NCBI GenBank assembly: GCA_043814055.1
Contig: JBDRKL010000004.1
Span: 80,518 to 144,517 of the forward strand
Direction: 5' to 3'
Source: an archaeon
GTDB lineage: Archaea > Undinarchaeota > Undinarchaeia > Undinarchaeales > JBDRKL01
Length of the DNA stretch: 64,000 nt
Under the pieces are notes generated by a model. That model searched no databases, had not been told where the DNA came from, and saw nothing but the letters and a program-made list of their open reading frames with translations. Positions within the stretch are counted from its first letter, which is position 1; each line of letters begins with the position of its first letter. The translations under genes and the position numbers were made by a program. Below are positions 1 to 64,000 of the stretch, piece by piece.

Positions 1-447
1 ATAATTAAAACCCTGCGCAAGGATGGCAACGATATTGAAATCCGACCCGAGCTTACAGGGAAAGCAACGCAGTTCGGCAATCTTGACGAGCTCATCCGGC
101 TCAGCCAGGATATTGAAGGCGTTCTGCCGTGCATTGATTTCGCGCACATGTTTGCGCGCACTGGGAAGTTCAACTCGTACGTTGAATTTATGTCAATGCT
201 TGAAAAGATTGAGGTCAGCCTCGGCAAGAAAGCCCTGCAGAACATGCACTGCCACGTGTCAGGCATAGAATTCACTGAGAAAGGTGAGCGCAGGCACTTG
301 GAAATGCCAGATTCTGACTTTCATTACTTAGATTTGGCAAAAGCGTTCAAGGACTCTGGGATGCGCGGCATAGTGATTTCAGAAAGTCCTAATATTGAAT
401 TAGATGCTTTGCTGATGAAAAAATTGTATGGTCAATCAGCTCGGTAG
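1..447 (+). CDS. Endonuclease IV-like TIM-barrel protein (5' truncated by window edge)
   Basis: Frame 1 open from base 1: RPELTGKATQFG...PCIDFAH...HCHVSGI...ISESP, typical of archaeal Nfo/AP-endonuclease-2 family. Confidence 0.8.
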   Translation: MIKTLRKDGNDIEIRPELTGKATQFGNLDELIRLSQDIEGVLPCIDFAHMFARTGKFNSYVEFMSMLEKIEVSLGKKALQNMHCHVSGIEFTEKGERRHLEMPDSDFHYLDLAKAFKDSGMRGIVISESPNIELDALLMKKLYGQSAR

Positions 448-555
448 TCCCGCAATGAATCGCCAGAAAATGTAAAAATAATATTGCTGACGTTTCATTG
501 CGCCCGCAGCATCATCAAAGTAATGCGGACAGCCATCCTCCGCGACCAGGCGGAG
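439..555 (+). repeat. Multi-hairpin repeat element (type A) with internal inserted hairpin
   Basis: GCTCGGTAGTCCCGCA (439-454) identical to 32501-32516; 15-nt loop GCATCATCAAAGTAA; 7-nt linker; terminal hairpin CTCCGCGACCAGGCGGAG 538-555; extra hairpin CGCAATGAA/TTCATTGCG (451-459/494-502). Confidence 0.8.
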
Positions 556-581
556 TGATGAAGAAATTGTATTCTATCTAA
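556..581 (+). pseudogene. Displaced duplicate 3' end of the endonuclease IV-like gene (MKKLYSI*)
   Basis: TGATGAAGAAATTGTAT (556-572) vs TGATGAAAAAATTGTAT (413-429), one synonymous difference, followed by TCT ATC TAA. Confidence 0.75.
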
Positions 582-1224
582 CCACTACGTTTCTAGCTAC
601 GTGGTAGACCTTGAGTAAAATAGTTATTATTATTCCTGCCAGAGCAATCCAGAGCGCTGTTGTGTAGCTTGTGATTGATATTGCAGCCAGAGTCAGGTAA
701 GTTACCATAAGCAAGCCAATTATGGAGCCGATTATCACCGCGGCAAATACTCTGCCCTTGTCAAGTCCGATTGCCCTGCCGAGCAACGATGCCATTACAG
801 CGCCTGTGCCCTGAAATGGTATTATCATCCAAAGCGTACAGCCAGCGAACGACATTCTTTCAACCCATTTATGGATGCCGATTATTCTCTTGGTCTGCGT
901 TGTTATCCATCTCGCGTATTTCCCAACTATTTTTGAGTGCTTAAAAAAGTCCAGGCTTGTGTAAAACCCGAGCCCCACAAAGAAGTCAATCATGAAAAAC
1001 GAACTCACAACCACTATCGGGCTGAGTCCCATGTATATCCCAAGCGGTATGGCGGACTCCTTGCCAATCGGCGGCAGGAAGTAAATCGCCATTAGAAAAC
1101 CAATTTGGCTGAAGCCAATCTCGTCCAGTGAATAATACAGCAGAAAAACCCAGGCAATCATCAGCAGGAAGGGCGTGTACAGCTTGACGAAAGTGTTAAG
1201 GTCTTCTGGACGCGTGAATCTCAT
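574..1224 (-). CDS. Small multi-drug export family membrane protein
   Basis: Hydrophobic 216 aa with KESAIPLG and IPFQGTGA motifs. Confidence 0.75.
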   Translation of the reverse strand: MRFTRPEDLNTFVKLYTPFLLMIAWVFLLYYSLDEIGFSQIGFLMAIYFLPPIGKESAIPLGIYMGLSPIVVVSSFFMIDFFVGLGFYTSLDFFKHSKIVGKYARWITTQTKRIIGIHKWVERMSFAGCTLWMIIPFQGTGAVMASLLGRAIGLDKGRVFAAVIIGSIIGLLMVTYLTLAAISITSYTTALWIALAGIIITILLKVYHVARNVVVR

Positions 1225-1275
1225 ATAATTCCCTAAGTGCAGAACATTTAAAGCTTTTCTTTCCTAATATAAATT

Positions 1276-1686
1276 ATGCCTTTTGAATATATTGAGCACG
1301 AGGCGGACATTGGAATTAAAGGAACGGGCAAGACAGTGGAAGAGGCCTTTGCAGAGGGAGCCAGGGCAATGTTCGGTATTATGGTTGATTTGGAAAAAGT
1401 TGACCCTGTCAAAAGAATTGAGGTTGAATGCGAAGCTGAAAACATCGGGTCTCTTTTTGTTGAATTTCTTAATGCCCTGCTCGCTCAAGTCAACATTGCA
1501 GAAATGTTCTTTTCAAAGTTTGAAGTTAAGATTGACGGTACTCATCTGACTGCAACTGCGTGGGGTGAGCAGATTGACCAGGAGAAGCACCAGACCAAGA
1601 TTGAAGTCAAGGCGGCGACTTTCTCTGGGTTGAAGTATGAAGAGAAAGATGGGGTTCACTCAATTCAGTGTGTGGTTGATGTGTAG
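1276..1686 (+). CDS. Archease (RtcB cofactor)
   Basis: EYIEHEADIGI N-terminus, EVKAATF C-terminal motif; adjacent to rtcB. Confidence 0.95.
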   Translation: MPFEYIEHEADIGIKGTGKTVEEAFAEGARAMFGIMVDLEKVDPVKRIEVECEAENIGSLFVEFLNALLAQVNIAEMFFSKFEVKIDGTHLTATAWGEQIDQEKHQTKIEVKAATFSGLKYEEKDGVHSIQCVVDV

Positions 1687-1690
1687 AGTT

Positions 1691-1773
1691 AACCAAAGGC
1701 AATCAAATGGCTTGGTAAAGTCACAGCTTCATTTATTTCTTGTGGCTTGCTCTTCCTCCGCGAGCAGGCGGAG
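1691..1773 (+). repeat. Multi-hairpin repeat element (type A)
   Basis: Aligns along its length with 32362-32444; GGTA 1714-17, stem AAGTCACA/TGTGGCTT, 15-nt loop, 7-nt linker, CTCCGCGAGCAGGCGGAG 1756-1773. Confidence 0.85.
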
Positions 1774-1856
1774 AAGTCAAGGCGGCGACTTTCTCTGGGC
1801 TGAAATATGAGGAGAAGGACGGGGTGTATTCAGTAATTTGTGTTTTGGATGTATAA
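1773..1856 (+). pseudogene. Diverged duplicate of the last 28 codons of archease
   Basis: EVKAATFSGLKYEEKDGVYSVICVLDV* vs EVKAATFSGLKYEEKDGVHSIQCVVDV* (1603-1686); first 27 bp identical. Confidence 0.92.
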
Positions 1857-1981
1857 TTTTTTTTATAACAATATATAAATACATTCAAATTAACAATCGT
1901 TAAGTTCACAATTGTTAATACAGCGACTTTTTGAAGAGACATCCAGCGACTCTGGAACTGCTGAACTAGGAGGTGATACAA

Positions 1982-2212
1982 TTGCTCAATGCATTTTTGC
2001 TGATAAACACGAAACCGGGAAGGGGGAGAGAGGTTGTTGAGAAATTGTTGGAACACGAGGAGTTTGAAGAGGTAAGGCAGGTCTACGGCGACTATGACAT
2101 ATTTGGCAAGGTGAGCATATCAAGCATGGATGAGCTGAACAAGTTCCTGCTTGAAACAATAAGGAACATGCCGGATGTTGAGCTCTCAAACACACTGGTG
2201 CAAATGGGCTAA
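1982..2212 (+). CDS. Stand-alone Lrp/AsnC ligand-binding domain protein
   Basis: AFLLINTKPG...VYGDYDI pattern; TTG start 1982 after GGAGGTGA ribosome-binding site. Confidence 0.85.
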   Translation: MLNAFLLINTKPGRGREVVEKLLEHEEFEEVRQVYGDYDIFGKVSISSMDELNKFLLETIRNMPDVELSNTLVQMG

Positions 2213-2247
2213 AATACTTAAATAGCCGGGAGCAACAGAGCTGCGAC

Positions 2248-3690
2248 ATGGACCTTACCTTGAAGCAAACCGAAGAGCTAGTATGGGAGCTCCCAAAAAC
2301 TGGCGAAATGCTTGTTCCTGGAAGAATCTACGGCGACGAAGAAATCGTGAAGCACCTTAACAATGACGTGAAAGCCGGAAAGGACTGGAACGCTCTGAAG
2401 CAGGTTTACAACGTGGCGTGCCTGCCAGGAATTCAAAAAGCGTCGCTCGCGATGCCAGACGTGCACCCAGGATATGGCTTTCCAATCGGCGGTGTCGGGG
2501 CATTTGACACTGAAACCGGGGTAATTTCAGTTGCAGGAGTTGGCTTTGATATCAACTGCGGAGTCCGGACTTTAAAGACACCGCTCAAAAAGGATGATGT
2601 TGAAAAGAAAAAGAAAGAGCTCGCTGAAGTTTTATTCAGGGTAATCCCAGCTGGACTCGGCTCAACCGGCGACATCCGCCTGAGCATAGACCAGATTGAC
2701 GAAGTGCTGGTAAATGGTGCTAAGTACTCAGTAGAAAATGGATATGGCTTAAAGGAAGACCTTGAATTCATTGAAGAAAATGGAAAAATCGCAAATGCAA
2801 ATCCTGAGAATGTCTCACGAACCGCGAAGCAGAGGCAGTTCAAGCAGATAGGCACGCTCGGCTCTGGGAATCATTATCTTGAAGTGCAGTATGTTGATGA
2901 AATCTTTGACGAGGTGGCTGCAAAAGCATATGGGCTGGAAAAAGGCCAAATCCTGGTTTCAATTCACTGCGGCTCCCGCGCGCTCGGCCACCAAATCGGA
3001 ACTGACTACCTCAAAACTTTGGAAGCTGCGTCAAAGAAATACAAAATCCCAATCCGCGAGAAAGAGCTTGTATGCGCCCCGTTCACGAGCGAAGAGGGCC
3101 AGCAGTACTTCACCGCAATGAACTGCGGAATAAACTGCGCGTTTGCGAACCGCCAGGCGCTTGCTCACTTGACGCGGAAGGGTTTCACAGAAGTATTTGG
3201 TCTTGGAGAAAAAGAAGTTGAAACCTTTTACGAAATCGGGCATAATACCTGCAAGCTTGAGGAGCACGACGGCAAAAAGCTCATCGTGCACAGGAAAGGC
3301 GCAACAAGAGCGTTCGGCCCTGGGCGAAAAGAAGTGCCGAAAAAATACCGAGAAATCGGCCAGCCAGTCCTGGTCGGCGGGACAATGGGGACGTGCTCTT
3401 ACATACTCCACGGGACTCAGAAAGGGATGGACGAGACCTTCGGAAGCGCGTGCCACGGGGCAGGGAGAAATATGAGCCGCCAGCAGGCCAAGCGCGAGTA
3501 CTTCGGGGAAACAGTTATAAAAGAGCTCGCCGCAAAGGGCATAATAATCAAGGGTCATTCAAAGTCCGGAGTTTCAGAGGAAGCGCCAGGTGCCTACAAG
3601 GACGTTACTGAAGTGGTTGACGTAATGCATACTTCAGGAATTGCGAAGAAAGTTGTGAAAGTTAAACCTTTAATATCAATAAAGGGATAG
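2248..3690 (+). CDS. rtcB: RNA-splicing ligase RtcB
   Basis: PDVHPGYG, DINCG, GNHY, HCGSR, HRKGA, HGAGR motifs. Confidence 0.97.
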   Translation: MDLTLKQTEELVWELPKTGEMLVPGRIYGDEEIVKHLNNDVKAGKDWNALKQVYNVACLPGIQKASLAMPDVHPGYGFPIGGVGAFDTETGVISVAGVGFDINCGVRTLKTPLKKDDVEKKKKELAEVLFRVIPAGLGSTGDIRLSIDQIDEVLVNGAKYSVENGYGLKEDLEFIEENGKIANANPENVSRTAKQRQFKQIGTLGSGNHYLEVQYVDEIFDEVAAKAYGLEKGQILVSIHCGSRALGHQIGTDYLKTLEAASKKYKIPIREKELVCAPFTSEEGQQYFTAMNCGINCAFANRQALAHLTRKGFTEVFGLGEKEVETFYEIGHNTCKLEEHDGKKLIVHRKGATRAFGPGRKEVPKKYREIGQPVLVGGTMGTCSYILHGTQKGMDETFGSACHGAGRNMSRQQAKREYFGETVIKELAAKGIIIKGHSKSGVSEEAPGAYKDVTEVVDVMHTSGIAKKVVKVKPLISIKG

Positions 3691-3706
3691 GGGGTGAAAA
3701 AAAATT

Positions 3707-3805
3707 ATGCAGGACGATGATGAAGATTATCCAAGGGATCTTGAGGATCTAGATGACCTGGAAAACCTGGATGATGTAACCGACCCATGCGACGGTTCTA
3801 TTTAA
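3707..3805 (+). CDS. Putative 32-aa acidic micropeptide
   Basis: MQDDDEDYPRDLEDLDDLENLDDVTDPCDGSI*, 15/32 D/E, preceded by GGGGTGA RBS right after the rtcB stop; not in ORF track. Confidence 0.55.
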   Translation: MQDDDEDYPRDLEDLDDLENLDDVTDPCDGSI

Positions 3806-3925
3806 TAAAATTCTCTGCGCGGGCAGTTGGCGAAGTTTAATATTCAATTACTTCGGAGTAGCCGGCGCTAACAATAGCTCCAAAGCAAGATTTATTAATT
3901 ACTACTGCTCATTCCTACTGAAACC

Positions 3926-4567
3926 ATGATAAAGTCAATAAAAAACTTTATGTTCAGGATGTCCGCGACCCAGATAATCGCAGGCATCATCCTATTGGCA
4001 TCCGTCCTCATATTCGTGCTTTTCTCTGCAATATCATCCGCCTCAGGCATTGGCAGCCATCCGATATTTGGGTTTCTCCTGCTCTGTTTTCTGCTCCTGC
4101 TCACGCGGCTTTCAATCCTTGTCAAGGTCGGAATCGGGTTTGTGAACATAATACTCCTCCCTGTAACAATGTATTATGGCCTACTACCTGCGTTTGCAAT
4201 GATACTCCTTACCAGCTACATTTACATAAAAATCGCGACCAGGCCAACCCCGATTGACTTCTTAATCACAAAGGGCGTGCAGGGCGCAATCGCCCAGTCA
4301 ATTTACTTCTCAATCTGGGTGCTAACTATCCACTTGATGTTCAAGTTTGTGAGCTTTGAGTACTTCTTCATCCACTTGACTTTCATGTATATGCTCTGCA
4401 TTGCAATCTACATAATTTACATGGTGCCAGCTCTTCACATTATCGCGCTTGACCCTCTCCCAATCACGCTGGTCAATGGAATGATGATGATGGCGGTTCA
4501 GTTCATACTCATAACCCTAACCGGGAGCAGCTTTTTTATGTTTGTTAAGTCGCTTGCCGGAGTCTAG
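3926..4567 (+). CDS. Hypothetical multi-pass membrane protein
   Basis: 213 aa, about 6 hydrophobic segments. Confidence 0.7.
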   Translation: MIKSIKNFMFRMSATQIIAGIILLASVLIFVLFSAISSASGIGSHPIFGFLLLCFLLLLTRLSILVKVGIGFVNIILLPVTMYYGLLPAFAMILLTSYIYIKIATRPTPIDFLITKGVQGAIAQSIYFSIWVLTIHLMFKFVSFEYFFIHLTFMYMLCIAIYIIYMVPALHIIALDPLPITLVNGMMMMAVQFILITLTGSSFFMFVKSLAGV

Positions 4568-6042
4568 TTGTAGAACCTGCTCCACTTGTGGCTGCCGATT
4601 GTCGCGCCTATCCAAACCAGAACTGGCAATATTTCAAGGCGGCCTATCCACATCTGGAAAATGAGGACTATTTTTATCAGCATCGGCGCGGTTGCGGAAG
4701 TTATTCCAGTGCTCAACCCGACTGTTGCAGCAGCTGAAGTTGTCTCAAACAATGAGTCAATGAAGCTGAAGCCATACGCTGTTATTATAAGGGTTCCAAC
4801 AATGATAAAGAGCATATAAATGAAGAAGTACCACGAGACCTGATTTGCCTCCTCCTCTGAGAACACTTTCTTCCCAACTTTCAGCGGGAGAACCGAGGTC
4901 TTCGGCAGGAGGAACTTGTTTATTATCCAGGGCACTGAGCTGAGGAGCATTAGCAATCTTATGATTTTCAGTCCGCCAGCTGTTGACCCGGCTGACCCGC
5001 CGATGAGCATCAATACTATCATAACGCTCTTCACGAAATCATCTGCCAATGCTATGTCCATCGTCGCGTAGCCAGTGGTTGTGCTGGCGCTCATAACCTG
5101 GAAAGCGCTGTGCCGCAGAGGCTCTGGGTCTCCCTGACCCTGCAGGTACAGGGCAAGTATTCCAGTGAACACTATAAATATGACAAGCAGAGCCTGCACT
5201 TCTCTGCTCTTCGCAAAGCCCCTAAGTTCCTGCCACTTCCAGCCAAGGAGCTTGTAGTGAAGTATGAACGGTATTGAGCCGACAAGCATCAATGCCATTA
5301 TTGCAATTTCAATCCCAACGCTTGAGTAAGCGCCTATGCTCACGGCCTTGATGGAGAAGCCGCCTGTTGAGACAACTGTGAACACGTGGTTGATAGCGTC
5401 GTAAAGCGGCATTCCAAGCAGGTAAAGAATGAGCGCCCCAACCGCAGTGTACAATAAATATATCTTTGCCATGTTGCGCACAGTGTGGTGCACGCTCGGC
5501 TCAAGTCGCTCTTCCCTCGCCTCGCCCCTGAACAGGTAAGAAGCTGACATTCCAGGCCCGACCATAACTGTGAGGAAAAGCACAACTACGCCTATACCGC
5601 CTATCCATTGCGTCAAACTGCGCCAGAACAACAAGCTTAGCGGCACTGCTTCAATATCTGGCAGAGTGCTTAATCCCGTTGTTGTAAATCCGGACATTGA
5701 CTCAAAGTAGCTGTTCACAAATGCATCCGCCCCAAGCCCGCCATAGAGCTGCGGCGAGAGCATGTAGTAAGGCGCAGCTCCAACCAGCGCCATTATTGCG
5801 AAAGCACTGGCACCAAGAACCATAGCCCGGCCAAGTGTCAAATGCCCTCGCTGGTAACGCTTGAACAGCGTGAATCCAAAACTAAGTGATATCACGGACG
5901 CGATTACATAAGGCAAGAACGGCTCACCGTAGTAGACCGCGAGAATAACCGGGAGCAGAATTAAATTGCCTACAACCAGGAGAATTATGCCTAGGTAATG
6001 CAGTACTGTTGAAGCGAATTCAGGAGTTATCTTGGCTCTCAT
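4564..6042 (-). CDS. trkH: Trk potassium uptake membrane protein
   Basis: FESMSGFTTTG, WIGGIG, VSTGGF, TTTGY, IGGSAGSTAGGLK, TVGLS, GRLEI motifs. Confidence 0.95.
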   Translation of the reverse strand: MRAKITPEFASTVLHYLGIILLVVGNLILLPVILAVYYGEPFLPYVIASVISLSFGFTLFKRYQRGHLTLGRAMVLGASAFAIMALVGAAPYYMLSPQLYGGLGADAFVNSYFESMSGFTTTGLSTLPDIEAVPLSLLFWRSLTQWIGGIGVVVLFLTVMVGPGMSASYLFRGEAREERLEPSVHHTVRNMAKIYLLYTAVGALILYLLGMPLYDAINHVFTVVSTGGFSIKAVSIGAYSSVGIEIAIMALMLVGSIPFILHYKLLGWKWQELRGFAKSREVQALLVIFIVFTGILALYLQGQGDPEPLRHSAFQVMSASTTTGYATMDIALADDFVKSVMIVLMLIGGSAGSTAGGLKIIRLLMLLSSVPWIINKFLLPKTSVLPLKVGKKVFSEEEANQVSWYFFIYMLFIIVGTLIITAYGFSFIDSLFETTSAAATVGLSTGITSATAPMLIKIVLIFQMWIGRLEILPVLVWIGATIGSHKWSRFYN

Positions 6043-6695
6043 TATTTGACCAGTGACTTTATCACATCAGGCGCCGCCTTGCTCTTTGCGGTTATCCAGA
6101 GCAGGTCGCCGGCGTTAAGTGTTTCATCGCCCTGCACTAGTATGATGTCCTCTTTCCTCTCTATCACGACTATTTTTGAATCCTTTGGCAGCCCGCACTT
6201 GTTCGCAGCCTTGCCCACTGCAGGCGAATTGTCAGTCAGGTAAAGCTCAAGAAGCTCCATCTTCCCGCCTGCCAAAGTCACAGCGGTCTTCGCGCCCTTT
6301 AGCCGGAAAGAGTTCATGAAATCACTGACAATTGAGCTTGTTACTGATATTGCACCATCAACCCCTGCCTGTATGAATAGGGTTTCATTCGCAGGATTAT
6401 TTACTCGTGCGGCAATTTTTCCAACCTCGGCTTTCTTCGCGAGGTGGCAAATCATCAAATTCACGTTGTCATCGTTGGTCAGCGCCGCGATCGCGTCCGC
6501 GCGGTCTATGCCCGCGTCCTTCATTATCTTCGCGTTCGTGCCGTCGCCCTTGATTATGAGCGCGTCAAGCTCGTCAGCAAGCTCTTCTGCTCTCTCGTCG
6601 TCCTGCTCAATGATTACAACGTCCTCGTTCTCCGCAACGAGCGTCTTCGCTAGAATCTCTCCTGTTTGCCCGCCGCCTACAATTATAACGTACAT
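6042..6695 (-). CDS. trkA: Trk potassium uptake NAD-binding protein
   Basis: IIVGGGQTG Rossmann motif, GDGT, C-terminal RCK-C domain; upstream of trkH. Confidence 0.93.
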   Translation of the reverse strand: MYVIIVGGGQTGEILAKTLVAENEDVVIIEQDDERAEELADELDALIIKGDGTNAKIMKDAGIDRADAIAALTNDDNVNLMICHLAKKAEVGKIAARVNNPANETLFIQAGVDGAISVTSSIVSDFMNSFRLKGAKTAVTLAGGKMELLELYLTDNSPAVGKAANKCGLPKDSKIVVIERKEDIILVQGDETLNAGDLLWITAKSKAAPDVIKSLVK

Positions 6696-6790
6696 ATTTC
6701 AGCATAAGGAGCTGGATTATAAAAGCTTTTGGCAGATAGAAAGCTATTTATAAACACATTTCTACATATACAACTCACTTAGTGATTCTT

Positions 6791-7066
6791 ATGCAGCACT
6801 CACGAGGATTCCGCGCAAAGTCAAGATACAAGCTCAGTGGAGGGCGATTTTCAATAGCCGAGGCTTTGCAGGAGTTCAAACCGGGGGACAGAGTTCGTGT
6901 AAACATTAATCCAGCTGTGCACAAGGGTATGCCTCACCCGCGCTTTCAGGCGGCGGACGGGTGCGTTGTGGAGAAGCGCGGCCGGTCCTTCAGGGTTGAG
7001 GTCAATATAGGCAATGCGACGAAGCAAATACTGGTAAAACCAGAGCACCTTAAGCCGCTGAAATAG
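6791..7066 (+). CDS. rpl21e: 50S ribosomal protein L21e
   Basis: SRGFRAKSR, KGMPHPRF motifs; conserved rpl21e-rpoF-DUF655-ksgA order. Confidence 0.95.
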   Translation: MQHSRGFRAKSRYKLSGGRFSIAEALQEFKPGDRVRVNINPAVHKGMPHPRFQAADGCVVEKRGRSFRVEVNIGNATKQILVKPEHLKPLK

Positions 7067-7078
7067 GGGGAGTAAAAA

Positions 7079-7417
7079 ATGGTAGGAAAAAAAATATTAT
7101 CTCAGAAAGCAGTGCCTCTTGTTGAGGTCCAGAAAATTGTGGAGACCCGCAAAAAAGAGGGCGAGCTCAGCTATGAACAGAACCTCACGCTGGAGTACTG
7201 CAAGAAATTCGCAAAGCTTAATCAAAAAGATACTGCGGCAGCTATCAAGGAGCTCATTGATCTTGAAAAAGTAACAGAAACACACGCCGTATCGCTCACT
7301 GACCTTATGCCAAATAACGAGGGTGAGGTAAAGCTTATTTTTGCCAAGGAACATTTTATCCTTGCTGAAGATGAAATCAGCAAGATTCTTGAGGTATTAG
7401 GCAAGTACAGGAAGTAA
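7079..7417 (+). CDS. rpoF: RNA polymerase subunit Rpo4 (F)
   Basis: ELSYEQNLTLEY, DLMP motifs and synteny. Confidence 0.92.
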   Translation: MVGKKILSQKAVPLVEVQKIVETRKKEGELSYEQNLTLEYCKKFAKLNQKDTAAAIKELIDLEKVTETHAVSLTDLMPNNEGEVKLIFAKEHFILAEDEISKILEVLGKYRK

Positions 7418-7418
7418 G

Positions 7419-8084
7419 ATGCCAACTGACGAGAATGCGATTGTTTTGGACTATTTGGCCGAAGGGCGGGCAGACTCAAGCGTGCCGGGATACAAGCGCG
7501 AAAGGCGAGTAGCGCAGGTGCTTGGAATTGATTACTTCAGCCTGCTTGAGATTTCAATCCGCGAAGATGACAGTGCTGCGCAGGGCGACCACATTTACAT
7601 CGGCAAGGGAGTGCGCGACAAGGTTCACCACATAATCAGGCGGCTCAACCACAGCGATTTGACCTCAACTGCAAAGGTTGAGCTTGAATATGTTCTTGAA
7701 AAGCTCGTGAAGACGAACGAGGCAAAGTTCGTGAAATTCTTCAACGAGTGCGGGTCATTGACAATGCGCCTGCACAGGCTTGAACTGCTCCCTGGCGTGG
7801 GGAAGAAGCACATGTGGGATATCACGAAAGCGCGCAGCGTGAAGAAGTTTGAGAGCTTCGCGGACATAGCGGAGCGCGTGAAACTGCTCCCAGGCCCAGA
7901 AAAGCTAATAGTCAAGAGAATCATATGGGAGCTAAAGGGCGAGGACGACAAGCTCAAGCCGATAAAGTACAAGATATTTGTGGGCGCGCAGCTTCTGCCT
8001 GGTGAGGCTGAAAAGCCAACTGCCAAAGCTGAGGAAAAGGAAAGTGGAGCTAAACCAGCTGAAAACCCTGCTGAATCAGAATAA
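7419..8084 (+). CDS. DUF655 family putative RNA-binding protein
   Basis: AIVLDYL, LHRLELLPGVGKK motifs and synteny. Confidence 0.92.
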   Translation: MPTDENAIVLDYLAEGRADSSVPGYKRERRVAQVLGIDYFSLLEISIREDDSAAQGDHIYIGKGVRDKVHHIIRRLNHSDLTSTAKVELEYVLEKLVKTNEAKFVKFFNECGSLTMRLHRLELLPGVGKKHMWDITKARSVKKFESFADIAERVKLLPGPEKLIVKRIIWELKGEDDKLKPIKYKIFVGAQLLPGEAEKPTAKAEEKESGAKPAENPAESE

Positions 8085-8832
8085 CCTGAAGCTTTCTTCC
8101 AGGTTGGATCAGAACTTTTTATACGATTCTGAAATTCTTAAGCGCGAGGTTGAATACGCTGAGCTTTCAGCAGACGATGTTGTGCTTGAAATTGGGCCTG
8201 GAGTCGGAACTCTCACTGAGGAAATTCTGAAGAAAACAAAAAATGTCACAGTGATTGAAAAGGACGCAAAGTTCAAGCATATTCTTGAAAAGCTCGGTTG
8301 TAAAGTGATAATCGCGGACGCTATGGAAGTTGAATGGCCCATGTGCAGCAAGATTATCTCAAACCTTCCATACTCAATCTCAAGCCCATTAACTTTTAAA
8401 ATCCTTGCGCAGGACATTGAACTCGCAGTGCTTTGCTACCAGAAGGAATTCGCGCGGAGAATGTCCGCGCGGCAGGGCGCAAAGGGCTACTCGCGGCTCA
8501 GCGTGAACTGCTACCTCCGCGCGGTTGTTGAGCTCAAGGAAGACATTCCAAAAGAGAAATACTTCCCAATTCCAAAGGTTGATTCCACAATTGTTAAATT
8601 AATTCCAAAAAGTGGCACAGTGCCGGAGCATTTTGACAGCATTTGCCGCGCGTTATTCCAGCACAAGAACAAGAAAGTACGCAACGCGCTGATGGATTCT
8701 GCGCACGAGATTGACAGCGACAAGGAAAAAGTCAAGGCCTGGGCTGAAGGGCTTTGGGAAATAAAAGACAGGAAAGTTACACAGCTCACGCCTGAAGAAG
8801 TTGTGGCGCTTGCTGGAAGTTGGACTAGTTAG
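8044..8832 (+). CDS. ksgA: 16S rRNA dimethyladenosine transferase KsgA/Dim1
   Basis: DQNFL, EIGPGVG, SNLPYSIS motifs; GTG start 8044 inferred. Confidence 0.93.
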   Translation: MELNQLKTLLNQNNLKLSSRLDQNFLYDSEILKREVEYAELSADDVVLEIGPGVGTLTEEILKKTKNVTVIEKDAKFKHILEKLGCKVIIADAMEVEWPMCSKIISNLPYSISSPLTFKILAQDIELAVLCYQKEFARRMSARQGAKGYSRLSVNCYLRAVVELKEDIPKEKYFPIPKVDSTIVKLIPKSGTVPEHFDSICRALFQHKNKKVRNALMDSAHEIDSDKEKVKAWAEGLWEIKDRKVTQLTPEEVVALAGSWTS

Positions 8833-8871
8833 TGGAGAAAATATTTAACGAACCCAAACCATACTACAGTT

Positions 8872-9405
8872 ATGGAACTGCCAAAGCTGAAAGAATGCAG
8901 GGGTTGTGATAAGCATTGCTGCAGGGGTGGCGCACTTGTAACTCTGGCGGATGCTGAGCGGGTGCGCTCCGCAGCATGCAAATTATTTGGGGAAGAACTA
9001 CTTCTTAAAGACATAGTCAACTGGGGGTGGTACAGGCCTCAGCTTGAGATAAAGACGCGCAAACAGAGTAAGCTTGTTGAGGAAAAGGACCGCTATTGCC
9101 TCTTCTTCTCCAAAGGCAGGTGCAGAATATACAAGGAAAAGCCGCTTTCGTGCAGCCTTTTTCCTTTCATAGTGAATGAAAGCGTCAGTGTATCCCTGAG
9201 ATGTCCTGCACGGAAATCTGCGAAAAAACTGCTCTCTCGCGGAGAATACCGGGCAAACGTGGAGCGCGTTGGGGGTATAATTAAGGCAGAGTACGCCAAG
9301 AGTGTGGGGCTCTTCAGCAGTATGAAGGGCAGGATAACGCTTGAACGGCTTGACAGGCTCAGAGCGAAGGATGAGCTGGCATACCTGAAGAGAATTATGG
9401 TTTAG
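8872..9405 (+). CDS. YkgJ-like cysteine cluster (CxxCxxCC) protein
   Basis: CRGCDKHCC, CLFF...CRIY..KPLSCSLFPF. Confidence 0.85.
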   Translation: MELPKLKECRGCDKHCCRGGALVTLADAERVRSAACKLFGEELLLKDIVNWGWYRPQLEIKTRKQSKLVEEKDRYCLFFSKGRCRIYKEKPLSCSLFPFIVNESVSVSLRCPARKSAKKLLSRGEYRANVERVGGIIKAEYAKSVGLFSSMKGRITLERLDRLRAKDELAYLKRIMV

Positions 9406-9483
9406 GTTTTTTGGCAGTAGGACAGGAAAGTCATATCACTGAGCCCTGAGGAAATCATAACGCTTTCTGAGTCATTTTAGTTA

Positions 9484-9501
9484 TTTCGAAAATTTCCGAA
9501 A
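9484..9501. promoter_or_regulatory. Palindromic candidate operator at the promoter of the GbsR-like/ABC operon
   Basis: TTTCGAAAATTTCCGAAA, 8 of 9 pairs, immediately upstream of TATATAAA (9504-9511). Confidence 0.45.
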
Positions 9502-9533
9502 AGTATATAAATCACTATTTTCTACCTCTGCGC

Positions 9534-10025
9534 ATGGGAGAAAAGGAAGAGCTTGCTAACCTAAAGAAGGATGTAATCAACATATACTCCACAATCCCTG
9601 AAATGATGGGGATTAACCGCGCGCTTGGCGTTATATGGGCTACACTAGCTTTTGAGGGTTCATTGACGATGGCAGAGCTCTCGGAAAAAACCGGCTACTC
9701 GCTTTCAACTCTTAGCCCATACCTGAAAACGCTTGATTTAATTGGCCGCATAGAGATCCGCAAGGAGGGCAAAGTAACAAAGTACCAGGCTTTGACTTCT
9801 ATGCGCGAGATTATGGACAAAATGATGGCGTCAATTCAGCTGAAATTCTCAACCTGCATAGCTGCACTGAAACAGGCAGAAGCGCATCTCAATACAATGA
9901 AGAAAACCGAAGATGTTAAAAATACGCTTGAAGTAGTACGAAAGCTAAGAGAGGAGCAGGAAGGATGTTTTGATCATATGATGAAAAATCTTTCAAAAAT
10001 GCCAGAGGGATCAATAAATGGCTAA
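9534..10025 (+). CDS. GbsR/MarR family HTH regulator
   Basis: GINRALGVIWATL, LTMAELSEKTGYSLSTLS HTH. Confidence 0.85.
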   Translation: MGEKEELANLKKDVINIYSTIPEMMGINRALGVIWATLAFEGSLTMAELSEKTGYSLSTLSPYLKTLDLIGRIEIRKEGKVTKYQALTSMREIMDKMMASIQLKFSTCIAALKQAEAHLNTMKKTEDVKNTLEVVRKLREEQEGCFDHMMKNLSKMPEGSING

Positions 10026-10713
10026 GGAAAACATGTTTGAAATAAAGGACGTCTGCAAGACCTACATGATGGGTGATGTTGAGACCCGCGCAGTATGCAA
10101 CGTGTCTGTAAATATCACGAAGGGCGATTACACAGCAATAGTCGGCGCCAGCGGCTCAGGCAAGAGCACGCTGATGCACATGATTGGCTGCCTTGACACC
10201 CCAACCAGCGGAACCATACTCGTGGACGGCATTGACATCTCTGAAATGACCGAGGATGAACTAGCGCTGGTCCGCAGGGACAAAATCGGCTTTGTCTTCC
10301 AGTCATATAATCTTATAACAAGCTTCTCTGCGATAGAAAATGTCGCGCTCCCGCTCAGGTTCGCAGGAACCTCACGAGAAGCGGCTAACGCAAGGGCAGA
10401 AGATCTCCTTGAGAGTGTCGGTCTCGGCCACAGGATGAAGCACAGGCCGAACGAGATGTCCGGCGGGGAGCAGCAACGCGTTGCAATCGCCCGCGCAATA
10501 GTGAACGACCCTGATGTAATTCTCGCGGACGAGCCAACGGGAAACCTTGACTCAACAGTCGGGGCTCAAATTTTTGACCTTCTAGAGAACCTGAACAAGA
10601 AAGAAAAGAAGACATTAATCATAGTCACGCACGACGTGCACTTGGCCGAACGAATAGACAAGCAAATACGCCTAAAGGACGGTCAAATCATAAACAAGGG
10701 GGTTTCTATATGA
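10018..10713 (+). CDS. ABC transporter ATP-binding protein (LolD/MacB type)
   Basis: [33 protein letters not shown]. Confidence 0.95.
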
Positions 10714-11861
10714 AGAAATTTTTGGTTTTAGCAATTGCATTAATGATGCTGGTGTCGGTAAGCGCTGTTTCAGCAGCCGAGGCTGACCTTAGGTTGTCCG
10801 GAGAAATTCCGGACGGCGCAGTCCAGCCAGGGGACAGTTTTACCCTGCGTTTGGTCTTTGATAACATTGGCACAACCGGAGCCACGAGCATTGACTATGA
10901 GATAATTGCCGGCTCTGCCATATCTGGGTATTCAACTGGGCACAGTGAAATCGGCGGCGTCCCTGCGGGAGAATCTCGAATAGTTAAAGTGCCGCTTACA
11001 GTTGCAAGCGATGCGAGCACTGGCGCCCACCCGCTAACCGTCAAGGTTAGGTACGGCGGCGGTTCAAACTCGCCGTTACAGGAAGAGTTCACTGTGCAGG
11101 TTGGCAACCGTGCTGACTTATATCTGCAGAACATCTGGCTTGAGCCCGAAGTTTTTGAGCCAGGTTCAGATGTAACACTTTACGCAAGCTTCAAGAACGT
11201 TGGCGAGGACGCTGCAAGAAAAGTCTCTGCAGTGATTGTGGCGAACTCAACTGACATAAAGCCAGTCCTATCCGGCGGCGAGGCGTATGTGGACATAATA
11301 GGCAAGGGTAGCACAAAGGCGCTTCCTTTCACAATAGCTGCAGAGAGTGGAACCAGCACCGGAATGTACGATGCCACCATAACCGTGAACTACGAGGACT
11401 CAACAGGAGTATCAGCTAGCGAAGAGTTTGACATAGGAATTCCTGTTTCCGGAACTCCAAGCCTGGAAATCCTAAACACCAAGATAGAAACAGGCGAGTA
11501 CAAGATTGAGGTGCAGAACCTCGGAACTTCAAAGGCAAAAGCAATCAAGGTAACCCTGCGCCAGGACGGCCAGATTGTCGGCGTTGACATTGAGAACGAG
11601 ATAAAAGCTGACAAGAAGAGCACTTTCCGCTTTACAGCCTACACTGCGGGTGTTGGTGAAGTGACAATGGAGTACCTTGACGAAGAGAATCGCGAATACA
11701 GCGAGACGATTCCTGTTTCAATCAGCGGCTCTGCAAGCGGAGGCTCAGGTGCCAGTGGTATAATTTTCTTCCTAATTGCTGTTGTTGAAGGAATATACAT
11801 CTACAAGCTGAGAAAGAAGCTCAAGAAACAGAATAAGCAGGAAAAACAGCAGAAGAAGTAA
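10710..11861 (+). CDS. COG1361-like S-layer/CARDB domain protein
   Basis: Signal peptide, Ig-like repeats, C-terminal TM and basic tail; typical partner of archaeal MacB-type ABC operons. Confidence 0.8.
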   Translation: MKKFLVLAIALMMLVSVSAVSAAEADLRLSGEIPDGAVQPGDSFTLRLVFDNIGTTGATSIDYEIIAGSAISGYSTGHSEIGGVPAGESRIVKVPLTVASDASTGAHPLTVKVRYGGGSNSPLQEEFTVQVGNRADLYLQNIWLEPEVFEPGSDVTLYASFKNVGEDAARKVSAVIVANSTDIKPVLSGGEAYVDIIGKGSTKALPFTIAAESGTSTGMYDATITVNYEDSTGVSASEEFDIGIPVSGTPSLEILNTKIETGEYKIEVQNLGTSKAKAIKVTLRQDGQIVGVDIENEIKADKKSTFRFTAYTAGVGEVTMEYLDEENREYSETIPVSISGSASGGSGASGIIFFLIAVVEGIYIYKLRKKLKKQNKQEKQQKK

Positions 11862-11867
11862 AACAAG

Positions 11868-12971
11868 ATGCTTGACCTTGCCCTTAGGGACCTAACCAGC
11901 CACAAGCTTAGAAGCTTTCTGACCGTCCTAGGTGTAATCATAGCAATTGCCGCCATAGTGTCCCTGGGCTCTTTCACTGCCGGAATAAACGAGCTTGTTC
12001 AGGGTCAGGCTGAGATGGTATCTGGAAAGATATTGCTCACCCAAGAGGGGGCTAGTACTATGCAAGGTCCTCCTTCTGGCGAGATAACAACAGACGATTT
12101 GGACGAAATCCGGCAGATGGACGGTGTTGACGCTGTTGCAGGTCTATTTCTCAAGCAGTCCGGCCAGCGAATGCTGGTCGGCGTTGACTTTGACAATATG
12201 GAACTCCTTGAGATGGACGAGATAAAAATGGAGGAGGGGGATTGGCCAGAGGCTGGAGATTACAAAATTGCTGTTGGCCACACGGTTTCTGAAACCTCCA
12301 ATCTTGGAATAGGAGACACGGTCAAGTTTGAGGATACCGAGCTTGAGGTCTCTGGAATTGTGGAAGAGCTCGGCACATTCATAGACCTGGGCATGATAAC
12401 TTCTTTAGAAATCGCGCAGGAAGCTTTTGATGCCAAAGATGTGGTGACAATGGCTTACGTGAAGCCGAATGACATTTCAGACGTTGAGAGCATAGTTGAG
12501 GATATTGAAGAGGAGTTTTCAACAATTAACGCAGGAACAGTTGAGGAAGAGATAGAGAAGGCGCAGGAGGGGATAAGGCAGATACAGCTCATAACACTCA
12601 GCATCGGCTTTATCACTTCGCTCGTAGCGGCAATCGGAATCATAAACACGATGTTCATGTCAATCACTGAGAAGACCAAGCAAATAGGCATAATGAAAGC
12701 AGTTGGCGCCAGCCACAGGGACATAATCATGGATGTTCTCCAGCAGGCGCTTCTGATGTCATTTTTCGGCGGGTTCGTTGGAGTTATGATTGGTTTAATA
12801 GGCACAGCTGGCGTGAACGCGGCAATGGGAATGCCGCTCGCGCGCGTGACTTGGTCTTTAGCGCTCTACAGTTTCTCTTACGGCGTGGTCCTTACGCTCG
12901 GCTCTGCGCTCTACCCAGCAATTAAAGCATCCAAAATTGACCCAATCAAGGCAATACAGGGTGGTGCCTGA
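11868..12971 (+). CDS. ABC transporter permease (MacB/FtsX family)
   Basis: RSFLTVLGVIIAI, EKTKQIGIMKAVGA, IDPIKAI. Confidence 0.93.
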   Translation: MLDLALRDLTSHKLRSFLTVLGVIIAIAAIVSLGSFTAGINELVQGQAEMVSGKILLTQEGASTMQGPPSGEITTDDLDEIRQMDGVDAVAGLFLKQSGQRMLVGVDFDNMELLEMDEIKMEEGDWPEAGDYKIAVGHTVSETSNLGIGDTVKFEDTELEVSGIVEELGTFIDLGMITSLEIAQEAFDAKDVVTMAYVKPNDISDVESIVEDIEEEFSTINAGTVEEEIEKAQEGIRQIQLITLSIGFITSLVAAIGIINTMFMSITEKTKQIGIMKAVGASHRDIIMDVLQQALLMSFFGGFVGVMIGLIGTAGVNAAMGMPLARVTWSLALYSFSYGVVLTLGSALYPAIKASKIDPIKAIQGGA

Positions 12972-14083
12972 TGATTCTGGACTCTACCCGCTCCGAGCTC
13001 ACGCGGAACAAAACCAGGACAATGCTCACAATAACTGGCATAGTAATTGGCATTTTGCTCATCACCACAATGGCCTCGCTCACTGAGGGAATCAAAGTCT
13101 CGCTTGACGAAAATATGGGCTTCCTTGAGGGTACAATAACAATAGTTGAGGACGCGGAAGGTATGAGCTTTATGAATTTTGTTATGATGAGCGAGCTGGA
13201 TGAAGACATTGTTGAGGAGCTTGAGGCATATGGCGAGATTGAGCAGGTGGCGCCAGTGCTTGTTGTAACCACTAGCGAAGGTACTGTCCAGGGTATGAAC
13301 TGGGGTGATATGAATATGTTTGATGGCTTTGACATCGGTTTCCAATCCGGTGGGCCATATGAAGATGATTCCAATGAAATAATAATTGGAAGCATGATTT
13401 ACGAGAACTATGACTATGACGTTGGTGATATCATCCGATTCTCTGGCGAGAATTTTGAAATAGTTGGAGTCCTGGAATCTGTTGGGAATCCACAGGACGA
13501 CAGTTCAGTGATGACCTCTGTTAAAACCGCTCAGAGAATAGGGGGCAAGGAAGGTATTCTAACTGCGGTAATGGCGAAAGTTTCCGACCCTGAGGAGGCC
13601 GAAAGCATAGCAGAGAAGATAGAAGAGGACTTTGACGATGTAATCGCGCTGGTTGACAAGGACATTCAGCGCGAAGCTGGGAAGATGCTCGCGCAGATAA
13701 ACGCAATGATTTACTCAATCGGCGGCATCGCATCCATGATTTCAATAATAGTCATAATGAACGTGATGTTCATGAGCGTCCGCGAGCGCACACGCGAAAT
13801 CGGAACTATGAAAGCCATCGGAGCCACAAACCGGCAGATTCTTCTTGAAATAATGGGCGAAGCAATAATCATGGGTTTCATAGGCGGCTTGATTGGGCTT
13901 GGCCTAAGTTTCCTGGCTGTAATGGCAGTGAACGCAGCGATTGGCAGCCAGATGGCGCTCATATCACCTCGGCTTGCAGCAATGTCAATCAGCTTCGCCT
14001 GCGTCATAGGTCTTATTGGAGGCGCGCTTCCTGCGAGGCAGGCGGCCAGGCTTGACCCGATTGTGGCGCTAAGATACGAATAA
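12971..14083 (+). CDS. ABC transporter permease (MacB/FtsX family)
   Basis: RTMLTITGIVIG, ERTREIGTMKAIGA, LDPIVALRYE. Confidence 0.93.
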   Translation: MILDSTRSELTRNKTRTMLTITGIVIGILLITTMASLTEGIKVSLDENMGFLEGTITIVEDAEGMSFMNFVMMSELDEDIVEELEAYGEIEQVAPVLVVTTSEGTVQGMNWGDMNMFDGFDIGFQSGGPYEDDSNEIIIGSMIYENYDYDVGDIIRFSGENFEIVGVLESVGNPQDDSSVMTSVKTAQRIGGKEGILTAVMAKVSDPEEAESIAEKIEEDFDDVIALVDKDIQREAGKMLAQINAMIYSIGGIASMISIIVIMNVMFMSVRERTREIGTMKAIGATNRQILLEIMGEAIIMGFIGGLIGLGLSFLAVMAVNAAIGSQMALISPRLAAMSISFACVIGLIGGALPARQAARLDPIVALRYE

Positions 14084-14132
14084 AAACTTATTTAAAGCGC
14101 GGTTCTCTAGCTTTCTCAAGGAGGTAATTAAA

Positions 14133-14468
14133 ATGACAGATTTACCAAATGCACCAATTAAGAGGATTATGAACAAGGCAGGCGCAGAGAGAATGTCAGC
14201 AAGCGCAGTTGTGAAAGCAGCAGAGGCAGCCGAATCATACCTTGCAGACCTTGCAAAGCAGGCACTGGACAACGCAGCAAACGACAGGCCGGCACGCAAG
14301 ACCATCATGGACAAGGACATTGACGCCGCGCGCGAAGCACTCAGGAGCGGGGCAAGCTTCTCAGCACCAGTTCCATCAGAGCCAGTTGCAGAAGAGAGCT
14401 CAGAGCCAGCAGCTGAAGCATCAGCAGAATCTTCAGAATCCGCAACAGAAGAGAGCACGAGCTTCTAA
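14133..14468 (+). CDS. Archaeal histone-fold protein with acidic C-terminal tail
   Basis: LPNAPIKRIM...AERMS...RKTIMDKDI histone fold plus 38-aa E/S/A-rich extension; GGAGG RBS. Confidence 0.88.
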   Translation: MTDLPNAPIKRIMNKAGAERMSASAVVKAAEAAESYLADLAKQALDNAANDRPARKTIMDKDIDAAREALRSGASFSAPVPSEPVAEESSEPAAEASAESSESATEESTSF

Positions 14469-14521
14469 GAAATTTTTTAATTCGGGAATTTATGCCTAGC
14501 GTGAGCTGAGGGCTTATTTTG

Positions 14522-15277
14522 CTAGTCTATTTTCCCAAGCATCCTGAGAACCCCGCCTAGCTCGCCTGCAGTCGGGGTATATGAGCGTACGCAGTCAATC
14601 GCGCAGAGCGCGCCTGTGAAGAAGGATTTCCGCAGTTCATCCATAAGTTCCTCAATTTCAAGTTTGTCCTTATCAGACCGCGTTATTGAGTGAACATATT
14701 TACGTGTGCAGTTTTTTATTTCATCAAGCATTTCAGTAGAATTGTCTGGTTTTGGGGTTTTGCCAAGTTTAGCGCCTGCCTCTTCTACCAACCCTTTAAG
14801 TTTCGTGGTTTCTGCGTTGTCCACATTTGAATCCTTCAGTATCTTTATAGCTGCAAACACTCCCCCTATAAAAAACCTGTTGTTCCTCGCGCGCCTTTTG
14901 TCTAAAAGCACGCTGATTATCGCCTCTTCTACTAGCATGAGCTTTTTGACGCCTTTCTCTGCCTTCATCTCTTCCAGCTGCTTTACCATTTCCTGATGCT
15001 TTTTTACCTCCTTCTCCCCGTCCGCAACATCAAGATAGAATGCAAGGCTGTAATGCTCACTCCTCAGTATTTTTCTCGCCTCTTCGCACGCTTTCTGGAG
15101 GCTCTCCGCTCTGCCTCTAGTTTCGCCTATCCTTTTGTCCATCTTACGGAGCTCTTCCCGTATTACTAATACCCAAGCCAGATTCTCCTTTAGGCTCTGC
15201 TTGCTGTCAATAAATATCCTGTTCGCAATAGCATATTGGCCTTCAAGCTGCCTGAATAAGTCGCCTGCGTTGGTCAT
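14522..15277 (-). CDS. Hypothetical helical/coiled-coil protein
   Basis: 251-aa ORF filling the gap; no recognised motif. Confidence 0.65.
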   Translation of the reverse strand: MTNAGDLFRQLEGQYAIANRIFIDSKQSLKENLAWVLVIREELRKMDKRIGETRGRAESLQKACEEARKILRSEHYSLAFYLDVADGEKEVKKHQEMVKQLEEMKAEKGVKKLMLVEEAIISVLLDKRRARNNRFFIGGVFAAIKILKDSNVDNAETTKLKGLVEEAGAKLGKTPKPDNSTEMLDEIKNCTRKYVHSITRSDKDKLEIEELMDELRKSFFTGALCAIDCVRSYTPTAGELGGVLRMLGKID

Positions 15278-15357
15278 AAATTATACGTGTATTCCCCTGC
15301 CTATAAACTTTCCCCAAAGTTTAATTATTTGAAGAACTTATTCTTCTTTAATGAAAG

Positions 15358-15475
15358 CTCCGCCTGGCCGCGGAGGTGGGCCACGTCGGGGGATGCTCGC
15401 TTCAGCACGCAGCTCGTGCTGAGGCATGCGCTGCGTGTCTCTGCATGCTGGCGCATGCAGATCACTCGATCCCCC
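15358..15475 (-). repeat. Multi-hairpin repeat element
   Basis: Terminal hairpin CTCCGCCTGGCCGCGGAG 15358-75 (reverse complement of 32213-30); nested stems GGGGGAT/ATCCCCC, TCAGCACG/CGTGCTGA, CTGCATGC/GCATGCAG. Confidence 0.75.
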
Positions 15476-15505
15476 ATATTGAGAAAAACATGAAAGCACC
15501 AAACA

Positions 15506-15565
15506 CTCCGCCTGGCCGCGGAGGATGGCGTCAGGGGCATTCGCTCCTTTCAGTCGCGAAGCCCC
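15506..15565 (-). repeat. Multi-hairpin repeat element (type B) flanked by duplicated nre start
   Basis: CTCCGCCTGGCCGCGGAG 15506-23; GGGGC-TTCGC...GCGAA-T-GCCCC hairpin on minus strand; ATGAAAGCACCAAA at 15490-15503 and 15579-15592. Confidence 0.8.
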
Positions 15566-15578
15566 AATAGAGGTTTAG

Positions 15579-16781
15579 ATGAAAGCACCAAATATGTGTA
15601 TAGCCTGCAAAGGCGCAAGAGCCCTATGCGGCAACGAACGCTGTCCCCTACTCGCAAGAGTAAATGTCACGCCAAAGCTCACAGGCAGAATTGGAACCGA
15701 CTTCTTCGGCCCGTCCCCCAGCGTTTTCGTGGGCAGAATAGGCTACCCAAATCTCTATATGGGTCCGCTCGCGACTTTTCAGGAAGAAGAAAACCCTGAG
15801 CTTATGGACACGCCGAGCTCCTGGATGAATATGAGCTATGACAAGATTGTTGAAATGCGCTCAATGCTCATCCGCTCCAAGTCAGTGCAGAACATTTTCT
15901 CAAAATCAAGATTCATTGAAGAGAACCAGGAGCTTGCGCTCGCTGAGCGGCCGACTGATGTTGAGCTGAACTTCTCCCGCGAGCCAACCTACAAGGTCTC
16001 TTTCTCTGACGTGCATCAGCCAATGGGCCCGTCAGCTCCGCTAGAAAAAATGAAAATCACCGAGAACGTGAAGATAAACCGCAAAGTAGACCGCATAGTT
16101 TCAGACGACTTGAAAGCGAACGAGTCAGTGCTCAACCTCTACGACATTGATGTTGACGTTTACAAAATCACCACAATCCTCAGCTCAGGCGCGCTCGGCC
16201 TGGAGCAAAACCAGAAGCTCGTTCCTACAAGATGGAGCATAACCGCTACGGACGATATGGTCGCAAAGAATCTCATTGAGCAGGTCAAGGACTTCAAGAG
16301 CGTGAGTGAGTTCAACGTGTTTGAGTTTGAATACCTCAGCAACCACTTCTGCATACTCGCAATGCCTGGCAACTGGGAGTTTGAGAACTTTGAGGCCTGG
16401 GCGCCGGGCTCGTTCTGGAGCCAGGGTTTGAAGAATACTGCGATTACTGAAGAATACGAATCCTTTGAAGGCCGCAAGAAATACGCAACAGAGCAGGGTG
16501 GCGGCTACTACGCTGCGCGCCTAGGGGTTGTGGAAGGGCTCAGCGAGCTCAAGCGGCAGGCAAGAATTGTTTCGTTCAGGGAAATTTATGAAGGCTACAC
16601 AGTTCCTCTTGGCGTTTGGGTAGTTAGAGAAGCTGCTCGGAACGCTATGCGCCAGCTGCCTGTGAAATTCACAACCCTAAAAGAAGCGCTTGCGCACATC
16701 AACTCAAGAATGCGAATTGACACGAGTGATTATTTCTCAAAGAGCAGGATTCTGAGGCAGAAGCGGCTTACTGAGTATTAA
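15579..16781 (+). CDS. nreA: Nre family DNA repair protein
   Basis: N-terminal CxxCKG..LCG..RCP, LVPTRWSITATD, C-terminal PIP box QKRLTEY. Confidence 0.92.
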   Translation: MKAPNMCIACKGARALCGNERCPLLARVNVTPKLTGRIGTDFFGPSPSVFVGRIGYPNLYMGPLATFQEEENPELMDTPSSWMNMSYDKIVEMRSMLIRSKSVQNIFSKSRFIEENQELALAERPTDVELNFSREPTYKVSFSDVHQPMGPSAPLEKMKITENVKINRKVDRIVSDDLKANESVLNLYDIDVDVYKITTILSSGALGLEQNQKLVPTRWSITATDDMVAKNLIEQVKDFKSVSEFNVFEFEYLSNHFCILAMPGNWEFENFEAWAPGSFWSQGLKNTAITEEYESFEGRKKYATEQGGGYYAARLGVVEGLSELKRQARIVSFREIYEGYTVPLGVWVVREAARNAMRQLPVKFTTLKEALAHINSRMRIDTSDYFSKSRILRQKRLTEY

Positions 16782-17137
16782 ACAAAAGGCCAAACACTGT
16801 ATGAGTACATCCCAGCAATAACTATAATCGCAGCCGCGACTATGTAATTTCCTAAAAAGTATATCACGTACGCAAGCCAGTCTGGCTTCATATTCTTCTT
16901 CAGTCTGTGCAGCTCGTACTCCTCCATCGCTGAGACCATTATGAACGCGCCGTAGGCGAGCAGGAAGAATCCAATCACGTTCGTGTAATAAAGCAGCGTA
17001 CCCCCTGCAAATAGGACCATAATGCCGTTCGCTATCGCGCCCTTGTAAGTGAACTTTTCCCGCGTAGCCCAGCCGATTAGCAGAATCATTATTGCCTGGG
17101 CCATTGTTGCAACAATTGACGGCTCTACATACACCAT
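16778..17137 (-). CDS. Hypothetical membrane protein
   Basis: 119 aa with about 4 hydrophobic segments. Confidence 0.65.
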   Translation of the reverse strand: MVYVEPSIVATMAQAIMILLIGWATREKFTYKGAIANGIMVLFAGGTLLYYTNVIGFFLLAYGAFIMVSAMEEYELHRLKKNMKPDWLAYVIYFLGNYIVAAAIIVIAGMYSYSVWPFV

Positions 17138-17168
17138 AAAAAAGCATATGGGAACGTCCTTTATATAA

Positions 17169-18353
17169 TTATTTTGAGCAGTGAATGCTGATTACGTCCC
17201 CGCTCTTCAGTTCATAGTCAGCCCCGACCTTCTTCTTTGTCCGCGCGTCAATTCCGCAAACGAAATTCTTGCCAATATCCGTGTGAATCTTGTAAGCGAA
17301 CTCGCGAGCAGTTGTGCCTTTCGGAATCAAATGCGCATCCGGAAGCACGCAGCCTTTCTTGTCCTCATACTTGTTCTCGTCCTCAACAGGGTAAACCACA
17401 ATCAGGTTGAGCATTTCAAAAACCGCCTTGTCAATTGCTTTCTGAACTCCTGTGCCATTAAACTTCTTCAAGACCTTTTCCTTGATAAACTCAAGCGCTT
17501 TCTTCTGCGCTTCCTCAACATCCCCTATTATTTCAAAATCATCACTGCCTGGGTCATATTTTAAAATTCCTTTCTCAGCAGCGCGTCTTAGCGCGAGCTC
17601 GGAATCAGCTGAGGTTGGAATCGCGCCCTCCAGGTTCGGCAGGAATTTCTCAGCCTCTGGAATGTCGCACTTGTTCGCGCAAATGAGAATCTGCTTTGAA
17701 AACTCTCTCAGTTTTGTTGCAAACCTTTTCAAATCATCATCATTCCAGTCAGATGGCTTTTCAATATCCAAACCAAGCTCTCTCACAGCAGAACCAATAT
17801 AATGCTCCTTAACTTTCAATCCACTAAATCTTTCAACAAGAGCTTTCATCACCTCGCCTTTCTCCATCTGCAGTTTCCGCGCGAAAGCTTCCCAGTCCTT
17901 CTTGATTAGCGCAAGGAACCACAAATCTAATTCGTTTTCAAGGAACGTGATGTCCTCCTCGGGGTTATGCTCTCCTGGACTGCACGGCTTGCCCTCAGAA
18001 TCTGTTGAGCCAGATGCGTCAATCACGTGAATCAGCGCATCTGCTTGCCTCAAATCATCCAAGAATTTATTCCCAAGCCCTTTGCCCTCGTGCGCCCCTG
18101 GGACTAATCCGGCAACGTCAAGCATCTCAATCGGGATGTAACGTGTTCCATCCCTGCATTCAGAGTTGTTCGGGTTGCACTCAACGCCGAATTCCTTGCA
18201 CGGGCATGGCGCCCTGACGTAAGCTATGCCGCGGTTAGGCTCAATGGTTGTAAAAGGGTAATTCGCAATCTCTGCAGTGGCAAGTGTCGCGGCGTTCAGG
18301 AAAGTGCTTTTGCCGCAGTTCGGTTTTCCGACTATGCCTAATAGTTTTGCCAT
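17169..18353 (-). CDS. ychF: Obg-family translation-associated GTPase/ATPase (YchF-like) with TGS domain
   Basis: GKPNCGKST, NYPFTTI, DVAGLV, ANKCD, C-terminal TGS. Confidence 0.93.
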   Translation of the reverse strand: MAKLLGIVGKPNCGKSTFLNAATLATAEIANYPFTTIEPNRGIAYVRAPCPCKEFGVECNPNNSECRDGTRYIPIEMLDVAGLVPGAHEGKGLGNKFLDDLRQADALIHVIDASGSTDSEGKPCSPGEHNPEEDITFLENELDLWFLALIKKDWEAFARKLQMEKGEVMKALVERFSGLKVKEHYIGSAVRELGLDIEKPSDWNDDDLKRFATKLREFSKQILICANKCDIPEAEKFLPNLEGAIPTSADSELALRRAAEKGILKYDPGSDDFEIIGDVEEAQKKALEFIKEKVLKKFNGTGVQKAIDKAVFEMLNLIVVYPVEDENKYEDKKGCVLPDAHLIPKGTTAREFAYKIHTDIGKNFVCGIDARTKKKVGADYELKSGDVISIHCSK

Positions 18354-18399
18354 CTCACCACAACCTATTTATGCAAATTCCCTATATTATACCTTTGCA

Positions 18400-18903
18400 A
18401 TGAAATCACCTATATGCGGGCTCTGCGCGAGTATGGAATCGCTGTGCAGCTCCTGCCAGGGGAAGGTGGACTCCGGTGAGGCAACGCTGGCTGATGTTGA
18501 GCTAGCGCGCGCTTTGACCCAGCTCGCCCACAACATTCCGCCTCTGGACAAGGCCGAGTTCAAGCGCGCTGTTTCTGTTGACAATGTTATGCTCGTTACT
18601 GTGCCGAAGGGCACTGCAGGCCAGATGATTGGCCGTGGCGGAACTTTCGTGAAGGAAATTTCAAGCAGGCTCGGCAAGCAGGTCAAGGTGCTTGAGGAGA
18701 CCAATGACCACCGCGAAATAATGCAGAAAGTCCTGTTCCCGGCGCGCTGCCTTGGCGTGAACGTGGTATATGGAGCGCGCGGCAAGGACGGGTTCAAGAT
18801 CCGGGTTGCAAAGACTGACCGCGTAAAAGTGGACAACCCAGAGTCGTATGAGAAGCTCTTCAGCCAAGTGCTGGGAAAAGAGACTAAGATTAGTTTTGAA
18901 TAG
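18400..18903 (+). CDS. NusA-like KH-domain protein with N-terminal Zn motif
   Basis: MKSPICGLC..LCSSC, MIGRGG KH motif; ATG 18400 inferred. Confidence 0.8.
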   Translation: MKSPICGLCASMESLCSSCQGKVDSGEATLADVELARALTQLAHNIPPLDKAEFKRAVSVDNVMLVTVPKGTAGQMIGRGGTFVKEISSRLGKQVKVLEETNDHREIMQKVLFPARCLGVNVVYGARGKDGFKIRVAKTDRVKVDNPESYEKLFSQVLGKETKISFE

Positions 18904-18934
18904 GTTTATTTATGTTGAAGGTTAAGTAATTCTT

Positions 18935-20671
18935 ATGAGACTCGCAATAGTAGATAATGATCAGTGCAACCCTGAAACCTGCGGAGGCTTTCTCTGCGCC
19001 AGGGTATGCCCTGTGAACCGCGCCAAGAAGGCGTGCATTACTCAAAATTCTGAAATAAACCGGCCGCAGATAAATGAGGACTTGTGCATCGGCTGCGGAA
19101 TCTGCGTGAACAAGTGCCCGGTTGATGCAATCACAATCATAAACCTCGCAGAGGAGCTCAAGGACGATTTGCTCCACAGATACGGCGAGAACGGATTCGC
19201 GCTCTACCGCGGGCCAATCCCAATCAAGAACCAGGTTGTCGGTTTACTTGGTCAGAACGGAACTGGAAAAACCACTGCGCTCCAGATTCTCTCAGGCGAC
19301 CTGAAGCCGAACCTCGGCGCAGAAACTGAAGCGACCAAGGAGCAGCTCAAGGAATTCTTCAAGGGCTCGGAGATGCAGGACTACTTTGAGAACATTGAGC
19401 AGAAAAAGATGTCCTACAAGCCGCAGTACGTTGACCGGATTCCAAAAATGTTCAAGGGCAAAGTCAAGGACTTGCTAAAAAAATCCGACGAGCGCAAAAT
19501 CTATGACAAAATGGTCAAGGAGCTCGGCATGGAAGCGTTCTTGGAAAATGATATCACTGAAATCTCCGGCGGAGAGCTGCAAAAAACTGCGATTGCCGCA
19601 GCGATTATGAAAAACGCTGACATTTACTTCTTTGACGAGCCTTCCTCATACTTGGACGTCAAGGAGAGGCTTAAAATCGCGCGCGCGATTCAGGAATTGG
19701 CAAAGGAAAAACTCGTGATGGTTGTGGAGCACGACCTTGTTGTGCTTGACTACCTCACGGACCTGGTGCACGTATTCTACGGCAAGCCAGCAGCGTACGG
19801 AATAGTGAGCTTCCCCAAGGCAGCGCGGAACGGAATCAACGCATATTTAGAAGGGTTCCTCAAGGAAGAGAACGTTCGCTTCAGGGAAACTCCAATCAAG
19901 TTCATTGTGAAGGGCGCGGAGAAAGGAAAGAAACTTAATCCAATTGTAAATTTTGAAGGGCTCAGCAAGAAGTTTGACAATTTTGAACTCACTGTTGAGA
20001 AAGGAGAAATCCACGAAAAGGAAATTGTCGGAGTTCTTGGCCCGAATGCAACAGGCAAAACAACTTTCATGAAGATGCTCGCAGGGGAATTGAAGTCAGA
20101 CTCTGGCAATTTGAGCAAGGAAATCAAAATCTCATACAAACCGCAATACATCAAGCCAGAAGATGACTTGTTTGTGCGAGTTGCACTTGCAAAAACACCC
20201 CAGAAGCTCATCGCAGACCTCAGCCTTGAAAAGCTACTTGAGAAAAAGCTCGGCCAGCTCTCAGGCGGGGAACTGCAGAGAGTAGCAATCGCGCGGTGCC
20301 TGAGCCAGGAAGCAGACCTTTACCTGCTTGACGAGCCCTCGGCGCACTTGGACGTTGAGCAGCGCGTGAACGTTGCAGACATCTTGAAGCGGGATATTTC
20401 AACCCGCGAGAAGAGCGCAATAGTAATTGACCACGACATAATGTTCCTTGATTACTTGAGCGACAGGCTCATGACATTCCTTGGCGAACCAGGTAAAAAG
20501 GGCGAAGGCAAAGGACCTTACGCAATGGAAGAAGGAATGAACCTGTTCTTGAAGGACTTGGACATCACGTTCCGCAGGGACCCGGACACAGGCAGACCGA
20601 GGTCAAATAAACCTGACTCAGTAAAAGACAGGGAGCAGAAGAAGAGTGGGAATTGGTATTATGTTAAATAA
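18935..20671 (+). CDS. rli: Ribosome recycling ATPase ABCE1/RLI
   Basis: N-terminal Fe-S motifs, two Walker A boxes (GQNGTGKT, GPNATGKT), FRRDPDTGRPRSNK. Confidence 0.97.
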   Translation: MRLAIVDNDQCNPETCGGFLCARVCPVNRAKKACITQNSEINRPQINEDLCIGCGICVNKCPVDAITIINLAEELKDDLLHRYGENGFALYRGPIPIKNQVVGLLGQNGTGKTTALQILSGDLKPNLGAETEATKEQLKEFFKGSEMQDYFENIEQKKMSYKPQYVDRIPKMFKGKVKDLLKKSDERKIYDKMVKELGMEAFLENDITEISGGELQKTAIAAAIMKNADIYFFDEPSSYLDVKERLKIARAIQELAKEKLVMVVEHDLVVLDYLTDLVHVFYGKPAAYGIVSFPKAARNGINAYLEGFLKEENVRFRETPIKFIVKGAEKGKKLNPIVNFEGLSKKFDNFELTVEKGEIHEKEIVGVLGPNATGKTTFMKMLAGELKSDSGNLSKEIKISYKPQYIKPEDDLFVRVALAKTPQKLIADLSLEKLLEKKLGQLSGGELQRVAIARCLSQEADLYLLDEPSAHLDVEQRVNVADILKRDISTREKSAIVIDHDIMFLDYLSDRLMTFLGEPGKKGEGKGPYAMEEGMNLFLKDLDITFRRDPDTGRPRSNKPDSVKDREQKKSGNWYYVK

Positions 20672-21818
20672 TCACATGCTTATACACAAACAACCCGCTC
20701 AAAATCTTCGGCGCAAAAAAAGTTGACTTCTCTGGCATTACAATGTTTGAATCTTCCAAGCCTGCGTTTGCAACTTCCATTAATTCTTCAATTGAAACTG
20801 GGTGCAGCGCAATCGCAGCATCATACTTGCCCCCGTCAACAACTTTCTTCATTGTGTCAAGCTCGGACTCTGCGTAGTAGTCAAAGTGCGCGTGGTCCAT
20901 AATCATGTCGTGCGTCAGCTCAAACACTGGGTAAACTTCCCTTTCAAGAATGCTTGAGTCAAATTTGCCAACAACATCGTCAGGGACTTCCTTTGCATTC
21001 AGCAAATAGGACTTGCCACCTGAGTAGATGCAGAACTGGTGCTTCTCCGGGGTCTTGAACTCGTTAGTCTCTTCGAGCTCAAACCTGTCGCTTACTTCGT
21101 CAAACTTTTTCACTCCAGTTACCACGCGGTTGTACGCCTGAATCTTGGCCTCTTCAACAATGTACGCCAAAAAGTGCGTCTGGTTATTCTTCAGCGAAGT
21201 GTGATATCTGTGGTGCCCGTCCGCGATATAGAGGTTGTTCTTGCCGATGAGCTCCTTGAGCTTTTTGCCTTCTGCGCTGTTCTCCTTGACGCGGAAAACT
21301 CTGTTCTTTATCCCGTTCAGCTCGCTCTGCCCGCCAAAGTCAGATGTGAACTCATACTCTGGCTCGTATTTTGACTTAATCTCCTCAAGCACTGAGCTGA
21401 TTGGGGACTTGGTCAGCAAAAACACAGGGCCGAATGAGTAGCCAGTGGTTCGCCTAAGCTTCAGCCTGCCTTGGACTTTCTCGTCAAAAGTTTTCTCGTG
21501 CCGGATAATCTCGCCTTTTGAGTAATCGCTAACAGCCGCGGCAACGAACACGCCGGTTCGCGTCTCGTTCCCATAGCGCTGCTCGTAAACATAAAAACAC
21601 GGCTCGTTATCCTCAATGAGCGCCCCGCGCTCAATAAGCTCCTCAAGCGCGCCAACAGGGTGGGAGCCGAGCGTGATGTGAAATAATGAATTCTCTCTCT
21701 GCTGCAAAAATTTCTCCAGCTCTGTGCCTGGCTTTATTACGTCATATGGCGGGGCAGTGACCTCGCCGACTTTTTCCTTTGAAGGCCTAAGGCCTGTAAG
21801 TCCAATTATCTCTACCAT
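20664..21818 (-). CDS. DUF1015 family protein
   Basis: APPYDVI, IIRHEKT, YIADGHHRY, MPEKSTFFAPK. Confidence 0.92.
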   Translation of the reverse strand: MVEIIGLTGLRPSKEKVGEVTAPPYDVIKPGTELEKFLQQRENSLFHITLGSHPVGALEELIERGALIEDNEPCFYVYEQRYGNETRTGVFVAAAVSDYSKGEIIRHEKTFDEKVQGRLKLRRTTGYSFGPVFLLTKSPISSVLEEIKSKYEPEYEFTSDFGGQSELNGIKNRVFRVKENSAEGKKLKELIGKNNLYIADGHHRYHTSLKNNQTHFLAYIVEEAKIQAYNRVVTGVKKFDEVSDRFELEETNEFKTPEKHQFCIYSGGKSYLLNAKEVPDDVVGKFDSSILEREVYPVFELTHDMIMDHAHFDYYAESELDTMKKVVDGGKYDAAIALHPVSIEELMEVANAGLEDSNIVMPEKSTFFAPKILSGLFVYKHVII

Positions 21819-21869
21819 TTCTCAATGCACCTCGTGGCGCTCTATCCGTTCAAGTGGTTTAAATATATT

Positions 21870-22229
21870 TCACTTCCCAACAGTCATAACCAGTTCTTCT
21901 TGCTCAGCAATTATCTTGTTCATGTTGTCGTTTGACAGCTTTTGGTCGAGCTTGATAAGCAGTTGAGCGTATGGATTCCTCTCGTTTAGCTTGTACATTT
22001 TCGCTCTTCCCACGCAACGGGTGTGCTTTATGAGCCCGACTTCTATGAGCCGCGGGATGACCTCGTGTAGCGTGGTCCAGCCAACTTCTGCGCCTTCCTC
22101 TATGTCCGAGAGCGAGTAGTCCAATCCCCTGCCGAGTATTAAAAGGTCAATAACCCGTATGGTTGGCGAATTCCCAAGCGCCTTTGTTAAAAAAGTTTCT
22201 TCATATGTCATATTTGTTTCCATACACAA
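21870..22229 (-). CDS. Winged-helix (ArsR-like) DNA-binding protein
   Basis: GNSPTIRVIDLL..DYSLSDI..TRCVGRAKMYKLN. Confidence 0.8.
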   Translation of the reverse strand: MCMETNMTYEETFLTKALGNSPTIRVIDLLILGRGLDYSLSDIEEGAEVGWTTLHEVIPRLIEVGLIKHTRCVGRAKMYKLNERNPYAQLLIKLDQKLSNDNMNKIIAEQEELVMTVGK

Positions 22230-22272
22230 CCTCCTATTTAAATGTTTGTTTTTAGAGCTTTATTATTCTTTT

Positions 22273-22548
22273 TTAGAGTATTAGTTTACTGTCAATTTCC
22301 TCTTTAATTTCCTTAATGAAACGCGGATTCAATGAAACGTGGTCGTCTTCAACTGTTTTCTTTAGCATAATTTTTCTCTCCTTAACTAGGTCTGCTATGG
22401 CTCTTTTAGTCTCTTTTGATCCTCGGTTCTCCCGCGGAATCTTCTTTAGCATGTTCACGACACTTGTATGAGCCCCGCCCCACTTGCCTCTACGGTCCAA
22501 AGTTTCCAGCACGATTCGTCTCATCAAGCAATACTTTTCATAGTCCAT
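22273..22548 (-). CDS. Small basic hypothetical protein
   Basis: 91 aa, KWGGAHT and HVSLNP motifs; directly upstream of the HTH gene. Confidence 0.7.
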   Translation of the reverse strand: MDYEKYCLMRRIVLETLDRRGKWGGAHTSVVNMLKKIPRENRGSKETKRAIADLVKERKIMLKKTVEDDHVSLNPRFIKEIKEEIDSKLIL

Positions 22549-22608
22549 ATCGCCCAGAGCTTCAGATGAATATATAACCTTTTTTTAACTCTACTAGGTT
22601 TGTTGAGC

Positions 22609-23580
22609 ATGAACATCCTCGGAATTGAGTCCACAGCGCACACCTTGGGAATCGGTGTCTGCACAGATGAAGGTGAAATAATCTCAAGCGAGAAGATTAC
22701 ATACATTCCGGAGTCTGGCGGCATAGTGCCGCGCGAAGCAGCTGAATACCAGGCAGACCATTTTAAAGAAGTTCTTGACAAGGCAACTGAGAAAGGTGGA
22801 TTGGATGAAATCGACGCGTTTGCATTCGCGCAGGGACCTGGTCTCGGACCGTGCCTCAGAATCGGAGCCACAGCCGCCCGCTACTTATCTGAAGTTTACA
22901 AAAAACCGCTCATCGGTGTTAACCACTGCGTTGCACATATCGAAATCGGCAAGCTCGCAACAGGAACAAAAGACCCGGTTGTGCTTTATGTCTCAGGCGG
23001 GAACACGCAGGTCATCGCATACTCCGGCGGCAGGTACAGAGTCTTTGGGGAAACCTTGGACGTTGCAGTAGGAAACTGCCTTGACCAATTCAGCAGAGAA
23101 TTAGGTTTACAGCACCCAGGCGGGCCAAAGATAGAAGCGCTCGCGCTTGAGGGAAAAAATTACATTGAGCTCCCCTACGTTGTGAAAGGAATGGACTTGT
23201 CATTCTCAGGAATACTAACTTCGGTCAAGAACAAAGTGAAAGACCACAGCAAGGAAGATTTGTGCTACTCGTTCCAGGAAACCGCGTTCGCAATGCTCAC
23301 CGAAGTCACTGAGCGCGCAATGGCGCACACAGAGAAGCAAGAATTGCTCGTAACAGGCGGGGTCGCGGCTAACCAAAGACTCGCGGGAATGCTCGGCACA
23401 ATGTGCAAAGAGCGCGGCGCAGAGTTCCACGTGGTTCCAATGGAGCACGCCGGCGACAACGGTCTGATGATTGCGTGGACAGGAGCAGTTATGCTCAAAG
23501 CCGGGCTAACAACTGAGCTTAAGGATTCAAAAATAAATCAAAGGTTCCGCACAGATCAGGTTGATGTTACTTGGATGTGA
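22609..23580 (+). CDS. kae1: t6A synthesis protein Kae1 (KEOPS)
   Basis: LGIESTAHT, GPGLGPCL, VNHCVAH, YVSGGNTQ, DNGLMIA. Confidence 0.97.
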   Translation: MNILGIESTAHTLGIGVCTDEGEIISSEKITYIPESGGIVPREAAEYQADHFKEVLDKATEKGGLDEIDAFAFAQGPGLGPCLRIGATAARYLSEVYKKPLIGVNHCVAHIEIGKLATGTKDPVVLYVSGGNTQVIAYSGGRYRVFGETLDVAVGNCLDQFSRELGLQHPGGPKIEALALEGKNYIELPYVVKGMDLSFSGILTSVKNKVKDHSKEDLCYSFQETAFAMLTEVTERAMAHTEKQELLVTGGVAANQRLAGMLGTMCKERGAEFHVVPMEHAGDNGLMIAWTGAVMLKAGLTTELKDSKINQRFRTDQVDVTWM

Positions 23581-23583
23581 TTC

Positions 23584-24039
23584 TTATTTTATCTTGCCAC
23601 TCTTAAGCAATTTCTCTATTTCCTTTTTCACTTTGTCAGGCTGTTTCTTATATACCGCACTGCAGACAGTCAGCTCAGACAATCTGCACTCTACTGCAGT
23701 TGCTTGTATTGCCGCTAAGACATCTCCTTTGTTGTGCTCCTCAAACGCAGTAAGTATCTTGGAGTTAAATCTTTTTTTTGGCTGCGGGTTCCGTGTTGAG
23801 GGGCGCGTATTATTCTTTTTTATAGGGCTATCTGGAATTTCGCCTGACTTTATCCTTGAACTAATGCATGCAAGTTCTCTGCGCTCGTCCTTAGTAAGCA
23901 TTGAGCGCACAGCTTTGCAAACATTAAGGGCGCTGACTCCACACTCTTTTGAAGTATTGATAATCGCAGTTTCCAGAGTATTAGTTGCCATCTGCTGCTT
24001 GTACTCTTCACGTACTAATACTGGCCACGTTATTCTCAT
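23584..24039 (-). CDS. Hypothetical protein
   Basis: 151-aa ORF overlapping the dCMP deaminase operon; no recognised motif. Confidence 0.6.
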   Translation of the reverse strand: MRITWPVLVREEYKQQMATNTLETAIINTSKECGVSALNVCKAVRSMLTKDERRELACISSRIKSGEIPDSPIKKNNTRPSTRNPQPKKRFNSKILTAFEEHNKGDVLAAIQATAVECRLSELTVCSAVYKKQPDKVKKEIEKLLKSGKIK

Positions 24040-24045
24040 ATTATG

Positions 24046-24573
24046 TCACTTCTCAACCTTCTGCAACTCAACACCGCAGTCCTTCATAATCTTCTCAGCC
24101 ATCAAATCCGGATAGCCGTTCTCATAAATTAGCTTTTTAATTCCGGCATTAACTATCATCTTCGCGCAAACTGAGCACGGAGTGTTCGTGCAATACATTG
24201 TCGCGCCTTTGATTGAAACTCCAAACACCGCTGACTGAATAATTGCGTTCTGCTCAGCGTGCAAGCCAGTGCAGAGCTCGTGCCGCTCTCCGCTCGGAAC
24301 TTTCAAATCGTCGCGCAGGCATCCGATTTCGTCGCAGTGCTTCATCCCTTTTGGATTACCATTGTAGCCAGTTGTGAGGATGTGTTTGTCTTTCACAATC
24401 ACTGCGCCGACCATCCTGCGCGGGCAGGTTGAGCGCTCTTTCACAAGGTGAGCCATCTTCATAAAATATTCATTGCTTGACGGTCTCCCCTTAGTTTTAC
24501 CACCCTCGGTCTCAGCCCAGCTGCCTTTGGACATGAATTCTTCTAGTTTTTCCTTGTAGTTTACTTCAGCCAT
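24046..24573 (-). CDS. dCMP deaminase / ComEB family cytidine deaminase
   Basis: [28 protein letters not shown]. Confidence 0.93.
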
Positions 24574-24690
24574 TTCAAACTCCCCAATCGCACAGTGTTT
24601 GAAATAGACACAAAGCTTATTTTACGTATAAACTTTGTGTCGTATGTCTCCCGAAGCAAATAAAAGGTTAGGAGTTTATTAAAGTTTGCT

Positions 24691-24735
24691 ATGAACAAAT
24701 TCCTCAAGCTCGGCGCAGAGGCAAAGAATGATTAG
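24691..24735 (+). pseudogene. Displaced 5' end of bud32 (MNKFLKLGAEAKND*)
   Basis: KFLKLGAEAK identical in amino acids to bud32 residues at 25290-25319, differences only at third codon positions. Confidence 0.85.
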
Positions 24736-25291
24736 GTCATCTATTATAGCGGAAAAGATTTGGGAATATCTTAGGGATAACTTGGGTAAACTCAAAGACA
24801 AGTACACAAAGCCCAATGACAGAGTAGAACTGGTAAGAGGGATAGTGAAAGAAATCGGCACAAATGCTCGCACAGTAAACCCCTTCTTCAGTTACCTCCT
24901 TCAGGCTCCGCAAAAAGGTTGGAAAGTAAAATGGGGTTCCTTCTTCAAGAGAATGCATGAAGAGGATGTATTTTTCTTCTTGCAGTTGTCCCTTTTCATT
25001 TACAAGATTACTAGAGGGGGGGCGAGAAAATCAGGTGTGGTTTCTGCAATAGGCCTTGGGTATACGTTCAAAGCAACAGGCAGGGAACTTGACGACGTGT
25101 ACAAAACCGGTGCCACAGGGTTTATCTACAGTTACATACGAAAAAATGGCAGCATAACTGTTCCGGATGACTGCACAAAAGTGCAGGCCTACCTGAAGGA
25201 TCAGTACCAAAAGCACGATATAACAACAGTGCTTTCAACAATTACAACACTACTGCTCTGTGGGAGTATAGAGGTGCAGGGTGCAAAGTAA
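24728..25291 (+). CDS. Hypothetical cargo protein inserted in the bud32 5' end
   Basis: 187-aa AT-rich ORF between two copies of the bud32 N-terminus. Confidence 0.7.
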   Translation: MIRSSIIAEKIWEYLRDNLGKLKDKYTKPNDRVELVRGIVKEIGTNARTVNPFFSYLLQAPQKGWKVKWGSFFKRMHEEDVFFFLQLSLFIYKITRGGARKSGVVSAIGLGYTFKATGRELDDVYKTGATGFIYSYIRKNGSITVPDDCTKVQAYLKDQYQKHDITTVLSTITTLLLCGSIEVQGAK

Positions 25292-25877
25292 ATTCCTAAA
25301 GCTCGGCGCAGAAGCGAAACTCACCCGAAAAGGCGACAAGCTCACAAAGGAGCGCATCAAGAAAGGGTACCGCCTGAAAGAAATAGACGAGCCGCTCAGA
25401 AAACAAAGAACCGCGCGGGAAGCGAGCCTGATGGACAGGGCAAGGCGAGCCGGAGTTCTAGTCCCAAAGATTTACAAAGTTGACAAGGAAAAAATGAGCA
25501 TTGAAATGGATTTCCTTGAAGCGAAGCGAATTGACCAGGTTCTGACTGAAGAGCTCTGCGCGCAAACAGGAGCTGAAATCGCAAAGCTGCACGATGCTGA
25601 CATAATCCACGGCGACTTGACAACTTCAAACATCCTTGTGAAAGAAGACGGCATTTACTTCATAGACTTCGGGCTCGGCGAAGTTTCAAAAAGCATTGAG
25701 AAGAAAGGCGTTGACCTGCGCGTGTTTAAGGAAGCAATCCGCGCGACAAAAGGCGAGGAAGCTGACAAGTACATAGACGCGGCGATGAAAGCGTATGTGG
25801 AAAATTCAGAATCCGGCGCAGAAGTTTTAAAGCGCTTGGAAAAAATCGAGACAAGAGGCAGGTATAAAGAGCGTTAA
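25281..25877 (+). CDS. bud32: KEOPS kinase Bud32
   Basis: GAEA, KERIKKGYR, HGDLTTSN, IDFGL, RGRY. Confidence 0.95.
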   Translation: MQSKFLKLGAEAKLTRKGDKLTKERIKKGYRLKEIDEPLRKQRTAREASLMDRARRAGVLVPKIYKVDKEKMSIEMDFLEAKRIDQVLTEELCAQTGAEIAKLHDADIIHGDLTTSNILVKEDGIYFIDFGLGEVSKSIEKKGVDLRVFKEAIRATKGEEADKYIDAAMKAYVENSESGAEVLKRLEKIETRGRYKER

Positions 25878-26689
25878 TCTGAATTGTCTTTGTCTATTCC
25901 GCACTTCAAAATCATCTTCCTATACTTCTCCGGTTCAGCAAATTTTTCAGTCAGTTCCAGATACTCTCCCACCAGTTCTTCACGCGCCGGCGCCTGACCT
26001 TTTTTAAGCCTGTCAAATATCGCAGGGTCTCGCACAGCTTCCCGTCCTATCATAACTCCTTTCACTCCCATGTTTTTTAGAAACTCCACCTGCTTTTTTG
26101 TGTGTATGTCGCCGTTCGCGATTATGTTTTTTCCTGTTTCCACGCACTCTTCATAAACTGAAAAATCAGCAGGCTCCGCGCTGGTCTGCGTGCCGTGCCT
26201 TGCGTGGACCACGAAGAACTCTGCGTCAACTCCACTAATCAGATTCAGGTAAACCTTGTTCTCCTTGTCCCTCTGATTTAGGCCGAGTCGCATCTTCACA
26301 GATGCCTTGAACCCGTGGTCCCTAAACATATCCAACAGTTTCTTGGTCTTTGCCACGCGCCTAACCAGCGCGCACCCCTGCCCTTCTCTTATTACTTCAG
26401 GGCTCGGGCAGCCAAGGTTGAGGTTGAACCCCTCAAAACCTTTTGGCGGCTCAAACATAGCGAGAAACTGCGTGAACTGCGACTCGCTGACTCCAAGGAG
26501 CTGGGCGACCACAGGCGTCTCGTCCTTGAAATCAAGGCGGGACCAGGTGAGCTTGTTCTTCCGCGCGAGCCCGCCTACTTTTACCAGCTCTGTGAATGTG
26601 AGGTCAGCGCCGTGCCTGTGGCAAAGCGTTCTGAACGCGTTGCTGGTGATACCCTCCATCGGAGCCAGCATATACTGGAATTCATTCAT
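25874..26689 (-). CDS. dus: tRNA-dihydrouridine synthase family protein
   Basis: LAPMEG, NLGCP, KMRLG, VHAR, ANGDI, MIGR. Confidence 0.92.
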   Translation of the reverse strand: MNEFQYMLAPMEGITSNAFRTLCHRHGADLTFTELVKVGGLARKNKLTWSRLDFKDETPVVAQLLGVSESQFTQFLAMFEPPKGFEGFNLNLGCPSPEVIREGQGCALVRRVAKTKKLLDMFRDHGFKASVKMRLGLNQRDKENKVYLNLISGVDAEFFVVHARHGTQTSAEPADFSVYEECVETGKNIIANGDIHTKKQVEFLKNMGVKGVMIGREAVRDPAIFDRLKKGQAPAREELVGEYLELTEKFAEPEKYRKMILKCGIDKDNSD

Positions 26690-26827
26690 GCCAATAACTT
26701 GAAACGCGGATTATATAAGGTTTATACCGGCGCAGAAACAGCAGAGCGCTGTATAAATCAATGTATAATCTCAAAGAACCGCCGCGTCCCAGATAAGTAT
26801 TTAAGCAAAAGTTTTCATAGATATTTT

Positions 26828-27541
26828 ATGAAGGAATTCGATGTGTTGCCCTGCCCAAAGTGCAAAGGTTATTCTCTTGAAGGGGCTAAAATCCAGGTTA
26901 AGGATGGCAGGATACGCATAGTCCACACGGACTGCGGTGGCCGGCCCGCGGTTGCTGTAACCAAGATTTCCAAAAACGTTTTGTTTGAGCTCAAAACCTG
27001 TTTGAAAGATTTCAAGCTTTCAAGCAAGAAGGGATTTGAGCAACCAGGACTGGAGCTCTGGTGGGATATCTTCTCCGCTGTCCTAAACTCACTAAGTTCT
27101 GAAGTTTTCAAAGAAAAAGGGGAGTACGCGGAAGAGAAGGCTGTAATACTCATTAAAACCATACAAATGGCTGAGAAGTATCTGTGGAGTTATGTAGACC
27201 TAGACCCATCGCGTATTCGAGAAATCAATCAGGACAATTATAAAAAATTCCGGGAAGGTATGCTGAAGCAAATGTCAGAGTTGCTTGGTGAGTCGGTTGA
27301 AATTGATACCGATGTAATCCGCGCCAGGGTCAAAGAGTTTGCAGACAATAAATTCAACCCTGAGAGCATTACCGATTGGTGGAGATCTGACTTTCGCATC
27401 GTAAGGCAGTTCATCTTAGATGTAAAAGAACTCGATATGAATTCTGCTGGAAAATCAGAGCTCATATCTTATCTCCTTATTATGGAGATGTACTACGGGC
27501 CTATCCTTGCCTATGATGAAATAACAGTGCAAAGTAAATAA
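26828..27541 (+). CDS. Hypothetical protein with N-terminal CxxC...HxxC Zn finger
   Basis: In-frame ATG at 26828 downstream of the divergent dus start; CPKC...VHTDC. Confidence 0.7.
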   Translation: MKEFDVLPCPKCKGYSLEGAKIQVKDGRIRIVHTDCGGRPAVAVTKISKNVLFELKTCLKDFKLSSKKGFEQPGLELWWDIFSAVLNSLSSEVFKEKGEYAEEKAVILIKTIQMAEKYLWSYVDLDPSRIREINQDNYKKFREGMLKQMSELLGESVEIDTDVIRARVKEFADNKFNPESITDWWRSDFRIVRQFILDVKELDMNSAGKSELISYLLIMEMYYGPILAYDEITVQSK

Positions 27542-27702
27542 TGGTGCACTATGAGTTGCTTTAGCAGCCATGTGCTAATATAGGTTCTATAGCGCAAAGA
27601 AAGGTAATTATAAATAAGCACCAAGCTCGGCGCAGAGACGTGGAAGTGCGGCAGGTACAAAGAAAGATAGTTTATAAATAGTTCACTCTACATTATTTTA
27701 TT

Positions 27703-29802
27703 ATGGTAAGCACGAAGAAAGCAATTATTGTTATTGTTATTCTAGTTATCATACTTGTTGCACTTTTCCTAGTAGCTCTAGAGGCTGGCTGGTTGGACTC
27801 AATCAGTTTTGGCAGTGGCGGTGGAGGCGGTAGCGGTGGGAGCAGTACCCCGCGGCAAGGTGGTCAAACCACTTCAGCTAACTGGGGGAACATTATTATC
27901 CTTATCATAGTTATGGGCAGTCTTGGCGGGCTTGGCAAGGGTATAACAGGTACACAGCGCTACCAGAATTGGAAAGCTGGCAAGGATGAAGAGGGTGCAA
28001 AAACTCCTGACAAAAAGAAATCTAAAGCGGAAAAGGAGGCGGAAAAAAAGAAAAAGAAGGCGGAAAAGGAAGCTCAACAAAGGCTGAAGAAGGCAGACGA
28101 GGCGCGCAAGAAACAAGTAAAAGCCGAGGCGAAAGAGCGAAAAAAAGCCGAACAAAAACGTCTTCCACTTGAAGACATAAACCAAAAGACGAAAGCACGC
28201 TTCGGTGACCCTGGCAAAGTTCCTCTTTCTAAACGGGACATATGCCCGCACTGCGGAAATCTAATTTACAAAGGCACTAAAAAGTGTCCGCTCTGCAAAA
28301 AAGATCCTAGAAAGAAAGCTCAGAAGAAAACGAGAGACACTGCTTCTGCGTCTCAAGGTGCCTCCTCTTTTTGGACAACCTGCGAAAATTGCGGAAAGCC
28401 TCTTGGCAAGGATATGACAATCTGCGAGGTGTGCCACCACGCAGTTGGTCAGAAAGATTCTCCAAAGCAGCCAAAAGGCAAGGGGGCATCTCCTCCAGTG
28501 CACAGCGTTTCTAAATATTCAGAATCTAATAAAATAAAATGCCATAACTGCTACAAGGAAATCTCAAAATATTCTGAGGTTTGCCCTCATTGTAACGCAC
28601 GCCAAATTCCAGCAGAGCTTTCTGATCTTCATATCCCGCTGGAAAAAAAGAAGTTCTGGCCTTTTGGAAAAACAGTTGAGTTCGGCCACGCGCTGTTTGA
28701 CGAGGACGGCAAGCCGATTCCAAACACGCCGCACGGCTCAACAATCATCTGTCCAAAATGTCATAAATCACTTATGATGTTCAAGGTCAAGCCGAATCAC
28801 AGTGTGAAGGCCGCAGTCTGCCCAAACTGCAAGTTCAACGCGCTCAAGGACGACAAGCAACTGAAGGGGCTTTTTGAAAAGATAAAGCCGTGCCCATACT
28901 GCAAGAGCCACTCGCTCAAGCACACAGTTCTTATTTTAATCAAGCATCAAATCCCTGCCTCAGCTGGGACAAAGGAAGTGGACATTGGCATGTATGGAAT
29001 TCACAGGGGCAGGTGCTTCACCGCTTACTCCAAGCAAATTGGTAGCAGACCAGCACTTGAGATAACTAAAAAGCATCTTAAAGACCACTCAGAGACGGAC
29101 TGGTATATACCTGGCAAATCTGCCGAGGCTATTTTGTCCGACGACGACTACGCTGGCTTACCTGACCACGGCGGACTGGCTGATGATGGTTATTCCAGGG
29201 AAACGGAAAATCAGGAAGCTTCACCTGAAAGTCTGACTGAGCAGCTCAGGCAAAAATACAAGGGCAGGATAAAGACTATTGGCTCAAACGAATCCGTGCG
29301 CTGCCCGAAGTGCAAGACGTTGGGCAAAATCCTTTTCATCACATACGGCTACAACTCGCTCGCAGGAACTTACAGCGCAGTAGGCATCTGCGACAATTGT
29401 AAAGAGGAGCAAATCACAGTTGGCACCAAAATCCGCAAGTGCATAATCTGCGGCAACAAGTCGTTGCATTACGCAAAGGTTGCCGCTTCCTTCAAGGGGC
29501 TCACCTTGGTGCACAACGCGTGCTATGCCAAGCTGAAAAACAAAGACGACGCGCAATTTGAGAAACCCAGGAAGAAGCGGGAACAGAAGGAGGCCAAGAA
29601 AGTGCCCAAGACAGAATCAACCGAGAAGTCAGGCTTTTTCGCGCGGCTTTTTGGCCGTGGTGACAAAGAGGCGGATGAAGATGTGGGTGGAGCGGATGAT
29701 ATGGCAGGCATGGTCAAGTGTTCTAAATGTGAAGCAATCATGCCCAAGGACGCTGATATCTGCTTTGAGTGCGGCGCTGATTTTACTGAGGATGATGAAT
29801 AG
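27703..29802 (+). CDS. Membrane-anchored multi-zinc-ribbon protein
   Basis: Two N-terminal TM segments, K/E-rich coiled coil, 14 CxxC motifs including double-zinc-ribbon pairs. Confidence 0.8.
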   Translation: MVSTKKAIIVIVILVIILVALFLVALEAGWLDSISFGSGGGGGSGGSSTPRQGGQTTSANWGNIIILIIVMGSLGGLGKGITGTQRYQNWKAGKDEEGAKTPDKKKSKAEKEAEKKKKKAEKEAQQRLKKADEARKKQVKAEAKERKKAEQKRLPLEDINQKTKARFGDPGKVPLSKRDICPHCGNLIYKGTKKCPLCKKDPRKKAQKKTRDTASASQGASSFWTTCENCGKPLGKDMTICEVCHHAVGQKDSPKQPKGKGASPPVHSVSKYSESNKIKCHNCYKEISKYSEVCPHCNARQIPAELSDLHIPLEKKKFWPFGKTVEFGHALFDEDGKPIPNTPHGSTIICPKCHKSLMMFKVKPNHSVKAAVCPNCKFNALKDDKQLKGLFEKIKPCPYCKSHSLKHTVLILIKHQIPASAGTKEVDIGMYGIHRGRCFTAYSKQIGSRPALEITKKHLKDHSETDWYIPGKSAEAILSDDDYAGLPDHGGLADDGYSRETENQEASPESLTEQLRQKYKGRIKTIGSNESVRCPKCKTLGKILFITYGYNSLAGTYSAVGICDNCKEEQITVGTKIRKCIICGNKSLHYAKVAASFKGLTLVHNACYAKLKNKDDAQFEKPRKKREQKEAKKVPKTESTEKSGFFARLFGRGDKEADEDVGGADDMAGMVKCSKCEAIMPKDADICFECGADFTEDDE

Positions 29803-29833
29803 CCTCGCCCAAATTACATAACCTCTTATTCCA

Positions 29834-30253
29834 ATGAAATTCACAAAACAATCCGACAATGAATACTTCGGCAGGTTTGAGGAGAACGAAGACCTCAAGC
29901 AAGCGCTCCTTGAGCTCTGCAAAACTGAAAACATTCAAAGCGGCTGGTTCACAATCATCGGCGCGGTGAAGAACTCTGAAATCGCATTCTATGACCAGGA
30001 CCAGGGCAAATACCTGAATATGGCTCTTGACGAGCACGCTGAAATCATCAACTGCACAGGCAACGTCTCTTTGAACGAGGGCGAGCCGTTCGTGCACATG
30101 CACGCAACGCTCGCGGACAGGGAAGGCAGGGCATACGGCGGGCACGTGACGCGCGCAAAGGTCTTCGCCGCTGAGTTTTACATTAAAAAATTTGACAAGC
30201 CGGTTGAGCGCAGAAAGGACGAGTCAATTGGACTGGGGCTGCTGGAGCCATGA
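29834..30253 (+). CDS. PPC/DUF296 domain protein
   Basis: IGAVK, EIINCTGNV, HMHATL, YGGH. Confidence 0.9.
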   Translation: MKFTKQSDNEYFGRFEENEDLKQALLELCKTENIQSGWFTIIGAVKNSEIAFYDQDQGKYLNMALDEHAEIINCTGNVSLNEGEPFVHMHATLADREGRAYGGHVTRAKVFAAEFYIKKFDKPVERRKDESIGLGLLEP

Positions 30254-30795
30254 TTCACTTCGCAACAACAAACCCTGGGAAATTCAGGGAAGCAAAGGCT
30301 TTGTTTGAGAAAAACAATTTAGAACTCAGCCAGTTCAACGAAGAGCTCACTGAAATCCAGACCGATGATGTTGAGCAACTTGCCCTACACTCAGTCCGCG
30401 AGGCATACGAGAAGCTCAAGCAGCCTGTCTTCGTTGAGGACGCGGGCATTTTCATCAAATCGCTCAAGGGCTTCCCTGGTGTTTACAGCAAGCAGGCATA
30501 CCTCACAATCGGCTTGAAAGGAATATTGAAACTTCTTGAAGGCGTTGAAGACCGGAGCGCAGAGTTCTGCGCGGTCATCGCATACAAGGACGGCTCCGGC
30601 GAAAAAGTATTTAAAGGAGTCTGCATAGGTAATATCTCCCGCGAAGTGCGCGGGCGAGGTGGTTTTGGTTTTGACCCTATATTCCTCCCGAAAGGGCGCG
30701 AAAAAACTTTCGCCGAGGATGTTGAAACTAAATCCAACCTGTCTCATCGCGCGAACGCTTTGAGCAAATTAATTGGACATTTAAAAAATGGCTAG
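30250..30795 (+). CDS. rdgB: Non-canonical purine NTP pyrophosphatase RdgB/HAM1
   Basis: ATTNPGKF, VEDAG, GFPGVYS, GFGFDPIF, SHR. Confidence 0.95.
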   Translation: MIHFATTNPGKFREAKALFEKNNLELSQFNEELTEIQTDDVEQLALHSVREAYEKLKQPVFVEDAGIFIKSLKGFPGVYSKQAYLTIGLKGILKLLEGVEDRSAEFCAVIAYKDGSGEKVFKGVCIGNISREVRGRGGFGFDPIFLPKGREKTFAEDVETKSNLSHRANALSKLIGHLKNG

Positions 30796-31243
30796 AATGT
30801 ATTCACGAAGGAAGGGGAAATCCGGCAGCAAGAAGCCGATTAGTTCAGAGACTCCAAAATGGGTCAAGATTCCTCCAAAGGATGTTGAAACCATCATAGT
30901 TGAGCTCGCGAACAACGGCAGGCACGAAGCCGAGATAGGCATAATCCTGAGGGACCAGCACGGAGTTCCAAGCGTCAAGAATGTGACTGAGAAGAGCATC
31001 TCCCAGATACTCAGGGAGAACAAGCTGGAGCAGCGCCTCCCAAGCGACTTGACCCATCTCATAATCAGGGCTGCAAAAATAAAGAACCATATGAAAGCGC
31101 ACAAGCAGGATATGGACGGGAAGCGCGGCCTTCAGTTGACCGAATCAAAAATAAGGAGGCTAGCTAAGTACTACAAGGCTAATGGCGTTATTGAAAAAGA
31201 CTGGCGCTACGAGAACGAGCGGCTTGAATTCCTAGGCGGATAA
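30788..31243 (+). CDS. rps15: 30S ribosomal protein S15 (uS15)
   Basis: MARMYSRRKGKSGS, ILRDQHGVP, ESKIRRLAKYYK. Confidence 0.97.
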   Translation: MARMYSRRKGKSGSKKPISSETPKWVKIPPKDVETIIVELANNGRHEAEIGIILRDQHGVPSVKNVTEKSISQILRENKLEQRLPSDLTHLIIRAAKIKNHMKAHKQDMDGKRGLQLTESKIRRLAKYYKANGVIEKDWRYENERLEFLGG

Positions 31244-31245
31244 AA

Positions 31246-31875
31246 ATGGCAAGGGAAACAGTTGACAAGTGGAAGAGCAAGAAATTCTTTGATGTTGTAG
31301 CCCCGCCGCTATTCAGGAACGCTGTCATAGGGCAGACAATCGCATCAGACATTCGCAAAGTCCCGGGCCGAATAGTAATGGCCAACTACAGCACAATCAT
31401 AGGCGATCCGAACTCAAGGAACAACAAGGTCAAGCTCAAGTTCAAAATCACAGGTGTCAAGGGCGAGAAGGCAGAGACAGAGTTCCTTGGTCACGCGCTT
31501 GTCCAGGACTATCAGCGCAGTTTGGCGAGGCGCAGGACGAGCAAGGTATACAAGAATCAGGTAGTCACCACAAAGGACGGAAAAAGACTTCGCGTGAAAT
31601 CAATTATTGTTACAACTAGGCAGGTTAAGAAGTCAATGAAGAGCGAGCTTGGCAAGAAACTTCTTGAGTTCATGGCTGAGGATGCAAAGCAGTACAATTA
31701 CAATGAATTCATCAATGACGCAGTTTCTGGCAGGATTTCAATGCGAATGAAGAAAGGGCTTTCCAAGTTCTACCCGCTCAGGCACGCAGTGGTTGAAAAG
31801 ACCGAAGTTATTAAGGAAGCTGTGAAGGCTGAGCCGAAGGTTGAAGAGAAGCCTGCAGAAGAGAAGAAGGAATAG
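31246..31875 (+). CDS. rps3ae: 30S ribosomal protein S3Ae (eS1)
   Basis: DKWKSKKFF..APP, RRRTSK, TKDG motifs; follows rps15. Confidence 0.95.
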   Translation: MARETVDKWKSKKFFDVVAPPLFRNAVIGQTIASDIRKVPGRIVMANYSTIIGDPNSRNNKVKLKFKITGVKGEKAETEFLGHALVQDYQRSLARRRTSKVYKNQVVTTKDGKRLRVKSIIVTTRQVKKSMKSELGKKLLEFMAEDAKQYNYNEFINDAVSGRISMRMKKGLSKFYPLRHAVVEKTEVIKEAVKAEPKVEEKPAEEKKE

Positions 31876-31888
31876 GAAGCTTTATTAA
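31876..31888 (+). promoter_or_regulatory. BRE/TATA promoter of the C/D sRNA
   Basis: GAAGC-TTTATTAA ending about 22 nt upstream of the predicted sRNA 5' end. Confidence 0.55.
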
Positions 31889-31910
31889 TTCTATAAGACA
31901 CCATATTACT

Positions 31911-31975
31911 TGCAGTGAAGAAGTGAACACCCTCTGATACCGCCCAAAGATGATGAGTATGGTAGCTTCTGAGCA
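31911..31975 (+). ncRNA. Archaeal box C/D methylation guide sRNA
   Basis: TGC-A-[C GTGAAGA 31915-21]-12 nt-[D' CTGA 31934-37]-12 nt-[C' ATGATGA 31950-56]-12 nt-[D CTGA 31969-72]-GCA; terminal TGC/GCA stem. Confidence 0.8.
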
Positions 31976-32036
31976 CTCAATGATTTTTTGGTCCAGCTTT
32001 TGCGCGAGTTTTGCGAGCGGAAAAGGTGGGTGCCAG

Positions 32037-32084
32037 CACCCTCTGATACCGCCCAAAGATGATGAGTATGGTAGCTTCTGAGCA
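32037..32084 (+). repeat. Exact 48-bp duplicate of the sRNA 3' part
   Basis: Identical to 31928-31975. Confidence 0.97.
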
Positions 32085-32169
32085 ATCTTTTTCCTTCCAA
32101 TTTATCAAAAACGTCGGACGCACAGCGTCCGAGGCCAACGCGCTTCGCGCGTCTGGAGCTTGACCAAAA

Positions 32170-32564
32170 ACAGTGCTGCTGCTTGATGTTTTTGAAGCAG
32201 CACGTGGCCGCTCTCCGCGGCCAGGCGGAGATAGCAGTAGCTTCTGAGCAATCGTTTTCACAAACTTCTATTGAGGCTTCGCCGATGGCGAATGCCTCTG
32301 CTCTGCCTCCGCGAGCAGGCGGAGCTTCTGAGCAATCTAAACTTTTATTTTTCACAAATTTGACCGAAGGCACCCGAATGGCTTGGTAATGCCACAGCAT
32401 CACCAATTTTATGTGGCATGCTCTGCCTCCGCGAGCAGGCGGAGCTTCTGAGCAATCTAAACTTTTATTTTTCACAAATTTGACCGAAGGCATCCTACTT
32501 GCTCGGTAGTCCCGCAGCATCAAAAATTTCTTGCGGGACAAAGTGCCGCCTGATTTTTCAGGCG
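32170..32564 (+). repeat. Tandem cluster of four hairpin elements separated by copies of the sRNA 3' end AGCTTCTGAGCAATC
   Basis: Terminal hairpins at 32213-30, 32307-24, 32427-44, 32547-64; 74-bp exact repeat 32299-32372 = 32419-32492 (period 120). Confidence 0.9.
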
Positions 32565-32567
32565 AAC

Positions 32568-32581
32568 GAAAGCTTTATATA
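32568..32581 (+). promoter_or_regulatory. BRE/TATA promoter upstream of hairpin array
   Basis: GAAAGC-TTTATATA; no ORF follows within 370 nt. Confidence 0.6.
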
Positions 32582-32604
32582 CCCTCACGGATTACTAGAT
32601 TTCC

Positions 32605-32915
32605 CCTCCGGGGGTCTGACTGTATTGGGGAGGCATTTCCAATCTCTCAGAACAAGCTTGGGTTGAGGTGGGATCTGTGAAAGCCTTCGGGCTTACATGG
32701 AATTTATCTTGACCCACTCTAAGATTGGACTGGGTGGGGGAACGCGAAACCTTCGGGCGACGCGCAATTCAACCCGGTCCACTCTAAACTTGGATTGGGG
32801 TTGGACATGTAAAATTTTCGGATTTTATGCGAAAGATCTCAATCCACTCTAACCTGGACCAGGTGGGAGAGCGCGAAAGTTTCGGCAGACGCGTAATTTA
32901 ACTTGGTCCACTCTT
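32605..32915 (+). ncRNA. Putative novel structured RNA with four tandem covarying UUCG hairpins
   Basis: Units 32659-716, 32726-781, 32791-846, 32855-910; each TGG...TTCG...CCA followed by CTCT(AA); G-U pairs favour plus strand; ends approximate. Confidence 0.75.
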
Positions 32916-32955
32916 CTTCTCAAAGTTTTTAAAGAGGCAGTCACTACACTATCTG

Positions 32956-34317
32956 ATGGACTCCATCCTTAAAGAGGTTCTCAAGCGGGCTACGCCGACC
33001 GAGGCAGAGCACAAGAAATTGGAAAGCTTTGCCCAGCAGGTTGTCAGGAAACTCAAGGCAGCCGGCTACAGGGCAGACGTAGAGGGCTCTATCGCAAAGG
33101 ACACCTGGGTTTCAGGCACGCACGATGTTGATATTTTCATGTTTTTTGAGCCAGGAGTTCCAAGAAGCAAACTGGAAAAGGATGGCATAGCAGCTGGCAA
33201 GAAAATCATAAAAGGGCTCGGCGGCAGCCCAGTGATTGCGTATGCCGAGCACCCTTATGTGAAAGGTGCTATTGGGAATTTCAACCTTGATATAGTCCCC
33301 TGCTATTCAATCAAAAAGACCGAGGAGCTTCAGTCCGCGGTTGACAGGACACCGTTCCACACCGCTTACATAAAGAAAAACCTCACCAAAAAGCAGATGG
33401 GTGAGACGCGCCTGCTCAAGCAATTTATGAAAGGCGTCGGCGTGTACAGCGCCAAGGAAAAAGTGCGCGGCTTTTCAGGTTATCTCTGCGAGCTTTTAAT
33501 CCTTGAGTACAAGGACTTCATGGGCGTTGTGAGAGCTGCCAAGAACTGGAAGTACGGCACGGTCATAGACCTAGAAAAGTTCTACAAGGGCAGGGAGGCA
33601 TTTAACCTGTTCAAGCACTCCCTCGTCGTGATAGACCCAATAGACAAGGACAGGAATGTTGCAGCCGCGGTTGAGAATGACAACTTTGAGCGTTTTTCAT
33701 TTGCGTGCAGCGAGTTCCTCGCGAAGCCGTCTAAAAAATTCTTTTACCCTGAAAATGTTCAAGTTCTTAGCAAAGGCGAGTTGAAAAAGAAACTTGAAAA
33801 GCACGGCGAACTATTCGTGGTCAAGTTTAAGACGCCAAAACTCATAGAGGACATTCTTTATTCTCAATTGAGGCGCAGTTTGGCTTCCTTAGTTAGGGCT
33901 GTGAAGGAAGAAGATTTTGAGGTTATTGACTCGGCGTTCCACTCCGATGAGTATTCATATTTCTTACTTGAGCTAAAAACTGCAAAGCTACCGGGGATTA
34001 AAAAGCTTGACGGCCCTCCAATCCAGATAAGTCAGGAACACCAAAAAAAATTCACGGACAAGTACAAGAAGCAAAAGCCATGGGTGGAGAAAGGCCGCTG
34101 GTATGTTGAAGTTCCTAGGGAATATGTCCAAGCTGTAAAGTTGCTCAAGCAGTTGCTCTCAAATCCGCGGCAGATTGGGATTGGAAAATATATATCAGAC
34201 AGTCTTAAGAAAGATTATAAAATCCTTTCAGGCTCAGAATTGTCTAAGGAATACAAGGAAGAATTTGCAACGTTTTTAACGCAGTACTTGGTCAAGAAGA
34301 ACTCCTGGAATTGGTAA
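32956..34317 (+). CDS. cca: Archaeal class I CCA-adding enzyme
   Basis: VEGSIAKDTW..HDVDIF, YAEHPY, DIVPCY, AVDRTPFH, GFSGYLCELL, DPIDKDRNVAAAV. Confidence 0.97.
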   Translation: MDSILKEVLKRATPTEAEHKKLESFAQQVVRKLKAAGYRADVEGSIAKDTWVSGTHDVDIFMFFEPGVPRSKLEKDGIAAGKKIIKGLGGSPVIAYAEHPYVKGAIGNFNLDIVPCYSIKKTEELQSAVDRTPFHTAYIKKNLTKKQMGETRLLKQFMKGVGVYSAKEKVRGFSGYLCELLILEYKDFMGVVRAAKNWKYGTVIDLEKFYKGREAFNLFKHSLVVIDPIDKDRNVAAAVENDNFERFSFACSEFLAKPSKKFFYPENVQVLSKGELKKKLEKHGELFVVKFKTPKLIEDILYSQLRRSLASLVRAVKEEDFEVIDSAFHSDEYSYFLLELKTAKLPGIKKLDGPPIQISQEHQKKFTDKYKKQKPWVEKGRWYVEVPREYVQAVKLLKQLLSNPRQIGIGKYISDSLKKDYKILSGSELSKEYKEEFATFLTQYLVKKNSWNW

Positions 34318-34318
34318 C

Positions 34319-34465
34319 TTAAATTTCTTCCTCTTCCACTGGAGTATCGTCTTGATCGTCGTTATATTCTTCGCTAGACTCACTGTCATCTTCCCAAAGA
34401 TCTTCGTCGCCCTCTAGCTCATCTTCTTTTTCTTCGTCTTCAAGATAATCATCGTCCACCACCAT
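34319..34465 (-). CDS. 48-aa hyper-acidic micropeptide
   Basis: MVVDDDYLEDEEKEDELEGDEDLWEDDSESSEEYNDDQDDTPVEEEEI*, 28/48 D/E, GAGGTGGTG RBS; not in ORF track. Confidence 0.7.
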   Translation of the reverse strand: MVVDDDYLEDEEKEDELEGDEDLWEDDSESSEEYNDDQDDTPVEEEEI

Positions 34466-34549
34466 TAACACCACCTCAAAGTTTTTTGAACTGGGCTTCG
34501 TAATTACATAAATAGTTTATAAACCTTTCTAATTCCCAAAAAATAGAAA

Positions 34550-34567
34550 GGCGGCCCGGAGGCCGCC
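34550..34567 (-). terminator. GC hairpin plus U-tract downstream of basic peptide gene
   Basis: Minus strand GGCGGCC-TCCG-GGCCGCC followed by TTTCTATTTTT. Confidence 0.55.
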
Positions 34568-34587
34568 AACATTATCACAAACTTCGT

Positions 34588-34689
34588 TTATCTCTTCTTT
34601 TTTGTTGTCTTTTTCTTGGCGGCCTTTCTCTTCACGGTTCTCTTCTTTACCGCCTTTTTCTTTACAGCTTTTTTCTTTTTTGCAGGCAT
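34588..34689 (-). CDS. 33-aa lysine-rich (histone H1/HC2-like) micropeptide
   Basis: MPAKKKKAVKKKAVKKRTVKRKAAKKKTTKKKR*, 20/33 K/R, GGAGGTG RBS; not in ORF track. Confidence 0.75.
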   Translation of the reverse strand: MPAKKKKAVKKKAVKKRTVKRKAAKKKTTKKKR

Positions 34690-34765
34690 GTTACACCTCC
34701 AGGTGTTCAACTTGAGTATCAAGTTGTTAATAGAAAATAACTACGCTTTACTTATAAACTTTTTC

Positions 34766-35194
34766 TTATTCCAATTTTTTCTCTTCTTGCAATTCAATCA
34801 GCTCTTCAAACCTTTTTCCGTCGGTGTAAGCGAATTTTTTTGACACTTTGAAATTTTTTCCTTTTGTGTATTGTATCTTTCCAATGTCCAAAAATACCCA
34901 ATCGCGCCCTTCAAACCTTACCGCGACGTATGGAATTGCGCCGAATGTCTGCGCGAACGTGACGAGCTTTACAATTTCATCATAAGTTAAATGAACATAA
35001 TCTTGAGTGCTTGACTTGGACTCAATTGCGAAATACTTCTCGCCGTTCCCTGCGACAACGTCGGGGCAGGGGCGCCTTGAGACCCCTGAGCCTGGGCCGC
35101 GTAGCGCAGCATAGCCATTGTTCCAGAACATTTCAATCAGCTCTCGCTCGGCGTTAGTTCCTTTTTGGTAGCGGTACTTGAGTTTTGTTGCCAT
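34766..35194 (-). CDS. hjc: Holliday junction resolvase Hjc
   Basis: YQKGTNAEREL, PDVVAG, AIESKS; start 35194 inferred. Confidence 0.93.
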   Translation of the reverse strand: MATKLKYRYQKGTNAERELIEMFWNNGYAALRGPGSGVSRRPCPDVVAGNGEKYFAIESKSSTQDYVHLTYDEIVKLVTFAQTFGAIPYVAVRFEGRDWVFLDIGKIQYTKGKNFKVSKKFAYTDGKRFEELIELQEEKKLE

Positions 35195-35248
35195 CACTTC
35201 AGGTAGGTTTCCGCAATTCTTATATCTCACTATGTACTAAAATAATAC

Positions 35249-35842
35249 ATGGCAGAAGAAAAGAAAGAAAAGAATTGGTGGAGAAAATACACCAAGAAGC
35301 ACTTGGAAAACTCTGAATCAGATGAGCCAGTGCAGGAAGCTCCAACAACGGAGAGTGCTGCACCCGAGGAAGAAAGCACTGCGCCTGAGATTGACATCTC
35401 TGACCCTTTCTCCGAGCTTAATACAATAATGCAGAGAAACCTTGACGGCATTATCAAGAATATGTTCAGCAGGGACGTTTTCCGTTTCCCTGAGATGCCC
35501 GCCACGCTGAAGATGGACGGGGGGATTTTCAGAAAGCCAAGGGCAACAGTTCACGAGACTGACAAGGAAGTTTTTGTCGCAATTGAAATGCCGGGCGCGA
35601 ACAAGGGCAATATCAAGATAACCGTGGACGGCTTGAACTTAATCATAGACGCTCAGACAAAGAGCGAAAAGAAGCGCGAGGGATTCTCAAGCTCGTCCTA
35701 TCAGGGTTTTAGGAACATCATAAGATTGCCGTGCGAAGTCTTGAAGAAAAAAGCCAAGGCAGAATACAAGCAGGGAATCCTGAAAGTTACTCTGCCAAAG
35801 AAGGAAGTTTCTGACGAGCCTGGTGACATTCCTATTGAATGA
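35249..35842 (+). CDS. Small heat shock protein Hsp20
   Basis: EMPGANK, IIRLPCEV, AEYKQGILKVTLPK. Confidence 0.9.
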   Translation: MAEEKKEKNWWRKYTKKHLENSESDEPVQEAPTTESAAPEEESTAPEIDISDPFSELNTIMQRNLDGIIKNMFSRDVFRFPEMPATLKMDGGIFRKPRATVHETDKEVFVAIEMPGANKGNIKITVDGLNLIIDAQTKSEKKREGFSSSSYQGFRNIIRLPCEVLKKKAKAEYKQGILKVTLPKKEVSDEPGDIPIE

Positions 35843-35844
35843 AG

Positions 35845-36330
35845 TTATTTTATAACTTTGACAATTTCAATGCTACCATCAATTAAGGCCTCAGTTGCAT
35901 ATTTTTTGTCAGTACCTTTCCAATAATACTTTATATGCTCTTGAGCCTCCTCAAGCTCCTCTTTGCAGTGTTTTTTAATTATTTTCAAAACTTCTTCTTC
36001 ACTTTCAAATCGCTCACGAGCGTCTACAGCTATCATAGCTTTGTTCAACCAAAGCCCTGCTTGCAGAACCCGATCCATTCTTGTAAAAAATGGTTCTCCC
36101 TCTATAATTCTTACTTTATAGCAGTGATCATATAGTTTTGATATATTTTTCCGCATTTCTACAAACAGGGCTTTTTTTCTTGAGGGTCGGTTCCTCGGCC
36201 GTTTGAGCTCAAATAGCGTTTCGTATGTTCTTCTATGCAAGTTATATTCTCTGAAGTCTCTTTCACATGATTTTAATATATCCCCAACTTTGTAGGTCTT
36301 GTTTGATGAGTGATAATATGTATCTTCCAT
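35845..36330 (-). CDS. Putative ADP-ribosyltransferase-fold protein
   Basis: YYHSS...KVGDIL N-terminus resembles Arr-type FYHGT...GDLL; RPSR..ALF; C-terminal TEAL; AT-rich; start 36330 inferred. Confidence 0.5.
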   Translation of the reverse strand: MEDTYYHSSNKTYKVGDILKSCERDFREYNLHRRTYETLFELKRPRNRPSRKKALFVEMRKNISKLYDHCYKVRIIEGEPFFTRMDRVLQAGLWLNKAMIAVDARERFESEEEVLKIIKKHCKEELEEAQEHIKYYWKGTDKKYATEALIDGSIEIVKVIK

Positions 36331-36343
36331 ACGGTCCTCTCTA

Positions 36344-36883
36344 CTATACCACAAAGTACTCTCTTATCGCGTTCCCAAAATTGTGCGCCACTGCAGGGCC
36401 GCAGGCGGTTAGAATATTGTTGTCTGCCACGACTTTTGTCTCGGTGAACATTCCGCCTGCGGCTTCAATTGCCTCGCGCTGTTTTCCGTCGCCGTTCCAG
36501 GCTGTGAGCTGCTTGTCCTTTACAATGTTTGCCTTAGCAAGCGCGAGCGGGGTGATGCAGATTGCCGCCACGAGCTTTTTTGCGGAGTTGAACGCCTGAA
36601 CTTTTTCAATTATCTTCTGGGTCGTGCCTGTGTCATTGTTTAAGACCTCTGCCATCCCAGGCCCGCCGATTAAAACTATGCCATCATAATTATCAACCGC
36701 GATGTCTTCTATCAAAAGTTTCGGGGTTGCCTTGCCCCCGTCAGCGCCGTAGAGTTGTTCCATAGTGTTGCTCGCAATATCAACTTCAAACTTCGGCTTC
36801 TGCGAGAAACTCAGCGCGCTCTTGGTTTCTATGAGTTCTGCGTCCCTGAAGTTGTCAGTCACTATGAATGCAAGTTTTATCAT
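36344..36883 (-). CDS. DJ-1/PfpI family protein
   Basis: NFRDAE, LIGGPG, AAICITP nucleophile elbow, ILTACGP. Confidence 0.9.
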   Translation of the reverse strand: MIKLAFIVTDNFRDAELIETKSALSFSQKPKFEVDIASNTMEQLYGADGGKATPKLLIEDIAVDNYDGIVLIGGPGMAEVLNNDTGTTQKIIEKVQAFNSAKKLVAAICITPLALAKANIVKDKQLTAWNGDGKQREAIEAAGGMFTETKVVADNNILTACGPAVAHNFGNAIREYFVV

Positions 36884-36950
36884 ATTATCACTTATAGCAA
36901 CCTTTATATTTAATTCTTATTATAGAGTAGGTTACTTGGTGCACAAATTG

Positions 36951-37030
36951 CACCAGTGCTCAATTGGCTGGGTAGTCCTGCAGCATGACAAATATCCTGC
37001 AGGACAGCTTGTCAACTGAGCTTGCAGTTG
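36951..37030 (+). repeat. Multi-hairpin repeat element (type A) in tRNA-Thr leader
   Basis: GGTA 36971-74, stem GTCCTGCA/TGCAGGAC, 15-nt loop GCATGACAAATATCC, 7-nt linker, 18-nt hairpin CAACTGAGCTTGCAGTTG 37013-30. Confidence 0.75.
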
Positions 37031-37147
37031 CCTCGATAGCTCAGTTGGTAGAGCGTTACCTTGGTACACGGCACGAGAATCGTGCGCGATTCCGACTGCC
37101 GTCGAAACAGGTAAAGGCCGGGAGTTCAACTCTCCCTCGGGGCTCCA
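37030..37147 (+). tRNA. tRNA-Thr(GGT) with 42-nt intron at 37/38 (37067-37108), CCA encoded
   Basis: Acceptor GCCTCGA/TCGGGGC, D stem GCTC/GAGC, anticodon stem TTACC/GGTAA, anticodon 37063-65, TTCAACT loop. Confidence 0.93.
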
Positions 37148-37199
37148 ACATTAAAGAATAAACATATAAACGAACTAGCTTGATTTGAGGTGAGGAATA

Positions 37200-37622
37200 A
37201 TGAAAAAATTATTGATAGTTTTAATATGTTTGATGTTAAGTGTTATTATTGCTGGCTGTATTGGTCAAGGAGATGGTACAGGCAATTCGACTATAAACAA
37301 ATGTGAAAATCTTTCAAATTATCCTGTAGATAAAGCACATTGTTATTCTGATGTAGCACTAAAGCAAAACAATCCACTATTATGTGAAGACTTAGGCGAA
37401 ATGGGCTATAAGGGCGTTTGTTACTTTGATATTGGAAGCAAAACAGGAGATGTATCTGTTTGTGATAATTTAGAAGGGGCACTAGGTGTATATGTTTGCT
37501 ATAAGGATGTTGCAATTGCTTTAAAAAATCCAGCAATCTGTGAAAAAATTGTGCCTGCTCCAGGAGTCACAGAATTTAATTTAGAATATTTGCAAACATC
37601 TTGTATTGAGGGGGCATCATAA
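37200..37622 (+). CDS. Cys-rich putative lipoprotein
   Basis: Signal peptide ending IAGC; repeated Cx(9-12)CY..VA motifs; very AT-rich. Confidence 0.75.
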   Translation: MKKLLIVLICLMLSVIIAGCIGQGDGTGNSTINKCENLSNYPVDKAHCYSDVALKQNNPLLCEDLGEMGYKGVCYFDIGSKTGDVSVCDNLEGALGVYVCYKDVAIALKNPAICEKIVPAPGVTEFNLEYLQTSCIEGAS

Positions 37623-37698
37623 AGTTCGTAACGGTGCTTTTTAATATTTCATTGGAGGTTCTAGGAACCGGCAAAAATATGGTAGCAGGTTTCTAGTG

Positions 37699-37724
37699 GT
37701 GGGTTCAATTCTCTCTCAAGGCTC
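37699..37724 (+). repeat. Degenerate copy of tRNA-Thr 3' end (att-like scar)
   Basis: 20/26 ungapped identity to 37120-37145. Confidence 0.55.
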
Positions 37725-37732
37725 TCAATTTT

Positions 37733-38356
37733 CTAAAACATCCCTGCAGAACTCTCTATCGCTTCCCTTGCCCCGCCGATAATCGGTTCCATATGCCCAG
37801 CAAGCAAATTTTCCACGTCAAGCTCTCTGAGTTTTTTCAATGACTCGTGCAGTTTCTCAATATTACCGCCAATAAAATCAGTCCTGCCAACGCCCTGCGG
37901 GAAAATAGTGTCCCCTGAAATCAAAGTTTTAGTTTCAGAATCATAGAGGCAAATACTTCCTTCTGAATGACCGGGGGTGTGAATCACTTCAAACCCTGCG
38001 AACTTCTCGCCCTCTTCAAACTTTATATCAACTTCAACACCCTCGGCTGGCTGCATTATCGTGTACTCGTCTGCTACTTCAACGTGCGGCGCGTCCAATT
38101 TGTGCACTGCAAGCTTCGCCCCAGCCTCTTTCAGCAGTTTATTCCCGCCAATGTGGTCGCCGTGGCAATGCGTATTAATTATAAGGTCAAGCTCGCTGAG
38201 TTTTAAAACCTGTTCAATCTGCGCAATTCTTTCTTTTTCAAATCCAATTCCGCCCGAATCAATCAAAATATTCTTTTCACCCATGAGCAAATAAGAATTT
38301 GAATCGCCGATTGTTTTTTCTCTAAAGCAATATATGTTGTCGAGTATTGGTTTCAT
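37733..38356 (-). CDS. Metallo-beta-lactamase fold hydrolase (glyoxalase II-like)
   Basis: THCHGDH, HTPGHS, SGDT, AGH. Confidence 0.92.
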   Translation of the reverse strand: MKPILDNIYCFREKTIGDSNSYLLMGEKNILIDSGGIGFEKERIAQIEQVLKLSELDLIINTHCHGDHIGGNKLLKEAGAKLAVHKLDAPHVEVADEYTIMQPAEGVEVDIKFEEGEKFAGFEVIHTPGHSEGSICLYDSETKTLISGDTIFPQGVGRTDFIGGNIEKLHESLKKLRELDVENLLAGHMEPIIGGAREAIESSAGMF

Positions 38357-39624
38357 TGTCTTGGTTGCAACTTGTTGACCCTCAGGAACTTTCTTATCAT
38401 CTTCAAATCTTCGTTAATCTGGCTCCCAACCATCTCAAATCTCTTCAAATCCTTTGCAGGGTCTTCCCCCACCTTTATTTTATACAGGAAGTCTGTGTAG
38501 TTGACTCTGCTGTCAAACATCCTATGCCGCGCTTCTGCTGTTCTGTTTTTGACATCTTTGTATACCTTGCTGCTCCTCGTCATTTCCTTTAAGCTGTTAT
38601 ACAGGTGCTCTCCTAAAATTGGCTCTGAGGTGTCAAGCATATGGACAACTAGCGGAAGTTCCATAATAATTTCATTTTGAAGGCTGGTGGTGCTTTTTGA
38701 GTGCAGCGAAACGTGCAGTTTTTCTTCCCGTTCCATTCTCACCACTTCTTCATACACAATTTTCTTGAGCCTCAGCTCATTAATTTGCTCAGGGGTTGGC
38801 ACAAAGCCATCTTTAAGAAGGTCCTCAGTCAGTACCCTTTGGAATCCTTTTGTGTCGTCCCAAATAAAGAGGAGGTCAAGGTCAGCATATTTTGTCGCGT
38901 CACCCCTAAGCGTTGAACCAAAGAGTGAGAAAAGGTATGTTCTCCCAATCTCCTGATTCCCCACGCCAAAGGTATCTTTTATCTTCTTGGCCATGCGGCT
39001 GACAATAACTTTTGCATTTTCATGACGTTTTCTGCTGGCTGCTTCCATTTCCATATGCAGTTTTTTCACCTTGGCATCCACCACGGACTTTTTGTAGGAA
39101 AATGCTGTAAAAAACCTCCACTTGTAACTGTCATCAATTATGATATTCCACCGGGTGGGGTTCTTGCTGCTTATTTCAAACATCACCCTGTCAGCTATTT
39201 TGTATTTATCATATACGCAATCATGCTCCGGCTCTATGTATGGAAGCTTGTTATAGTCAGATGGAAGTATTTGTGCAACTTCATCCATACTGATTCCCAT
39301 AGTATCACTAATCTCTTGGGGCGTAAGCGCATGATTCATTATGCTCTTCTGTATTCTGTAGGCATAATCATCAAGTGTTGACAGCATAAAAATGCCTATC
39401 TGGATTATGGTGTCTGAAAACTGGCGGAGCTCCTCTGTCCTGCTTTCGATCTCATCCTCACGGCACATAAACTCAACAATGGTGCCTTTGTCTGGGATGT
39501 GCCCCCCCTTCTCTGCACAATACACCTCAAATGAACGATGGCCCTTCTTTTGCAGTGCCTCTATTATCCTCCTTTCATCTAAAGTCTTTACATAGAAAAC
39601 TGCTTTAACTAAACGCTTTGTCAT
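38353..39624 (-). CDS. Multidomain protein with C-terminal Pol-beta-like nucleotidyltransferase domain
   Basis: LFGSTLRGDATKYADLDLL motif; N-terminal 280 aa unrecognised. Confidence 0.7.
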   Translation of the reverse strand: MTKRLVKAVFYVKTLDERRIIEALQKKGHRSFEVYCAEKGGHIPDKGTIVEFMCREDEIESRTEELRQFSDTIIQIGIFMLSTLDDYAYRIQKSIMNHALTPQEISDTMGISMDEVAQILPSDYNKLPYIEPEHDCVYDKYKIADRVMFEISSKNPTRWNIIIDDSYKWRFFTAFSYKKSVVDAKVKKLHMEMEAASRKRHENAKVIVSRMAKKIKDTFGVGNQEIGRTYLFSLFGSTLRGDATKYADLDLLFIWDDTKGFQRVLTEDLLKDGFVPTPEQINELRLKKIVYEEVVRMEREEKLHVSLHSKSTTSLQNEIIMELPLVVHMLDTSEPILGEHLYNSLKEMTRSSKVYKDVKNRTAEARHRMFDSRVNYTDFLYKIKVGEDPAKDLKRFEMVGSQINEDLKMIRKFLRVNKLQPRQ

Positions 39625-39848
39625 ATTCTACTCCCAAGGAAAACTGCTTTCAATTTTGCAAGTGTCCCCTTAATCTCCCTCTCTAGCTCTGCGCCATCGC
39701 AATAAATATCAATCATAAAACAGTCTGGGTCCCCTTCATCCATACTTATTTCTTTCATTATCCTAAAATGGTATCGCCTCAAGTTGAGCCGTTCTTCCAA
39801 TTTTTTCTTGCTTACTCCTTCAATGCTGAACATTAGGATTTTTTCCAT
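39621..39848 (-). CDS. Small hypothetical protein coupled to the NTase gene
   Basis: 75 aa, 4-nt stop/start overlap with 38353-39624. Confidence 0.6.
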   Translation of the reverse strand: MEKILMFSIEGVSKKKLEERLNLRRYHFRIMKEISMDEGDPDCFMIDIYCDGAELEREIKGTLAKLKAVFLGSRI

Positions 39849-39896
39849 GTATTAAAGATGGAAAACTATCTATATAAGAATTTTCTAAACTCGCTT

Positions 39897-40955
39897 ATGA
39901 AAGTAAAACTCAAGAATCAGTCAAAAAACTTTCGAACAGTTTGGTTTGAGTCTCCTCAAGTTGTTATGATTGACCAGCCAAAGCTCCCTTTCAAGTTCGC
40001 GATAAAGCGGTTCAAGACCTACAAGGAAACAGCAAAAGCAATTTCTGACATGATTGTGCGCGGAGCTCCTGCAATCGGCGCAACAGCCGCATACGCAACT
40101 GCGCAGGCAGTGCTTGAGTTCAAGGGCGAGGATGTGAAAAAGTTTGACGATTATATGCGCACAGCGTGCAAGCTCATCAAGTCTGCGCGGCCGACTGCGA
40201 TTGACCTCGCGCACGCGACAGACCGAGTTTACAACGCGGTAATCCGCTGGGATAATCTCAAGCAGGCCAAGATGATTGCAGTAGATGAAGCTGAGAAAAT
40301 TGCTGATGAGTATATTTCAATGAGCCGAAGAATTGGAGAGCACGGAGCAGAATTAATTCAGCACCGCGCGAGAATTCTCACTCACTGCAACGCTGGCTGG
40401 CTTGCTACAGTTGATTGGGGTACTGCGCTCGCTCCAATATTTACCGCACATAGGTCCGGGACAAAGCTCTTCGTGTTCGTTGACGAGACCCGGCCAAGGC
40501 TTCAGGGTGCAAGATTAACTGCTTGGGAGCTCGCGCAGGAAGGAATTGACCACGCGATAATCGCTGACAACGCAGCAGGATATTATATGCGCAAGGGTGA
40601 AGTGGATATGTGCATAGTCGGCGCGGACAGAATCGCAGCGAATGGCGACGTGGCAAACAAAATTGGCACCTATGAAAAAGCAGTTGTTGCGAAAGAGCAC
40701 GGAATTCCATTTTATGTTGCTGCGCCAAAGCCGACTTTTGACTTTGAGTGCAAGACAGGCGATGAAATTCCAATTGAAGAGCGGAATGAGAATGAAGTTA
40801 AGAAGATGTGGGGCAAAGAAGGCATAATAAGTGTTGCAAATCCAGGCTCGCCTGCGAAAAATCCAGCTTTTGACATCACTCCATCCAAGTTTGTGACAGG
40901 TTATATTACTGAAATTGGGATTTTGAAGGCCAATCAGCTCTCAAAACTTGGTTGA
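39897..40955 (+). CDS. mtnA: Methylthioribose-1-phosphate isomerase (eIF2B/MtnA family)
   Basis: VRGAPAIG, ARPTA, THCNAGWLAT, DETRP, GADRI, NKIGT, NPAFD; start 39897 inferred. Confidence 0.9.
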   Translation: MKVKLKNQSKNFRTVWFESPQVVMIDQPKLPFKFAIKRFKTYKETAKAISDMIVRGAPAIGATAAYATAQAVLEFKGEDVKKFDDYMRTACKLIKSARPTAIDLAHATDRVYNAVIRWDNLKQAKMIAVDEAEKIADEYISMSRRIGEHGAELIQHRARILTHCNAGWLATVDWGTALAPIFTAHRSGTKLFVFVDETRPRLQGARLTAWELAQEGIDHAIIADNAAGYYMRKGEVDMCIVGADRIAANGDVANKIGTYEKAVVAKEHGIPFYVAAPKPTFDFECKTGDEIPIEERNENEVKKMWGKEGIISVANPGSPAKNPAFDITPSKFVTGYITEIGILKANQLSKLG

Positions 40956-41107
40956 TTCTCTTCAAATTTTCACTCTTTTTATTGCTATTTATTCCCCATA
41001 TTCATAATAAATATCTTCATAGCGGTTTCACCAAGTTCCAAAACCTGCTTTTCCCAAGGCAAACTTATTTATATACTATATACGTACTGATTCCAAGGTG
41101 AATTTGA

Positions 41108-44100
41108 ATGGCCCCTAAATTAATGAAAATTGGAATATTAGTTGTACTTATAACACTCTTTGTCGCGCAGGCCGCATACGCGAATTGCACATACTCCGGC
41201 ACAGGGGATTGGATAATTGATTCCACTGAAAGCTGTGCCAATACCAGCGAAGTAATAACCCTTAATGGAAACCTTACTATTAATGGAGAACTTAATTTCA
41301 CCAACGTGACGCTCAAGGTCAATGCAACAACGCAGGGTGGTTTTAAGATATTCCTTAACGGCTCTACAACAAAATTCAATGTTTTCGGCGGCTCAAACAT
41401 AACCAACGAGAGTGCAGCCAACAGCTACAACATTACTGTTGACAATGGAACCCTCATAATAAACAATTCAGTTATTGAGATGCTGAACAACTTAACTCTA
41501 AGCAATAGCGCCTTAGCAAACTTCACAAACGTAACTTTCAACAGAAGCAACATAAGCATAGCTGACTCAACCTCAAACCTCACTGTAAAATGGTATGTTG
41601 ACGTCTATGTAAATGACACAAACGGAGTCAACACAAGCGCAACAGTTGTAATAAACGATACTGCCAATAACAATCACTTCTCTGGTGCGAGCAGTGCCTC
41701 AACCGGCATGATTACCCAGCAGGTCCTGCCTGAATTCTGGCGCAATAACGCAACTTGGTATTATTATTCATTGTATAATATATCTGCATCCAATGCCTGG
41801 GGCAGCAATAATACTACTTTAAACCTGACCTCGGACAAAACAGGCTCAAATAATATTACACTCACAGTTACTGCAGTGCCAAACTGCACAATAACTGCTC
41901 TAAACACTTCAATAACTCTGCCACCACTCGGCTTGCAGATAGTTGAAGTAAACATTACAAACACAGGCGGGCTTACAGACAATTTCACCCTGAATACGTC
42001 ACTCCCAACTGGGTGGTCCTATGACATTGTGAACAGCACAGTCTATAACATGGTGGCAGGTTCATACACTTCAGCAAACTTGCGCATAATTGTTGGTTCA
42101 AATGGCCAGCCCGACTCAATGCAGACGCTTACCCTCTACTGTTATTCGCACAGAAACGCTGGTGCGTTCAATACCTCTACAATGAATGTAACAGTTGACG
42201 ACGCTCTGGAATATGCAACTATAACTCAAAACGCAACGGACTGGATTGAAGGTAACGAGAGCAGTCAGGGAATATGGGGGCCGTCAAATTACACAACTGC
42301 ATGGGTCCTCTGGACTCTGAACACAACCGCAAATTCAAGCATCACAAACATCACGAACACAACCTCAATCTTCAACGCAACCCAGCACGCAAGCGGTTAC
42401 TGGCTTGATGATGTTTATGAAAATAATACTACAACTGCCATGGTCATAATCGCATATAAGGAAGCAGGATATGCAAACAATAGCACCAATGGGAATCTTA
42501 CTCTAGCTGCAAACTATTTGATGACCCAGGCAAAAGTTGATGCCAACCATGCCTGGCCATCAACAACAAACAATGCTTACACCACTGCCGTAATCCTAAC
42601 AGCACTTTACAAAGAAGGGACCTACAATTCTAATACCAGTGCAATAAATGCAACAAAATGGCTTGTTGGAAATCTGACAAACGCCTCAACAGGCAATTAC
42701 ACCTATTGGAGCTGGGGTAATAATACCACAAACACCTCTTGGGGAATTTGGGCTACAAAATCCGGTTATGGTTACGGGAACTTGAATAGTACTGAGCAAA
42801 CCAAGCGGAATGCAGCAGTACTCTGGCTCAAGCACAACCAATCCAGAGACGGCTACTTCGGCTCCAGCGCAAACATCTATGACACTGCAATGGCTGTAAT
42901 CGCACTTAAAGCAGAAGGTGTTGCTCTTACTGACACATGGGAAATTGACATTGACAAGAATTTCAGCACAACCTATGACCGCTACAATGCCTCGCTTGAG
43001 CAGGCAATTTACTGGATATACACGCAGAGAAACACCTCATCCGGCGGCTGGGGACTTTCTCCAACAAGCGCGCTGGGCTCTTCACTTGGAACACTTGCTT
43101 TAGGCGGCTCTTATGCAACTGTGAGCGGACAAGTTCAGGGCTCTGGGAATGCATCTGGCTTCAACATCACTGGGGTAAATGTCACATTCGGCTCATACAC
43201 TGCACAGACAAACAGCTCAGGTCATTACAAGCTGAACGTGCCTGCAGGCACCTACAGCTGGGATGTAGCTCATATAAACTTCACTGCTAACTCAAGCACT
43301 GGTTTTGTTCTGGGCAACGGCGAGTCCAGAACTCAAAACATTCTGATGCTGCCAGGGATAAACATTACTGGCTTCTACGGTACGGAGGAAACGTCAAACA
43401 AATATCTCTCAACAGCTTCTCCTGCAGCCAGCGCTACATACAACATCTCTGCAACCGCTGTCTACAAATACAATACCAGTAGGGGTGTAAATGGAACCTA
43501 CTACTACAGCTTAAACGTAAGCACAGTCTCCGGTCCATATGCGTCAAATGCCACAACTGGATATTTCATGCAGGGCGGATTGACCGCACCGGCCGTAACC
43601 GTACAAACGGCATACACAACCAATCTCTCAATCAATGACTCATACGGAAGCTACGCTGAAACAGCAAAAACTCTTACTGTAACAGTTGTAGCAACCGGCG
43701 ACCCAGCAACTGACTCAAGTGGCGGTCCACCTGGATCCACCTCAGACTACGGCCTTTCATTCCTTGAATACAGCCACGCAATCAAGCTTGCACAAGGTGA
43801 GACCCAAACAATTAAAGTCAAGATAAAGAACTCAGGGACGAAATCTCTTGAAAACGTTGCCCTCTCTATAGTAAGCATAAACAGCGACTGGTACTCCTCA
43901 AAAGTTTCAGGCACCAGCTCTGGAATTGAAGGGATGCTGGACAGCGGGGAAGTAGTGACCTATGATGTCACGTTCAACATACCTGCAACCGCGGATCCAA
44001 AAACCTACTCAGGCACCTGGCGCGTAAAGGACTCTGGGGGCAACGCGCTCGCAGAGAAGGCAATGAACCTGACAATCACTGGAACTGCAGTTACAACTGG

Positions 44101-44521
44101 TAATGGCACCCAAAACGAAACCAAAATAGGTGGGCTCGGGCTGACCCTGCCGGACATCTCTGGTTCAGGCGTTGTGATTATGCTTATAATCGTGCTCGGT
44201 GGTGCTGCAGCCGGCTTTGTAATCTGGTACAAGTTCTTCCGGATGGTGCCAATCTCAGACATAAAAAAGAACATAACAATGTACTCATCGGGCGGCGCCC
44301 GCCTTGAGGGTGTTGTGAAGTCCGTGACTGAAACCAAGAAGGGTAAGGTCTTTATGATAGCTGACCACACTGGCAAACTGCACGTGCGCTATCCATACTA
44401 CACAACAATTGAGAAAGGCGACCTGATTCGCTCAAAGGGCGTTATGAAAACCTACAAAGAAGTGCCGTACATGGATGCAGTTGACCTGCTCAGAGTTACG
44501 GTGAAGCACAAAGGGATGTAG
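41108..44521 (+). CDS. Large cell-surface glycoprotein with C-terminal TM and cytoplasmic OB-fold
   Basis: Signal peptide; N/T/S-rich; prenyltransferase/squalene-oxidase-like repeats (Q..DGYFG, GGWG); Ig-like domains; TM; EGVVKSV...FMIADHTGKLHV OB fold. Confidence 0.8.
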   Translation: MAPKLMKIGILVVLITLFVAQAAYANCTYSGTGDWIIDSTESCANTSEVITLNGNLTINGELNFTNVTLKVNATTQGGFKIFLNGSTTKFNVFGGSNITNESAANSYNITVDNGTLIINNSVIEMLNNLTLSNSALANFTNVTFNRSNISIADSTSNLTVKWYVDVYVNDTNGVNTSATVVINDTANNNHFSGASSASTGMITQQVLPEFWRNNATWYYYSLYNISASNAWGSNNTTLNLTSDKTGSNNITLTVTAVPNCTITALNTSITLPPLGLQIVEVNITNTGGLTDNFTLNTSLPTGWSYDIVNSTVYNMVAGSYTSANLRIIVGSNGQPDSMQTLTLYCYSHRNAGAFNTSTMNVTVDDALEYATITQNATDWIEGNESSQGIWGPSNYTTAWVLWTLNTTANSSITNITNTTSIFNATQHASGYWLDDVYENNTTTAMVIIAYKEAGYANNSTNGNLTLAANYLMTQAKVDANHAWPSTTNNAYTTAVILTALYKEGTYNSNTSAINATKWLVGNLTNASTGNYTYWSWGNNTTNTSWGIWATKSGYGYGNLNSTEQTKRNAAVLWLKHNQSRDGYFGSSANIYDTAMAVIALKAEGVALTDTWEIDIDKNFSTTYDRYNASLEQAIYWIYTQRNTSSGGWGLSPTSALGSSLGTLALGGSYATVSGQVQGSGNASGFNITGVNVTFGSYTAQTNSSGHYKLNVPAGTYSWDVAHINFTANSSTGFVLGNGESRTQNILMLPGINITGFYGTEETSNKYLSTASPAASATYNISATAVYKYNTSRGVNGTYYYSLNVSTVSGPYASNATTGYFMQGGLTAPAVTVQTAYTTNLSINDSYGSYAETAKTLTVTVVATGDPATDSSGGPPGSTSDYGLSFLEYSHAIKLAQGETQTIKVKIKNSGTKSLENVALSIVSINSDWYSSKVSGTSSGIEGMLDSGEVVTYDVTFNIPATADPKTYSGTWRVKDSGGNALAEKAMNLTITGTAVTTGNGTQNETKIGGLGLTLPDISGSGVVIMLIIVLGGAAAGFVIWYKFFRMVPISDIKKNITMYSSGGARLEGVVKSVTETKKGKVFMIADHTGKLHVRYPYYTTIEKGDLIRSKGVMKTYKEVPYMDAVDLLRVTVKHKGM

Positions 44522-45044
44522 CTCTTCTGCTTGGAGATATTGCAAGCTTTTCAAGTTCGCCCAGTTTAGGGTTTGTGTGCCCGCATTTCTGGCAGACAAA
44601 AACTATCTTGGAATGCTCTGGCCGCCCGTCTATGAAATCCTTGTACCTGTCCTTGATATAATTAAAATATTTCTGAGCCGCAGCCTCGGTCTTTGCTGAA
44701 AATATCATGCTCCACTCAAAATCTCCAAACAACATATAAACATCAATTACTTCAACACCCATCTCAGCAGCAACTTCTCCTCCTTTGAGTCCGCTTATTA
44801 TCTTGTTCAGGCCTGCCTTGGTCGGCGGACTGGCCTTGAAAAGAACCATATAAGTGGTCCAGCCCATCTTGGTGCAGTCGGTAAGCGCTGAATATCCTAT
44901 TATGACCTGCTCGTCTTCAAGAGCTTTTCTAGTTCGGAAGACTGTACTCTGGGCGCAATTTAATTTTTTAGCTATTGCAGAGTCGCTCTGCCGCGCGTCT
45001 TTCTTTAATTCCTTTAGAACTTTTTCGCGTATTTCATCTTTCAT
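44496..45044 (-). CDS. Lrp/AsnC family transcriptional regulator
   Basis: LKKDARQSDSAIAKKL HTH, GYSAL, GDFEW. Confidence 0.88.
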   Translation of the reverse strand: MKDEIREKVLKELKKDARQSDSAIAKKLNCAQSTVFRTRKALEDEQVIIGYSALTDCTKMGWTTYMVLFKASPPTKAGLNKIISGLKGGEVAAEMGVEVIDVYMLFGDFEWSMIFSAKTEAAAQKYFNYIKDRYKDFIDGRPEHSKIVFVCQKCGHTNPKLGELEKLAISPSRRATSLCASP

Positions 45045-45107
45045 AACTCCACAATTCTCTCAAAACTATTATTTAAAACTTTCTTTCTATGCGATCCAGT
45101 GCATAAT

Positions 45108-45635
45108 CTAATTTCGCGTCTTGCAAACTGCCTTAATCCTTTCAAGGACAAGCGGGTTTTTCAAAACATCCTCGCCCTTCTTTTTCAAAACTCCAACCCC
45201 GCCGATAAAAATCATCTGGTGCGCTCTGGCGAATTTTTCCATTGCTGTTATTGTGCCCTGTATTGAATCCTTGCTCGCTTCTCCGGATGCTCCTGCAATT
45301 ACGTTCTTCCCCCTCAGCGAAAGTTTTTGGTACAAATAATTAGTCCTGTCCATAAAGTTTTTCATAAGACCTGAGACATTGTCAAAATAGCAAGGGCTCC
45401 CAAGCACAATCGTGTCTGCCTTTAGCAGTTCAACCTCAAGCGTTTTCATACCATCCCGGATTACACACTTCTTGGTTTCCTGGCATTTGTCACAGCCATT
45501 GCACTGCTTCAGTTTAAGGTCTCTCAGCGCGATGAATTTCCTCTTCGTGCCAAGCTCTTTCATAATCGCCTTGACAAGCTTGTCAGTGTTGCCGTTCTCC
45601 ACGGGGCTTCCTGATATGCCGAGTATGTAGGTCAT
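45108..45635 (-). CDS. Flavodoxin-like iron-sulfur flavoprotein
   Basis: GISGSP..GNT, CNGCDKCQETKKC, LGSPCYF; real start 45635. Confidence 0.9.
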   Translation of the reverse strand: MTYILGISGSPVENGNTDKLVKAIMKELGTKRKFIALRDLKLKQCNGCDKCQETKKCVIRDGMKTLEVELLKADTIVLGSPCYFDNVSGLMKNFMDRTNYLYQKLSLRGKNVIAGASGEASKDSIQGTITAMEKFARAHQMIFIGGVGVLKKKGEDVLKNPLVLERIKAVCKTRN

Positions 45636-45669
45636 GAGTAAAATGGTTTGGGTATAAACCAATTTGCAC

Positions 45670-45729
45670 GGTAGCGGTGCAGCATCACCAATTTGATGCA
45701 CCGCACTTTCCCTCCGCAAGTAGGCGGAG
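45670..45729 (+). repeat. Multi-hairpin repeat element (type A) abutting tRNA-Gly CCA
   Basis: GGTA, stem GCGGTGCA/TGCACCGC, loop GCATCACCAATTTGA, 7-nt linker, CTCCGCAAGTAGGCGGAG 45712-29. Confidence 0.85.
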
Positions 45730-45910
45730 TGGTGCGCCGGCCGGGACTTGAACCCGGGTCGCAGCCTGTTTGCAACCCACTTCGCAGATTTACTGCCGCG
45801 AAGCGGCTCCGAATCGCGTAGCGATTCGTTTTTTGGTCGAGCTTTTTGCGCGCGTAAGCGCGGAAAAAGGTCGTGGCAAGGCTGAATCATAGCCGCTAGA
45901 CCACCAGCGC
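45730..45910 (-). tRNA. tRNA-Gly(GCC) with 106-nt intron at 37/38 (45768-45873), CCA encoded
   Basis: Acceptor GCGCTGG/CCGGCGC, anticodon stem CAGCC/GGCTG, BHB helix TTGC/GCAA, T arm CCGGG-TTCAAGT-CCCGG. Confidence 0.92.
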
Positions 45911-45949
45911 ATTGACTCTTACAGAGTCTTTTTCAATACTTAAGAGTTC

Positions 45950-46024
45950 TGGTGGGCCCGACCGGAATTGAACCGGTGACCTTTTCCACGTCAAGGAAAT
46001 GTCATACCACTAGACCCCGGGCCC
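45950..46024 (-). tRNA. tRNA-Val(GAC), CCA encoded, G at position 8
   Basis: GGGCCCG/CGGGCCC, TTTCC-TTGACGT-GGAAA, ACCGG-TTCAATT-CCGGT. Confidence 0.92.
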
Positions 46025-46102
46025 GTATCCAGGGTTTAGCACCCTACCCTGGAAGTATTATAGAGGGGTTGGAGTGTATAAATATATTTGGTAGGCATCA
46101 GT

Positions 46103-46285
46103 TTACCATGGCAGCATTCCAACGAGCGCGAGAACCAGAATAACAATAAGTGCTAAACTGCTGAAAGCTGCAATCTCTACTCCAAATTCTGGTCCTTTTA
46201 ACAGGGTCAACGCAAGTATTACAATGAGTCCATTGCAGACCACTACGAGTAGAGGGTTATGATGCCCTTTCCGGTTTAGAATCAT
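46103..46285 (-). CDS. Small two-TM hypothetical protein
   Basis: 60 aa with two hydrophobic segments; could be a fragment. Confidence 0.4.
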   Translation of the reverse strand: MILNRKGHHNPLLVVVCNGLIVILALTLLKGPEFGVEIAAFSSLALIVILVLALVGMLPW

Positions 46286-46525
46286 GATTGTTCAAATAAT
46301 TGTCTTTGCTTTTATATATTATTTTCTAGACTGGAGTATACAGAACGCGTATGTCCCCAAGCCCGCTCAACATCAGGATTTAAACAACTTTTTCTTACAG
46401 CGCAAATACGCCTTTTTTAAACGCTTTGCATACGCTGGATGAAATGTTAAGAAGACAAGAATCGCCATGCCTATAATGCTTATTCCAAGTATTATTGCAA
46501 TTTTTTCTGTTGCCATCTTATTTTT

Positions 46526-47038
46526 TCACACTCCAATATTTTGCAGCAAGTCAATCAAACTGCTTGGCGTTACAACGCCTCTGACTTTCTTATTCTTGTC
46601 TAAGACAGGGATGTAGTGAAAACCCTCTTTATATACCAACTCTATTACTTTGTTGATAGGAGTGTCCAGGCTTACTACAGAGCTGTGTTTATTTATCAAC
46701 TCTTTGGCATTTTTGTACTGGAATTCCCTTATGTAGCCAACATTCAGCAATTGTACAAGCGGTTCATATTTTACCTGATGCAAAAACAGTTTAATCATGT
46801 CTTCGTCGCTAATTTCCCCTACAAACTCATCCTCTTTTGTAACTACTATGCAAACATTCGTGTCCTCCCTTTTTAGTTTGTTTAGTATTTTTTCTGCGTC
46901 ATCGTCAGGATGAAGGAGAACAGGTCTGATCATTGCATCTTTCGCAGTCAATCCGCCTACACCTGCAATTTCAGAAATAGCTACAGCGTCTTTCTTTCTT
47001 AACTTTCTATTAAAATCTGCAGACTTTATTTTTTTCAT
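46526..47038 (-). CDS. CBS domain pair protein
   Basis: LTAKDAMI, FVGEISDED, IPVLDKNKKVRGVVT. Confidence 0.9.
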   Translation of the reverse strand: MKKIKSADFNRKLRKKDAVAISEIAGVGGLTAKDAMIRPVLLHPDDDAEKILNKLKREDTNVCIVVTKEDEFVGEISDEDMIKLFLHQVKYEPLVQLLNVGYIREFQYKNAKELINKHSSVVSLDTPINKVIELVYKEGFHYIPVLDKNKKVRGVVTPSSLIDLLQNIGV

Positions 47039-47373
47039 TCCGCCCCCCTCTTTTTAACAATTTTATCATATACCTTAAACAACTCCTTAATCTCTTTTAT
47101 TTTAAGGGAATAGAATTTCTCAGGCGGCTTTTCCTCGGAATTTACAAAACCAAAATCATACAGCAGTTTCAGGTGCTTGGACGCAGAAGACTCGGTTAGG
47201 TTTAGTTTCTCAGCTATTTCATGGACAGATACCTTTTCTTTCTGGCAAAGTATATGCAACATGTCCCTTCTTGCCCTGGACCTTATCGCTCTGGCAAGTT
47301 GTTCATCCGGCATAATTTTGTGTAAGCTTGGCGACTTTTTAAGTGTTTCTATGTTGCACAACTGAGCAACCAA
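47035..47373 (-). CDS. ArsR family transcriptional regulator
   Basis: RARRDML..SVHEIAEKLNLTESSASKHLKLL. Confidence 0.88.
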   Translation of the reverse strand: MVAQLCNIETLKKSPSLHKIMPDEQLARAIRSRARRDMLHILCQKEKVSVHEIAEKLNLTESSASKHLKLLYDFGFVNSEEKPPEKFYSLKIKEIKELFKVYDKIVKKRGAE

Positions 47374-47426
47374 AAAACTGAAAAAGTTTGGATTTTTGCC
47401 GTGCCTTTATATGCAAATGAGGCGAT

Positions 47427-47960
47427 TTACACAGGAACTAGGTCATATAATTTATTCAAATCAGGGTTTACTTTCCCTTCCCTTATGAGCGGGAAGTCCA
47501 CGTTTACCATTACGGGTTTTTCAATGAGATACGTTTGGTATGCCATTCGAACAGCGTTGTAGTATCTTCTTGCTCTCGCGTGGTCGGGAGCTGAGAAACA
47601 CACTATAAAATCATACTCACCGTTGACATACAACATGTCTTTTACTATGACGTTTTGCTTCTTTGGTTCGTCTTCAACAATTCTTTTTATAAGTATTTCC
47701 ACGAATTTGTTGGTCATGGGTTTACACTTCATCATGAGCTGGTATAACCCGTGTTTCATCTTGGTGTCGTCAATCACTGCTGTGTAACCCCATATAATTT
47801 TTTCTTCTTCGAGCTCTTTTTTCTTTCGCCAAACCCTCTGCCTGTGGCTCTTTAACTCTTTTGCAATCTCGCGTATGCTCTGCGTTGGGTCATCAAGCAG
47901 ACATTTTAGCAGTCTAGATGTGTATATTTCTTTGTTATTTTTTGACTCTTTTTCGGTCAT
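47427..47960 (-). CDS. Lrp/AsnC family transcriptional regulator
   Basis: QSIREIAKEL HTH, WGYTAVID, NGEYDF; paralogue of 44496-45044. Confidence 0.88.
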   Translation of the reverse strand: MTEKESKNNKEIYTSRLLKCLLDDPTQSIREIAKELKSHRQRVWRKKKELEEEKIIWGYTAVIDDTKMKHGLYQLMMKCKPMTNKFVEILIKRIVEDEPKKQNVIVKDMLYVNGEYDFIVCFSAPDHARARRYYNAVRMAYQTYLIEKPVMVNVDFPLIREGKVNPDLNKLYDLVPV

Positions 47961-48208
47961 TTTAATACCATTTGTAACATATTAAGTACAAAACCTTTAT
48001 ATATGTATATTGTATTTAATAATTGTTGCGAGTTAGAGGCGTTGCACACCGCAAGGCGTGTGATGGAATCTGCTTTGAAAATAAGTAGGGGAACCGTGTA
48101 AAAAGCGGGTTTCTGGCTCGTAGCACTCTTATTTATATGTGAGTTCAACATTGTGATTCGACAGTTTTATAAAGCCCAACGCTTGATTATTCAATTAGTG
48201 TAATAAAA

Positions 48209-50935
48209 GTGACCCTATCTAAAAACATTAATTGGCACCACAAGAACGTGGAACACGTTCTAAGCGAGCTTAGTACAACAAGAAAAGGGTTGTCAAGCAA
48301 TGAGGCGGACAAGCGGCTTAAGGAGCACGGCTACAATGACCTCGGGAAGTTTGAAAAGGTTTCGGCTTGGAGGGTTTTTCTAAGGCAGTTCAAGAGCTTT
48401 ATCATATATGTTTTATTGTTTGCAGCAGCTGTTTCATTCTTTATCGGGGACCACACTGAGTTCTCAGTTATCTCCGGCATAATACTATTTGTTGTTATTT
48501 TGAGTTTTATAGAAGAGTACACAGCATCCAAGGATATGGATGCCCTGAAGAAGCTCACACCCATTATGGCAAGGGTGCTGCGCGATGGACAGGCCAAAAC
48601 CATTCACTCTAGAGAACTTGCCCCAGGAGATGTTATTCTCCTTAAGAGCGGTGATCGCGTTCCTGCCGACGCGCGCTTGATAAGCGCTAATAGTCTCAAA
48701 ATAGACGAGTCCATGCTCACCGGCGAGTCAAAATCTGTTTTGAAAAACACAGACTCGCTGAGCGGTAAGGTGTCTCTTGCGGATATGAAGAACATGGTGT
48801 TCTCAAGCACATTAGTCGTTGGCGGAGGCTGTGAAGCAATAGTTGTTGGAACTGGCCGCTCAACAGAAGTTGGAAAAATCTCTGGCATGCTGAACAGCAT
48901 TGTGGATATTGAGACTCCACTCCAGAAGCGGATGGACAAATTTGGAAAGCAAATCGCTGTTGGCGTGTTTGCCCTTTGTGCCCTCATCTTCGTTTTGGGC
49001 ATTTGGCGTGGAGAGCCAATCGCCGGCTTGCTCTTGATATGCGTTGCGATGTGCGTGGCTGGAATACCTGAGAGCCTCCCAACGATAATCGCAGTCACAC
49101 TGGCTGTTGGCGTCAAGAACATGGCAAAACAGAATGCCATAATTAGGAGGCTTCCTGCTGTTGAAACTCTTGGCGCAACCACGGTCATCTGTACTGATAA
49201 AACTGGAACGCTCACGCAGAACAAGATGGTCATTGAGAACATTTGGACAATGGATACAGAAGTGAATGTCACTGGCGTTGGCTTCAATCCAAAGGGGCTG
49301 TTCTTGCGAGAGGGCGTAAAGATAAACCCCAATAGGCACAACACCATCTCAAAGCTTTTGGAGATAGGCGTTATGTGCAACAACGCCAATCTTCTGAAAA
49401 AGAAAAAAGATTGGCTTATTGACGGTGAAGCGCGCGAAGGTGCTTTTATAGTCCTAGCAAAGAAAGCCGGCATAGAGAAGATAGAATTTCATAAAAAACA
49501 CCCGAGAATTCACGAGCATCCCTTTGACCCTGTTAGGCGGTGCATGACGACCATTCACCACGTAAAAGATATTCCTATTGTGTATACAAAAGGCGCTCCA
49601 TCAAGCGTGCTCGAAAAGAGCGATTTCTATCTCGATGGCGGGAAGATAAAGAAAATGACGCGGAATGAAAAAGAGCTCATTCTCAAAAAGAGCGATTTCT
49701 ACGCCTCTAAGGGTCTTCACGTCATGGCGCTGGCTTACAAGGAACACAAAGGCGAAACTATGGAGCTTTTCAGAGTTGAGAAAGGGCTGATATTCGCGGG
49801 TCTTGCGTCAATGCGCGACCCTCCTGAGCCGTCGGCGAAGGAATCTATTATTAACTGCAAGGAGGCAGGAATCCGGGTGGTAATGCTTACAGGAGATAAT
49901 CGTGAGACAGCGAAGGCTATCGCAGAGGATTTAGACATATACAAGGTTGGCGACAGGGTGGTAGAGGGCGTTGAGCTTGATGAGATGGACGACACGGCTC
50001 TTAAAAAGATTATTAATGAGATTAGTGTTTTTGCGCGGGTAACCCCCAAGCACAAGCTTAGGATTGTTGAGTGCCTTCAGGATCTTGGGCATGTTGTGGC
50101 GATGACAGGCGACGGCGTGAATGATGCCCCTGCTTTGAAGAAGGCTGACATTGGGGTGGCGATGGGTCGCTGCGGCACAGAGGTTGCGAAAGAGGCATCA
50201 GAGATGGTTCTGAAGGATGATAACTTCACGACGATAGTGAATGCTATAAAAGAGGGGAGAAACGTATATTTGAACATACAGAAGACAGTGTATTACCTTT
50301 TGGCAACGAACTTCTCAGAAGTTATATTAATCCTGGTCGCGGTGCTGCTCGGAGCGCACGCTCCGCTTACAGCGCTCATGATTCTTTTCATAAACCTGGT
50401 GGGGGACGAGTTGCCGGCGCTCAGCCTTGCGTTCCAGAGGCCGTCAAAGAGTATAATGAAACAGAAACCTCGCGACATAAAAGAGGGTATCCTGAGTGAC
50501 TATCTGCTGCTGAAGCTGGTAGAGCCAGTACCTCTGATGGTTTTGGGAACGCTTCTTTTGTACATTTGGACAATAGCAACAACAGGTTCCTTCGTGAAGG
50601 CACAGACAGTTGCCTTTGCAACTATCATAATGTTTGAGATTTTCCACACGCTAAACGCAAGGAGCTGGCAGGAGACTGCGCTATCCAAGAAAGTGCTGCT
50701 GGATCCGTTACCTCTCCTCGGCATGGCGAGCTCGTTTATCGCCACTTTGATTGTTATATATGCACCGTTCTTCCAGGGAGTATTCGGCACGGTTTCGCTT
50801 GCTCTAACGGAGTGGATCATAATAATAGTAGCCGCATCTTCAATCCTATTCTATAGGGAGATTGAAAAATCCGTGCTTAACGCGGAGATACAAGAACGAA
50901 CCAAGTCGTCTATTTACCCTACACGGGAAGTATAA
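48209..50935 (+). CDS. P-type (P2A-like) cation-transporting ATPase
   Basis: TGES, PESLP, DKTGTLT, KGAP, TGDN, GDGVNDAPALK. Confidence 0.95.
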   Translation: MTLSKNINWHHKNVEHVLSELSTTRKGLSSNEADKRLKEHGYNDLGKFEKVSAWRVFLRQFKSFIIYVLLFAAAVSFFIGDHTEFSVISGIILFVVILSFIEEYTASKDMDALKKLTPIMARVLRDGQAKTIHSRELAPGDVILLKSGDRVPADARLISANSLKIDESMLTGESKSVLKNTDSLSGKVSLADMKNMVFSSTLVVGGGCEAIVVGTGRSTEVGKISGMLNSIVDIETPLQKRMDKFGKQIAVGVFALCALIFVLGIWRGEPIAGLLLICVAMCVAGIPESLPTIIAVTLAVGVKNMAKQNAIIRRLPAVETLGATTVICTDKTGTLTQNKMVIENIWTMDTEVNVTGVGFNPKGLFLREGVKINPNRHNTISKLLEIGVMCNNANLLKKKKDWLIDGEAREGAFIVLAKKAGIEKIEFHKKHPRIHEHPFDPVRRCMTTIHHVKDIPIVYTKGAPSSVLEKSDFYLDGGKIKKMTRNEKELILKKSDFYASKGLHVMALAYKEHKGETMELFRVEKGLIFAGLASMRDPPEPSAKESIINCKEAGIRVVMLTGDNRETAKAIAEDLDIYKVGDRVVEGVELDEMDDTALKKIINEISVFARVTPKHKLRIVECLQDLGHVVAMTGDGVNDAPALKKADIGVAMGRCGTEVAKEASEMVLKDDNFTTIVNAIKEGRNVYLNIQKTVYYLLATNFSEVILILVAVLLGAHAPLTALMILFINLVGDELPALSLAFQRPSKSIMKQKPRDIKEGILSDYLLLKLVEPVPLMVLGTLLLYIWTIATTGSFVKAQTVAFATIIMFEIFHTLNARSWQETALSKKVLLDPLPLLGMASSFIATLIVIYAPFFQGVFGTVSLALTEWIIIIVAASSILFYREIEKSVLNAEIQERTKSSIYPTREV

Positions 50936-50975
50936 AATTAGTACTTACATAAGCCCCTAGGCCAGTATCGTGACC

Positions 50976-50988
50976 GAGCTACAGTCCC
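50976..50988 (-). repeat. 13-bp copy of tRNA-Phe 5' end
   Basis: GGGACTGTAGCTC on minus strand identical to 59605-59617; no cloverleaf follows. Confidence 0.35.
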
Positions 50989-51157
50989 ACAAACTTTTAA
51001 CCGGTTAGCTATCCTTCTGGATAACTATGCTGAAAAGTTTGATCAAAAATAGGCCATATCAAGTTTGTGATGCTATAGCCTTATTGGTCTGGTCAATCTG
51101 TTGCGCTGTTTTCCATAGGCACTAAAGTATATAAGATTTCCCACATTACACATCTTC

Positions 51158-52369
51158 ATGCCAGCAGAAATGCTCCCAACAGTGACCTATTTCGCCACGC
51201 TCCTCGGCTTCGGCGTACTGGTCACAGGATTGTCGCGCCGTGTGAACATCCCCGAGGCAGTCTTCATGCTCCTTGTCGGCCTTGCGTTCAGCCCGACATT
51301 CTTTAACCTCGTGGACATAAACCTAATGGGTGACATTCCGGAATTTCTCAGAACCCTTGCCTTAATCATAATCGTTTTCGCATCCTCATTCCATCTCAAG
51401 CTTGACACATTCAAGAAGGTCTCAAACATTTCCCTAAAGATGTCCTTCGGCGGCTTCTTCTTCACAATGTTCTTTATGGCACTCTGCGCCCATTTCATAT
51501 TCGGGCTTTCTACACTAGGTTCGCTCCTGCTCGGTTCAATAGTAGGCGGAACATCCTCTGCCGCGATATACACTTTTCGTGGCGCTCTGGAGAAGGAAAA
51601 GCACGCCTTTGACATCCTCACTGTGGAATCAATCTTCACCGACCCGCTCACAGTCCTGGTTCCAGTGCTTCTGCTCAGCGCAATCACAGGCGGGGTAACT
51701 TCAGGAACATTTTACATCTCTCAGTTCTGGCAGATGATTGCAGCCGGCGTCGGAACCGGTGTAGTGATTGGATTTGCAGCGGTTGAGGTGTTCAAGCACA
51801 CTCAGCGCGAACTTTCTCCAATACTTAGCTTCGCAATAGCAATGATAACCTATGCAATGGCCAGCAACGTAGGCGGTTCTGGGATCCTTGCAGTTGCATT
51901 GTGCGCGATGATACTCGGCAATCTCAAAATTCCGCACAAGGAAATAATCGGCGAGTTTGAGGATTCACTCTCCATAATGCTCACCATCTCAGTCTTCACC
52001 CTCCTCGGCGCGCAAATCTCACTCTCATTTGGAGATGGCCTACTTTTCAAGGAAATTATCTTCCTCGCAATTCTCATATTCTTCGCCCGCCCGGTGCTTG
52101 CAATACTCTCACTCGCAAAGACAAACACAAACCTCCCTGACACATTGCTCATTGCGTTCACCGGCCCGCGCGGCGTGGCTTCTGCGGCAATGGCTGCAAT
52201 TCCGGTTACTTTCGCCCTGCGCGAGAATATTGAATGGCTCATTCCAGAAGCAGAGCTCATCCTCCTAACAACATTCATGGTAATCCTCTTCACAATGCTC
52301 TCAAGCACAATAGTTGGTTTTATTTTCTCAAGAATAGGCAGTAGTGCTGAAGAGCAAAATTCTAATTAG
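51158..52369 (+). CDS. CPA1 (NhaP-like) cation/proton antiporter
   Basis: About 12 TM; TSSAA, VESIFTDP, FARP, GPRGVASA. Confidence 0.92.
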   Translation: MPAEMLPTVTYFATLLGFGVLVTGLSRRVNIPEAVFMLLVGLAFSPTFFNLVDINLMGDIPEFLRTLALIIIVFASSFHLKLDTFKKVSNISLKMSFGGFFFTMFFMALCAHFIFGLSTLGSLLLGSIVGGTSSAAIYTFRGALEKEKHAFDILTVESIFTDPLTVLVPVLLLSAITGGVTSGTFYISQFWQMIAAGVGTGVVIGFAAVEVFKHTQRELSPILSFAIAMITYAMASNVGGSGILAVALCAMILGNLKIPHKEIIGEFEDSLSIMLTISVFTLLGAQISLSFGDGLLFKEIIFLAILIFFARPVLAILSLAKTNTNLPDTLLIAFTGPRGVASAAMAAIPVTFALRENIEWLIPEAELILLTTFMVILFTMLSSTIVGFIFSRIGSSAEEQNSN

Positions 52370-53181
52370 GCTAGCATTGCTCTTGCCTTGCCCTGAAGCT
52401 TTTCAAGCACTTTCCTGCTGACCTCGGTCTTTCCATACAACTCGCCAATATCGCTTTCCGCCAGCTCTTCTATCAAAAGAATGCCGGCCTTGGAGAGCTT
52501 TTCGTGCACTTTTTTTTCAATGTTCAGAATCGTGAGCGGATATATGCTCTTGTCATCTATCATGCTCCTCAGATCCCCGTCAGGCGGGTAGTTCCAGCCC
52601 ACTAGCAGCGTGCCTTTCGCCTTCGCATATCTTGTACCGTGCTCGGAGAATTTCGTGTTAGTGACCAGCATTATGTTGTCGTAAACCCCTTTGTTCGGAC
52701 CCTTGTTAATGTCATCAAACCGAGCCCAGGTTTGTATCACGGTCCCTAGGTCGCAGAACCTGTGCGGGTTCACGTGGTGTTTGCACTCCACAAGGTACTT
52801 CTTCCCGTCCTTTTCCACAATTACGTCCATCTGGTGCTCTATGCATTCCCCTTGAACTATCTTGTTCCACTCTGTCTCGTAGCCGTGGGCTCTGAACAAG
52901 TGCGATATGTACTTCTCAAACTCGTGCTCGCCCGGCTCAAGCGCCGCGAGTGCCTGCTTGAGCTCGTACTTCTTTGAATGAGCTTGCTCATATTTGTTGA
53001 GCTTTGCCAAAACCCAGGTGAGGATATCTTTTGTAGTTGTTCCTTCCCTGACGTTCTGCTCAACTTCACTTACAATTCGCTCCGCAACATCTTTTGGAAC
53101 TCCAGACCGCTCGCATGTCCTGAGTATTTTTTCCCTGTCAAACTTTGCCCTCTCACCGTTTGCCTTGATTACGTAGACCAT
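52366..53181 (-). CDS. ATP-cone plus Mrr-like PD-(D/E)xK endonuclease fusion
   Basis: VIKANGERAKFDREKI ATP cone; FEKYI..MDV..LVECK nuclease; C-terminal helical domain; start 53181 inferred. Confidence 0.82.
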   Translation of the reverse strand: MVYVIKANGERAKFDREKILRTCERSGVPKDVAERIVSEVEQNVREGTTTKDILTWVLAKLNKYEQAHSKKYELKQALAALEPGEHEFEKYISHLFRAHGYETEWNKIVQGECIEHQMDVIVEKDGKKYLVECKHHVNPHRFCDLGTVIQTWARFDDINKGPNKGVYDNIMLVTNTKFSEHGTRYAKAKGTLLVGWNYPPDGDLRSMIDDKSIYPLTILNIEKKVHEKLSKAGILLIEELAESDIGELYGKTEVSRKVLEKLQGKARAMLA

Positions 53182-53215
53182 AATCCTAATTAACCACACA
53201 GCCCTTATAACCCTT

Positions 53216-53722
53216 ATGCAAATCAGCGTAATTGGCTCCTCAGAAGCATCAAAGGAAGTGCTTGACCTGGCCGAGCAAGTCGGGAAGGAAATTGCCAAGG
53301 CAGGCGCAACTCTAATCTGCGGCGGGACAGGCGGAGTAATGGAGGCCGCGTGCAGGGGCGCGCACAGCGAAGAGGGTATCACAGTCGGGATACTTCCGAA
53401 CGGCAAGGATGGCGCGAACAAGTATGTTGACATAAAAATTCAAACGCATCTCGGTCACATGCGGAACTCGCTGGTAGCAAGTTCAGGAGACGCAGTAATC
53501 GCGATTGCTGGTTCGCTGGGCACGCTTTCTGAGGTGATGTTTGCAATGACTTTCAACAAGCCAATAATACTTCTCAGCGGTTCGGGCGGCATTTCTGACT
53601 ACTGGGAAACCTTTTCCAAGCTTCCTGAAATAAAAGACAAGGCAGAGTACTTTAATGCAAATATTTCATTTGCGAAAACTCCAAAAGAAGCAGTTGAGCT
53701 CGCGCTGAAAGAAATTACTTAG
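53216..53722 (+). CDS. TIGR00725 family (LOG-like) Rossmann protein
   Basis: [28 protein letters not shown]. Confidence 0.9.
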
Positions 53723-54458
53723 CTTTCCCCTGCGTCTTAACTTTATCCATCGCAGCCTTGATTTTTTCCTCATCTCCCAAATAATAATGCTTAATCGGCT
53801 TCAGCTCGGCATCCAGTTCATAAACCAGCGGAAACCCTGTTGGAATATTCAACTGCGTTATCTCTTCTTCTGGAACATTATCCAAGTGCTTGACCAGCGC
53901 CCTCAAACTATTCCCATGCGCAGAAATCAAAACCTTTTTCCCAGCCGTGAGCTCTGGCACAATCTCATCATTCCAATACGGCATAAATCTCTCAACTGTG
54001 TCCTTCAAGCACTCAGTCCTTGGCAATTCCTCATCGCTGAGCCCTGCATAAGCCGAGTCTGCTCTCTGCTTCTCCCACTCCTTGTCGCTCATCGCAGGTG
54101 GTCTGATATCATAACTCCTCCGCCAAATCTGAACCTGCTCTTCCCCGTGCTCCGTAGCCATCTCTGCCTTGTTCAATCCCTGCAGAGCGCCGTAGTGCCT
54201 CTCGTTCAATCTCCAACTCTTTTTGATTGGAATTCCAACAAGCCCCATTTTCTCAAGAACAATATCCAAAGTCCTAATCGCCCTTTTCTGAACTGAGGTA
54301 AATGCGATATCAAAAGTGTAATCATCTTTCAAAACTTCCGCAGCATACTCTGCCTCTTCAACACCTTTCTCGCTCAGGTCAACGTCAACCCAGCCGGTAA
54401 AGCGGTTCTCCTTGTTCCACGTGCTCTCTCCGTGGCGGAGCAGGACTAGTTTAATCAT
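53715..54458 (-). CDS. gpmA: 2,3-bisphosphoglycerate-dependent phosphoglycerate mutase
   Basis: [32 protein letters not shown]. Confidence 0.96.
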
Positions 54459-54594
54459 AAGGGGTAAGATGGAAGTTTTGCTTAATTAAAGTTTCTGTAG
54501 CCAAGCAACAACGCTGGCTTTCAAGATTTAATGTTTGAGAAAATTAGGGATGCGGCCCCGCAACGCAGAACCGCTTAGTGTTAATCTATGATAA

Positions 54595-54636
54595 TTACTT
54601 CTTCTTTTTCTTTGCTGCCTTTTTCTTTGCTGCCAT
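54595..54636 (-). CDS. Putative 13-aa lysine-rich micropeptide MAAKKKAAKKKKK
   Basis: AGGAGTGA RBS upstream; same composition as 34588-34689; not in ORF track. Confidence 0.5.
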   Translation of the reverse strand: MAAKKKAAKKKKK

Positions 54637-54729
54637 TTTGGTATTTTTCACTCCTAGGGTTTTTTTTGAATGTTCTTTTTACCCTAATCAAACTAATCAT
54701 ATTAAGCTTATAAACTTTTCTAAAAATTT

Positions 54730-55329
54730 TTATTTTCCCTTTCGGAGAATCCTGAACTTTGAGATGTAGTGCCCAGATTCCCTTGGGACTTTTTTTGATG
54801 AGAATATCTGCTGGCTCGCGAATCTTATGTCCTCAAGGGTGTAGAATGCATTTGGGTTTTGCTTGCGTATGAGCGAGGTCAAGTGGCGTATGTCCTTGCG
54901 AATTACCACTATGTAAATTACGTGCACTAGTCCGGAAGTTCCCTGCGCCTCAGAAACGGTTACCCCGTAGCCGGCCTCTTTCAGTATTTCTATAAGCTCA
55001 GTTGCGTCGCTTTTCGTGATTACCCTGACCAGCAGGGTTCCAAAAGCTATCCTCTCCTCCATATAGATTCCAATAAAGGTCCCGAATGCGAATCCGCCTG
55101 CGTATGCAAGGTAGCAAAAAATATTGGTCAGATTCTGCATTATCTGGGTTAGGGCTACAAGCCAAATAAGAACCTCAAAGAAGCCAATGACTGGCGCAAG
55201 ATTCTTGAAGCCCTTGGCCACGAAAATTATCCTCATTGTGCCCATTGAAACATCAACTACGCGGGCGAGAAATATCAGCAACGGGACAATGACGAATGCG
55301 AAGATTTCAGGTGATGCCATGATAGCCAA
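54730..55329 (-). CDS. DUF2179/DUF5698 family membrane protein
   Basis: ARVVDVSMGTMR, GFFEVLIW, YAGGFAFG, GYGVT. Confidence 0.88.
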   Translation of the reverse strand: MAIMASPEIFAFVIVPLLIFLARVVDVSMGTMRIIFVAKGFKNLAPVIGFFEVLIWLVALTQIMQNLTNIFCYLAYAGGFAFGTFIGIYMEERIAFGTLLVRVITKSDATELIEILKEAGYGVTVSEAQGTSGLVHVIYIVVIRKDIRHLTSLIRKQNPNAFYTLEDIRFASQQIFSSKKVPRESGHYISKFRILRKGK

Positions 55330-55365
55330 ATATGTCTGGGTGGTTTAAAGAGATTTTGGTCAAAC

Positions 55366-58300
55366 CTATGTGCTGTTATACGTCCAATTATAATTTTGTT
55401 CAGCTGTGAAAAAGTATCCCCAGCCTGGCTCAAGGCAGACGAAGTCGCCGCTCCACAATCCACTGCTGCGCGTTATGCTCTGGTAGCCAGTGCCAAGCAC
55501 GACGTAGCGCGCGATGGTATCGCCGTTTGACATTCCTGTTGCATTTAGTGTTGAGTTCAGGTTGCAGTCCTGTATTGCCGAAACCCATCCAACTGTGTTC
55601 ACTTCTATCTGCCCCAGTGTTGAGTTCGTCGCGCTTATCGTAACATTATTTGACCCGTTCAGCACTTCTCCGACGAGCCTGCCGTTGAGCGGGAGGTTAT
55701 TTGCCATCACATATGCACGCCCTGCAACCAAAGTTGTGAAATTTCCTTGCCAGGAGCCGTTCTTGTAGAACGCAGCCTGATACCCCGGCGGGCTTGTGCT
55801 CGTGTTATAATAAGCGATTACTGCAGAGTTTCCAGGGTCTTCAAAGAACGTGGAAGAAATGCTGGAGTTGACTGGGTTAAGCGGCAGAGAGAACAGCATC
55901 ATCTCAGTTGAGGTGCCAAGGCTCGTGGGCGTCATTGGGAGGTTGAACTTTCCCATCACGTTGGTGGTGAAGTTCAGGCTGGACCCGTTGTATGCAGCTA
56001 CTCTATAATACCTAGCACTGTACATGATTGCGTCTCCGTCGGTCCAGTTGGCATCGGAAGTGCTGTTGTATGACGCGTTGGTGGGGTTATTGAGTAGCAG
56101 AGTGGCGTTCTCGCTGTTGTAAATCCTGTACCCCTGAGCGTCTGGAACACTGCTCCAGTTCAGGACTATTGACTCGTTGTCAGAATGAAGCGCTGCAGTG
56201 AAGTTCTGCGGCATCTGCACAGATGGCGCAGGCAGGACTGTCAGATTGTAAATCGTTGCGCTGTGTGCTATGCCTGCTGAACAGCTCGTGGACACAGTGG
56301 CATTCACAGCCCCTGCGGACAGGGCGGTTATGTTCCAGTAAGTCGCTGTAATATTATCCTCTACAATGTTCCCCAGCACGTGCGTCAGATTCTCACCCGC
56401 GCTTATGTTCATTGCAGAACCGCTTATTGAAAGTGTCGCGTTGCAGCCCGTGACATTGCCGCCAGTTGCGTTTATCGTGGCATTCACGGTGAAATTGTCT
56501 GAAATGTTATACTGCGCATTCTCCGCAGGATGAGTTATGTTGACTGACGCGGTTCCGTAGTAAGCGCTCACGTTTATCATCACAGCGGCTTCAGTATAAT
56601 CTGAGTAAAAGTTCTCCCCTGGCTCGCAGTATCCCTGATATCCATTTCCTGTGACGCGCAGTTCCTGCAGACCTGGCGTTGCGTTCTGTGGTATAGTGAG
56701 GTTCGCTGTCATTACATAGAAGTGAGGCTTCAGTGTTTCAGATGCACTGGTGTTGCCAGCCATTACCAGGGTCGTGTTGTTCAAAAAGAACGCCCAGTGG
56801 CAGGGTATTACGCTCTGGTCGTGATAGCCGTACCAATATATTGTCGCTTCTATGGTTCCGTTTTGTTTCGGGCTGGAATTGCTCACAGAGAAATTCACAA
56901 CATCATATATTGAGTTGAAGGACGTGCACGAATGCGTGGATGAATTGGTCAGTGCTATCGGCTCTGCTGACGCAGTAAGGAAGAGCCAGGCCTGCTTCTC
57001 GTCAGGCGCGGTGACGCGGACTGAGTATATGCCAAAGCTCTCGGTTGTGAAATTGTAGTAAGCCACGCCCCCTGCAGTGGCTGACGAATTGTTGTAAAGC
57101 GATAGTGACTGGGTTGCGTTTATTCTCTTGAACCCCAGCTGGGAAGCATTGGACGTTGCCAGGACTGAAACGTTTGCGCTCTCATTCCAGTATACTGGGA
57201 TATTGCTTGAGTCAGACATGCTTATGTTCGAGTCGCTGCCGAGCGCCGCAACATTCAGCGAGTAGCTCGTGTTCTGCTGCTGAGCCGGCAGCCGAAGCGC
57301 AGGGTCGCCGAGTAGCGCGAACAGGAAGATTGTGCGCTCGTCCAGATTCATCTCAGGATTGTGGTTCGCTATAAAATAATCAAGCCCGCCCTTTGCCATT
57401 GCGCCGAGCGTGTTGTTCCCAGCGTGGTAGGCGTCAAAAATATATGTTATGATGGCTTCCATGTATGAGTGCGCGGTTATGTTAAGCACGCCGTTGTCAA
57501 AATGGTATGTGGGCGTTCCGCTGGTGGTCCTGCTCCCGCCAATGTACGCTATACCGCCAGCCTCAGAGAGCAAAAACGCTTCGCCGATTGATATGTTGTT
57601 GTAAGACGGGACATAGAGGTTCGTGTCAAAAGCGCCTGCGTCGCAGGACAGCGAGACTATAACTGGCACTCGTGAATTGTTGGAAAACGCCATAACATCA
57701 GCCAGTGTCAGGTATGGTGAAGAGGTCTGGAAGTACTGGCCGTTGCTGTGGCTGAACAGGTAGAACATTCCATAGCTTTCGTTCACCAGCGCGTTGCCTA
57801 TGTGTGTGCCTGTGAAATTGCCGTCAGTCTTGAAGAAGCGGGTTATGTTCATTCCGCTGAGCGCATTCCTGTTCACCACCTCCTGGACTATCATCTCGCC
57901 CTCGTGATATGTCCTGTAGTTAGGCGTGCCAGCGGCAAGGCCCACATTCTTGAACCAGTCCCAGGAAACCGTGGAGTTCCACGCAATTATCTTCTGCACA
58001 GTGTGGTTGGCCTGCGTGGTATTATTGACCGGCAATCTGCCGACCATGTAGGACGTGTCAAAGTTGTAGTCAGGCGAGGAGTAAAAAAAGTCAGTAGGAA
58101 CCCACTTGTCATAAGTCGCAGAGGCGGACGAGTACGCGTAATAGCTCGGCGGCACCTGAAGCCCGTTCCCGAAGAGCGTCACGTACTCAAGGTTGGGGTG
58201 CGCAGTGGTGTTGTTCAGGAAAGATACAATGCGGAGGGCGAGCGTGTAATTATAATTGGTTATGTTGCCTATCCCGCCAAGCGATGAGTTGCTGTAGCCA

Positions 58301-58518
58301 GTGAAAGGCGGGTCTGATGCGTTCGCGTAATTTTCATATACCCACGTGGTGTTCACAACTGTCGTGTTAATACCGTCTGAGGTGTGAAAATCCGCGAGGT
58401 CCTGCGCGTAGTCATAAAATTCAGGCGGGGTTATTATAACGTTTTCCTCTGTGAATGCAAACGCGGGGCTCAGAAATAGGAGTAGTGGGATTAATAGCAG
58501 TATCCAGGTCTTTTGCAT
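55366..58518 (-). CDS. Secreted peptidase C25 (gingipain-like) with C-terminal Ig/FN3-like domains
   Basis: VTLFG, VPTDFFY, VGRLP, FSHS, SLSCDAGAFD, IAYIG, LLGDPAL. Confidence 0.82.
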   Translation of the reverse strand: MQKTWILLLIPLLLFLSPAFAFTEENVIITPPEFYDYAQDLADFHTSDGINTTVVNTTWVYENYANASDPPFTGYSNSSLGGIGNITNYNYTLALRIVSFLNNTTAHPNLEYVTLFGNGLQVPPSYYAYSSASATYDKWVPTDFFYSSPDYNFDTSYMVGRLPVNNTTQANHTVQKIIAWNSTVSWDWFKNVGLAAGTPNYRTYHEGEMIVQEVVNRNALSGMNITRFFKTDGNFTGTHIGNALVNESYGMFYLFSHSNGQYFQTSSPYLTLADVMAFSNNSRVPVIVSLSCDAGAFDTNLYVPSYNNISIGEAFLLSEAGGIAYIGGSRTTSGTPTYHFDNGVLNITAHSYMEAIITYIFDAYHAGNNTLGAMAKGGLDYFIANHNPEMNLDERTIFLFALLGDPALRLPAQQQNTSYSLNVAALGSDSNISMSDSSNIPVYWNESANVSVLATSNASQLGFKRINATQSLSLYNNSSATAGGVAYYNFTTESFGIYSVRVTAPDEKQAWLFLTASAEPIALTNSSTHSCTSFNSIYDVVNFSVSNSSPKQNGTIEATIYWYGYHDQSVIPCHWAFFLNNTTLVMAGNTSASETLKPHFYVMTANLTIPQNATPGLQELRVTGNGYQGYCEPGENFYSDYTEAAVMINVSAYYGTASVNITHPAENAQYNISDNFTVNATINATGGNVTGCNATLSISGSAMNISAGENLTHVLGNIVEDNITATYWNITALSAGAVNATVSTSCSAGIAHSATIYNLTVLPAPSVQMPQNFTAALHSDNESIVLNWSSVPDAQGYRIYNSENATLLLNNPTNASYNSTSDANWTDGDAIMYSARYYRVAAYNGSSLNFTTNVMGKFNLPMTPTSLGTSTEMMLFSLPLNPVNSSISSTFFEDPGNSAVIAYYNTSTSPPGYQAAFYKNGSWQGNFTTLVAGRAYVMANNLPLNGRLVGEVLNGSNNVTISATNSTLGQIEVNTVGWVSAIQDCNLNSTLNATGMSNGDTIARYVVLGTGYQSITRSSGLWSGDFVCLEPGWGYFFTAEQNYNWTYNST

Positions 58519-58554
58519 GAAATTTCATATGCCAGCGGACTATAAAAATTTGTC

Positions 58555-59034
58555 CTAATTCAGCGCCCAAATACTATAATTTAGTAACGCGGCAAAACTC
58601 ACCCAGGCGATATATGGGATTAAAAGATATGCTACCCTTTTGTCCACCTTGTAGAAAATCCAAATCGTTGCGAATATCGCAATCCAGAGCAGGAATATTT
58701 CAGCCAAGGCAAGCAACGGATTCTGGAGTCCGAAGAAGAATATTGACCAGAGCACGTTTAGCACAAGCTGAGCTGCGAATATTGAAACGCCCTGCTTAAC
58801 CTCGTGCTTTTCAAACCCTTTCACCCAAATCAAATAAAGCGAAACCCCCATCAGCACGAACAGCGTTGTCCATACCGGCGCGAAAATCCAGTTCGGCGGG
58901 TTAAAGCTCGGCTTTGCGAGCGCTGCGTACCAAGTTCCAATGTTTGGAGTTGTGAAGAAAGAGCCGATTATTCCAGCGAGCTGGCACACAGCGAGTGATA
59001 AGACAAGTTTCTTGTAGTCAACATTCATGTTCAA
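58555..59034 (-). CDS. tspO: TspO/MBR family protein
   Basis: WYAALAKPSFNPPNWIFAPVWT, LNVLWS..FF, PYIAWVSFA. Confidence 0.95.
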   Translation of the reverse strand: MNMNVDYKKLVLSLAVCQLAGIIGSFFTTPNIGTWYAALAKPSFNPPNWIFAPVWTTLFVLMGVSLYLIWVKGFEKHEVKQGVSIFAAQLVLNVLWSIFFFGLQNPLLALAEIFLLWIAIFATIWIFYKVDKRVAYLLIPYIAWVSFAALLNYSIWALN

Positions 59035-59082
59035 TGGTAAGGAAGCAAATTATTTATACTCTATTGTGTTGTATCTGAATCA

Positions 59083-59559
59083 ATGAAACACTCCCTGAAA
59101 ATTGGATTCTGCTTCGGACTCACGTCCGGCATAATAACAACTTTGGGTTTAATGGTCGGCTTGCACGCTGGCACGCACTCAACACTCGTCGTGATAGGTG
59201 GCATTCTCACAATCGCAATCGCGGACGCATTCTCAGACGCGCTCGGCATCCACATCTCAGAGGAGTCCGAGAACAAGCACACCCCCCGCGAAATCTGGGA
59301 GGCAACTCTCTCAACTTTCTTCTCAAAGCTTTGCTTCGCCCTAACTTTTCTAATACCCGTGCTACTCCTTGATTTGTCAACAGCGATATGGGTGAGCATT
59401 GCCTGGGGTCTATTAGTTCTTGCGCTCGCGAGCTACGCGATAGGTCGGGCTGAGACAACAAAAACCTGGCACGTTGTTGCAGAGCACCTGCTCATCGCAG
59501 TTGTGGTCATAATCATCGCGCACTTCGTCGGCGACTGGATTGGCACGGTGTTTGTTTAA
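59083..59559 (+). CDS. VIT1/CCC1-like membrane protein
   Basis: FGLTSGIITTLG, IADAFSDALG. Confidence 0.82.
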   Translation: MKHSLKIGFCFGLTSGIITTLGLMVGLHAGTHSTLVVIGGILTIAIADAFSDALGIHISEESENKHTPREIWEATLSTFFSKLCFALTFLIPVLLLDLSTAIWVSIAWGLLVLALASYAIGRAETTKTWHVVAEHLLIAVVVIIIAHFVGDWIGTVFV

Positions 59560-59604
59560 AGCAAATTATTTATATGCAGCTCGCGATTTAATCCGCACAA
59601 CATT

Positions 59605-59678
59605 GGGACTGTAGCTCAGCCCGGGAGAGCACCAGACTGAAGATCTGGGTGTCGGGTGTTCAAATCACCCCTGTCCCA
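59605..59678 (+). tRNA. tRNA-Phe(GAA), CCA not encoded
   Basis: GGGACTG/CTGTCCC (U6-U67 mismatch), CCAGA-CTGAAGA-TCTGG, GGGTG-TTCAAAT-CACCC. Confidence 0.93.
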
Positions 59679-59693
59679 CTCAAACCCTTTCTG

Positions 59694-59820
59694 GACCAAA
59701 GGCATTCAAATAGCTCAGTAGCGCTGCAGCATCATTGATTTTATGCACCGCAAAGTGCAAACACGCAAAGCGTGTTGCGCCACACACTTTGTGTGTGCGC
59801 GCCAGCCGATTTTGCGGCTG
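59694..59820 (+). repeat. Composite multi-hairpin repeat element
   Basis: GACCAAAGGCA start, AGTA, stem GCGCTGCA/TGCACCGC with 15-nt loop, linker AAAGTGC, two extra hairpins, GCGCCAGCCGATTTTGCGGCTG (59799-820) identical to reverse complement of 63064-85. Confidence 0.85.
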
Positions 59821-59860
59821 CACCACTACCTTTTTATATCCAATCAGCTTACCCCCCTCT

Positions 59861-60634
59861 ATGACCCGGCTCATAGCTGTCGCCTCTGGGAAAGGCGGCG
59901 TTGGGAAGACAACTTCTACTGTAAACATCGGAGCAGCCCTGGCCAAATTTGGCAGAAATGTGATAGTTCTTGACGCGAACCTCACCACTCCTAACGTTGG
60001 CCTGCACCTTGGAATGCACGGTCCTCTCACAACCCTGAACGATGTAATTGAAGGCAAGGCAACAATCACGGACGCAATCTACCTGCACCACAGCGGCCTC
60101 CGCGTTATCCCTGCCGGCATCAGCCTGAGGCATTTGAAATCCGCTGATCCTGCGCGCCTCTGGGACATTATGCTGGACCTCTTCGGCTCTGCAGAAGTAG
60201 TGCTTTTAGACACTCCCGCTGGATTAGAATCAGGAGCAAAAGCAGTGCTGGACGCGGCAGAGGAAGTCCTAATCATAACAAACCCTGAAGTGCCTGCAGT
60301 CACGGACGCGTTAAAAACAATCAGAGTCGCGAAGCACTCCGGCGCCCAGCCAATCGGGGTTGTAATCAACAAAGTAACCAACGACCACGGTGAGATGAGC
60401 AAGGAAGAGGTTGAGGCAATGCTAGACCTTCCTGTAATTGCGCAAATCCCTTTTGACAAGGAAATTACCCGCTCAATAAAAATGAAGAGCCCCATAGTTC
60501 TCCGCTATCCAACGAGCCCTGCGGCCAAGGCGTACACAAAGCTCTCCGCAGACCTGGTGGGCATTGAGCACGAGATAAAAGCAGAAGGCTGGGGCGCGGT
60601 GCACTTCCTCAAAAAACTCTTTGGAGTAAACTAA
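59861..60634 (+). CDS. minD: MinD/ParA family ATPase
   Basis: SGKGGVGKTT, LDANL, LDTPAG, NPE..AVTDA; start 59861. Confidence 0.92.
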   Translation: MTRLIAVASGKGGVGKTTSTVNIGAALAKFGRNVIVLDANLTTPNVGLHLGMHGPLTTLNDVIEGKATITDAIYLHHSGLRVIPAGISLRHLKSADPARLWDIMLDLFGSAEVVLLDTPAGLESGAKAVLDAAEEVLIITNPEVPAVTDALKTIRVAKHSGAQPIGVVINKVTNDHGEMSKEEVEAMLDLPVIAQIPFDKEITRSIKMKSPIVLRYPTSPAAKAYTKLSADLVGIEHEIKAEGWGAVHFLKKLFGVN

Positions 60635-60635
60635 G

Positions 60636-61397
60636 ATGATACTCGGCTTCAAGGAAATCTACGGCTTCACAGCCATGGATTCAAATGGGAAGAAGCTTGG
60701 GAAGCTTTTCAACGTGATAGTGGACGCGGAATCCGAGGACGCTTATTTCTACCTGAGCAGCAGGGCGGGCACAATGCCGCTCAGCGGGCTTGCGAAAAAG
60801 AACTACTTCGCCTCAATCAATAAACTTGGATCCATAAATCACAGCGACAAAACGCTCAAGTTCAGCGCCTCTGCTGAAAAACTTAATCATAATCCTCCTG
60901 CAGCGTCGCTCTACGATCACCTGACTTTTGTTCCTCCTGCTCCGCTGGAGTTGATGGGCATCCACGAAGGCACGCGCGTCTACGATGCGCGGAAGAAGCT
61001 CTCCGGGGTTGTGTATGACTACCTGCTTGACAATGAGCTCGGCAAGCGCATTGGAATAGTGATAGTCCCGCTCAAGGAGCTCCACACCTCAGTGAACGTG
61101 AAGCCGCGCATCAAGCCGGGCACTACATACGCAGCTGACCTGGCGCACCTAAGATTGTTCCGCAACCGCGCTCACAACTACATAGTCATAGACCAGTCCT
61201 TCAGCCAGATAAAGTGGATTTCCGGAGTGCCGGACTATTCTAGTGTAGAGTCATCAGCGCCGGACAACTCGCTTGCAACCTACATAGATGGGCACCTAAA
61301 GCAGGGGTACTCCCCCGAGGACATTGAGGCGAGCTTAATTGAGGCTGGCTGGGACGAGAAAACTGTTTCTGAAGCGATAAAAAGGATGGGATTTTAA
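60636..61397 (+). CDS. Protein with two PRC-barrel-like repeats and a C-terminal helical domain
   Basis: IYGFTAMDSNGKKLGKL..IVD and GTRVYDARKKLSGVV.DYLLD; YI..L.QGYS.EDI..L.AGW tail. Confidence 0.6.
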   Translation: MILGFKEIYGFTAMDSNGKKLGKLFNVIVDAESEDAYFYLSSRAGTMPLSGLAKKNYFASINKLGSINHSDKTLKFSASAEKLNHNPPAASLYDHLTFVPPAPLELMGIHEGTRVYDARKKLSGVVYDYLLDNELGKRIGIVIVPLKELHTSVNVKPRIKPGTTYAADLAHLRLFRNRAHNYIVIDQSFSQIKWISGVPDYSSVESSAPDNSLATYIDGHLKQGYSPEDIEASLIEAGWDEKTVSEAIKRMGF

Positions 61398-63035
61398 TTA
61401 TCTCAACCCTTCAACATCAAACTCAAACAACGTAACAGGATATTCTATACCAAAGTGCGACAAAACATCAGGGCTAACTTCTCCAAAAACTCCAATCACC
61501 TTGTTCCCAACGAGAACTTCCACTACCCTGCCTGGGATGAAAGTTCCATACTCGCACTCCCTGATTGAGTACTTCTTCCCAATATTGTTCAGGAACGCCT
61601 CAACATTCGCCTTTGCCTCTGAGTAGTTCGCTTCCGAATGCAAAATTCCTCCTCCAATTCTCCACACGTTCTTTGCGCCGGTCTCAAACTTGCTGTCCAG
61701 CTGAACCGTGATTCCAATTTCAAAGAGCTTCTGCGGCATTTCCGAGCTCGCGTTCTCCGAGAAGTTCTGCAAGAGCCCAGGGAGCAGTGAAGACCTGCAT
61801 ATCGTGTACTCAACAGTTCTTGGATTCTTAATCTCCGCGACAGGGGTTTCTGGCAAATGCGCTTTTGTGAATTCTTTCTCCTTGTTTGAAAGCACGAAAT
61901 TCACTCCCTCCTGGAACCCAAGCCCAACCATCAAAGTTCTCAGCGTGTTCGCTAACTCGTTCCTCGCGTTCGGCTTTCCAATAGTCCCAATCTCAGGAAG
62001 CCGCGGCTCAAACTTGTCATACCCGTGCCCAACTGCAATGTCCTCAACAATATCAATCGGATGCATCACGTCCATCCTGTACGCTGGCACAATCGCATCC
62101 TTGCCGTCAAACCCAACGCGCATCTTCTCAAGTGCTGCCTTTACTTCGCCCGGCTTCATGTTCAGGTCAAGCAATTTGTTAACATAATTCAAATCCAGTT
62201 TCATCCTCTGCGGGGTCAAGTCAGGGGTTGTAACAACTTTCTTATCAGGATAAATCGCCTTCACTTCATAAATCTCAGCGCCCCTGTCTGCAAGCGCAGT
62301 TGTAACCACGTTCATCATTTCCATAACTGGTTTCCACGCGGTTCCGGTAACCTCTATGAACATGTTCTCAGTGTCTTCTCGTATCCTGCCGAACTGCGCG
62401 TTCGTGTAAGGAAGAACAGCCATTGTGTTTCCTTTCGCGTCAATGTAAGCAGGGTATTCCTTCCAGTTCTCTGCGAGGTGCTTGTATTCCTGCCCCTTCG
62501 GATGTTGCTCCTCAACCTCTTTCACAGTCATTTCATCATTAAACAAAAGCGGAGTGAACTTGTAATCCGGCTTCACAGTTGTGTATTTCACAGGGAAATT
62601 AATATCCCCTAGGTGATATGTTCCCATAGCGGCTTTCTTTCGGTTTCTTCCAATTGTGAAAGTCAATTTATCCTGGAGTTGCATGAACCCTGCAACAGTT
62701 TCCTCAGTGAACTTGTAGCCCTTAACAACTGCAAATGCGGCGCAGCCTCTTGTTCCCAGCACGCTCTTGTCAACGTGAACGTCATATTTTGACTTCTTTA
62801 CTTCATACTCTGGCAGACCTTTCTTAACGCCCAAAAAGCCCTGCACGCCCCGCGCGAACCCTTCAATTGAGTACATGTCCGGCCTGTCAGGCGTAATGTC
62901 AAACGATACAGTTTCCTCGTCAAGCCCTTCAAGTGTAAAGCCCATCATCGGCAGAACGTCAGAGTACTCACGCTTAGTGAGCGTCTTTCCTATAAGCCCT
63001 TCCAAATCTACGCGGTTGAAATTTAATACTGCCAT
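61398..63035 (-). CDS. pheT: Phenylalanyl-tRNA synthetase beta subunit
   Basis: DITPDRPDMYS, YRMDVMHPIDIVED, GEVSP. Confidence 0.96.
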   Translation of the reverse strand: MAVLNFNRVDLEGLIGKTLTKREYSDVLPMMGFTLEGLDEETVSFDITPDRPDMYSIEGFARGVQGFLGVKKGLPEYEVKKSKYDVHVDKSVLGTRGCAAFAVVKGYKFTEETVAGFMQLQDKLTFTIGRNRKKAAMGTYHLGDINFPVKYTTVKPDYKFTPLLFNDEMTVKEVEEQHPKGQEYKHLAENWKEYPAYIDAKGNTMAVLPYTNAQFGRIREDTENMFIEVTGTAWKPVMEMMNVVTTALADRGAEIYEVKAIYPDKKVVTTPDLTPQRMKLDLNYVNKLLDLNMKPGEVKAALEKMRVGFDGKDAIVPAYRMDVMHPIDIVEDIAVGHGYDKFEPRLPEIGTIGKPNARNELANTLRTLMVGLGFQEGVNFVLSNKEKEFTKAHLPETPVAEIKNPRTVEYTICRSSLLPGLLQNFSENASSEMPQKLFEIGITVQLDSKFETGAKNVWRIGGGILHSEANYSEAKANVEAFLNNIGKKYSIRECEYGTFIPGRVVEVLVGNKVIGVFGEVSPDVLSHFGIEYPVTLFEFDVEGLR

Positions 63036-63040
63036 TTTAG

Positions 63041-63063
63041 ATGTACGCTGTCTCCCTCAGCCA
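63041..63063 (-). pseudogene. Displaced duplicate of pheS 3' end
   Basis: ATGTACGCTGTCTCCCTCAGCCA identical to 63154-63176; ends ATC TAA one base before pheT ATG. Confidence 0.9.
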
Positions 63064-63124
63064 CAGCCGCAAAATCGGCTGGCGCTTTGTGCTACGTTCG
63101 CTCACTTCGTTCGCGAAGCAGCAC
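63064..63124 (-). repeat. Multi-hairpin repeat element (type B) between duplicated pheS ends
   Basis: Minus strand GTGCTGC...GTAGCAC stem, linker AAAGCGC, CAGCCGATTTTGCGGCTG abutting the duplicate. Confidence 0.8.
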
Positions 63125-63149
63125 TCTTTAGTTATGTTATTTTGTGATA

Positions 63150-64000
63150 TCATATGTACGCTGTCTCCCTCAGCCATTTCAAATCATTCTTGTAATAAAA
63201 GTATCTGATGTCTTTCAATCCCAAGGCAAGCATTATCGGCCTCTCCAGGCTCAAGCCCCATGCAAGCACAGGCACGTTAATTCCCAAGGGTTCCGTAACC
63301 TCTGGCCGGAATATTCCAGAACCTCCTAACTCAATCCATTCCCCAATTGATTCCATCCAAACCTCGGGTTCAACGCTCATCTCTGTGTACGGGAAATACG
63401 AAGGCCTGAACCTGATTTTTTCAAAGCCCAGCCTCCAGAAGAACTCTTTCAAGTAACCAAGATGGTCCTTGAAAGTTGCGTTCTCATCCACAACAATTCC
63501 GTCAATCTGGGTGAACTCTGGCAAGTGCTTGTAATCAACTGTCTCGTTCCTGAAAGTCCTTCCAATGGAAAAGACCTTCGCGGGCGGCTTGACCTTTGAA
63601 AGCCACCTTGCGGAAACCGCAGTGCAGTGAGTCCTCAAAACAGGGTTCTTTGCAATATCTGGGGTCCACTTATACCCCCAGCCGCTTGAGTTTTTCACGC
63701 CTTTTTCATGCGCGTTTTTGACATTCTCAACTATCTTCGCGTCCGGCAGCTTGGACTCTTTTGGATTCTCTAGGTAAAAAGTGTCTGCCAGGTCGCGGCA
63801 CGGGTGGTCCTGGGGCTGAAACAGCGCGTCAAAGTTCCAGAAGCTTGATTCAACAACCGGCCCGTCTGCCTCTTCAAATCCCATTTGCAAATAAATCTTC
63901 CGTATTTTGTTTGTCGCAATCGTGAGCGGATGCAGCTTGCCGCCAAAAACCTTGGGCACTTCCGCGTTCAAGTCGTATTTCCTGAATTTTTTGCCTTTCC
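63150..64000 (-). CDS. pheS: Phenylalanyl-tRNA synthetase alpha subunit (5' truncated by window edge)
   Basis: FWNFDALFQPQDHP, RNETVD..HLPEF, PSYFPYTE, GGSGIFRPE. Confidence 0.97.
   Translation of the reverse strand, partial: KGKKFRKYDLNAEVPKVFGGKLHPLTIATNKIRKIYLQMGFEEADGPVVESSFWNFDALFQPQDHPCRDLADTFYLENPKESKLPDAKIVENVKNAHEKGVKNSSGWGYKWTPDIAKNPVLRTHCTAVSARWLSKVKPPAKVFSIGRTFRNETVDYKHLPEFTQIDGIVVDENATFKDHLGYLKEFFWRLGFEKIRFRPSYFPYTEMSVEPEVWMESIGEWIELGGSGIFRPEVTEPLGINVPVLAWGLSLERPIMLALGLKDIRYFYYKNDLKWLRETAYI

Follow-up and report, generated by a model that had tools for sequence, protein, structure and literature searches.

In the genome of an uncultured archaeon of the phylum Undinarchaeota (0.98 Mb, 82% complete), the slot between the gene for the archaeal Holliday junction resolvase (hjc) and the convergent gene for the CCA-adding enzyme (cca) holds two unannotated micro-ORFs of 33 and 48 codons, both on the minus strand, one specifying an extremely basic peptide and the other an extremely acidic one. 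The locus raises the question of whether these ORFs are genes and, if so, whether they belong together, as supposed in an earlier note on the 64,000-nucleotide stretch of DNA analysed here (hereafter, the window), which spans positions 80518-144517 of contig C4. We favour, with moderate confidence, the answer that they are two genuine, independently promoted micro-genes located in a variable hjc-cca slot, separable rather than an obligate pair, whose roles as polycation and polyanion would follow from their charge.

Two unannotated reading frames between hjc and cca

The features of the slot, by position in the window, are the following:

32956-34317, plus strand: cca, CCA-adding enzyme (Pfam PF09249, PF21133, PF01909)
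34319-34465, minus strand: acidic micro-gene, 48 codons and stop (ATG at 34465, stop at 34321-34319), product MVVDDDYLEDEEKEDELEGDEDLWEDDSESSEEYNDDQDDTPVEEEEI
34472-34477, minus strand: Shine-Dalgarno (SD) site GAGGTG, 6 nt 5' of the acidic ATG, complementary to the 16S rRNA 3' end
34505-34532, minus strand: conserved promoter block TTAGAAAGGTTTATAAACTATTTATGTA of the acidic gene, 27 of 28 positions identical in the relative L158
34517-34539, minus strand: direct-repeat copy B, TTGGGAATTAGAAAGGTTTATAA, overlapping the acidic promoter block
34540-34567, minus strand: 7-bp GC hairpin GGCGGCC-UCCG-GGCCGCC (DNA GGCGGCC-TCCG-GGCCGCC), then a U-rich tract; terminator-like by prediction and unique in the genome
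34588-34689, minus strand: basic micro-gene, 33 codons and stop (ATG at 34689, stop TAA at 34590-34588), product MPAKKKKAVKKKAVKKRTVKRKAAKKKTTKKKR
34694-34700, minus strand: SD site GGAGGTG, 4 nt 5' of the basic ATG, complementary to the 16S rRNA 3' end
34708-34726, minus strand: hairpin of 8 bp, CAACTTGA-TAC-TCAAGTTG, in the 5' leader predicted for the basic gene, from RNA folding
34752-34759, minus strand: TATA-like box GTTTATAA of the basic gene, predicted from sequence, within repeat copy A together with the hjc stop codon
34752-34774, minus strand: direct-repeat copy A, TTGGAATAAGAAAAAGTTTATAA, containing the hjc stop codon and the TATA-like box
34766-35230, minus strand: hjc, archaeal Holliday junction resolvase (Pfam PF01870, E 2.8e-29), stop TAA at 34768-34766

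On the minus strand, hjc lies directly upstream of the basic ORF (the public hjc call takes an internal ATG as the start, giving 142 aa; P0002), 122 nt separate the basic from the acidic ORF, and the stop codon of the latter is 1 nt away from that of the convergent cca. The basic peptide contains 17 Lys and 3 Arg and no Asp or Glu, for a net charge of +20, and its ORF consists of five 15-nt units, encoding the pentapeptide K-[AT]-[VAT]-K-[KR], which differ largely at synonymous or conservative sites. The acidic peptide carries 13 Asp and 15 Glu, 28 acidic residues in all, and a net charge of -27; a D/E fraction of at least 0.42 occurs in just 4 of the 13,627 six-frame ORFs of 20 aa or longer in this 0.98-Mb genome.

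Both ORFs are accompanied by recognizable gene signals. The 16S rRNA of the window genome ends in ...GATCACCTCCT, to which the two SD sites are perfect 6-7-nt complements; genome-wide, six-base SD matches are found for 11.8% of crudely called long ORFs compared with 1.4% of random 18-mers, an approximately 8-fold excess. TATA-like hexamers upstream of starts peak across the genome at -40 to -21, the spacing expected of leaderless genes, with a shoulder at -80 to -50 that fits both of these leadered, SD-bearing micro-genes, and besides the box that overlaps the end of hjc, a second GTTTATAA box is found 5' of the acidic gene, at 34517-34524 (minus strand). The GC hairpin and the U-rich tract on its 3' side (TTTCTATTTT / UUUCUAUUUU, within 34567-34540) likely form the 3' end of the basic transcript. 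Judging by these signals, the two ORFs have the appearance of genuine genes, each with a promoter of its own. Two other sets of candidates were rejected: an antisense Phe/Leu-rich ORF (34616-34843, plus strand), which mirrors the Lys codons and has no visible SD-like sequence before its TTG start, and the alternative starts TTG 34722 and GTG 34474, which are unlikely because SD sites precede the ATGs, the GTG itself falling within an SD site.

As a description of the locus, the earlier note proved accurate: we recovered the two same-strand ORFs, which gene callers had left uncalled, a strong ribosome-binding site before each, the GC hairpin with its U-tract between them, the opposite charges, and the H1-like character of the basic peptide, the composition of which resembles that of the histone H1 tail and of Hc2; relatives of both ORFs were also found elsewhere. 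Micro-genes of such size and composition routinely escape gene callers, and database searches were correspondingly barren. The basic peptide had no match in Pfam even at E <= 10, nor in NCBIfam, and the acidic peptide none in Pfam (E <= 0.01) or NCBIfam, nor its L158 orthologue in Pfam (E <= 1). Word-index homology searches with both peptides returned nothing, and phmmer with the basic peptide against 1.84 billion representative proteins identified no relatives, the sole match being a low-complexity one of 817 aa; low complexity is the reason why sequence searches fail for this peptide. In an exact look-up of ten peptides in a collection of 15 billion proteins, the window peptides and their relatives from species genomes were absent, so that the support for both genes is entirely comparative. 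A similar exact look-up of cca gave no match.

The acidic gene and its relatives

Profile searches of 17 species-representative genomes of the phylum located the acidic gene in four, namely, the window genome and three members of one family, f5 (G012, G004 and G008), at a single site in each. Closer metagenomic relatives were reached via hjc homologues in a large protein collection, and a metagenome scan with hjc as the query yielded one 1.2-kb fragment. The populations of two such relatives, L158 and L166, correspond to the ENA records ERZ24794648 and ERZ23495180. Altogether, acidic orthologues occupy the same slot and strand in six loci (the window, the three f5 genomes, L158 and L166), representing at least three lineages; the gene is absent from 13 of the 17 phylum genomes and from L159-L161. 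L158, with an hjc 79% identical to that of the window, encodes a 49-aa orthologue, MADDDYFKKEEKEKDFDEDDELWEDDDEKSEEQKEKEDKYDYEEEEEEE, that is 51% identical to the window acidic peptide and is called as a gene in its own public assembly, the only such call among the relatives. In the f5 genomes, a 39-codon acidic ORF between hjc and cca retains TATA and SD, aligns to the window peptide at 21-28%, and has a promoter that abuts the hjc stop codon, and in L166 (hjc 66% identical) the acidic version is only 18 aa long (MVDDEDLWGEEDDSDEPW). The core [DE]3-L-W-[EG]-[DE]2-D is present in three lineages, with S/N-F-E...N-Y in its place in f5, and the C-termini of the orthologues consist of runs of Glu (EEEEI, EEEEEEE, EDE). 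All orthologues retain an SD site, and the SD-ATG spacing is kept across the six loci.

The pattern of substitutions is that of a coding sequence. Between the G012 and G008 ORFs, pS is 0.44 and pN 0.067 (pN/pS 0.15, Fisher p 3e-4), compared with a ratio of 3.65 in the +1 frame; between the window and L158, pS is 0.78, which is saturated, and pN 0.28 (pN/pS 0.36, p 3e-5). Despite this saturation at synonymous sites, the promoter block is identical at 27 of 28 positions between the window and L158, and related TTAGAAA...TTTATAA boxes are also found in L166 and L168. It appears probable, from this conservation, that a BRE/TATA-like promoter and an SD-bearing leader drive the acidic gene. AlphaFold2 predicts almost no secondary structure for the peptide (pLDDT 61, pTM 0.13, one 3-residue helical turn), and we take the acidic gene to be a real, fast-evolving gene for a predicted disordered polyanion. 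We propose an Undinarchaeota hjc-cca acidic micro-protein family defined by slot, strand, SD and ATG, a D/E-rich frame with an aromatic anchor, and in-frame purifying selection, all of which the acidic gene displays. It is, in our assessment, probably the older and more conserved of the two genes, with products of 18-49 residues across relatives. If real, its product is a conserved, promoter-equipped polyanion of this length in a genome-reduced archaeal phylum, and we know of no described archaeal counterpart.

Lysine-repeat genes and the variable slot

The basic ORF has no second copy in relatives of the same order. Further afield, lysine-repeat relatives were found by a codon-pattern search; relaxed Lys-codon patterns were swamped by off-frame matches in Glu/Lys-rich genes. 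We delineated the class as stand-alone ORFs that start with M-[APV]-x-K-K, consist of tandem units of K3-4 and two small residues (A/V/T/P), contain no D or E and are preceded by an SD site. All these features are found in the window ORF, in L055 of G016, and in L099, L100, L102, L105 and L166. The L055 ORF, from the same phylum and another order, has 33 codons (MAVKKKAKKKTTTKKKVTKKKKTTKKKVTKKKR) and the SD site AGGAGGT; it equals the basic peptide in length and shares its M-x-x-KKK start and its ...TKKKR-stop end, and 18 of the 33 positions are identical (composition-shuffle p 0.008), which is modestly above what composition gives in such a low-complexity sequence; the resemblance may reflect common descent or convergent low-complexity expansion. 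When 400 further archaeal genomes were searched, several of 0.6-1.3 Mb proved to contain stand-alone genes of the type (KKKTT/KKKTV/KKKPV)n, 44-103 aa in length, with frames open over as many as 91-103 codons; those of G192 and G154, from different genera of one family, are syntenic, lying between a TldD-like gene and lon. The nearest Pfam family to the 100-103-aa proteins is Hc2 (PF07382), at 10.1-10.7 bits against a gathering score of 40. In Undinarchaeota, larger proteins also commonly bear Lys-rich tails, and the sole Lys-repeat sequence found in f5 is an N-terminal extension of ArgRS; a 102-aa Lys-rich ORF of G004 was rejected as a free gene for the same reason, being a split ArgRS N-terminal extension that is intact in G012. 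We lean towards placing the basic gene, as a short representative, in an uncatalogued (K3-4-x-x)n lysine-repeat polycation class scattered among small archaeal genomes. It would add to the evidence that ultra-small archaea possess free polycations of the 'tail-only' type in addition to histones and Alba, the window genome encoding three histone-fold proteins and Alba.

The basic gene occupies a cassette of approximately 235 nt that is flanked by two copies of a sequence combining hjc stop and promoter. Aligned by hand, copies A and B agree at 20 positions and differ by two mismatches and two 1-nt gaps, constituting an imperfect 23-nt repeat; its ungapped core was also detected by a repeat search, at a spacing of 235, and the pattern GGAAT.AGAAA.{1,3}TTTATA has only two sites genome-wide, both in this repeat. 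Bracketed in this manner, the cassette could have been gained by target-copying insertion or lost through recombination between the repeats, and either event would explain why the acidic gene occurs with or without the basic gene among relatives. A deletion between the repeats would produce exactly the f5 arrangement and fits as well as an insertion. The repeat partly consists of the promoter motif TTAGAAA..TTTATAA common to the relatives, so that the copies may be two like promoters rather than a target duplication. In the hjc tree, a clade of the window genome, L158 and L162 is well supported, with L166 outside, and the backbone is without resolution; given such a backbone and the promoter content of the repeat, the basic gene may have been either gained or lost. 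A sister relationship of f5 to the window genome was considered and dropped, being backed by hjc only and not by cca, hsp20 or rtcB.

Other relatives have filled the same gap differently. Directly 3' of the hjc stop codon, G004 and G008 carry differing small hairpin elements with CTTTGC...GCAAAG termini, flanked by target duplications of 13 and 11 nt, for which G012 represents the empty site. Further occupants of the slot are a gene of 97-102 aa and a 134-aa ORF, and in some relatives it is empty. In L158, an orphan gene of 97 aa lies between hjc and the acidic gene, L161 and the P0008 contig have the 97-102-aa gene and no acidic ORF, and in L159/L160, G002 and G006 the gap is without any gene. 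The interval between hjc and cca is evidently a hot spot, its small genes differing from one relative to another, and the locus shows a route by which micro-genes may come and go, via short direct repeats that include the promoter. New here are mainly the conserved acidic micro-protein and the promoter-bearing repeats framing the basic cassette.

Pairing, rival readings and possible roles

Whether the two genes form a pair turns on how often they travel together. The complete tandem, basic gene, hairpin and acidic gene behind hjc, recurs on one other contig, L166. There, the promoter AAAGGTTTATAAC overlaps the hjc stop codon, as in the window, and is followed by the SD site AGAGGTGA and a Lys-repeat gene, MVTKKKPVKKKKPV..., of at least 85 aa, which is broken by a 100-N scaffold gap; next come a GC hairpin, GCCTTTGCC-ATAT-GGCAAAGGC, with a T-rich tail, at a position analogous to that of the window hairpin, a second box, TTAGAAA...TTTAAATAAC, the SD site GGGGGTGATCAC and the acidic ORF. 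The idea that the basic gene is a unique lineage-specific insertion, its pairing accidental, was softened once this second tandem was found. The tandem is thus present in two of the six loci that contain the acidic gene, which stands without a basic neighbour in the remaining four (G012, G004, G008 and L158). Conversely, the G016 33-aa basic gene, the sole other one in the phylum, has no acidic ORF within 1.5 kb on either side, and profile searches of that genome (72% complete) found no acidic gene; no acidic ORF adjoins the long Lys-repeat genes of other archaea either, in the 3-kb loci inspected. Since each of the two genes occurs without the other, the acidic one in four loci and the Lys-repeat type elsewhere, they appear to be separable rather than an obligate pair. 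Co-conservation in relatives, the lack of which the earlier note had named as a refutation, is partial, being borne out in L166 and not in these other loci.

The note's own model, by analogy with known complexes, was a dedicated pair, in which a nucleoid-condensing polycation is tuned by a polyanion acting as chaperone, antagonist or DNA mimic, a minimal chromatin switch that would work through a high-affinity disordered polyelectrolyte complex. The opposite net charges of like size (+20 and -27) fit it, as does the recurrence of order and architecture in L166, the hjc of which falls outside the clade of the window and L158, and separate promoters with a terminator in between would permit independent dosing. 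Set against this are the four loci where the acidic gene persists without its neighbour, the confinement of the f5 Lys-repeat to ArgRS, and the Lys-repeat genes of G016 and other archaea without an acidic ORF in the flanking DNA inspected (in G016, profile searches of the genome found none either). The lengths also fail to co-vary, being 33 and 48 aa in the window and at least 85 and 18 aa in L166, and the recurrence itself could stem from common descent or from an insertion hot spot that the two loci have in common. We therefore regard a dedicated pair as doubtful. A fuller version seems to us no more than an outside chance of the same order: in some Undinarchaeota, an oligolysine would coat nucleic acids and a genetically linked, LW-anchored polyanion would titrate it, and perhaps histones and Alba as well, giving a prokaryotic counterpart of H1 and prothymosin-alpha in less than 400 bp that was kept in two divergent lineages, with the polyanion retained for other basic clients after the polycation was lost.

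Adjacency to hjc admits another interpretation, under which the acidic peptide acts with Hjc or in homologous recombination, as a DNA mimic or a DSS1/Sem1-like modulator, and the basic gene is an unrelated passenger. The acidic gene is downstream of hjc on the same strand in all six loci, in f5 its promoter adjoins the hjc stop codon, and acidic stretches with W/F/Y anchors, such as this peptide possesses, are typical of DNA mimics and DSS1. However, the acidic gene has its own conserved promoter, other genes intervene between it and hjc (the 97-aa gene in L158, the Lys gene in the window and L166), most of the relatives that have hjc lack it, as counted above, and the Pfam search matched neither DSS1_SEM1 nor any other family, so that we find a partnership with Hjc improbable. 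The neighbourhood of hjc, to which the earlier note had drawn attention, is real, and the link is one of position: the two genes have promoters of their own and lie in a gap of variable content. Still less probable is that one or both ORFs are untranslated, as chance frames in a purine-rich spacer or non-coding hairpin cassettes, the conserved elements being RNA or promoter signals. In its favour, gene callers skipped the ORFs of the window and of the species-representative relatives, calling only that of L158, small hairpin insertion cassettes are directly seen in G004 and G008, and the basic ORF is short and unique within its own order; but the substitutions in the acidic ORF are frame-specific, its SD-ATG spacing is kept in six loci, Lys-repeat frames stay open over long stretches in other genomes, and an Rfam scan of 34200-34900 matched no RNA family. 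The least probable reading makes the acidic peptide a substrate or carrier of a RimK-family ATP-grasp ligase, through poly-glutamate extension or as a LysW-like carrier. RimK adds a poly-glutamate extension to ribosomal protein S6, a RimK-family alpha-L-glutamate ligase (TIGR00768, 202 bits, cut-off 143) directly follows the 18-aa acidic ORF in L166, the orthologues end in Glu runs, and the EDLWGE/EDLWED core resembles the LysW end EDWGE. Yet this adjacency is confined to one locus in a highly variable slot, the only strong match to that ligase in the window genome (33% identity) is encoded elsewhere, within a canonical LysW-LysX/Y/Z/J cluster, and the acidic peptides, which have no zinc ribbon like that of LysW, carry their W-containing motif internally rather than at the C-terminus.

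Under the preferred reading, two separable micro-genes, the acidic gene would encode a disordered polyanion in which a D/E-rich stretch contains a conserved aromatic anchor, whereas the basic gene, probably expressed from a TATA box of its own that overlaps the end of hjc at the stop codon, with an SD site and with a hairpin and U-tract at its 3' end, would be carried by a cassette gained by target-copying insertion or lost through recombination of the direct repeats. By its charge, the polycation may bind nucleic acids or other polyanions non-specifically, and the polyanion could act, through its charge, as a decoy or a chaperone towards basic proteins that bind nucleic acids; candidate clients are the three histone-fold proteins, Alba and Hjc, and, where present, the Lys peptide as well. 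Both peptides are short enough to be synthesized, so charge-driven binding is directly testable in vitro even though the organism is uncultured.

Several known systems resemble one or the other peptide. The basic peptide shares with the H1 C-terminal tail, chlamydial Hc2/HctB (PF07382) and Pseudomonas AlgP an extremely high proportion of Lys, arranged in short tandem units with A/V/T/P as spacers, the absence of acidic residues and of a predicted fold, and presumably charge-driven polyanion binding; AlgP is reported to act on polyphosphate granules (PMC9239181). However, it has only 33 aa and no globular domain, is archaeal, belongs to a host that already has histones and Alba, and is absent from protein databases. 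It has the Lys repeats of linker histone H1/H5 without the winged-helix domain, which places it outside that family, and both it and the long archaeal forms remain outside Hc2, the basic peptide giving no hit and the long forms scoring far below the PF07382 threshold. Ribosomal proteins eL41/eS32 and bS22 are similar in size (25-38 aa) and extreme positive charge, but they are Arg/Lys-mixed and non-repetitive, and the basic peptide has no Pfam match. Separately, an eL41-like ORF was spotted by eye on contig C5, for which Pfam gave no confirmation.

For the two peptides together, the comparison drawn in the earlier note was with prothymosin-alpha and histone H1, which, in work attributed to Borgia et al. 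in 2018, reportedly form a disordered polyelectrolyte complex. The likeness consists in two disordered chains, one polyanionic and one polycationic, with net charges of opposite sign and comparable size; the window peptides, for which such an interaction would be an analogy, differ in being unrelated in sequence, far shorter and encoded by separable genes, and the acidic peptide has no profile match to prothymosin-alpha/parathymosin (PF03247). With DSS1/Sem1 and small acidic DNA mimics, the acidic peptide shares its shortness, conserved aromatics (LW, F, Y) and an adjoining recombination gene, but it has no PF05160 match and no predicted fold, and no eukaryote-type partner is known here. LysW and RimK substrates are similarly small and very acidic, with an E-D-(L)-W-G/E-E motif, and in one relative a RimK-family ligase adjoins; the acidic peptide, unlike LysW, has no Cys and no PF21344 zinc ribbon, and its motif is not C-terminal. 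The canonical LysW of the window genome is encoded on contig C12 (PF21344, E 6.9e-14).

Occupants and insertions of the hjc-cca slot

Among the close relatives reached via hjc homologues, several have an orphan gene of 97-102 aa between hjc and cca, which takes the place of the Lys-repeat gene and for which Pfam gave no match. In another such relative (locus L166), the 18-aa acidic ORF and cca are separated by a RimK-family alpha-L-glutamate ligase, which probably begins about 45 nt before position 3635.

L158 1700-1993; L161 2907-3200; L163 757-1008; P0008 contig: 97-102-aa orphan gene
L166 3635-4465, + strand: RimK-family alpha-L-glutamate ligase (TIGR00768, 202 bits)

In two family f5 genomes, G004 and G008, elements of 65-70 nt with CTTTGC...GCAAAG inverted termini sit directly 3' of the hjc stop codon. 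The two differ from each other and both are flanked by target duplications, one of 13 nt (TTCTGATTTATAG) and one of 11 nt. The genus's third genome, G012, has an uninterrupted site.

L003 (G004), about 1415-1500: element with inverted termini and target duplication
L004 (G008), about 1905-1990: second element, likewise with inverted termini and target duplication
L002 (G012), about 1480-1500: empty site

Upstream of cca, window positions 31900-32900 are non-coding and rich in repeats, including a 120-nt tandem pair.

A second acidic micro-ORF and the LysW cluster

Another acidic micro-ORF, encoding MQDDDEDYPRDLEDLDDLENLDDVTDPCDGSI (32 aa, 47% D/E), directly follows rtcB in the window, preceded by the SD-like site GGGGGTGA; no counterpart was present downstream of rtcB in ten relatives.

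Window 2248-3690: rtcB
Window 3707-3805, + strand: acidic micro-ORF

Beyond the window, the genome encodes a canonical LysW (54 aa, PF21344) with the C-terminal sequence EEDWGE, which, together with the genes that follow it, indicates that a carrier-protein-mediated Lys/Arg pathway has been kept in this small genome.

Contig C12, about 148375-151500: LysW, then LysX/ArgX-, LysY-, LysZ- and LysJ-like genes

Lysine-rich proteins and extensions

Stand-alone proteins of 91 and 100 aa, consisting almost entirely of KKKTT/KKKTV units and not found in the protein collection, are encoded in small archaeal genomes of two genera of one family, where their genes are kept between a TldD-like gene and lon.

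L099 (G192) 1501-1776 and L100 (G154) 1501-1803, minus strand: KKKTT/KKKTV proteins

In family f5, arginyl-tRNA synthetase is extended at its N-terminus by about 85 aa made up of Lys-rich repeats (MVIKNKKKSIKKKKMVKK...), a feature recalling the tRNA-binding domains appended to eukaryotic synthetases. A frame change splits the extension from the enzyme in G004; it may be genuine or an artefact of assembly.

L153 (G012:C5) 1..1734, minus strand: arginyl-tRNA synthetase with extension
L066 (G004:C7) 1378..1740, minus strand: extension

In some Undinarchaeota, many housekeeping proteins terminate in long Lys-rich tails. One of them, a succinyl-CoA-synthetase-alpha-like protein, has a (KKPA)n tail, and another, a zinc-ribbon protein, has the C-terminal end KKKAKKKAKKKK; S1/KH-type RNA-binding proteins are further examples.

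L038 (G015:C3) 457-1554; L068-L078 (genomes G003, G007): Lys-tailed proteins

Follow-up and report, generated by a model that had tools for sequence, protein, structure and literature searches.

A structured tRNA-Gly(GCC) intron in an Undinarchaeota genome and its probable origin from a non-coding repeat element

Introduction

The route by which introns arrive in archaeal tRNA genes is an open question and no general route has been found (10.64898/2026.10.13.758758). For the transposed tRNA introns of the Thermoproteales, intron transposition was inferred and its mechanism was left unknown (Fujishima et al. 2010; PMC4090602, section 17). The intron of a tRNA-Gly(GCC) gene from the Undinarchaeota, with which this paper is concerned, resembles these introns in two respects: related BHB introns occur in tRNA genes of differing specificity within one genome (here Gly and initiator Met, while tRNA-Val(UAC) shares the hairpin module M1 and part of a second one, M2), and relatives differ in whether they have the intron, so that gain through DNA-level copying is implied. 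Unlike the introns of the Thermoproteales, however, the present family is also found outside tRNA genes, namely following tRNA 3' ends, following a C/D small RNA and within protein-gene 5' ends flanked by duplications. In addition, the introns are about 100 nt long compared with the usual 12-25 nt, the lineage is DPANN, and the ends of the element form the outer BHB helix.

Several other systems share some of these properties. The tRNA-Trp intron with a box C/D guide in Haloferax and others (PMC4090602) is also unusually long, occupies the canonical position, is removed by EndA and a ligase and is expected to be stable after excision, but C, D, C' and D' boxes are all missing from the Gly intron, which owes its length to hairpins of the repeat element. 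In the disrupted tRNA gene of Caldiarchaeum subterraneum (Sugahara et al. 2012, PMC3293823), as here, the element has incomplete copies of tRNA ends beside it, although that element is 1.8 kb long and encodes a recombinase, whereas the present unit is about 50-110 nt long, non-coding and linked to no mobility enzyme. REP/BIME sequences, MITEs and palindromes derived from IS200/IS605 are, like the present family, short, non-coding, hairpin-forming, multi-copy and mostly intergenic, with lineage-specific copy numbers and compensated stems; the differences are that no Y1/RAYT was found in 17 genomes of the phylum, that the duplications are 12-59 nt long instead of short and fixed, and that the elements here abut the ends of RNA genes and can act as spliceable introns. 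Eukaryotic introners (PMC11282704) are likewise non-autonomous repeats which make new introns because host splicing removes them, but in the present case EndA acting on a BHB takes the place of the spliceosome and the targets are tRNA genes. Finally, in contrast to split tRNA genes, the two halves are contiguous here and no promoter-like sequence could be read at a workable distance.

In the genome described below the donor pool is visible. A single element of about 100 nt is found as an intron in two tRNA genes and inserted into protein genes at their 5' ends, and its modules form trailers behind many tRNA genes. What is new here is an intron corresponding to a whole copy of an element, the full-length copies outside tRNA genes, the building of the splice motif by the element ends, the gain among relatives and the occurrence of the family in more than one order. 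Copying of such an element may be one of the ways by which archaeal tRNA genes acquire introns. The element ends supply half of the splicing motif, and from this a simple rule suggests itself as to the insertions that can persist as introns. Intron gain also becomes testable in a defined sequence system. Moreover, long structured archaeal introns need not be guide RNAs.

The interrupted tRNA-Gly(GCC) gene

The window, that is, the whole stretch of 64,000 nucleotides that was analysed, is C4:80518-144517 of an Undinarchaeota (DPANN) assembly (0.98 Mb, 14 contigs, 47% G+C, 82% complete; G000 hereafter). The interrupted tRNA-Gly(GCC) gene escapes both default ARAGORN and Rfam at the gathering threshold, so an intron-aware ARAGORN run is required; this calls the gene as i(38,106) on the minus strand at C4:126247-126427. 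The intron lies between A37 and A38. The first-pass annotation had described it as a 106-nt canonical 37/38 intron with a perfect BHB (TTGC/GCAA), and both the ARAGORN call and a check of the individual pairs bear this out. Neither a second tRNA-Gly(GCC) gene nor a second match to the exons was found in the assembly at its completeness of 82%. The tRNA-Val(GAC) gene upstream on the same strand and the tRNA-Gly(GCC) gene are probably co-transcribed. Of the 40 tRNA genes that ARAGORN reports in this genome, 17 have introns, and other long ones are those of Trp (193 nt), Met (109 nt), Tyr (99 nt) and Arg (84 nt). The features of the locus and of the rest of the window are collected in Table 1.

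Table 1. Coordinates of the features discussed, numbered from the first letter of the window
Feature	Position	Strand	Remarks
RtcB RNA ligase gene	2401..3687	+	PF01139 match, 558 bits
3' motif of another M1 copy, behind a small-RNA gene	31986..32001	-	
tRNA-Gly(GCC) gene, CCA encoded	45730..45910	-	ARAGORN -i and sequence reading
3' exon, tRNA positions 38-76	45730..45767	-	spliced junction CAGCCUUGCCAAGGCUG, same as in the uninterrupted genes of G002 and G010
Intron, 106 nt, canonical 37/38 site	45768..45873	-	corresponds to one full-length M1-M2-M3 element and a 6-nt adapter
Adapter GCAA-AC, tRNA-specific	45768..45773	-	GCAA pairs with U32-C35; AC and A38 form the 3' bulge
Module M3, intron nt 65-100	45774..45809	-	11-bp stem CCGCUUCGCGG / CUGCGAAGUGG with G.U pairs and A/U-rich loop
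Module M2, intron nt 46-64	45810..45828	-	perfect 8-bp hairpin CGAAUCGC-UAC-GCGAUUCG
Module M1, intron nt 1-45	45829..45873	-	CGACCUUUUU / CCGCGCUUACGCGCGC / AAAAAGCUCG + ACCAAAAAA
BHB 5' half	45868..45879	-	UUGC 45876-45879; bulge C36 A37 / C 45873-45875; GACCU 45868-45872 (also the M1 5' arm)
5' exon, tRNA positions 1-37	45874..45910	-	end ...CAGCC UUGCCA
tRNA-Val(GAC) gene	45950..46024	-	39 nt upstream of tRNA-Gly, same strand
3' motif of another M1 copy	51033..51048	+	

Folded alone, the intron reaches -47.7 kcal/mol, compared with -30.1 +/- 3.3 kcal/mol for 200 shuffles (z = -5.36), none of which was as stable. The lack of UGAUGA and CUGA boxes noticed in the first-pass annotation is confirmed for the intron, and a RUGAUGA box is found on neither of its strands. 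An Rfam scan of positions 45500-46200 at E<=10 gave nothing above noise, that is, no snoRNA or sRNA family and no group I or group II ribozyme core. A box C/D guide RNA was rejected because neither boxes nor an Rfam match nor guide complementarity were found, and a guide function of the intron is not evident.

Hairpin modules of the intron

The intron is composed of three modules, M1, M2 and M3, followed by the adapter. In M1, a stem based on U5/A5 with a C.C mismatch carries a variable GC hairpin at its top and is followed by a conserved single-stranded tail. The hairpins named in the first-pass annotation all exist, with two corrections: the first GC hairpin, which stands on the U5/A5 stem, is CGCGC-UUAC-GCGCG with a loop of 4 nt, and GCCGC-UUC-GCGGC and CUUCGC...GCGAAG overlap in M3, so that they are mutually exclusive and the minimum-free-energy fold takes the long 11-bp stem. 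The 3' end of M3 is GGGUU, which is at the same time the 3' strand of the outer BHB helix.

The stems are maintained by compensating changes. The basal stem of M1 covaries among variants (AACC/GGTT and AAAC/GTTT, with a C.C mismatch in the AACC/GCTT type), hairpins homologous to M2 come after M1 in other copies with compensating changes and all fold in spite of their different sequences, and in M3 the pairing UUCG/CGAA of the Gly intron stands against UGCG/CGCA in the Met intron, which is likewise a compensated change. In the copies outside tRNA genes, M3 is only a short GCCGC-N-GCGGC hairpin, and this short M3 as well as M2 are perfect palindromes. The long M3 stem of the intron, on the other hand, contains 2-3 G.U pairs and its sense strand folds better than the antisense strand, which fits selection at the RNA level on the intron-specific part. 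The strand asymmetry of M1 folding was also considered as a clue to function as RNA or as DNA, but the better folding of the antisense strand is due to C.C versus G.G mismatches, so it is uninformative.

Splice motif and processing

An hBHBh' motif with two 3-nt bulges, a 4-bp central helix and flanking helices is present at position 37/38 of the tRNA-Gly, and every pair in it is standard or G.U. The central helix is made of U32-U33-G34-C35 and GCAA (intron nt 101-104), the 5' bulge is C36 A37 / C and the 3' bulge is A C / A38, where the oblique strokes mark the cleavage sites. The outer helix of 5 bp is GACCU / GGGUU and includes two G.U pairs. The corresponding pairing of CAACC(C) with (G)GGUUG, alternative to closure of M1, is also present in the Met and G011 introns. 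The adapter of 4+2 nt, by contrast, differs in each intron and fits its own anticodon loop: GCAA-AC in Gly, AGAG-AC in initiator tRNA-Met, AAAG-AA in tRNA-Val and GAAG-AA in the tRNA-Glu of G007.

Removal of the intron rebuilds CAGCCTTGCCAAGGCTG exactly as it is in the uninterrupted genes of G002 and G010, and the spliced tRNA-Gly sequence is identical at 61-65 of 71 positions to seven intronless orthologues and at 68 of 71 to that of G011. The genome has an EndA splicing endonuclease (PF01974 match of 110 bits in a 177-aa ORF) in addition to RtcB. We infer from the sequence that the tRNA-Gly(GCC) intron is really spliced: EndA would cut in both 3-nt bulges, RtcB would join the exons, and RtcB would probably circularise the excised intron too. 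Compared with the fold in which the cloverleaf alone is enforced, the canonical BHB fold loses about 6 kcal/mol in stability; the self-closed stem of M1 and the outer BHB helix both need GACCU, which is a thermodynamic competition. Under an enforced BHB, M1 still has its U5/A5 stem and its GC hairpin, and these are stacked on the outer helix. On these predicted folds, the cost of about 6 kcal/mol could plausibly be paid by binding of the endonuclease.

The intron also contains a U5 tract, which counts against its reading as a working intron. U5 tracts are termination signals in archaea (PMC8716108, PMC2253867), the efficiency of termination increases with the number of U tracts (PMC8716108), and in Methanococcus a single U4/U5 tract shows weaker binding of the termination factor and less factor-dependent termination than two tracts (PMC8716108). 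The position of the U5 within two single-copy essential genes, those of tRNA-Gly(GCC) and initiator tRNA-Met, implies that one U5 is not an efficient stop here, in agreement with PMC8716108.

The repeat family in this genome

A BLAST search of the Gly intron against its own genome gave significant matches to intron nt 1-45 and 27-68 at many loci. The outline of M1 is CAACCTTTTT-insert-AAAAAGNTTGAYCAAAAA, with the layout (C)AACC-T5, variable insert and A5-G-N-TTGA-Y-C-A5. The insert above the stem ranges in length from a 2-nt loop to 34 nt, and it may be one of several differing GC hairpins or a conserved ATTGGTTATATTTGTG-like segment. The 16-nt motif of the M1 3' side occurs in 24 copies in the genome, compared with none for the reversed control, and three times in the window, compared with 0.00 expected from shuffles. 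The copy number depends on the pattern used, being 24-31 for the motif and 32 with both arms under looser patterns. The search for intron sub-modules in the genome that the first-pass annotation had proposed has thus revealed 30 or more M1 copies as well as full-length homologues.

M1 copies are found in several contexts. Eight of them begin 0-4 nt past tRNA 3' ends (Trp, Thr twice, Leu, Ile, Ser, Ala and His), all in the orientation of the tRNA, one abuts G1 of a tRNA-Ile in the opposite orientation, and one comes after the D box of a C/D small RNA. At the tRNA-Gly locus, M1 was also considered as a terminator acting in antisense on a converging gene; this was rejected because all neighbours are on the minus strand and none converges.

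Full-length copies were sought by nhmmer with a profile built from the longest relatives of the intron. Three were found, namely the Gly intron, the initiator tRNA-Met intron (C12:152975-153080) and a copy outside tRNA genes (C2:8801-8909), together with a near-full copy, also outside tRNA genes (C10:141184-141273). It follows from the full-length alignment with copies elsewhere that the Gly intron is element sequence except for its last 6 nt. The initiator tRNA-Met gene (C12:152935-153119) has an intron of 109 nt, which is identical to the Gly intron in 85 of 112 aligned columns. A protein gene with a product starting in MCGIFG carries the C2:8801-8909 copy in its 5' end, between two diverged copies of the first 19 nt of this gene, and the copy at C10:141184-141273 is flanked by a 13-nt duplication of the start of another gene. 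The copies in protein-gene 5' ends were also considered as BHB introns of mRNAs, but no BHB could be drawn at C10:141184. Furthermore, the 72-nt intron of tRNA-Val(UAC) contains an M1 of the AACCCTTTT...AAAAGCGTTGACGGAAAA type and part of M2. In the Gly, Met, Val and G011-Gly introns, M1 begins at intron nt 1-3 and forms the outer helix itself.

All of the five intron copies are in sense orientation. An antisense element would show the polymerase T6-N8-T5.

Signs of mobility and candidate movers

Significant flanking direct duplications of 12-59 nt, as judged against shuffled controls, were found at 12 of the 32 M1 copies of this genome, and the upstream repeat stops 0-8 nt before M1. In the relatives, single elements are flanked by 13-45 nt duplicates of protein-gene starts, tRNA-gene starts or tRNA 3' ends. 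The Gly, Val and Met intron copies show no target-site duplication above the shuffled background; the likeness of UUGCCA and UUGCAA at the Gly junctions was rejected as a target duplication because it is explained by the BHB pairing and has no counterpart in tRNA-Met. The element ends CAACC...GGTTG are complementary in the intron copies, while only GGT is left in the copies outside tRNA genes. Like MITEs and REP elements, the family has many dispersed copies with conserved ends, but it does not combine terminal inverted repeats with a target duplication of fixed length.

The search for mobility enzymes covered the Y1_Tnp and RVT_1 families. No Y1_Tnp transposase was found in 17 genomes of the phylum, so that mobilisation of the hairpin ends in the manner of IS200/IS605 was rejected. 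Reverse transcription as the mover was rejected too, because no RVT_1 was found in the genome itself (82% complete) and the single reverse transcriptase among the 17 genomes, the maturase protein of a group II intron on a 1.9-kb contig of G011, has no evident link to the element. A viral origin was rejected since the AACCCTTTT...GCGTTGAYGG variant is absent from IMG/VR and tblastx of 12 IMG/VR contigs carrying the motif, other than those of giant viruses, gave no matches to this genome.

Distribution among relatives

The tRNA-Gly(GCC) gene is interrupted in two of nine genomes. Seven genomes of the same order (G002, G003, G004, G007, G008, G010 and G012) have it without an intron, and the only relative with one is G011, whose intron of 126 nt is at the same site and has the same M1-M2-M3 order and the same GGGGGTTGCAAAC end. 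The identity between the two introns is about 63%, compared with 68/71 for the exons, so the intron does not show the invariance in relatives which the first-pass annotation had named as a refutation of its reading. The initiator tRNA-Met gene is interrupted in one of nine genomes and reads intronless, with both exons matched, in eight relatives including G011; this intron is confined to the present genome and is therefore a gain in this lineage. Judged by the identity of RtcB, G011 (80-84%) and the family f3 (83%) are about equally close to this genome, while f3 is intronless and has almost no M1, and consequently the distribution of the intron is patchy.

M1 becomes scarcer in the other genomes. 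G007 has 5-8 copies, G003 1-5 and G011 two, whereas f3 and f5 are at about background, and the 99-nt intron of tRNA-Glu(UUC) in G007 contains M1. G016, a member of another order, has five M1 copies, three of them with an identical 18-mer; the variant AAAAGCGTTGACGGAAAA, which is the 18-nt core of M1, is shared without change by G000, G011 and G016. When the exact junction pattern was searched in public genomes and metagenomes for further orthologous introns, only G011 and chance matches in bacterial coding sequences were obtained, so the comparative power is low with one orthologous intron in the public data.

Origin of the intron

The reading which we favour, with a probability of roughly two in three, is that the intron is a functional one of the canonical archaeal kind, is taken out by EndA and RtcB, and was born when a non-coding element of about 100 nt was inserted. 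Against it weigh the competition for GACCU, the U5 tract, the 4-nt adapter that is different in each tRNA, and the result that neither a Y1 transposase (17 genomes) nor a reverse transcriptase (this genome) was found. A copy of the element would have entered the anticodon loop of an uninterrupted tRNA-Gly(GCC) gene at the DNA level, either in an ancestor common to this genome and G011 or through transfer from one of the two lineages to the other, and the insertion would have survived since splicing still repairs the transcript. In the transcript, the element ends (C)GACCU and GGGUUG would pair to give the outer BHB helix, that is, for splicing the M1 5' arm would exchange its own 3' arm for GGGUUG, at the intron 3' end, as pairing partner. 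The adapter GCAA-AC would pair with nt 32-35 of the anticodon loop to give the central helix and the 3' bulge, and the long M3 stem, which forms in sense RNA only owing to its G.U pairs, would return the 3' end towards the 5' end. A related copy would later have entered the initiator tRNA-Met gene in this genome only. We infer that the intron descends from the element rather than the element from the intron, and that the insertion took place at the DNA level, but the copies outside tRNA genes could instead be derived from introns. The hairpins probably serve the element or are just tolerated and do not serve the tRNA.

The first-pass annotation had supposed that an intron was enlarged by mobile hairpin modules. 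The modules do behave like mobile DNA, being multi-copy, variably present and, outside tRNA genes, flanked by duplications, but the word "enlarged" is probably wrong: no relative has a short ancestral intron and nearly the whole 106 nt aligns with the element, so one copy of the element accounts for the intron better than the growth of a pre-existing one. It is nevertheless this alternative, in which a short ordinary 37/38 intron came first and hairpin modules entered its loop, that survives best among the rivals, though we consider it unlikely. Typical archaeal tRNA introns are 12-25 nt long (PMC4090602), the loop of an intron would be a neutral landing site, and in the tRNA-Glu of G007 M1 reads as embedded between the adapters CGGCC...GGCU with an outer helix formed without M1. 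In the Gly, Met, Val and G011-Gly introns, on the contrary, all but 1-2 nt at the 5' end and 6 nt at the 3' end is element sequence, and the seven relatives without any tRNA-Gly(GCC) intron and the eight without the initiator tRNA-Met intron also argue against it.

Less probable still is that the intron is a dedicated RNA of benefit to the host, such as a guide, a regulatory or sponge RNA or a stable circular RNA, of which the other copies are paralogues. Such a role would agree with the compensating changes in the hairpins, with the architecture conserved between G000 and G011 despite an identity of about 63% and with the M1 core of 18 nt that is identical across orders. However, the intron has neither C/D nor H/ACA boxes and no Rfam match, most relatives lack it, and the sequence carried by the M1 stem can be swapped freely, from the 2-nt loop to the 34-nt insert. 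Moreover, the modules occur with target duplications in unrelated contexts such as protein-gene 5' ends and the regions behind tRNAs, which is the behaviour of a repeat element.

Another alternative starts from the U5 of M1, since M1 occupies the position of a terminator directly after eight tRNA genes. The gene might then be expressed like a split tRNA: the 5' half would stop at the U5, end in CGACCUUUUU and be able to pair with GGGUUG upstream of the 3' exon, and the 3' half would start from a promoter in the intron, where the loop of M3 is A/U-rich (GUAAAU in Gly, AUUAAAAAU in Met and AUAUAAAU in G011), so that the two halves would be joined in trans via the same BHB. We regard this as very improbable. 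The A/U-rich loop is only 21-25 nt before the 3' splice site, so that a start about 25 nt further on would fall inside the 3' exon and the BHB leader would be lost, while M2, which is at a workable distance, has no TATA-like sequence. In addition, the halves are contiguous and 106 nt apart instead of being at separate loci, and the weaker termination at a single U4/U5 tract than at two in Methanococcus (PMC8716108) is also against an efficient stop.

That the tRNA gene is dead, disrupted by the insertion and left unspliced, is hardly credible, for although a second copy could be missing from an assembly that is 82% complete, the exons are intact and conserved (68/71 with G011) with a valid cloverleaf call, the BHB is perfect, two diverged genomes have both kept the interrupted gene together with its BHB and conserved exons, and the single initiator tRNA-Met gene, which is not dispensable, has a homologous element inside it.

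Spread of the element

With the origin by insertion of an element as the preferred reading, the manner in which the element spreads is a separate matter. All of the junctions seen coincide with RNA ends: the mature 3' end of tRNAs, G1 of a tRNA or the start of a pre-tRNA, the predicted transcription start of protein genes (at the right-hand duplicate) and the 37/38 cleavage site. Moreover, sense orientation is found in 8/8 copies behind tRNA 3' ends, in 5/5 introns and in most copies at duplicated gene starts. It is conceivable, although we would give it rather long odds, that the element spreads via RNA ends and that the excised intron is one of its moving forms. The first-pass annotation had likewise suggested that the excised circular intron could be a vehicle of spread; the search for reverse transcriptases lends this no support, although some features of the junctions still fit an RNA step. 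The junctions and orientations would be accounted for if element RNA, for instance an intron released with 5'-OH and 2',3'-cyclic phosphate ends, were joined to cellular RNAs, whether broken or finished, through RtcB or a different RNA ligase. The chimera would be copied back to DNA and recombined into a gene. If true, this would be retro-mobility brought about by host RNA-repair enzymes alone and a direct mechanism for making archaeal tRNA introns. In the Met intron, M1 is closest to the copy behind tRNA-Ile (91%) and the M2-M3 part is closest to the Gly intron, and this mosaic points to recombination among copies.

Introns in other tRNA genes

A homologue of the 106-nt tRNA-Gly intron is found outside the window, as an intron of 109 nt in the initiator-type tRNA-Met gene, which has the acceptor end A1:U72 and is the only copy of this gene in the genome. 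The central helix of its bulge-helix-bulge motif contains an A.A mismatch, and in the eight relatives in which both exons were matched the initiator tRNA-Met gene appears uninterrupted. In addition, the tRNA-Trp gene of the same genome carries an intron of 193 nt, well beyond the range of 11-129 nt quoted for archaea (PMC4090602), and is directly followed by a copy of M1, the first module of the ca. 100-nt hairpin element.

Positions of the features described (examples in the case of the M1 copies with TATA-like insert and the giant-virus hairpin)
Feature	Contig or locus	Position	Strand
Initiator-type tRNA-Met gene	C12	152935-153119	
tRNA-Trp gene	C6	51029-51297	
Gene-start element	C2	8801-8909	
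Gene-start element	C10	141184-141273	
Frame crossing a gene-start element	L032 (G007:C7)	around 5409-5424	
M1 with TATA-like insert	C12	49113-49158	
M1 with TATA-like insert	C9	51768-51812	
M1 with TATA-like insert	C10	136455-136499	
Giant-virus hairpin	L061	712-929	
Giant-virus hairpin	L076	7124-7241	
Giant-virus hairpin	L073	6502-6819	
260-aa ORF	window	45108-45890	-
Spacer hairpin and T5	window	45914-45933	+
tRNA-Gly trailer	window	45695-45729	-

Elements at gene starts

Elements are inserted just inside gene starts at two sites in this genome and at six loci in relatives (L032, L033, L036, L037, L044 and L045), and behind them the gene begins anew, with its initial 13-45 nt repeated. Judging by the spacing from the TATA box, this right-hand duplicate would begin at or near the transcription start, and the Shine-Dalgarno-like GGTGA or AGGT ahead of the restored ATG comes from the 3' tail of the element. 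At L032 the reading frame opened by the upstream duplicate crosses the element and ends in a TGA that overlaps the start codon ATG of the intact copy (ATGA), an arrangement that could couple the two translationally.

Only one reverse transcriptase was found among 17 Undinarchaeota genomes, namely a protein of 420 aa that contains RVT_1 and GIIM domains and belongs, together with domain V/VI RNA, to a group II intron (L115, G011:C179), whose origin is uncertain because the contig is only 1.9 kb long.

M1 variants and similar hairpins

In one class of M1, with about ten copies in this genome, the GC hairpin is replaced by a conserved TATA-like segment that forms no hairpin (ATTGGTTATATTTGTG or similar) and may act as a promoter. 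Furthermore, AT-rich giant-virus MAG contigs (IMG/VR, loci L054-L100), one of which encodes a eukaryote-type protein kinase, bear a hairpin closely resembling M1, AA[CGA]CTTTTT-loop-AAAAAG[GCT]TTGACCAAAAA, often in tandem arrays with a period of 31-60 nt and with covariation visible in the stem. The likeness may stem from common ancestry, from convergence on a terminator-like signal or from chance similarity of a low-complexity motif.

Surroundings of the tRNA-Gly gene

The 260-aa ORF spans the tRNA-Gly gene, and its 5' end is an artefact; an ATG near 45636 (MTYILGISGSP...), with a TTTATA box ahead, is probably the true start of the downstream gene, and between this gene and tRNA-Gly there is no T tract. 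In the 39 nt that separate tRNA-Val from tRNA-Gly, the plus strand contains a 6-bp hairpin followed by T5, which on the minus strand reads as A5 and then the hairpin, and may be another small module like those of the element. The trailer of tRNA-Gly opens with the hairpin CUCCGC-CUACUU-GCGGAG, and CUCCGC...GCGGAG-type hairpins recur beside other elements, for example after tRNA-Ile and tRNA-Leu.

Follow-up and report, generated by a model that had tools for sequence, protein, structure and literature searches.

How can a stretch of non-coding DNA come to lie within an essential operon and leave both of the neighbouring genes intact? The question is raised by the phenylalanyl-tRNA synthetase genes of an Undinarchaeales genome, located at the end of the 64,000-nt stretch of DNA that we analysed (hereafter, the window): here, a 90-nt insert bracketed by a 23-nt direct repeat separates pheS from pheT, and neither gene is interrupted. 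The features of the junction, in window coordinates, are as follows.

63150-63998, minus strand: 3' part of pheS (alpha subunit), which continues past the window end; Pfam tRNA-synt_2d, E 6e-88
63154-63176, minus strand: 23-nt repeat, active copy (W L R E T A Y codons and the AT of Ile), contiguous with the pheS body
63041-63063, minus strand: displaced copy of the 23-nt repeat, fused to the pheT side
63036-63040, minus strand: what is left of the ancestral junction (the C of ATC, its former stop TAA and the 1-nt spacer A, followed by the pheT ATG)
61398-63035, minus strand: intact pheT (beta subunit) ORF; Pfam B5 and tRNA_synthFbeta (beta-chain CLM domain)

The C-terminus of PheS is W L R E T A Y I, and the TGA stop lies at 63152-63150. 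Reading along the minus strand, AAA TGG CTG AGG GAG ACA GCG TAC ATA TGA is followed by the insert and then by the displaced end, TGG CTG AGG GAG ACA GCG TAC ATC TAA A ATG, which terminates in the pheT start. The repeat itself, TGGCTGAGGGAGACAGCGTACAT, is matched at 23 of 23 positions between 63176-63154 and 63063-63041, with a spacing of 113 nt; since only ~6e-7 exact 23-mers repeated within 700 nt would be expected in 64 kb (our own arithmetic), it is not due to chance. A first-pass annotation of this DNA had proposed that the last 23 coding bases of pheS are duplicated. The duplication is exact, although its description as the pheS end needs amending: the repeat finishes one base short of the end of the final sense codon, and the final A of that codon, together with the TGA, forms the first bases of the insert. 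Extending the repeat by 6 nt gives 27 matches in 29, where the active copy has ATA TGA and the displaced copy ATC TAA; both differences are silent, and the earlier reading of an active end YI-TGA and a displaced end YI-TAA, one base before the pheT ATG, is confirmed. A look-up of the exact PheT protein gave no match elsewhere, and the only hit in a metagenome scan was 37% identical.

The pheS–pheT junction in related genomes

The equivalent junction was inspected in nine relatives, namely the two with the closest pheT found by protein search (L065, 75% identical; L067, 72% identical) and seven genomes of the same order (pheT 51–59% identical). None of them carries the insert. L065 reads CCG TAC ATA TAA A ATG GCA GTT across the junction and L067 reads CTG TTC TAATG, and both contigs have the same local gene order as here (pheS, pheT, a PRC-domain gene and a minD-like gene). 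In the seven same-order genomes, pheS adjoins pheT as TAAATG or TAATG. Two further genomes have a different gene upstream of pheT, yet the same TAAAATGGCAGTA, and the covariance model of the insert family (see below) has no match at the relatives' pheS–pheT loci. The first-pass annotation had anticipated an empty site of the form TAC ATC TAA A ATG, from which L065 differs by a single base; the contrary outcome, element-free relatives with a TGA-type spacing, was seen in none of the nine. The end of pheS in L065 combines the ATA of the active copy with the TAA of the displaced copy.

These empty sites indicate that the tight TAA junction came first and that the spacing of 113 nt is derived. The old pheS end is the copy now fused to pheT, and the working end is the one next to the insert leader; the empty allele would read GCGTACATCTAAAATGGCAG directly 3' of the pheS body. 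The comparison of junctions places the insertion after the split from the relatives whose pheT is 72–75% identical, and, for a locus known from a MAG assembly, we take the insertion into this essential operon junction to be real and relatively recent.

Anatomy of the insert

The insert encodes no protein and is divided into four parts, which were the same whether it was folded as DNA or as RNA.

63125-63153, minus strand: leader, 29 nt, A-rich and unstructured, ATGATATCACAAAATAACATAACTAAAGA
63089-63124, minus strand: hairpin 1, 36 nt, a predicted fold with compensatory base changes in the alignment
63082-63088, minus strand: 7-nt linker, AAAGCGC
63064-63081, minus strand: hairpin 2, 18 nt, CAGCCG-ATTTTG-CGGCTG, which defines where the insert ends on its 3' side and directly adjoins the displaced repeat
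59694-59820, plus strand: related modular copy downstream of tRNA-Phe (59605-59679)

The leader opens with A TGA, four bases that finish the Ile codon and serve as the stop of pheS, and the leader motif TGAT(A)T(C)ACAAAA also starts another family copy, at C7:33886. The outer stem of hairpin 1 is variable and 7 bp long, and its inner stem (TTCGC/GCGAA) is conserved; the hairpin also has a one-base bulge, tandem G.A pairs and an ACGAAGT mini-hairpin. Hairpin 2 abuts the displaced copy without a gap, precisely as the first-pass annotation had it. Adding four linker bases to hairpin 2 gives a 22-nt block (63064-63085), an identical version of which, at 59799-59820, terminates the copy downstream of tRNA-Phe. 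There are no terminal inverted repeats: the ends of the insert, ATGATATCAC and CGGCTG, are not inverted copies of one another. With respect to an archaeal intron, no bulge-helix-bulge motif was seen in the minimum-energy fold of 63030-63185. A search of Rfam gave nothing at gathering thresholds for the insert, and the matches at E≤10 were at chance level. A reading as a C/D-box sRNA (ATGAT...CTGA) was dropped, having no Rfam support and a fully structured interior.

Translation of pheT after the insertion

Termination of pheS now occurs 113 nt upstream of the pheT start, and no good Shine–Dalgarno-like sequence is present at the right distance from the pheT ATG (GAGGGAG lies ~16 nt upstream). 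The leader is, however, open in one frame, its other two being closed by TAA triplets.

63037-63153, minus strand: 38-codon open frame, MISQNNITKECCFANEVSERSTKRQPILRLWLRETAYI and stop, whose ATG overlaps the TGA of pheS and whose stop is the old TAA

This frame spans the whole insert, enters the displaced copy in the frame of pheS and stops one base before the pheT ATG. From this arrangement, stop–start coupling would have been either lost or relayed to pheT by the putative 38-codon frame; it could serve as a ribosome relay, or it may have arisen by chance. A special significance of the ATGA overlap that results from the two silent differences was rejected, given that 132 of the 251 TGA stops in the genome are preceded by A.

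A family of two-hairpin cassettes

The closest relative of the insert is a copy 3' of tRNA-Pro (C12:133086-133159), which is 84% identical over 80 nt and is bracketed by an exact 22-nt repeat of the tRNA 3' end. In an alignment of 12 copies, 99.5% of the pair cells are paired, as against 36–47% when the pairing is slid by a few columns, and 10 of the 18 pairs display compensatory changes, indicating that the structure has been maintained. A covariance model detects 31 copies at E≤1e-3 in the 0.98-Mb genome, in both orientations relative to genes, and 0–7 copies in other genomes of the order (Undinarchaeales), with none in other orders of the phylum; the family is thus one that has expanded in this lineage. 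The copies form a mosaic of modules, and the family is undescribed, being without an Rfam match and having a core sequence that was not found in the literature searched. The first-pass annotation invoked the same mechanism as at the archease gene: this holds at the level of the class, as the two loci share the modular hairpin family, the polarity and the zero gap, although the covariance match to the archease insert is weak (E ~0.7).

A maintained structure would also be expected if the insert were not mobile at this locus, but a selected intergenic RNA structure acting in the processing, stability or termination of pheST, and, in a MAG, an assembly artefact has also to be considered. We regard either as very improbable: the insert is missing from the junctions of nine relatives, and the 31 copies are dispersed, stand in both orientations relative to genes and have no Rfam counterpart. 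An artefact is further opposed by the recurrence of the same architecture at ~20 loci in the genome and, in another family of the order, after the orthologous tRNA-Pro.

The latter locus (L026, genome G011, 870-1100) comprises tRNA-Pro, a hairpin cassette and then a partial copy of the tRNA 3' end, GGGGCTACT; the presence of a cassette at this site in two families reflects either recurrent targeting or an old insertion. Elsewhere, antisense family copies are found in long tRNA introns of 84–193 nt (C12:115016-115203, C6:51029-51297 and C12:117681-117863). One intron-bearing tRNA gene is typed by ARAGORN as tRNA-Pyl(cta), probably as an artefact of the intron.

Flanking repeats and polarity

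Direct repeats with a score of at least 11 flank 21 of 41 model hits, compared with 2% of 400 random sites, and most of these repeats begin between −3 and +6 nt after hairpin 2 finishes. At pheS the repeat is 23 nt long, and at the other copies 17–83 nt, with identical core blocks clustering at 17–34 nt. Its sources include the 3' ends of tRNA-Pro, -Ser, -Glu and -Val, the 5' end of tRNA-His and the ileS/tRNA-Ile junction; among protein genes, it derives from archease, thermosome, a gene at C4:51336, two gene junctions on C7, the start of a GAPDH-like gene on C7 and, at window position 15579, a gene start of which three copies are stacked. The tRNA repeats start in the T-loop, and at tRNA ends there are perfect repeats of 20–25 nt that take in non-coding flank. 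All of the ~15 gene-terminal events examined run from gene body and repeat through leader, hairpin 1 and hairpin 2 to the displaced repeat, and this polarity is uniform for 3' and 5' ends and for tRNA and protein genes alike; a transposon inserting in random orientation would be expected to produce it about once in a thousand times.

Several of these loci merit individual description. In window 15352-15600, three starts of one gene are stacked, namely ATGAAAGC, ATGAAAGCACCAAA and the active start at 15579, with the reverse complement of hairpin 2 directly after each displaced start copy; the presumed promoter is now ~230 nt upstream of the active ATG. A second operon-junction event (G000 C7:14605-14740) has a 37-nt repeat with two mismatches: its active end reads EEL-TGA and its displaced end EEI-TAATG, overlapping the start of the next gene, and a frame, ATGATGATG, spans the insert. 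At C7:33836-34081, there are three spellings of one C-terminus (ending ALELWE, ALALWK and ALELFKA); between them lie two homologous cassettes, and the differences between the stems of these are compensatory. Lastly, five repeat-free copies (window 45675-45729, corresponding to C4:126192-126246, and C9:49974, C12:34867, C13:17377 and C6:51298) have hairpin 2 within 0–1 nt of a complete tRNA gene. In sense orientation it touches the mature 5' end of the tRNA, and in antisense orientation the reverse complement of the encoded CCA 3' end.

Codon changes and the origin of the repeat

The two copies of a gene end can be compared codon by codon. Across seven protein-gene termini, 31 of the codon changes between active and displaced copy are synonymous or stop-to-stop and eight are non-synonymous, the latter mostly conservative. 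Random substitution in the same sequences would be synonymous in 19.5% of cases, and neutral decay of a duplicate formed in situ predicts that non-synonymous changes outnumber synonymous ones by at least 1.5 to 1. The ratio of 31 to 8 instead implies that both copies at these termini diverged as working gene ends, in different lineages, and were joined later. In-situ duplication followed by neutral decay is therefore rejected by the codon test for the class, while it may still apply to pheS taken alone, which has 23 identical bases and two silent differences within the last six nucleotides. Read in this way, the codon pattern points to recombination that would have imported a gene end together with the cassette, and for the pheS repeat, too, the codon-preserving differences seen in the family would favour such import over a true target-site duplication. 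Several events have an identical block of 17–34 nt on the hairpin-2 side followed by a diverged block; gene conversion adjacent to the hairpin is one possible cause.

Two observations weigh against import: the pheS locus is equally well explained by an in-situ 23-nt target duplication with an element-borne A-TGA, and the perfection of the tRNA-end repeats, inclusive of non-coding flank, is what in-situ duplication predicts. Moreover, import needs a donor in which a cassette already lies behind pheS, and so it leaves unexplained the first insertion into a 1-nt spacer, for which a true 23-bp duplication with a stop carried by the element fits better. Such a classical duplicative insertion would employ an enzyme acting in trans, with nicks staggered by ~20–30 bp, a fixed end at hairpin 2 and a variable 5' end; fill-in would create a true 23-bp target-site duplication, and the A-TGA of the element would close pheS. 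It is the simplest route by which two genes 1 nt apart could be kept intact, and it agrees with the exactness of the 23-nt repeat, with the perfect tRNA-end repeats and with the clustering of core block lengths; the leader motif common to another copy suggests that the stop may indeed be element-borne. On its own, however, duplicative insertion gives no account of the codon-preserving divergence at seven other termini, nor of the strict polarity, terminal inverted repeats are lacking and none of the six enzyme families searched for (below) was found. We consider it the main alternative, though an unlikely one.

A proposed route of integration

The chances seem to us about even that a cassette passes from one related lineage to another joined to a gene end, and that host recombination within this end integrates it and displaces the resident end downstream. 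On this proposal, integration would be polar and of a recombination type, as opposed to cut-and-paste by a transposase that recognizes terminal inverted repeats. Pairing within the gene end would let in a cassette already situated behind a pheS end in related DNA, through a Campbell-type single crossover if the incoming piece is a small circle or through homology-anchored illegitimate joining if it is linear. The joint after hairpin 2 would fall 23 nt upstream of the resident end, which would consequently be pushed downstream. Both genes would remain intact, and the cassette itself would behave as selfish DNA. No recombinase, circle or donor allele was observed.

The search for an enzyme covered six families, in a genome of 82% completeness, where an enzyme may have escaped detection. 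Within this genome, a six-frame search found no match to the Y1 transposase (PF01797), with positive controls, and there was likewise none to reverse transcriptase (PF00078), Cas1 (PF01867) or GIY-YIG. Tyrosine integrase (PF00589) had no match at E≤0.01, not even to a XerA-like gene, with 14 of 14 controls positive, and TnpB gave only a sub-threshold domain match.

Two further explanations have been weighed against recombinational import. Template switching of the MMBIR type, in which a stalled nascent strand copies a hairpin module elsewhere and resumes 23 nt upstream on its original template, dispenses with an element enzyme and accords with the variable repeat lengths and the modular mosaic of the family; very stable hairpins can stall polymerases. 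Nevertheless, there is no microhomology at the joint between hairpin 2 and the repeat (GCGGCTG/TGGCTG, as against GAAA/TGGCTG in the target), and neither the diverged, codon-preserving copies nor the precise end at hairpin 2 is explained, so that we judge it improbable. Less probable still, and in our estimation barely credible, is an origin at the level of RNA, whereby a hairpin RNA would be ligated or circularized onto processed RNA ends, copied into DNA and recombined into the genome. The placement of hairpin 2 within 0–1 nt of mature tRNA 5' ends, or of the reverse complement of CCA, in five repeat-free copies is in keeping with it, as are the T-loop starts of the tRNA repeats and the tRNA introns formed by family copies; against this, no reverse transcriptase was found in the genome, and the gene-start events are antisense to the gene.

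Comparison with known systems

Integrases generate att duplications at the 3' ends of tRNA and protein genes, as with phage 21 and e14 in icd, and Williams is reported to have described, in 2002, a T-loop sublocation used by tRNA integrases. The cassettes resemble these in several ways: in both, the layout leads with fixed polarity from gene body through repeat and element to a displaced part of the gene end, the end that the element supplies is synonymous though spelled differently, and the tRNA repeats run from the T-loop to the 3' end. The cassettes differ in being only 60–110 nt long (90 nt at pheS), in lacking an integrase and in targeting gene starts as well. Hence, of the features that define a tyrosine-integrase element, an att-like core repeat at a gene end with fixed polarity is present and the integrase gene is not. 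A comparable replacement of gene ends is brought about by mobile ORFs in fungal mitochondria (Allomyces atp6), where the element brings an in-frame end and the resident end is left as a downstream relic; those ORFs encode an endonuclease, whereas the pheS–pheT cassette encodes nothing.

REP/BIME sequences and the MITE/PATE derivatives of IS200/IS605 are, like the cassettes, short, structured, extragenic, multi-copy, hairpin-based and non-autonomous, but no Y1 transposase or RAYT was found to accompany the cassettes, and these have no terminal inverted repeats. IS200/IS605 elements make no target duplication, in contrast to the long repeats that flank 21 of 41 cassette copies. A MITE of the DDE type would have terminal inverted repeats and a fixed duplication of 2–10 bp instead of the 17–83 nt seen here, and integration of the casposon/Cas1 kind is at odds with the absence of a Cas1 family integrase from the search results. 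The fixed 3' end, variable 5' end and variable repeats recall a SINE-like, target-primed retroelement, but reverse transcriptase was not found. Homology-facilitated illegitimate recombination, which de Vries and Wackernagel reportedly described in transformable bacteria in 2002, combines one homologous anchor with one illegitimate joint and would give polarity, variable repeats and a donor-derived active copy; it is not known to make a joint at a fixed hairpin end, nor to be the means by which a repeat family propagates.

The double-hairpin elements (DHEs) of fungal mitochondria offer a further analogy. They occur in Allomyces, chytrids and Schizosaccharomyces, are tiny, protein-less and mostly intergenic, comprise two GC-rich hairpins and are presumed to be mobile; sequence identity across species suggests transfer, by a mechanism given as unknown (PMC10085805, citing Paquin et al. 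2000). The cassettes share with them the two adjacent GC-rich hairpins, the non-coding character and the dispersed copies. DHEs are organellar, however, and presumably unrelated to the cassettes in sequence, and no long polar gene-end repeats are reported for them; the cassettes are set apart by conserved loops, compensatory stem changes and bracketing gene-end copies of 17–83 nt.

The family joins features that have not been described together: no enzyme in the six searched families, strict polarity, a hairpin-defined end, long gene-end repeats and codon-preserving differences. The pheS locus illustrates that a 1-Mb DPANN genome tolerates selfish DNA in an essential, translationally coupled synthetase operon, provided that the insertion carries or copies the gene end. 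Were recombination-driven import of cassettes to prove correct, archaea would have a new route for gene flow and for the replacement of gene ends, one whose products, namely relic gene ends, spurious ORFs and rewired operon junctions, are misread by annotation pipelines. For testing the mechanism, the empty and filled pheS–pheT junctions provide a clean, datable pair.

The hairpin-1 core in unrelated genomes

The 21-nt core of hairpin 1, TTCGCGAACGAAGTGAGCGAA (window 63094-63114), occurs verbatim in 29 stretches of unrelated genomes (L035-L063), where about one would be expected by chance. The hosts are several Halobacteria, one Acidobacteria MAG (11 contigs), Actinomycetota, Alphaproteobacteria, Parcubacteria and Ca. 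Tritonobacter; one viral contig also carries the core, with no sign of a viral vector. The two-hairpin model (R1) has no match in the genomes that share the core, so that only the 21-nt module, and not the whole cassette, is held in common. As a tentative and rather doubtful generalization, we suggest that the cassettes may represent a new, enzyme-free kind of mobile DNA, in which a two-hairpin module with a copy of a gene or tRNA end moves between lineages and integrates at that end by host recombination, with displacement of the resident end, hairpin 2 being the end of the molecule and the hairpin-1 core being shared across the two prokaryotic domains.

In all of these stretches, the core is located within a variable outer stem, often beside tRNA or tmRNA genes: it lies directly 3' of the CCA end of a tRNA in Alphaproteobacteria and within the tmRNA gene of Tritonobacter. 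In one of the Parcubacteria (L047), it is situated between the 3' end of a tRNA and a 21-nt displaced copy of that end, which starts in the T-loop.
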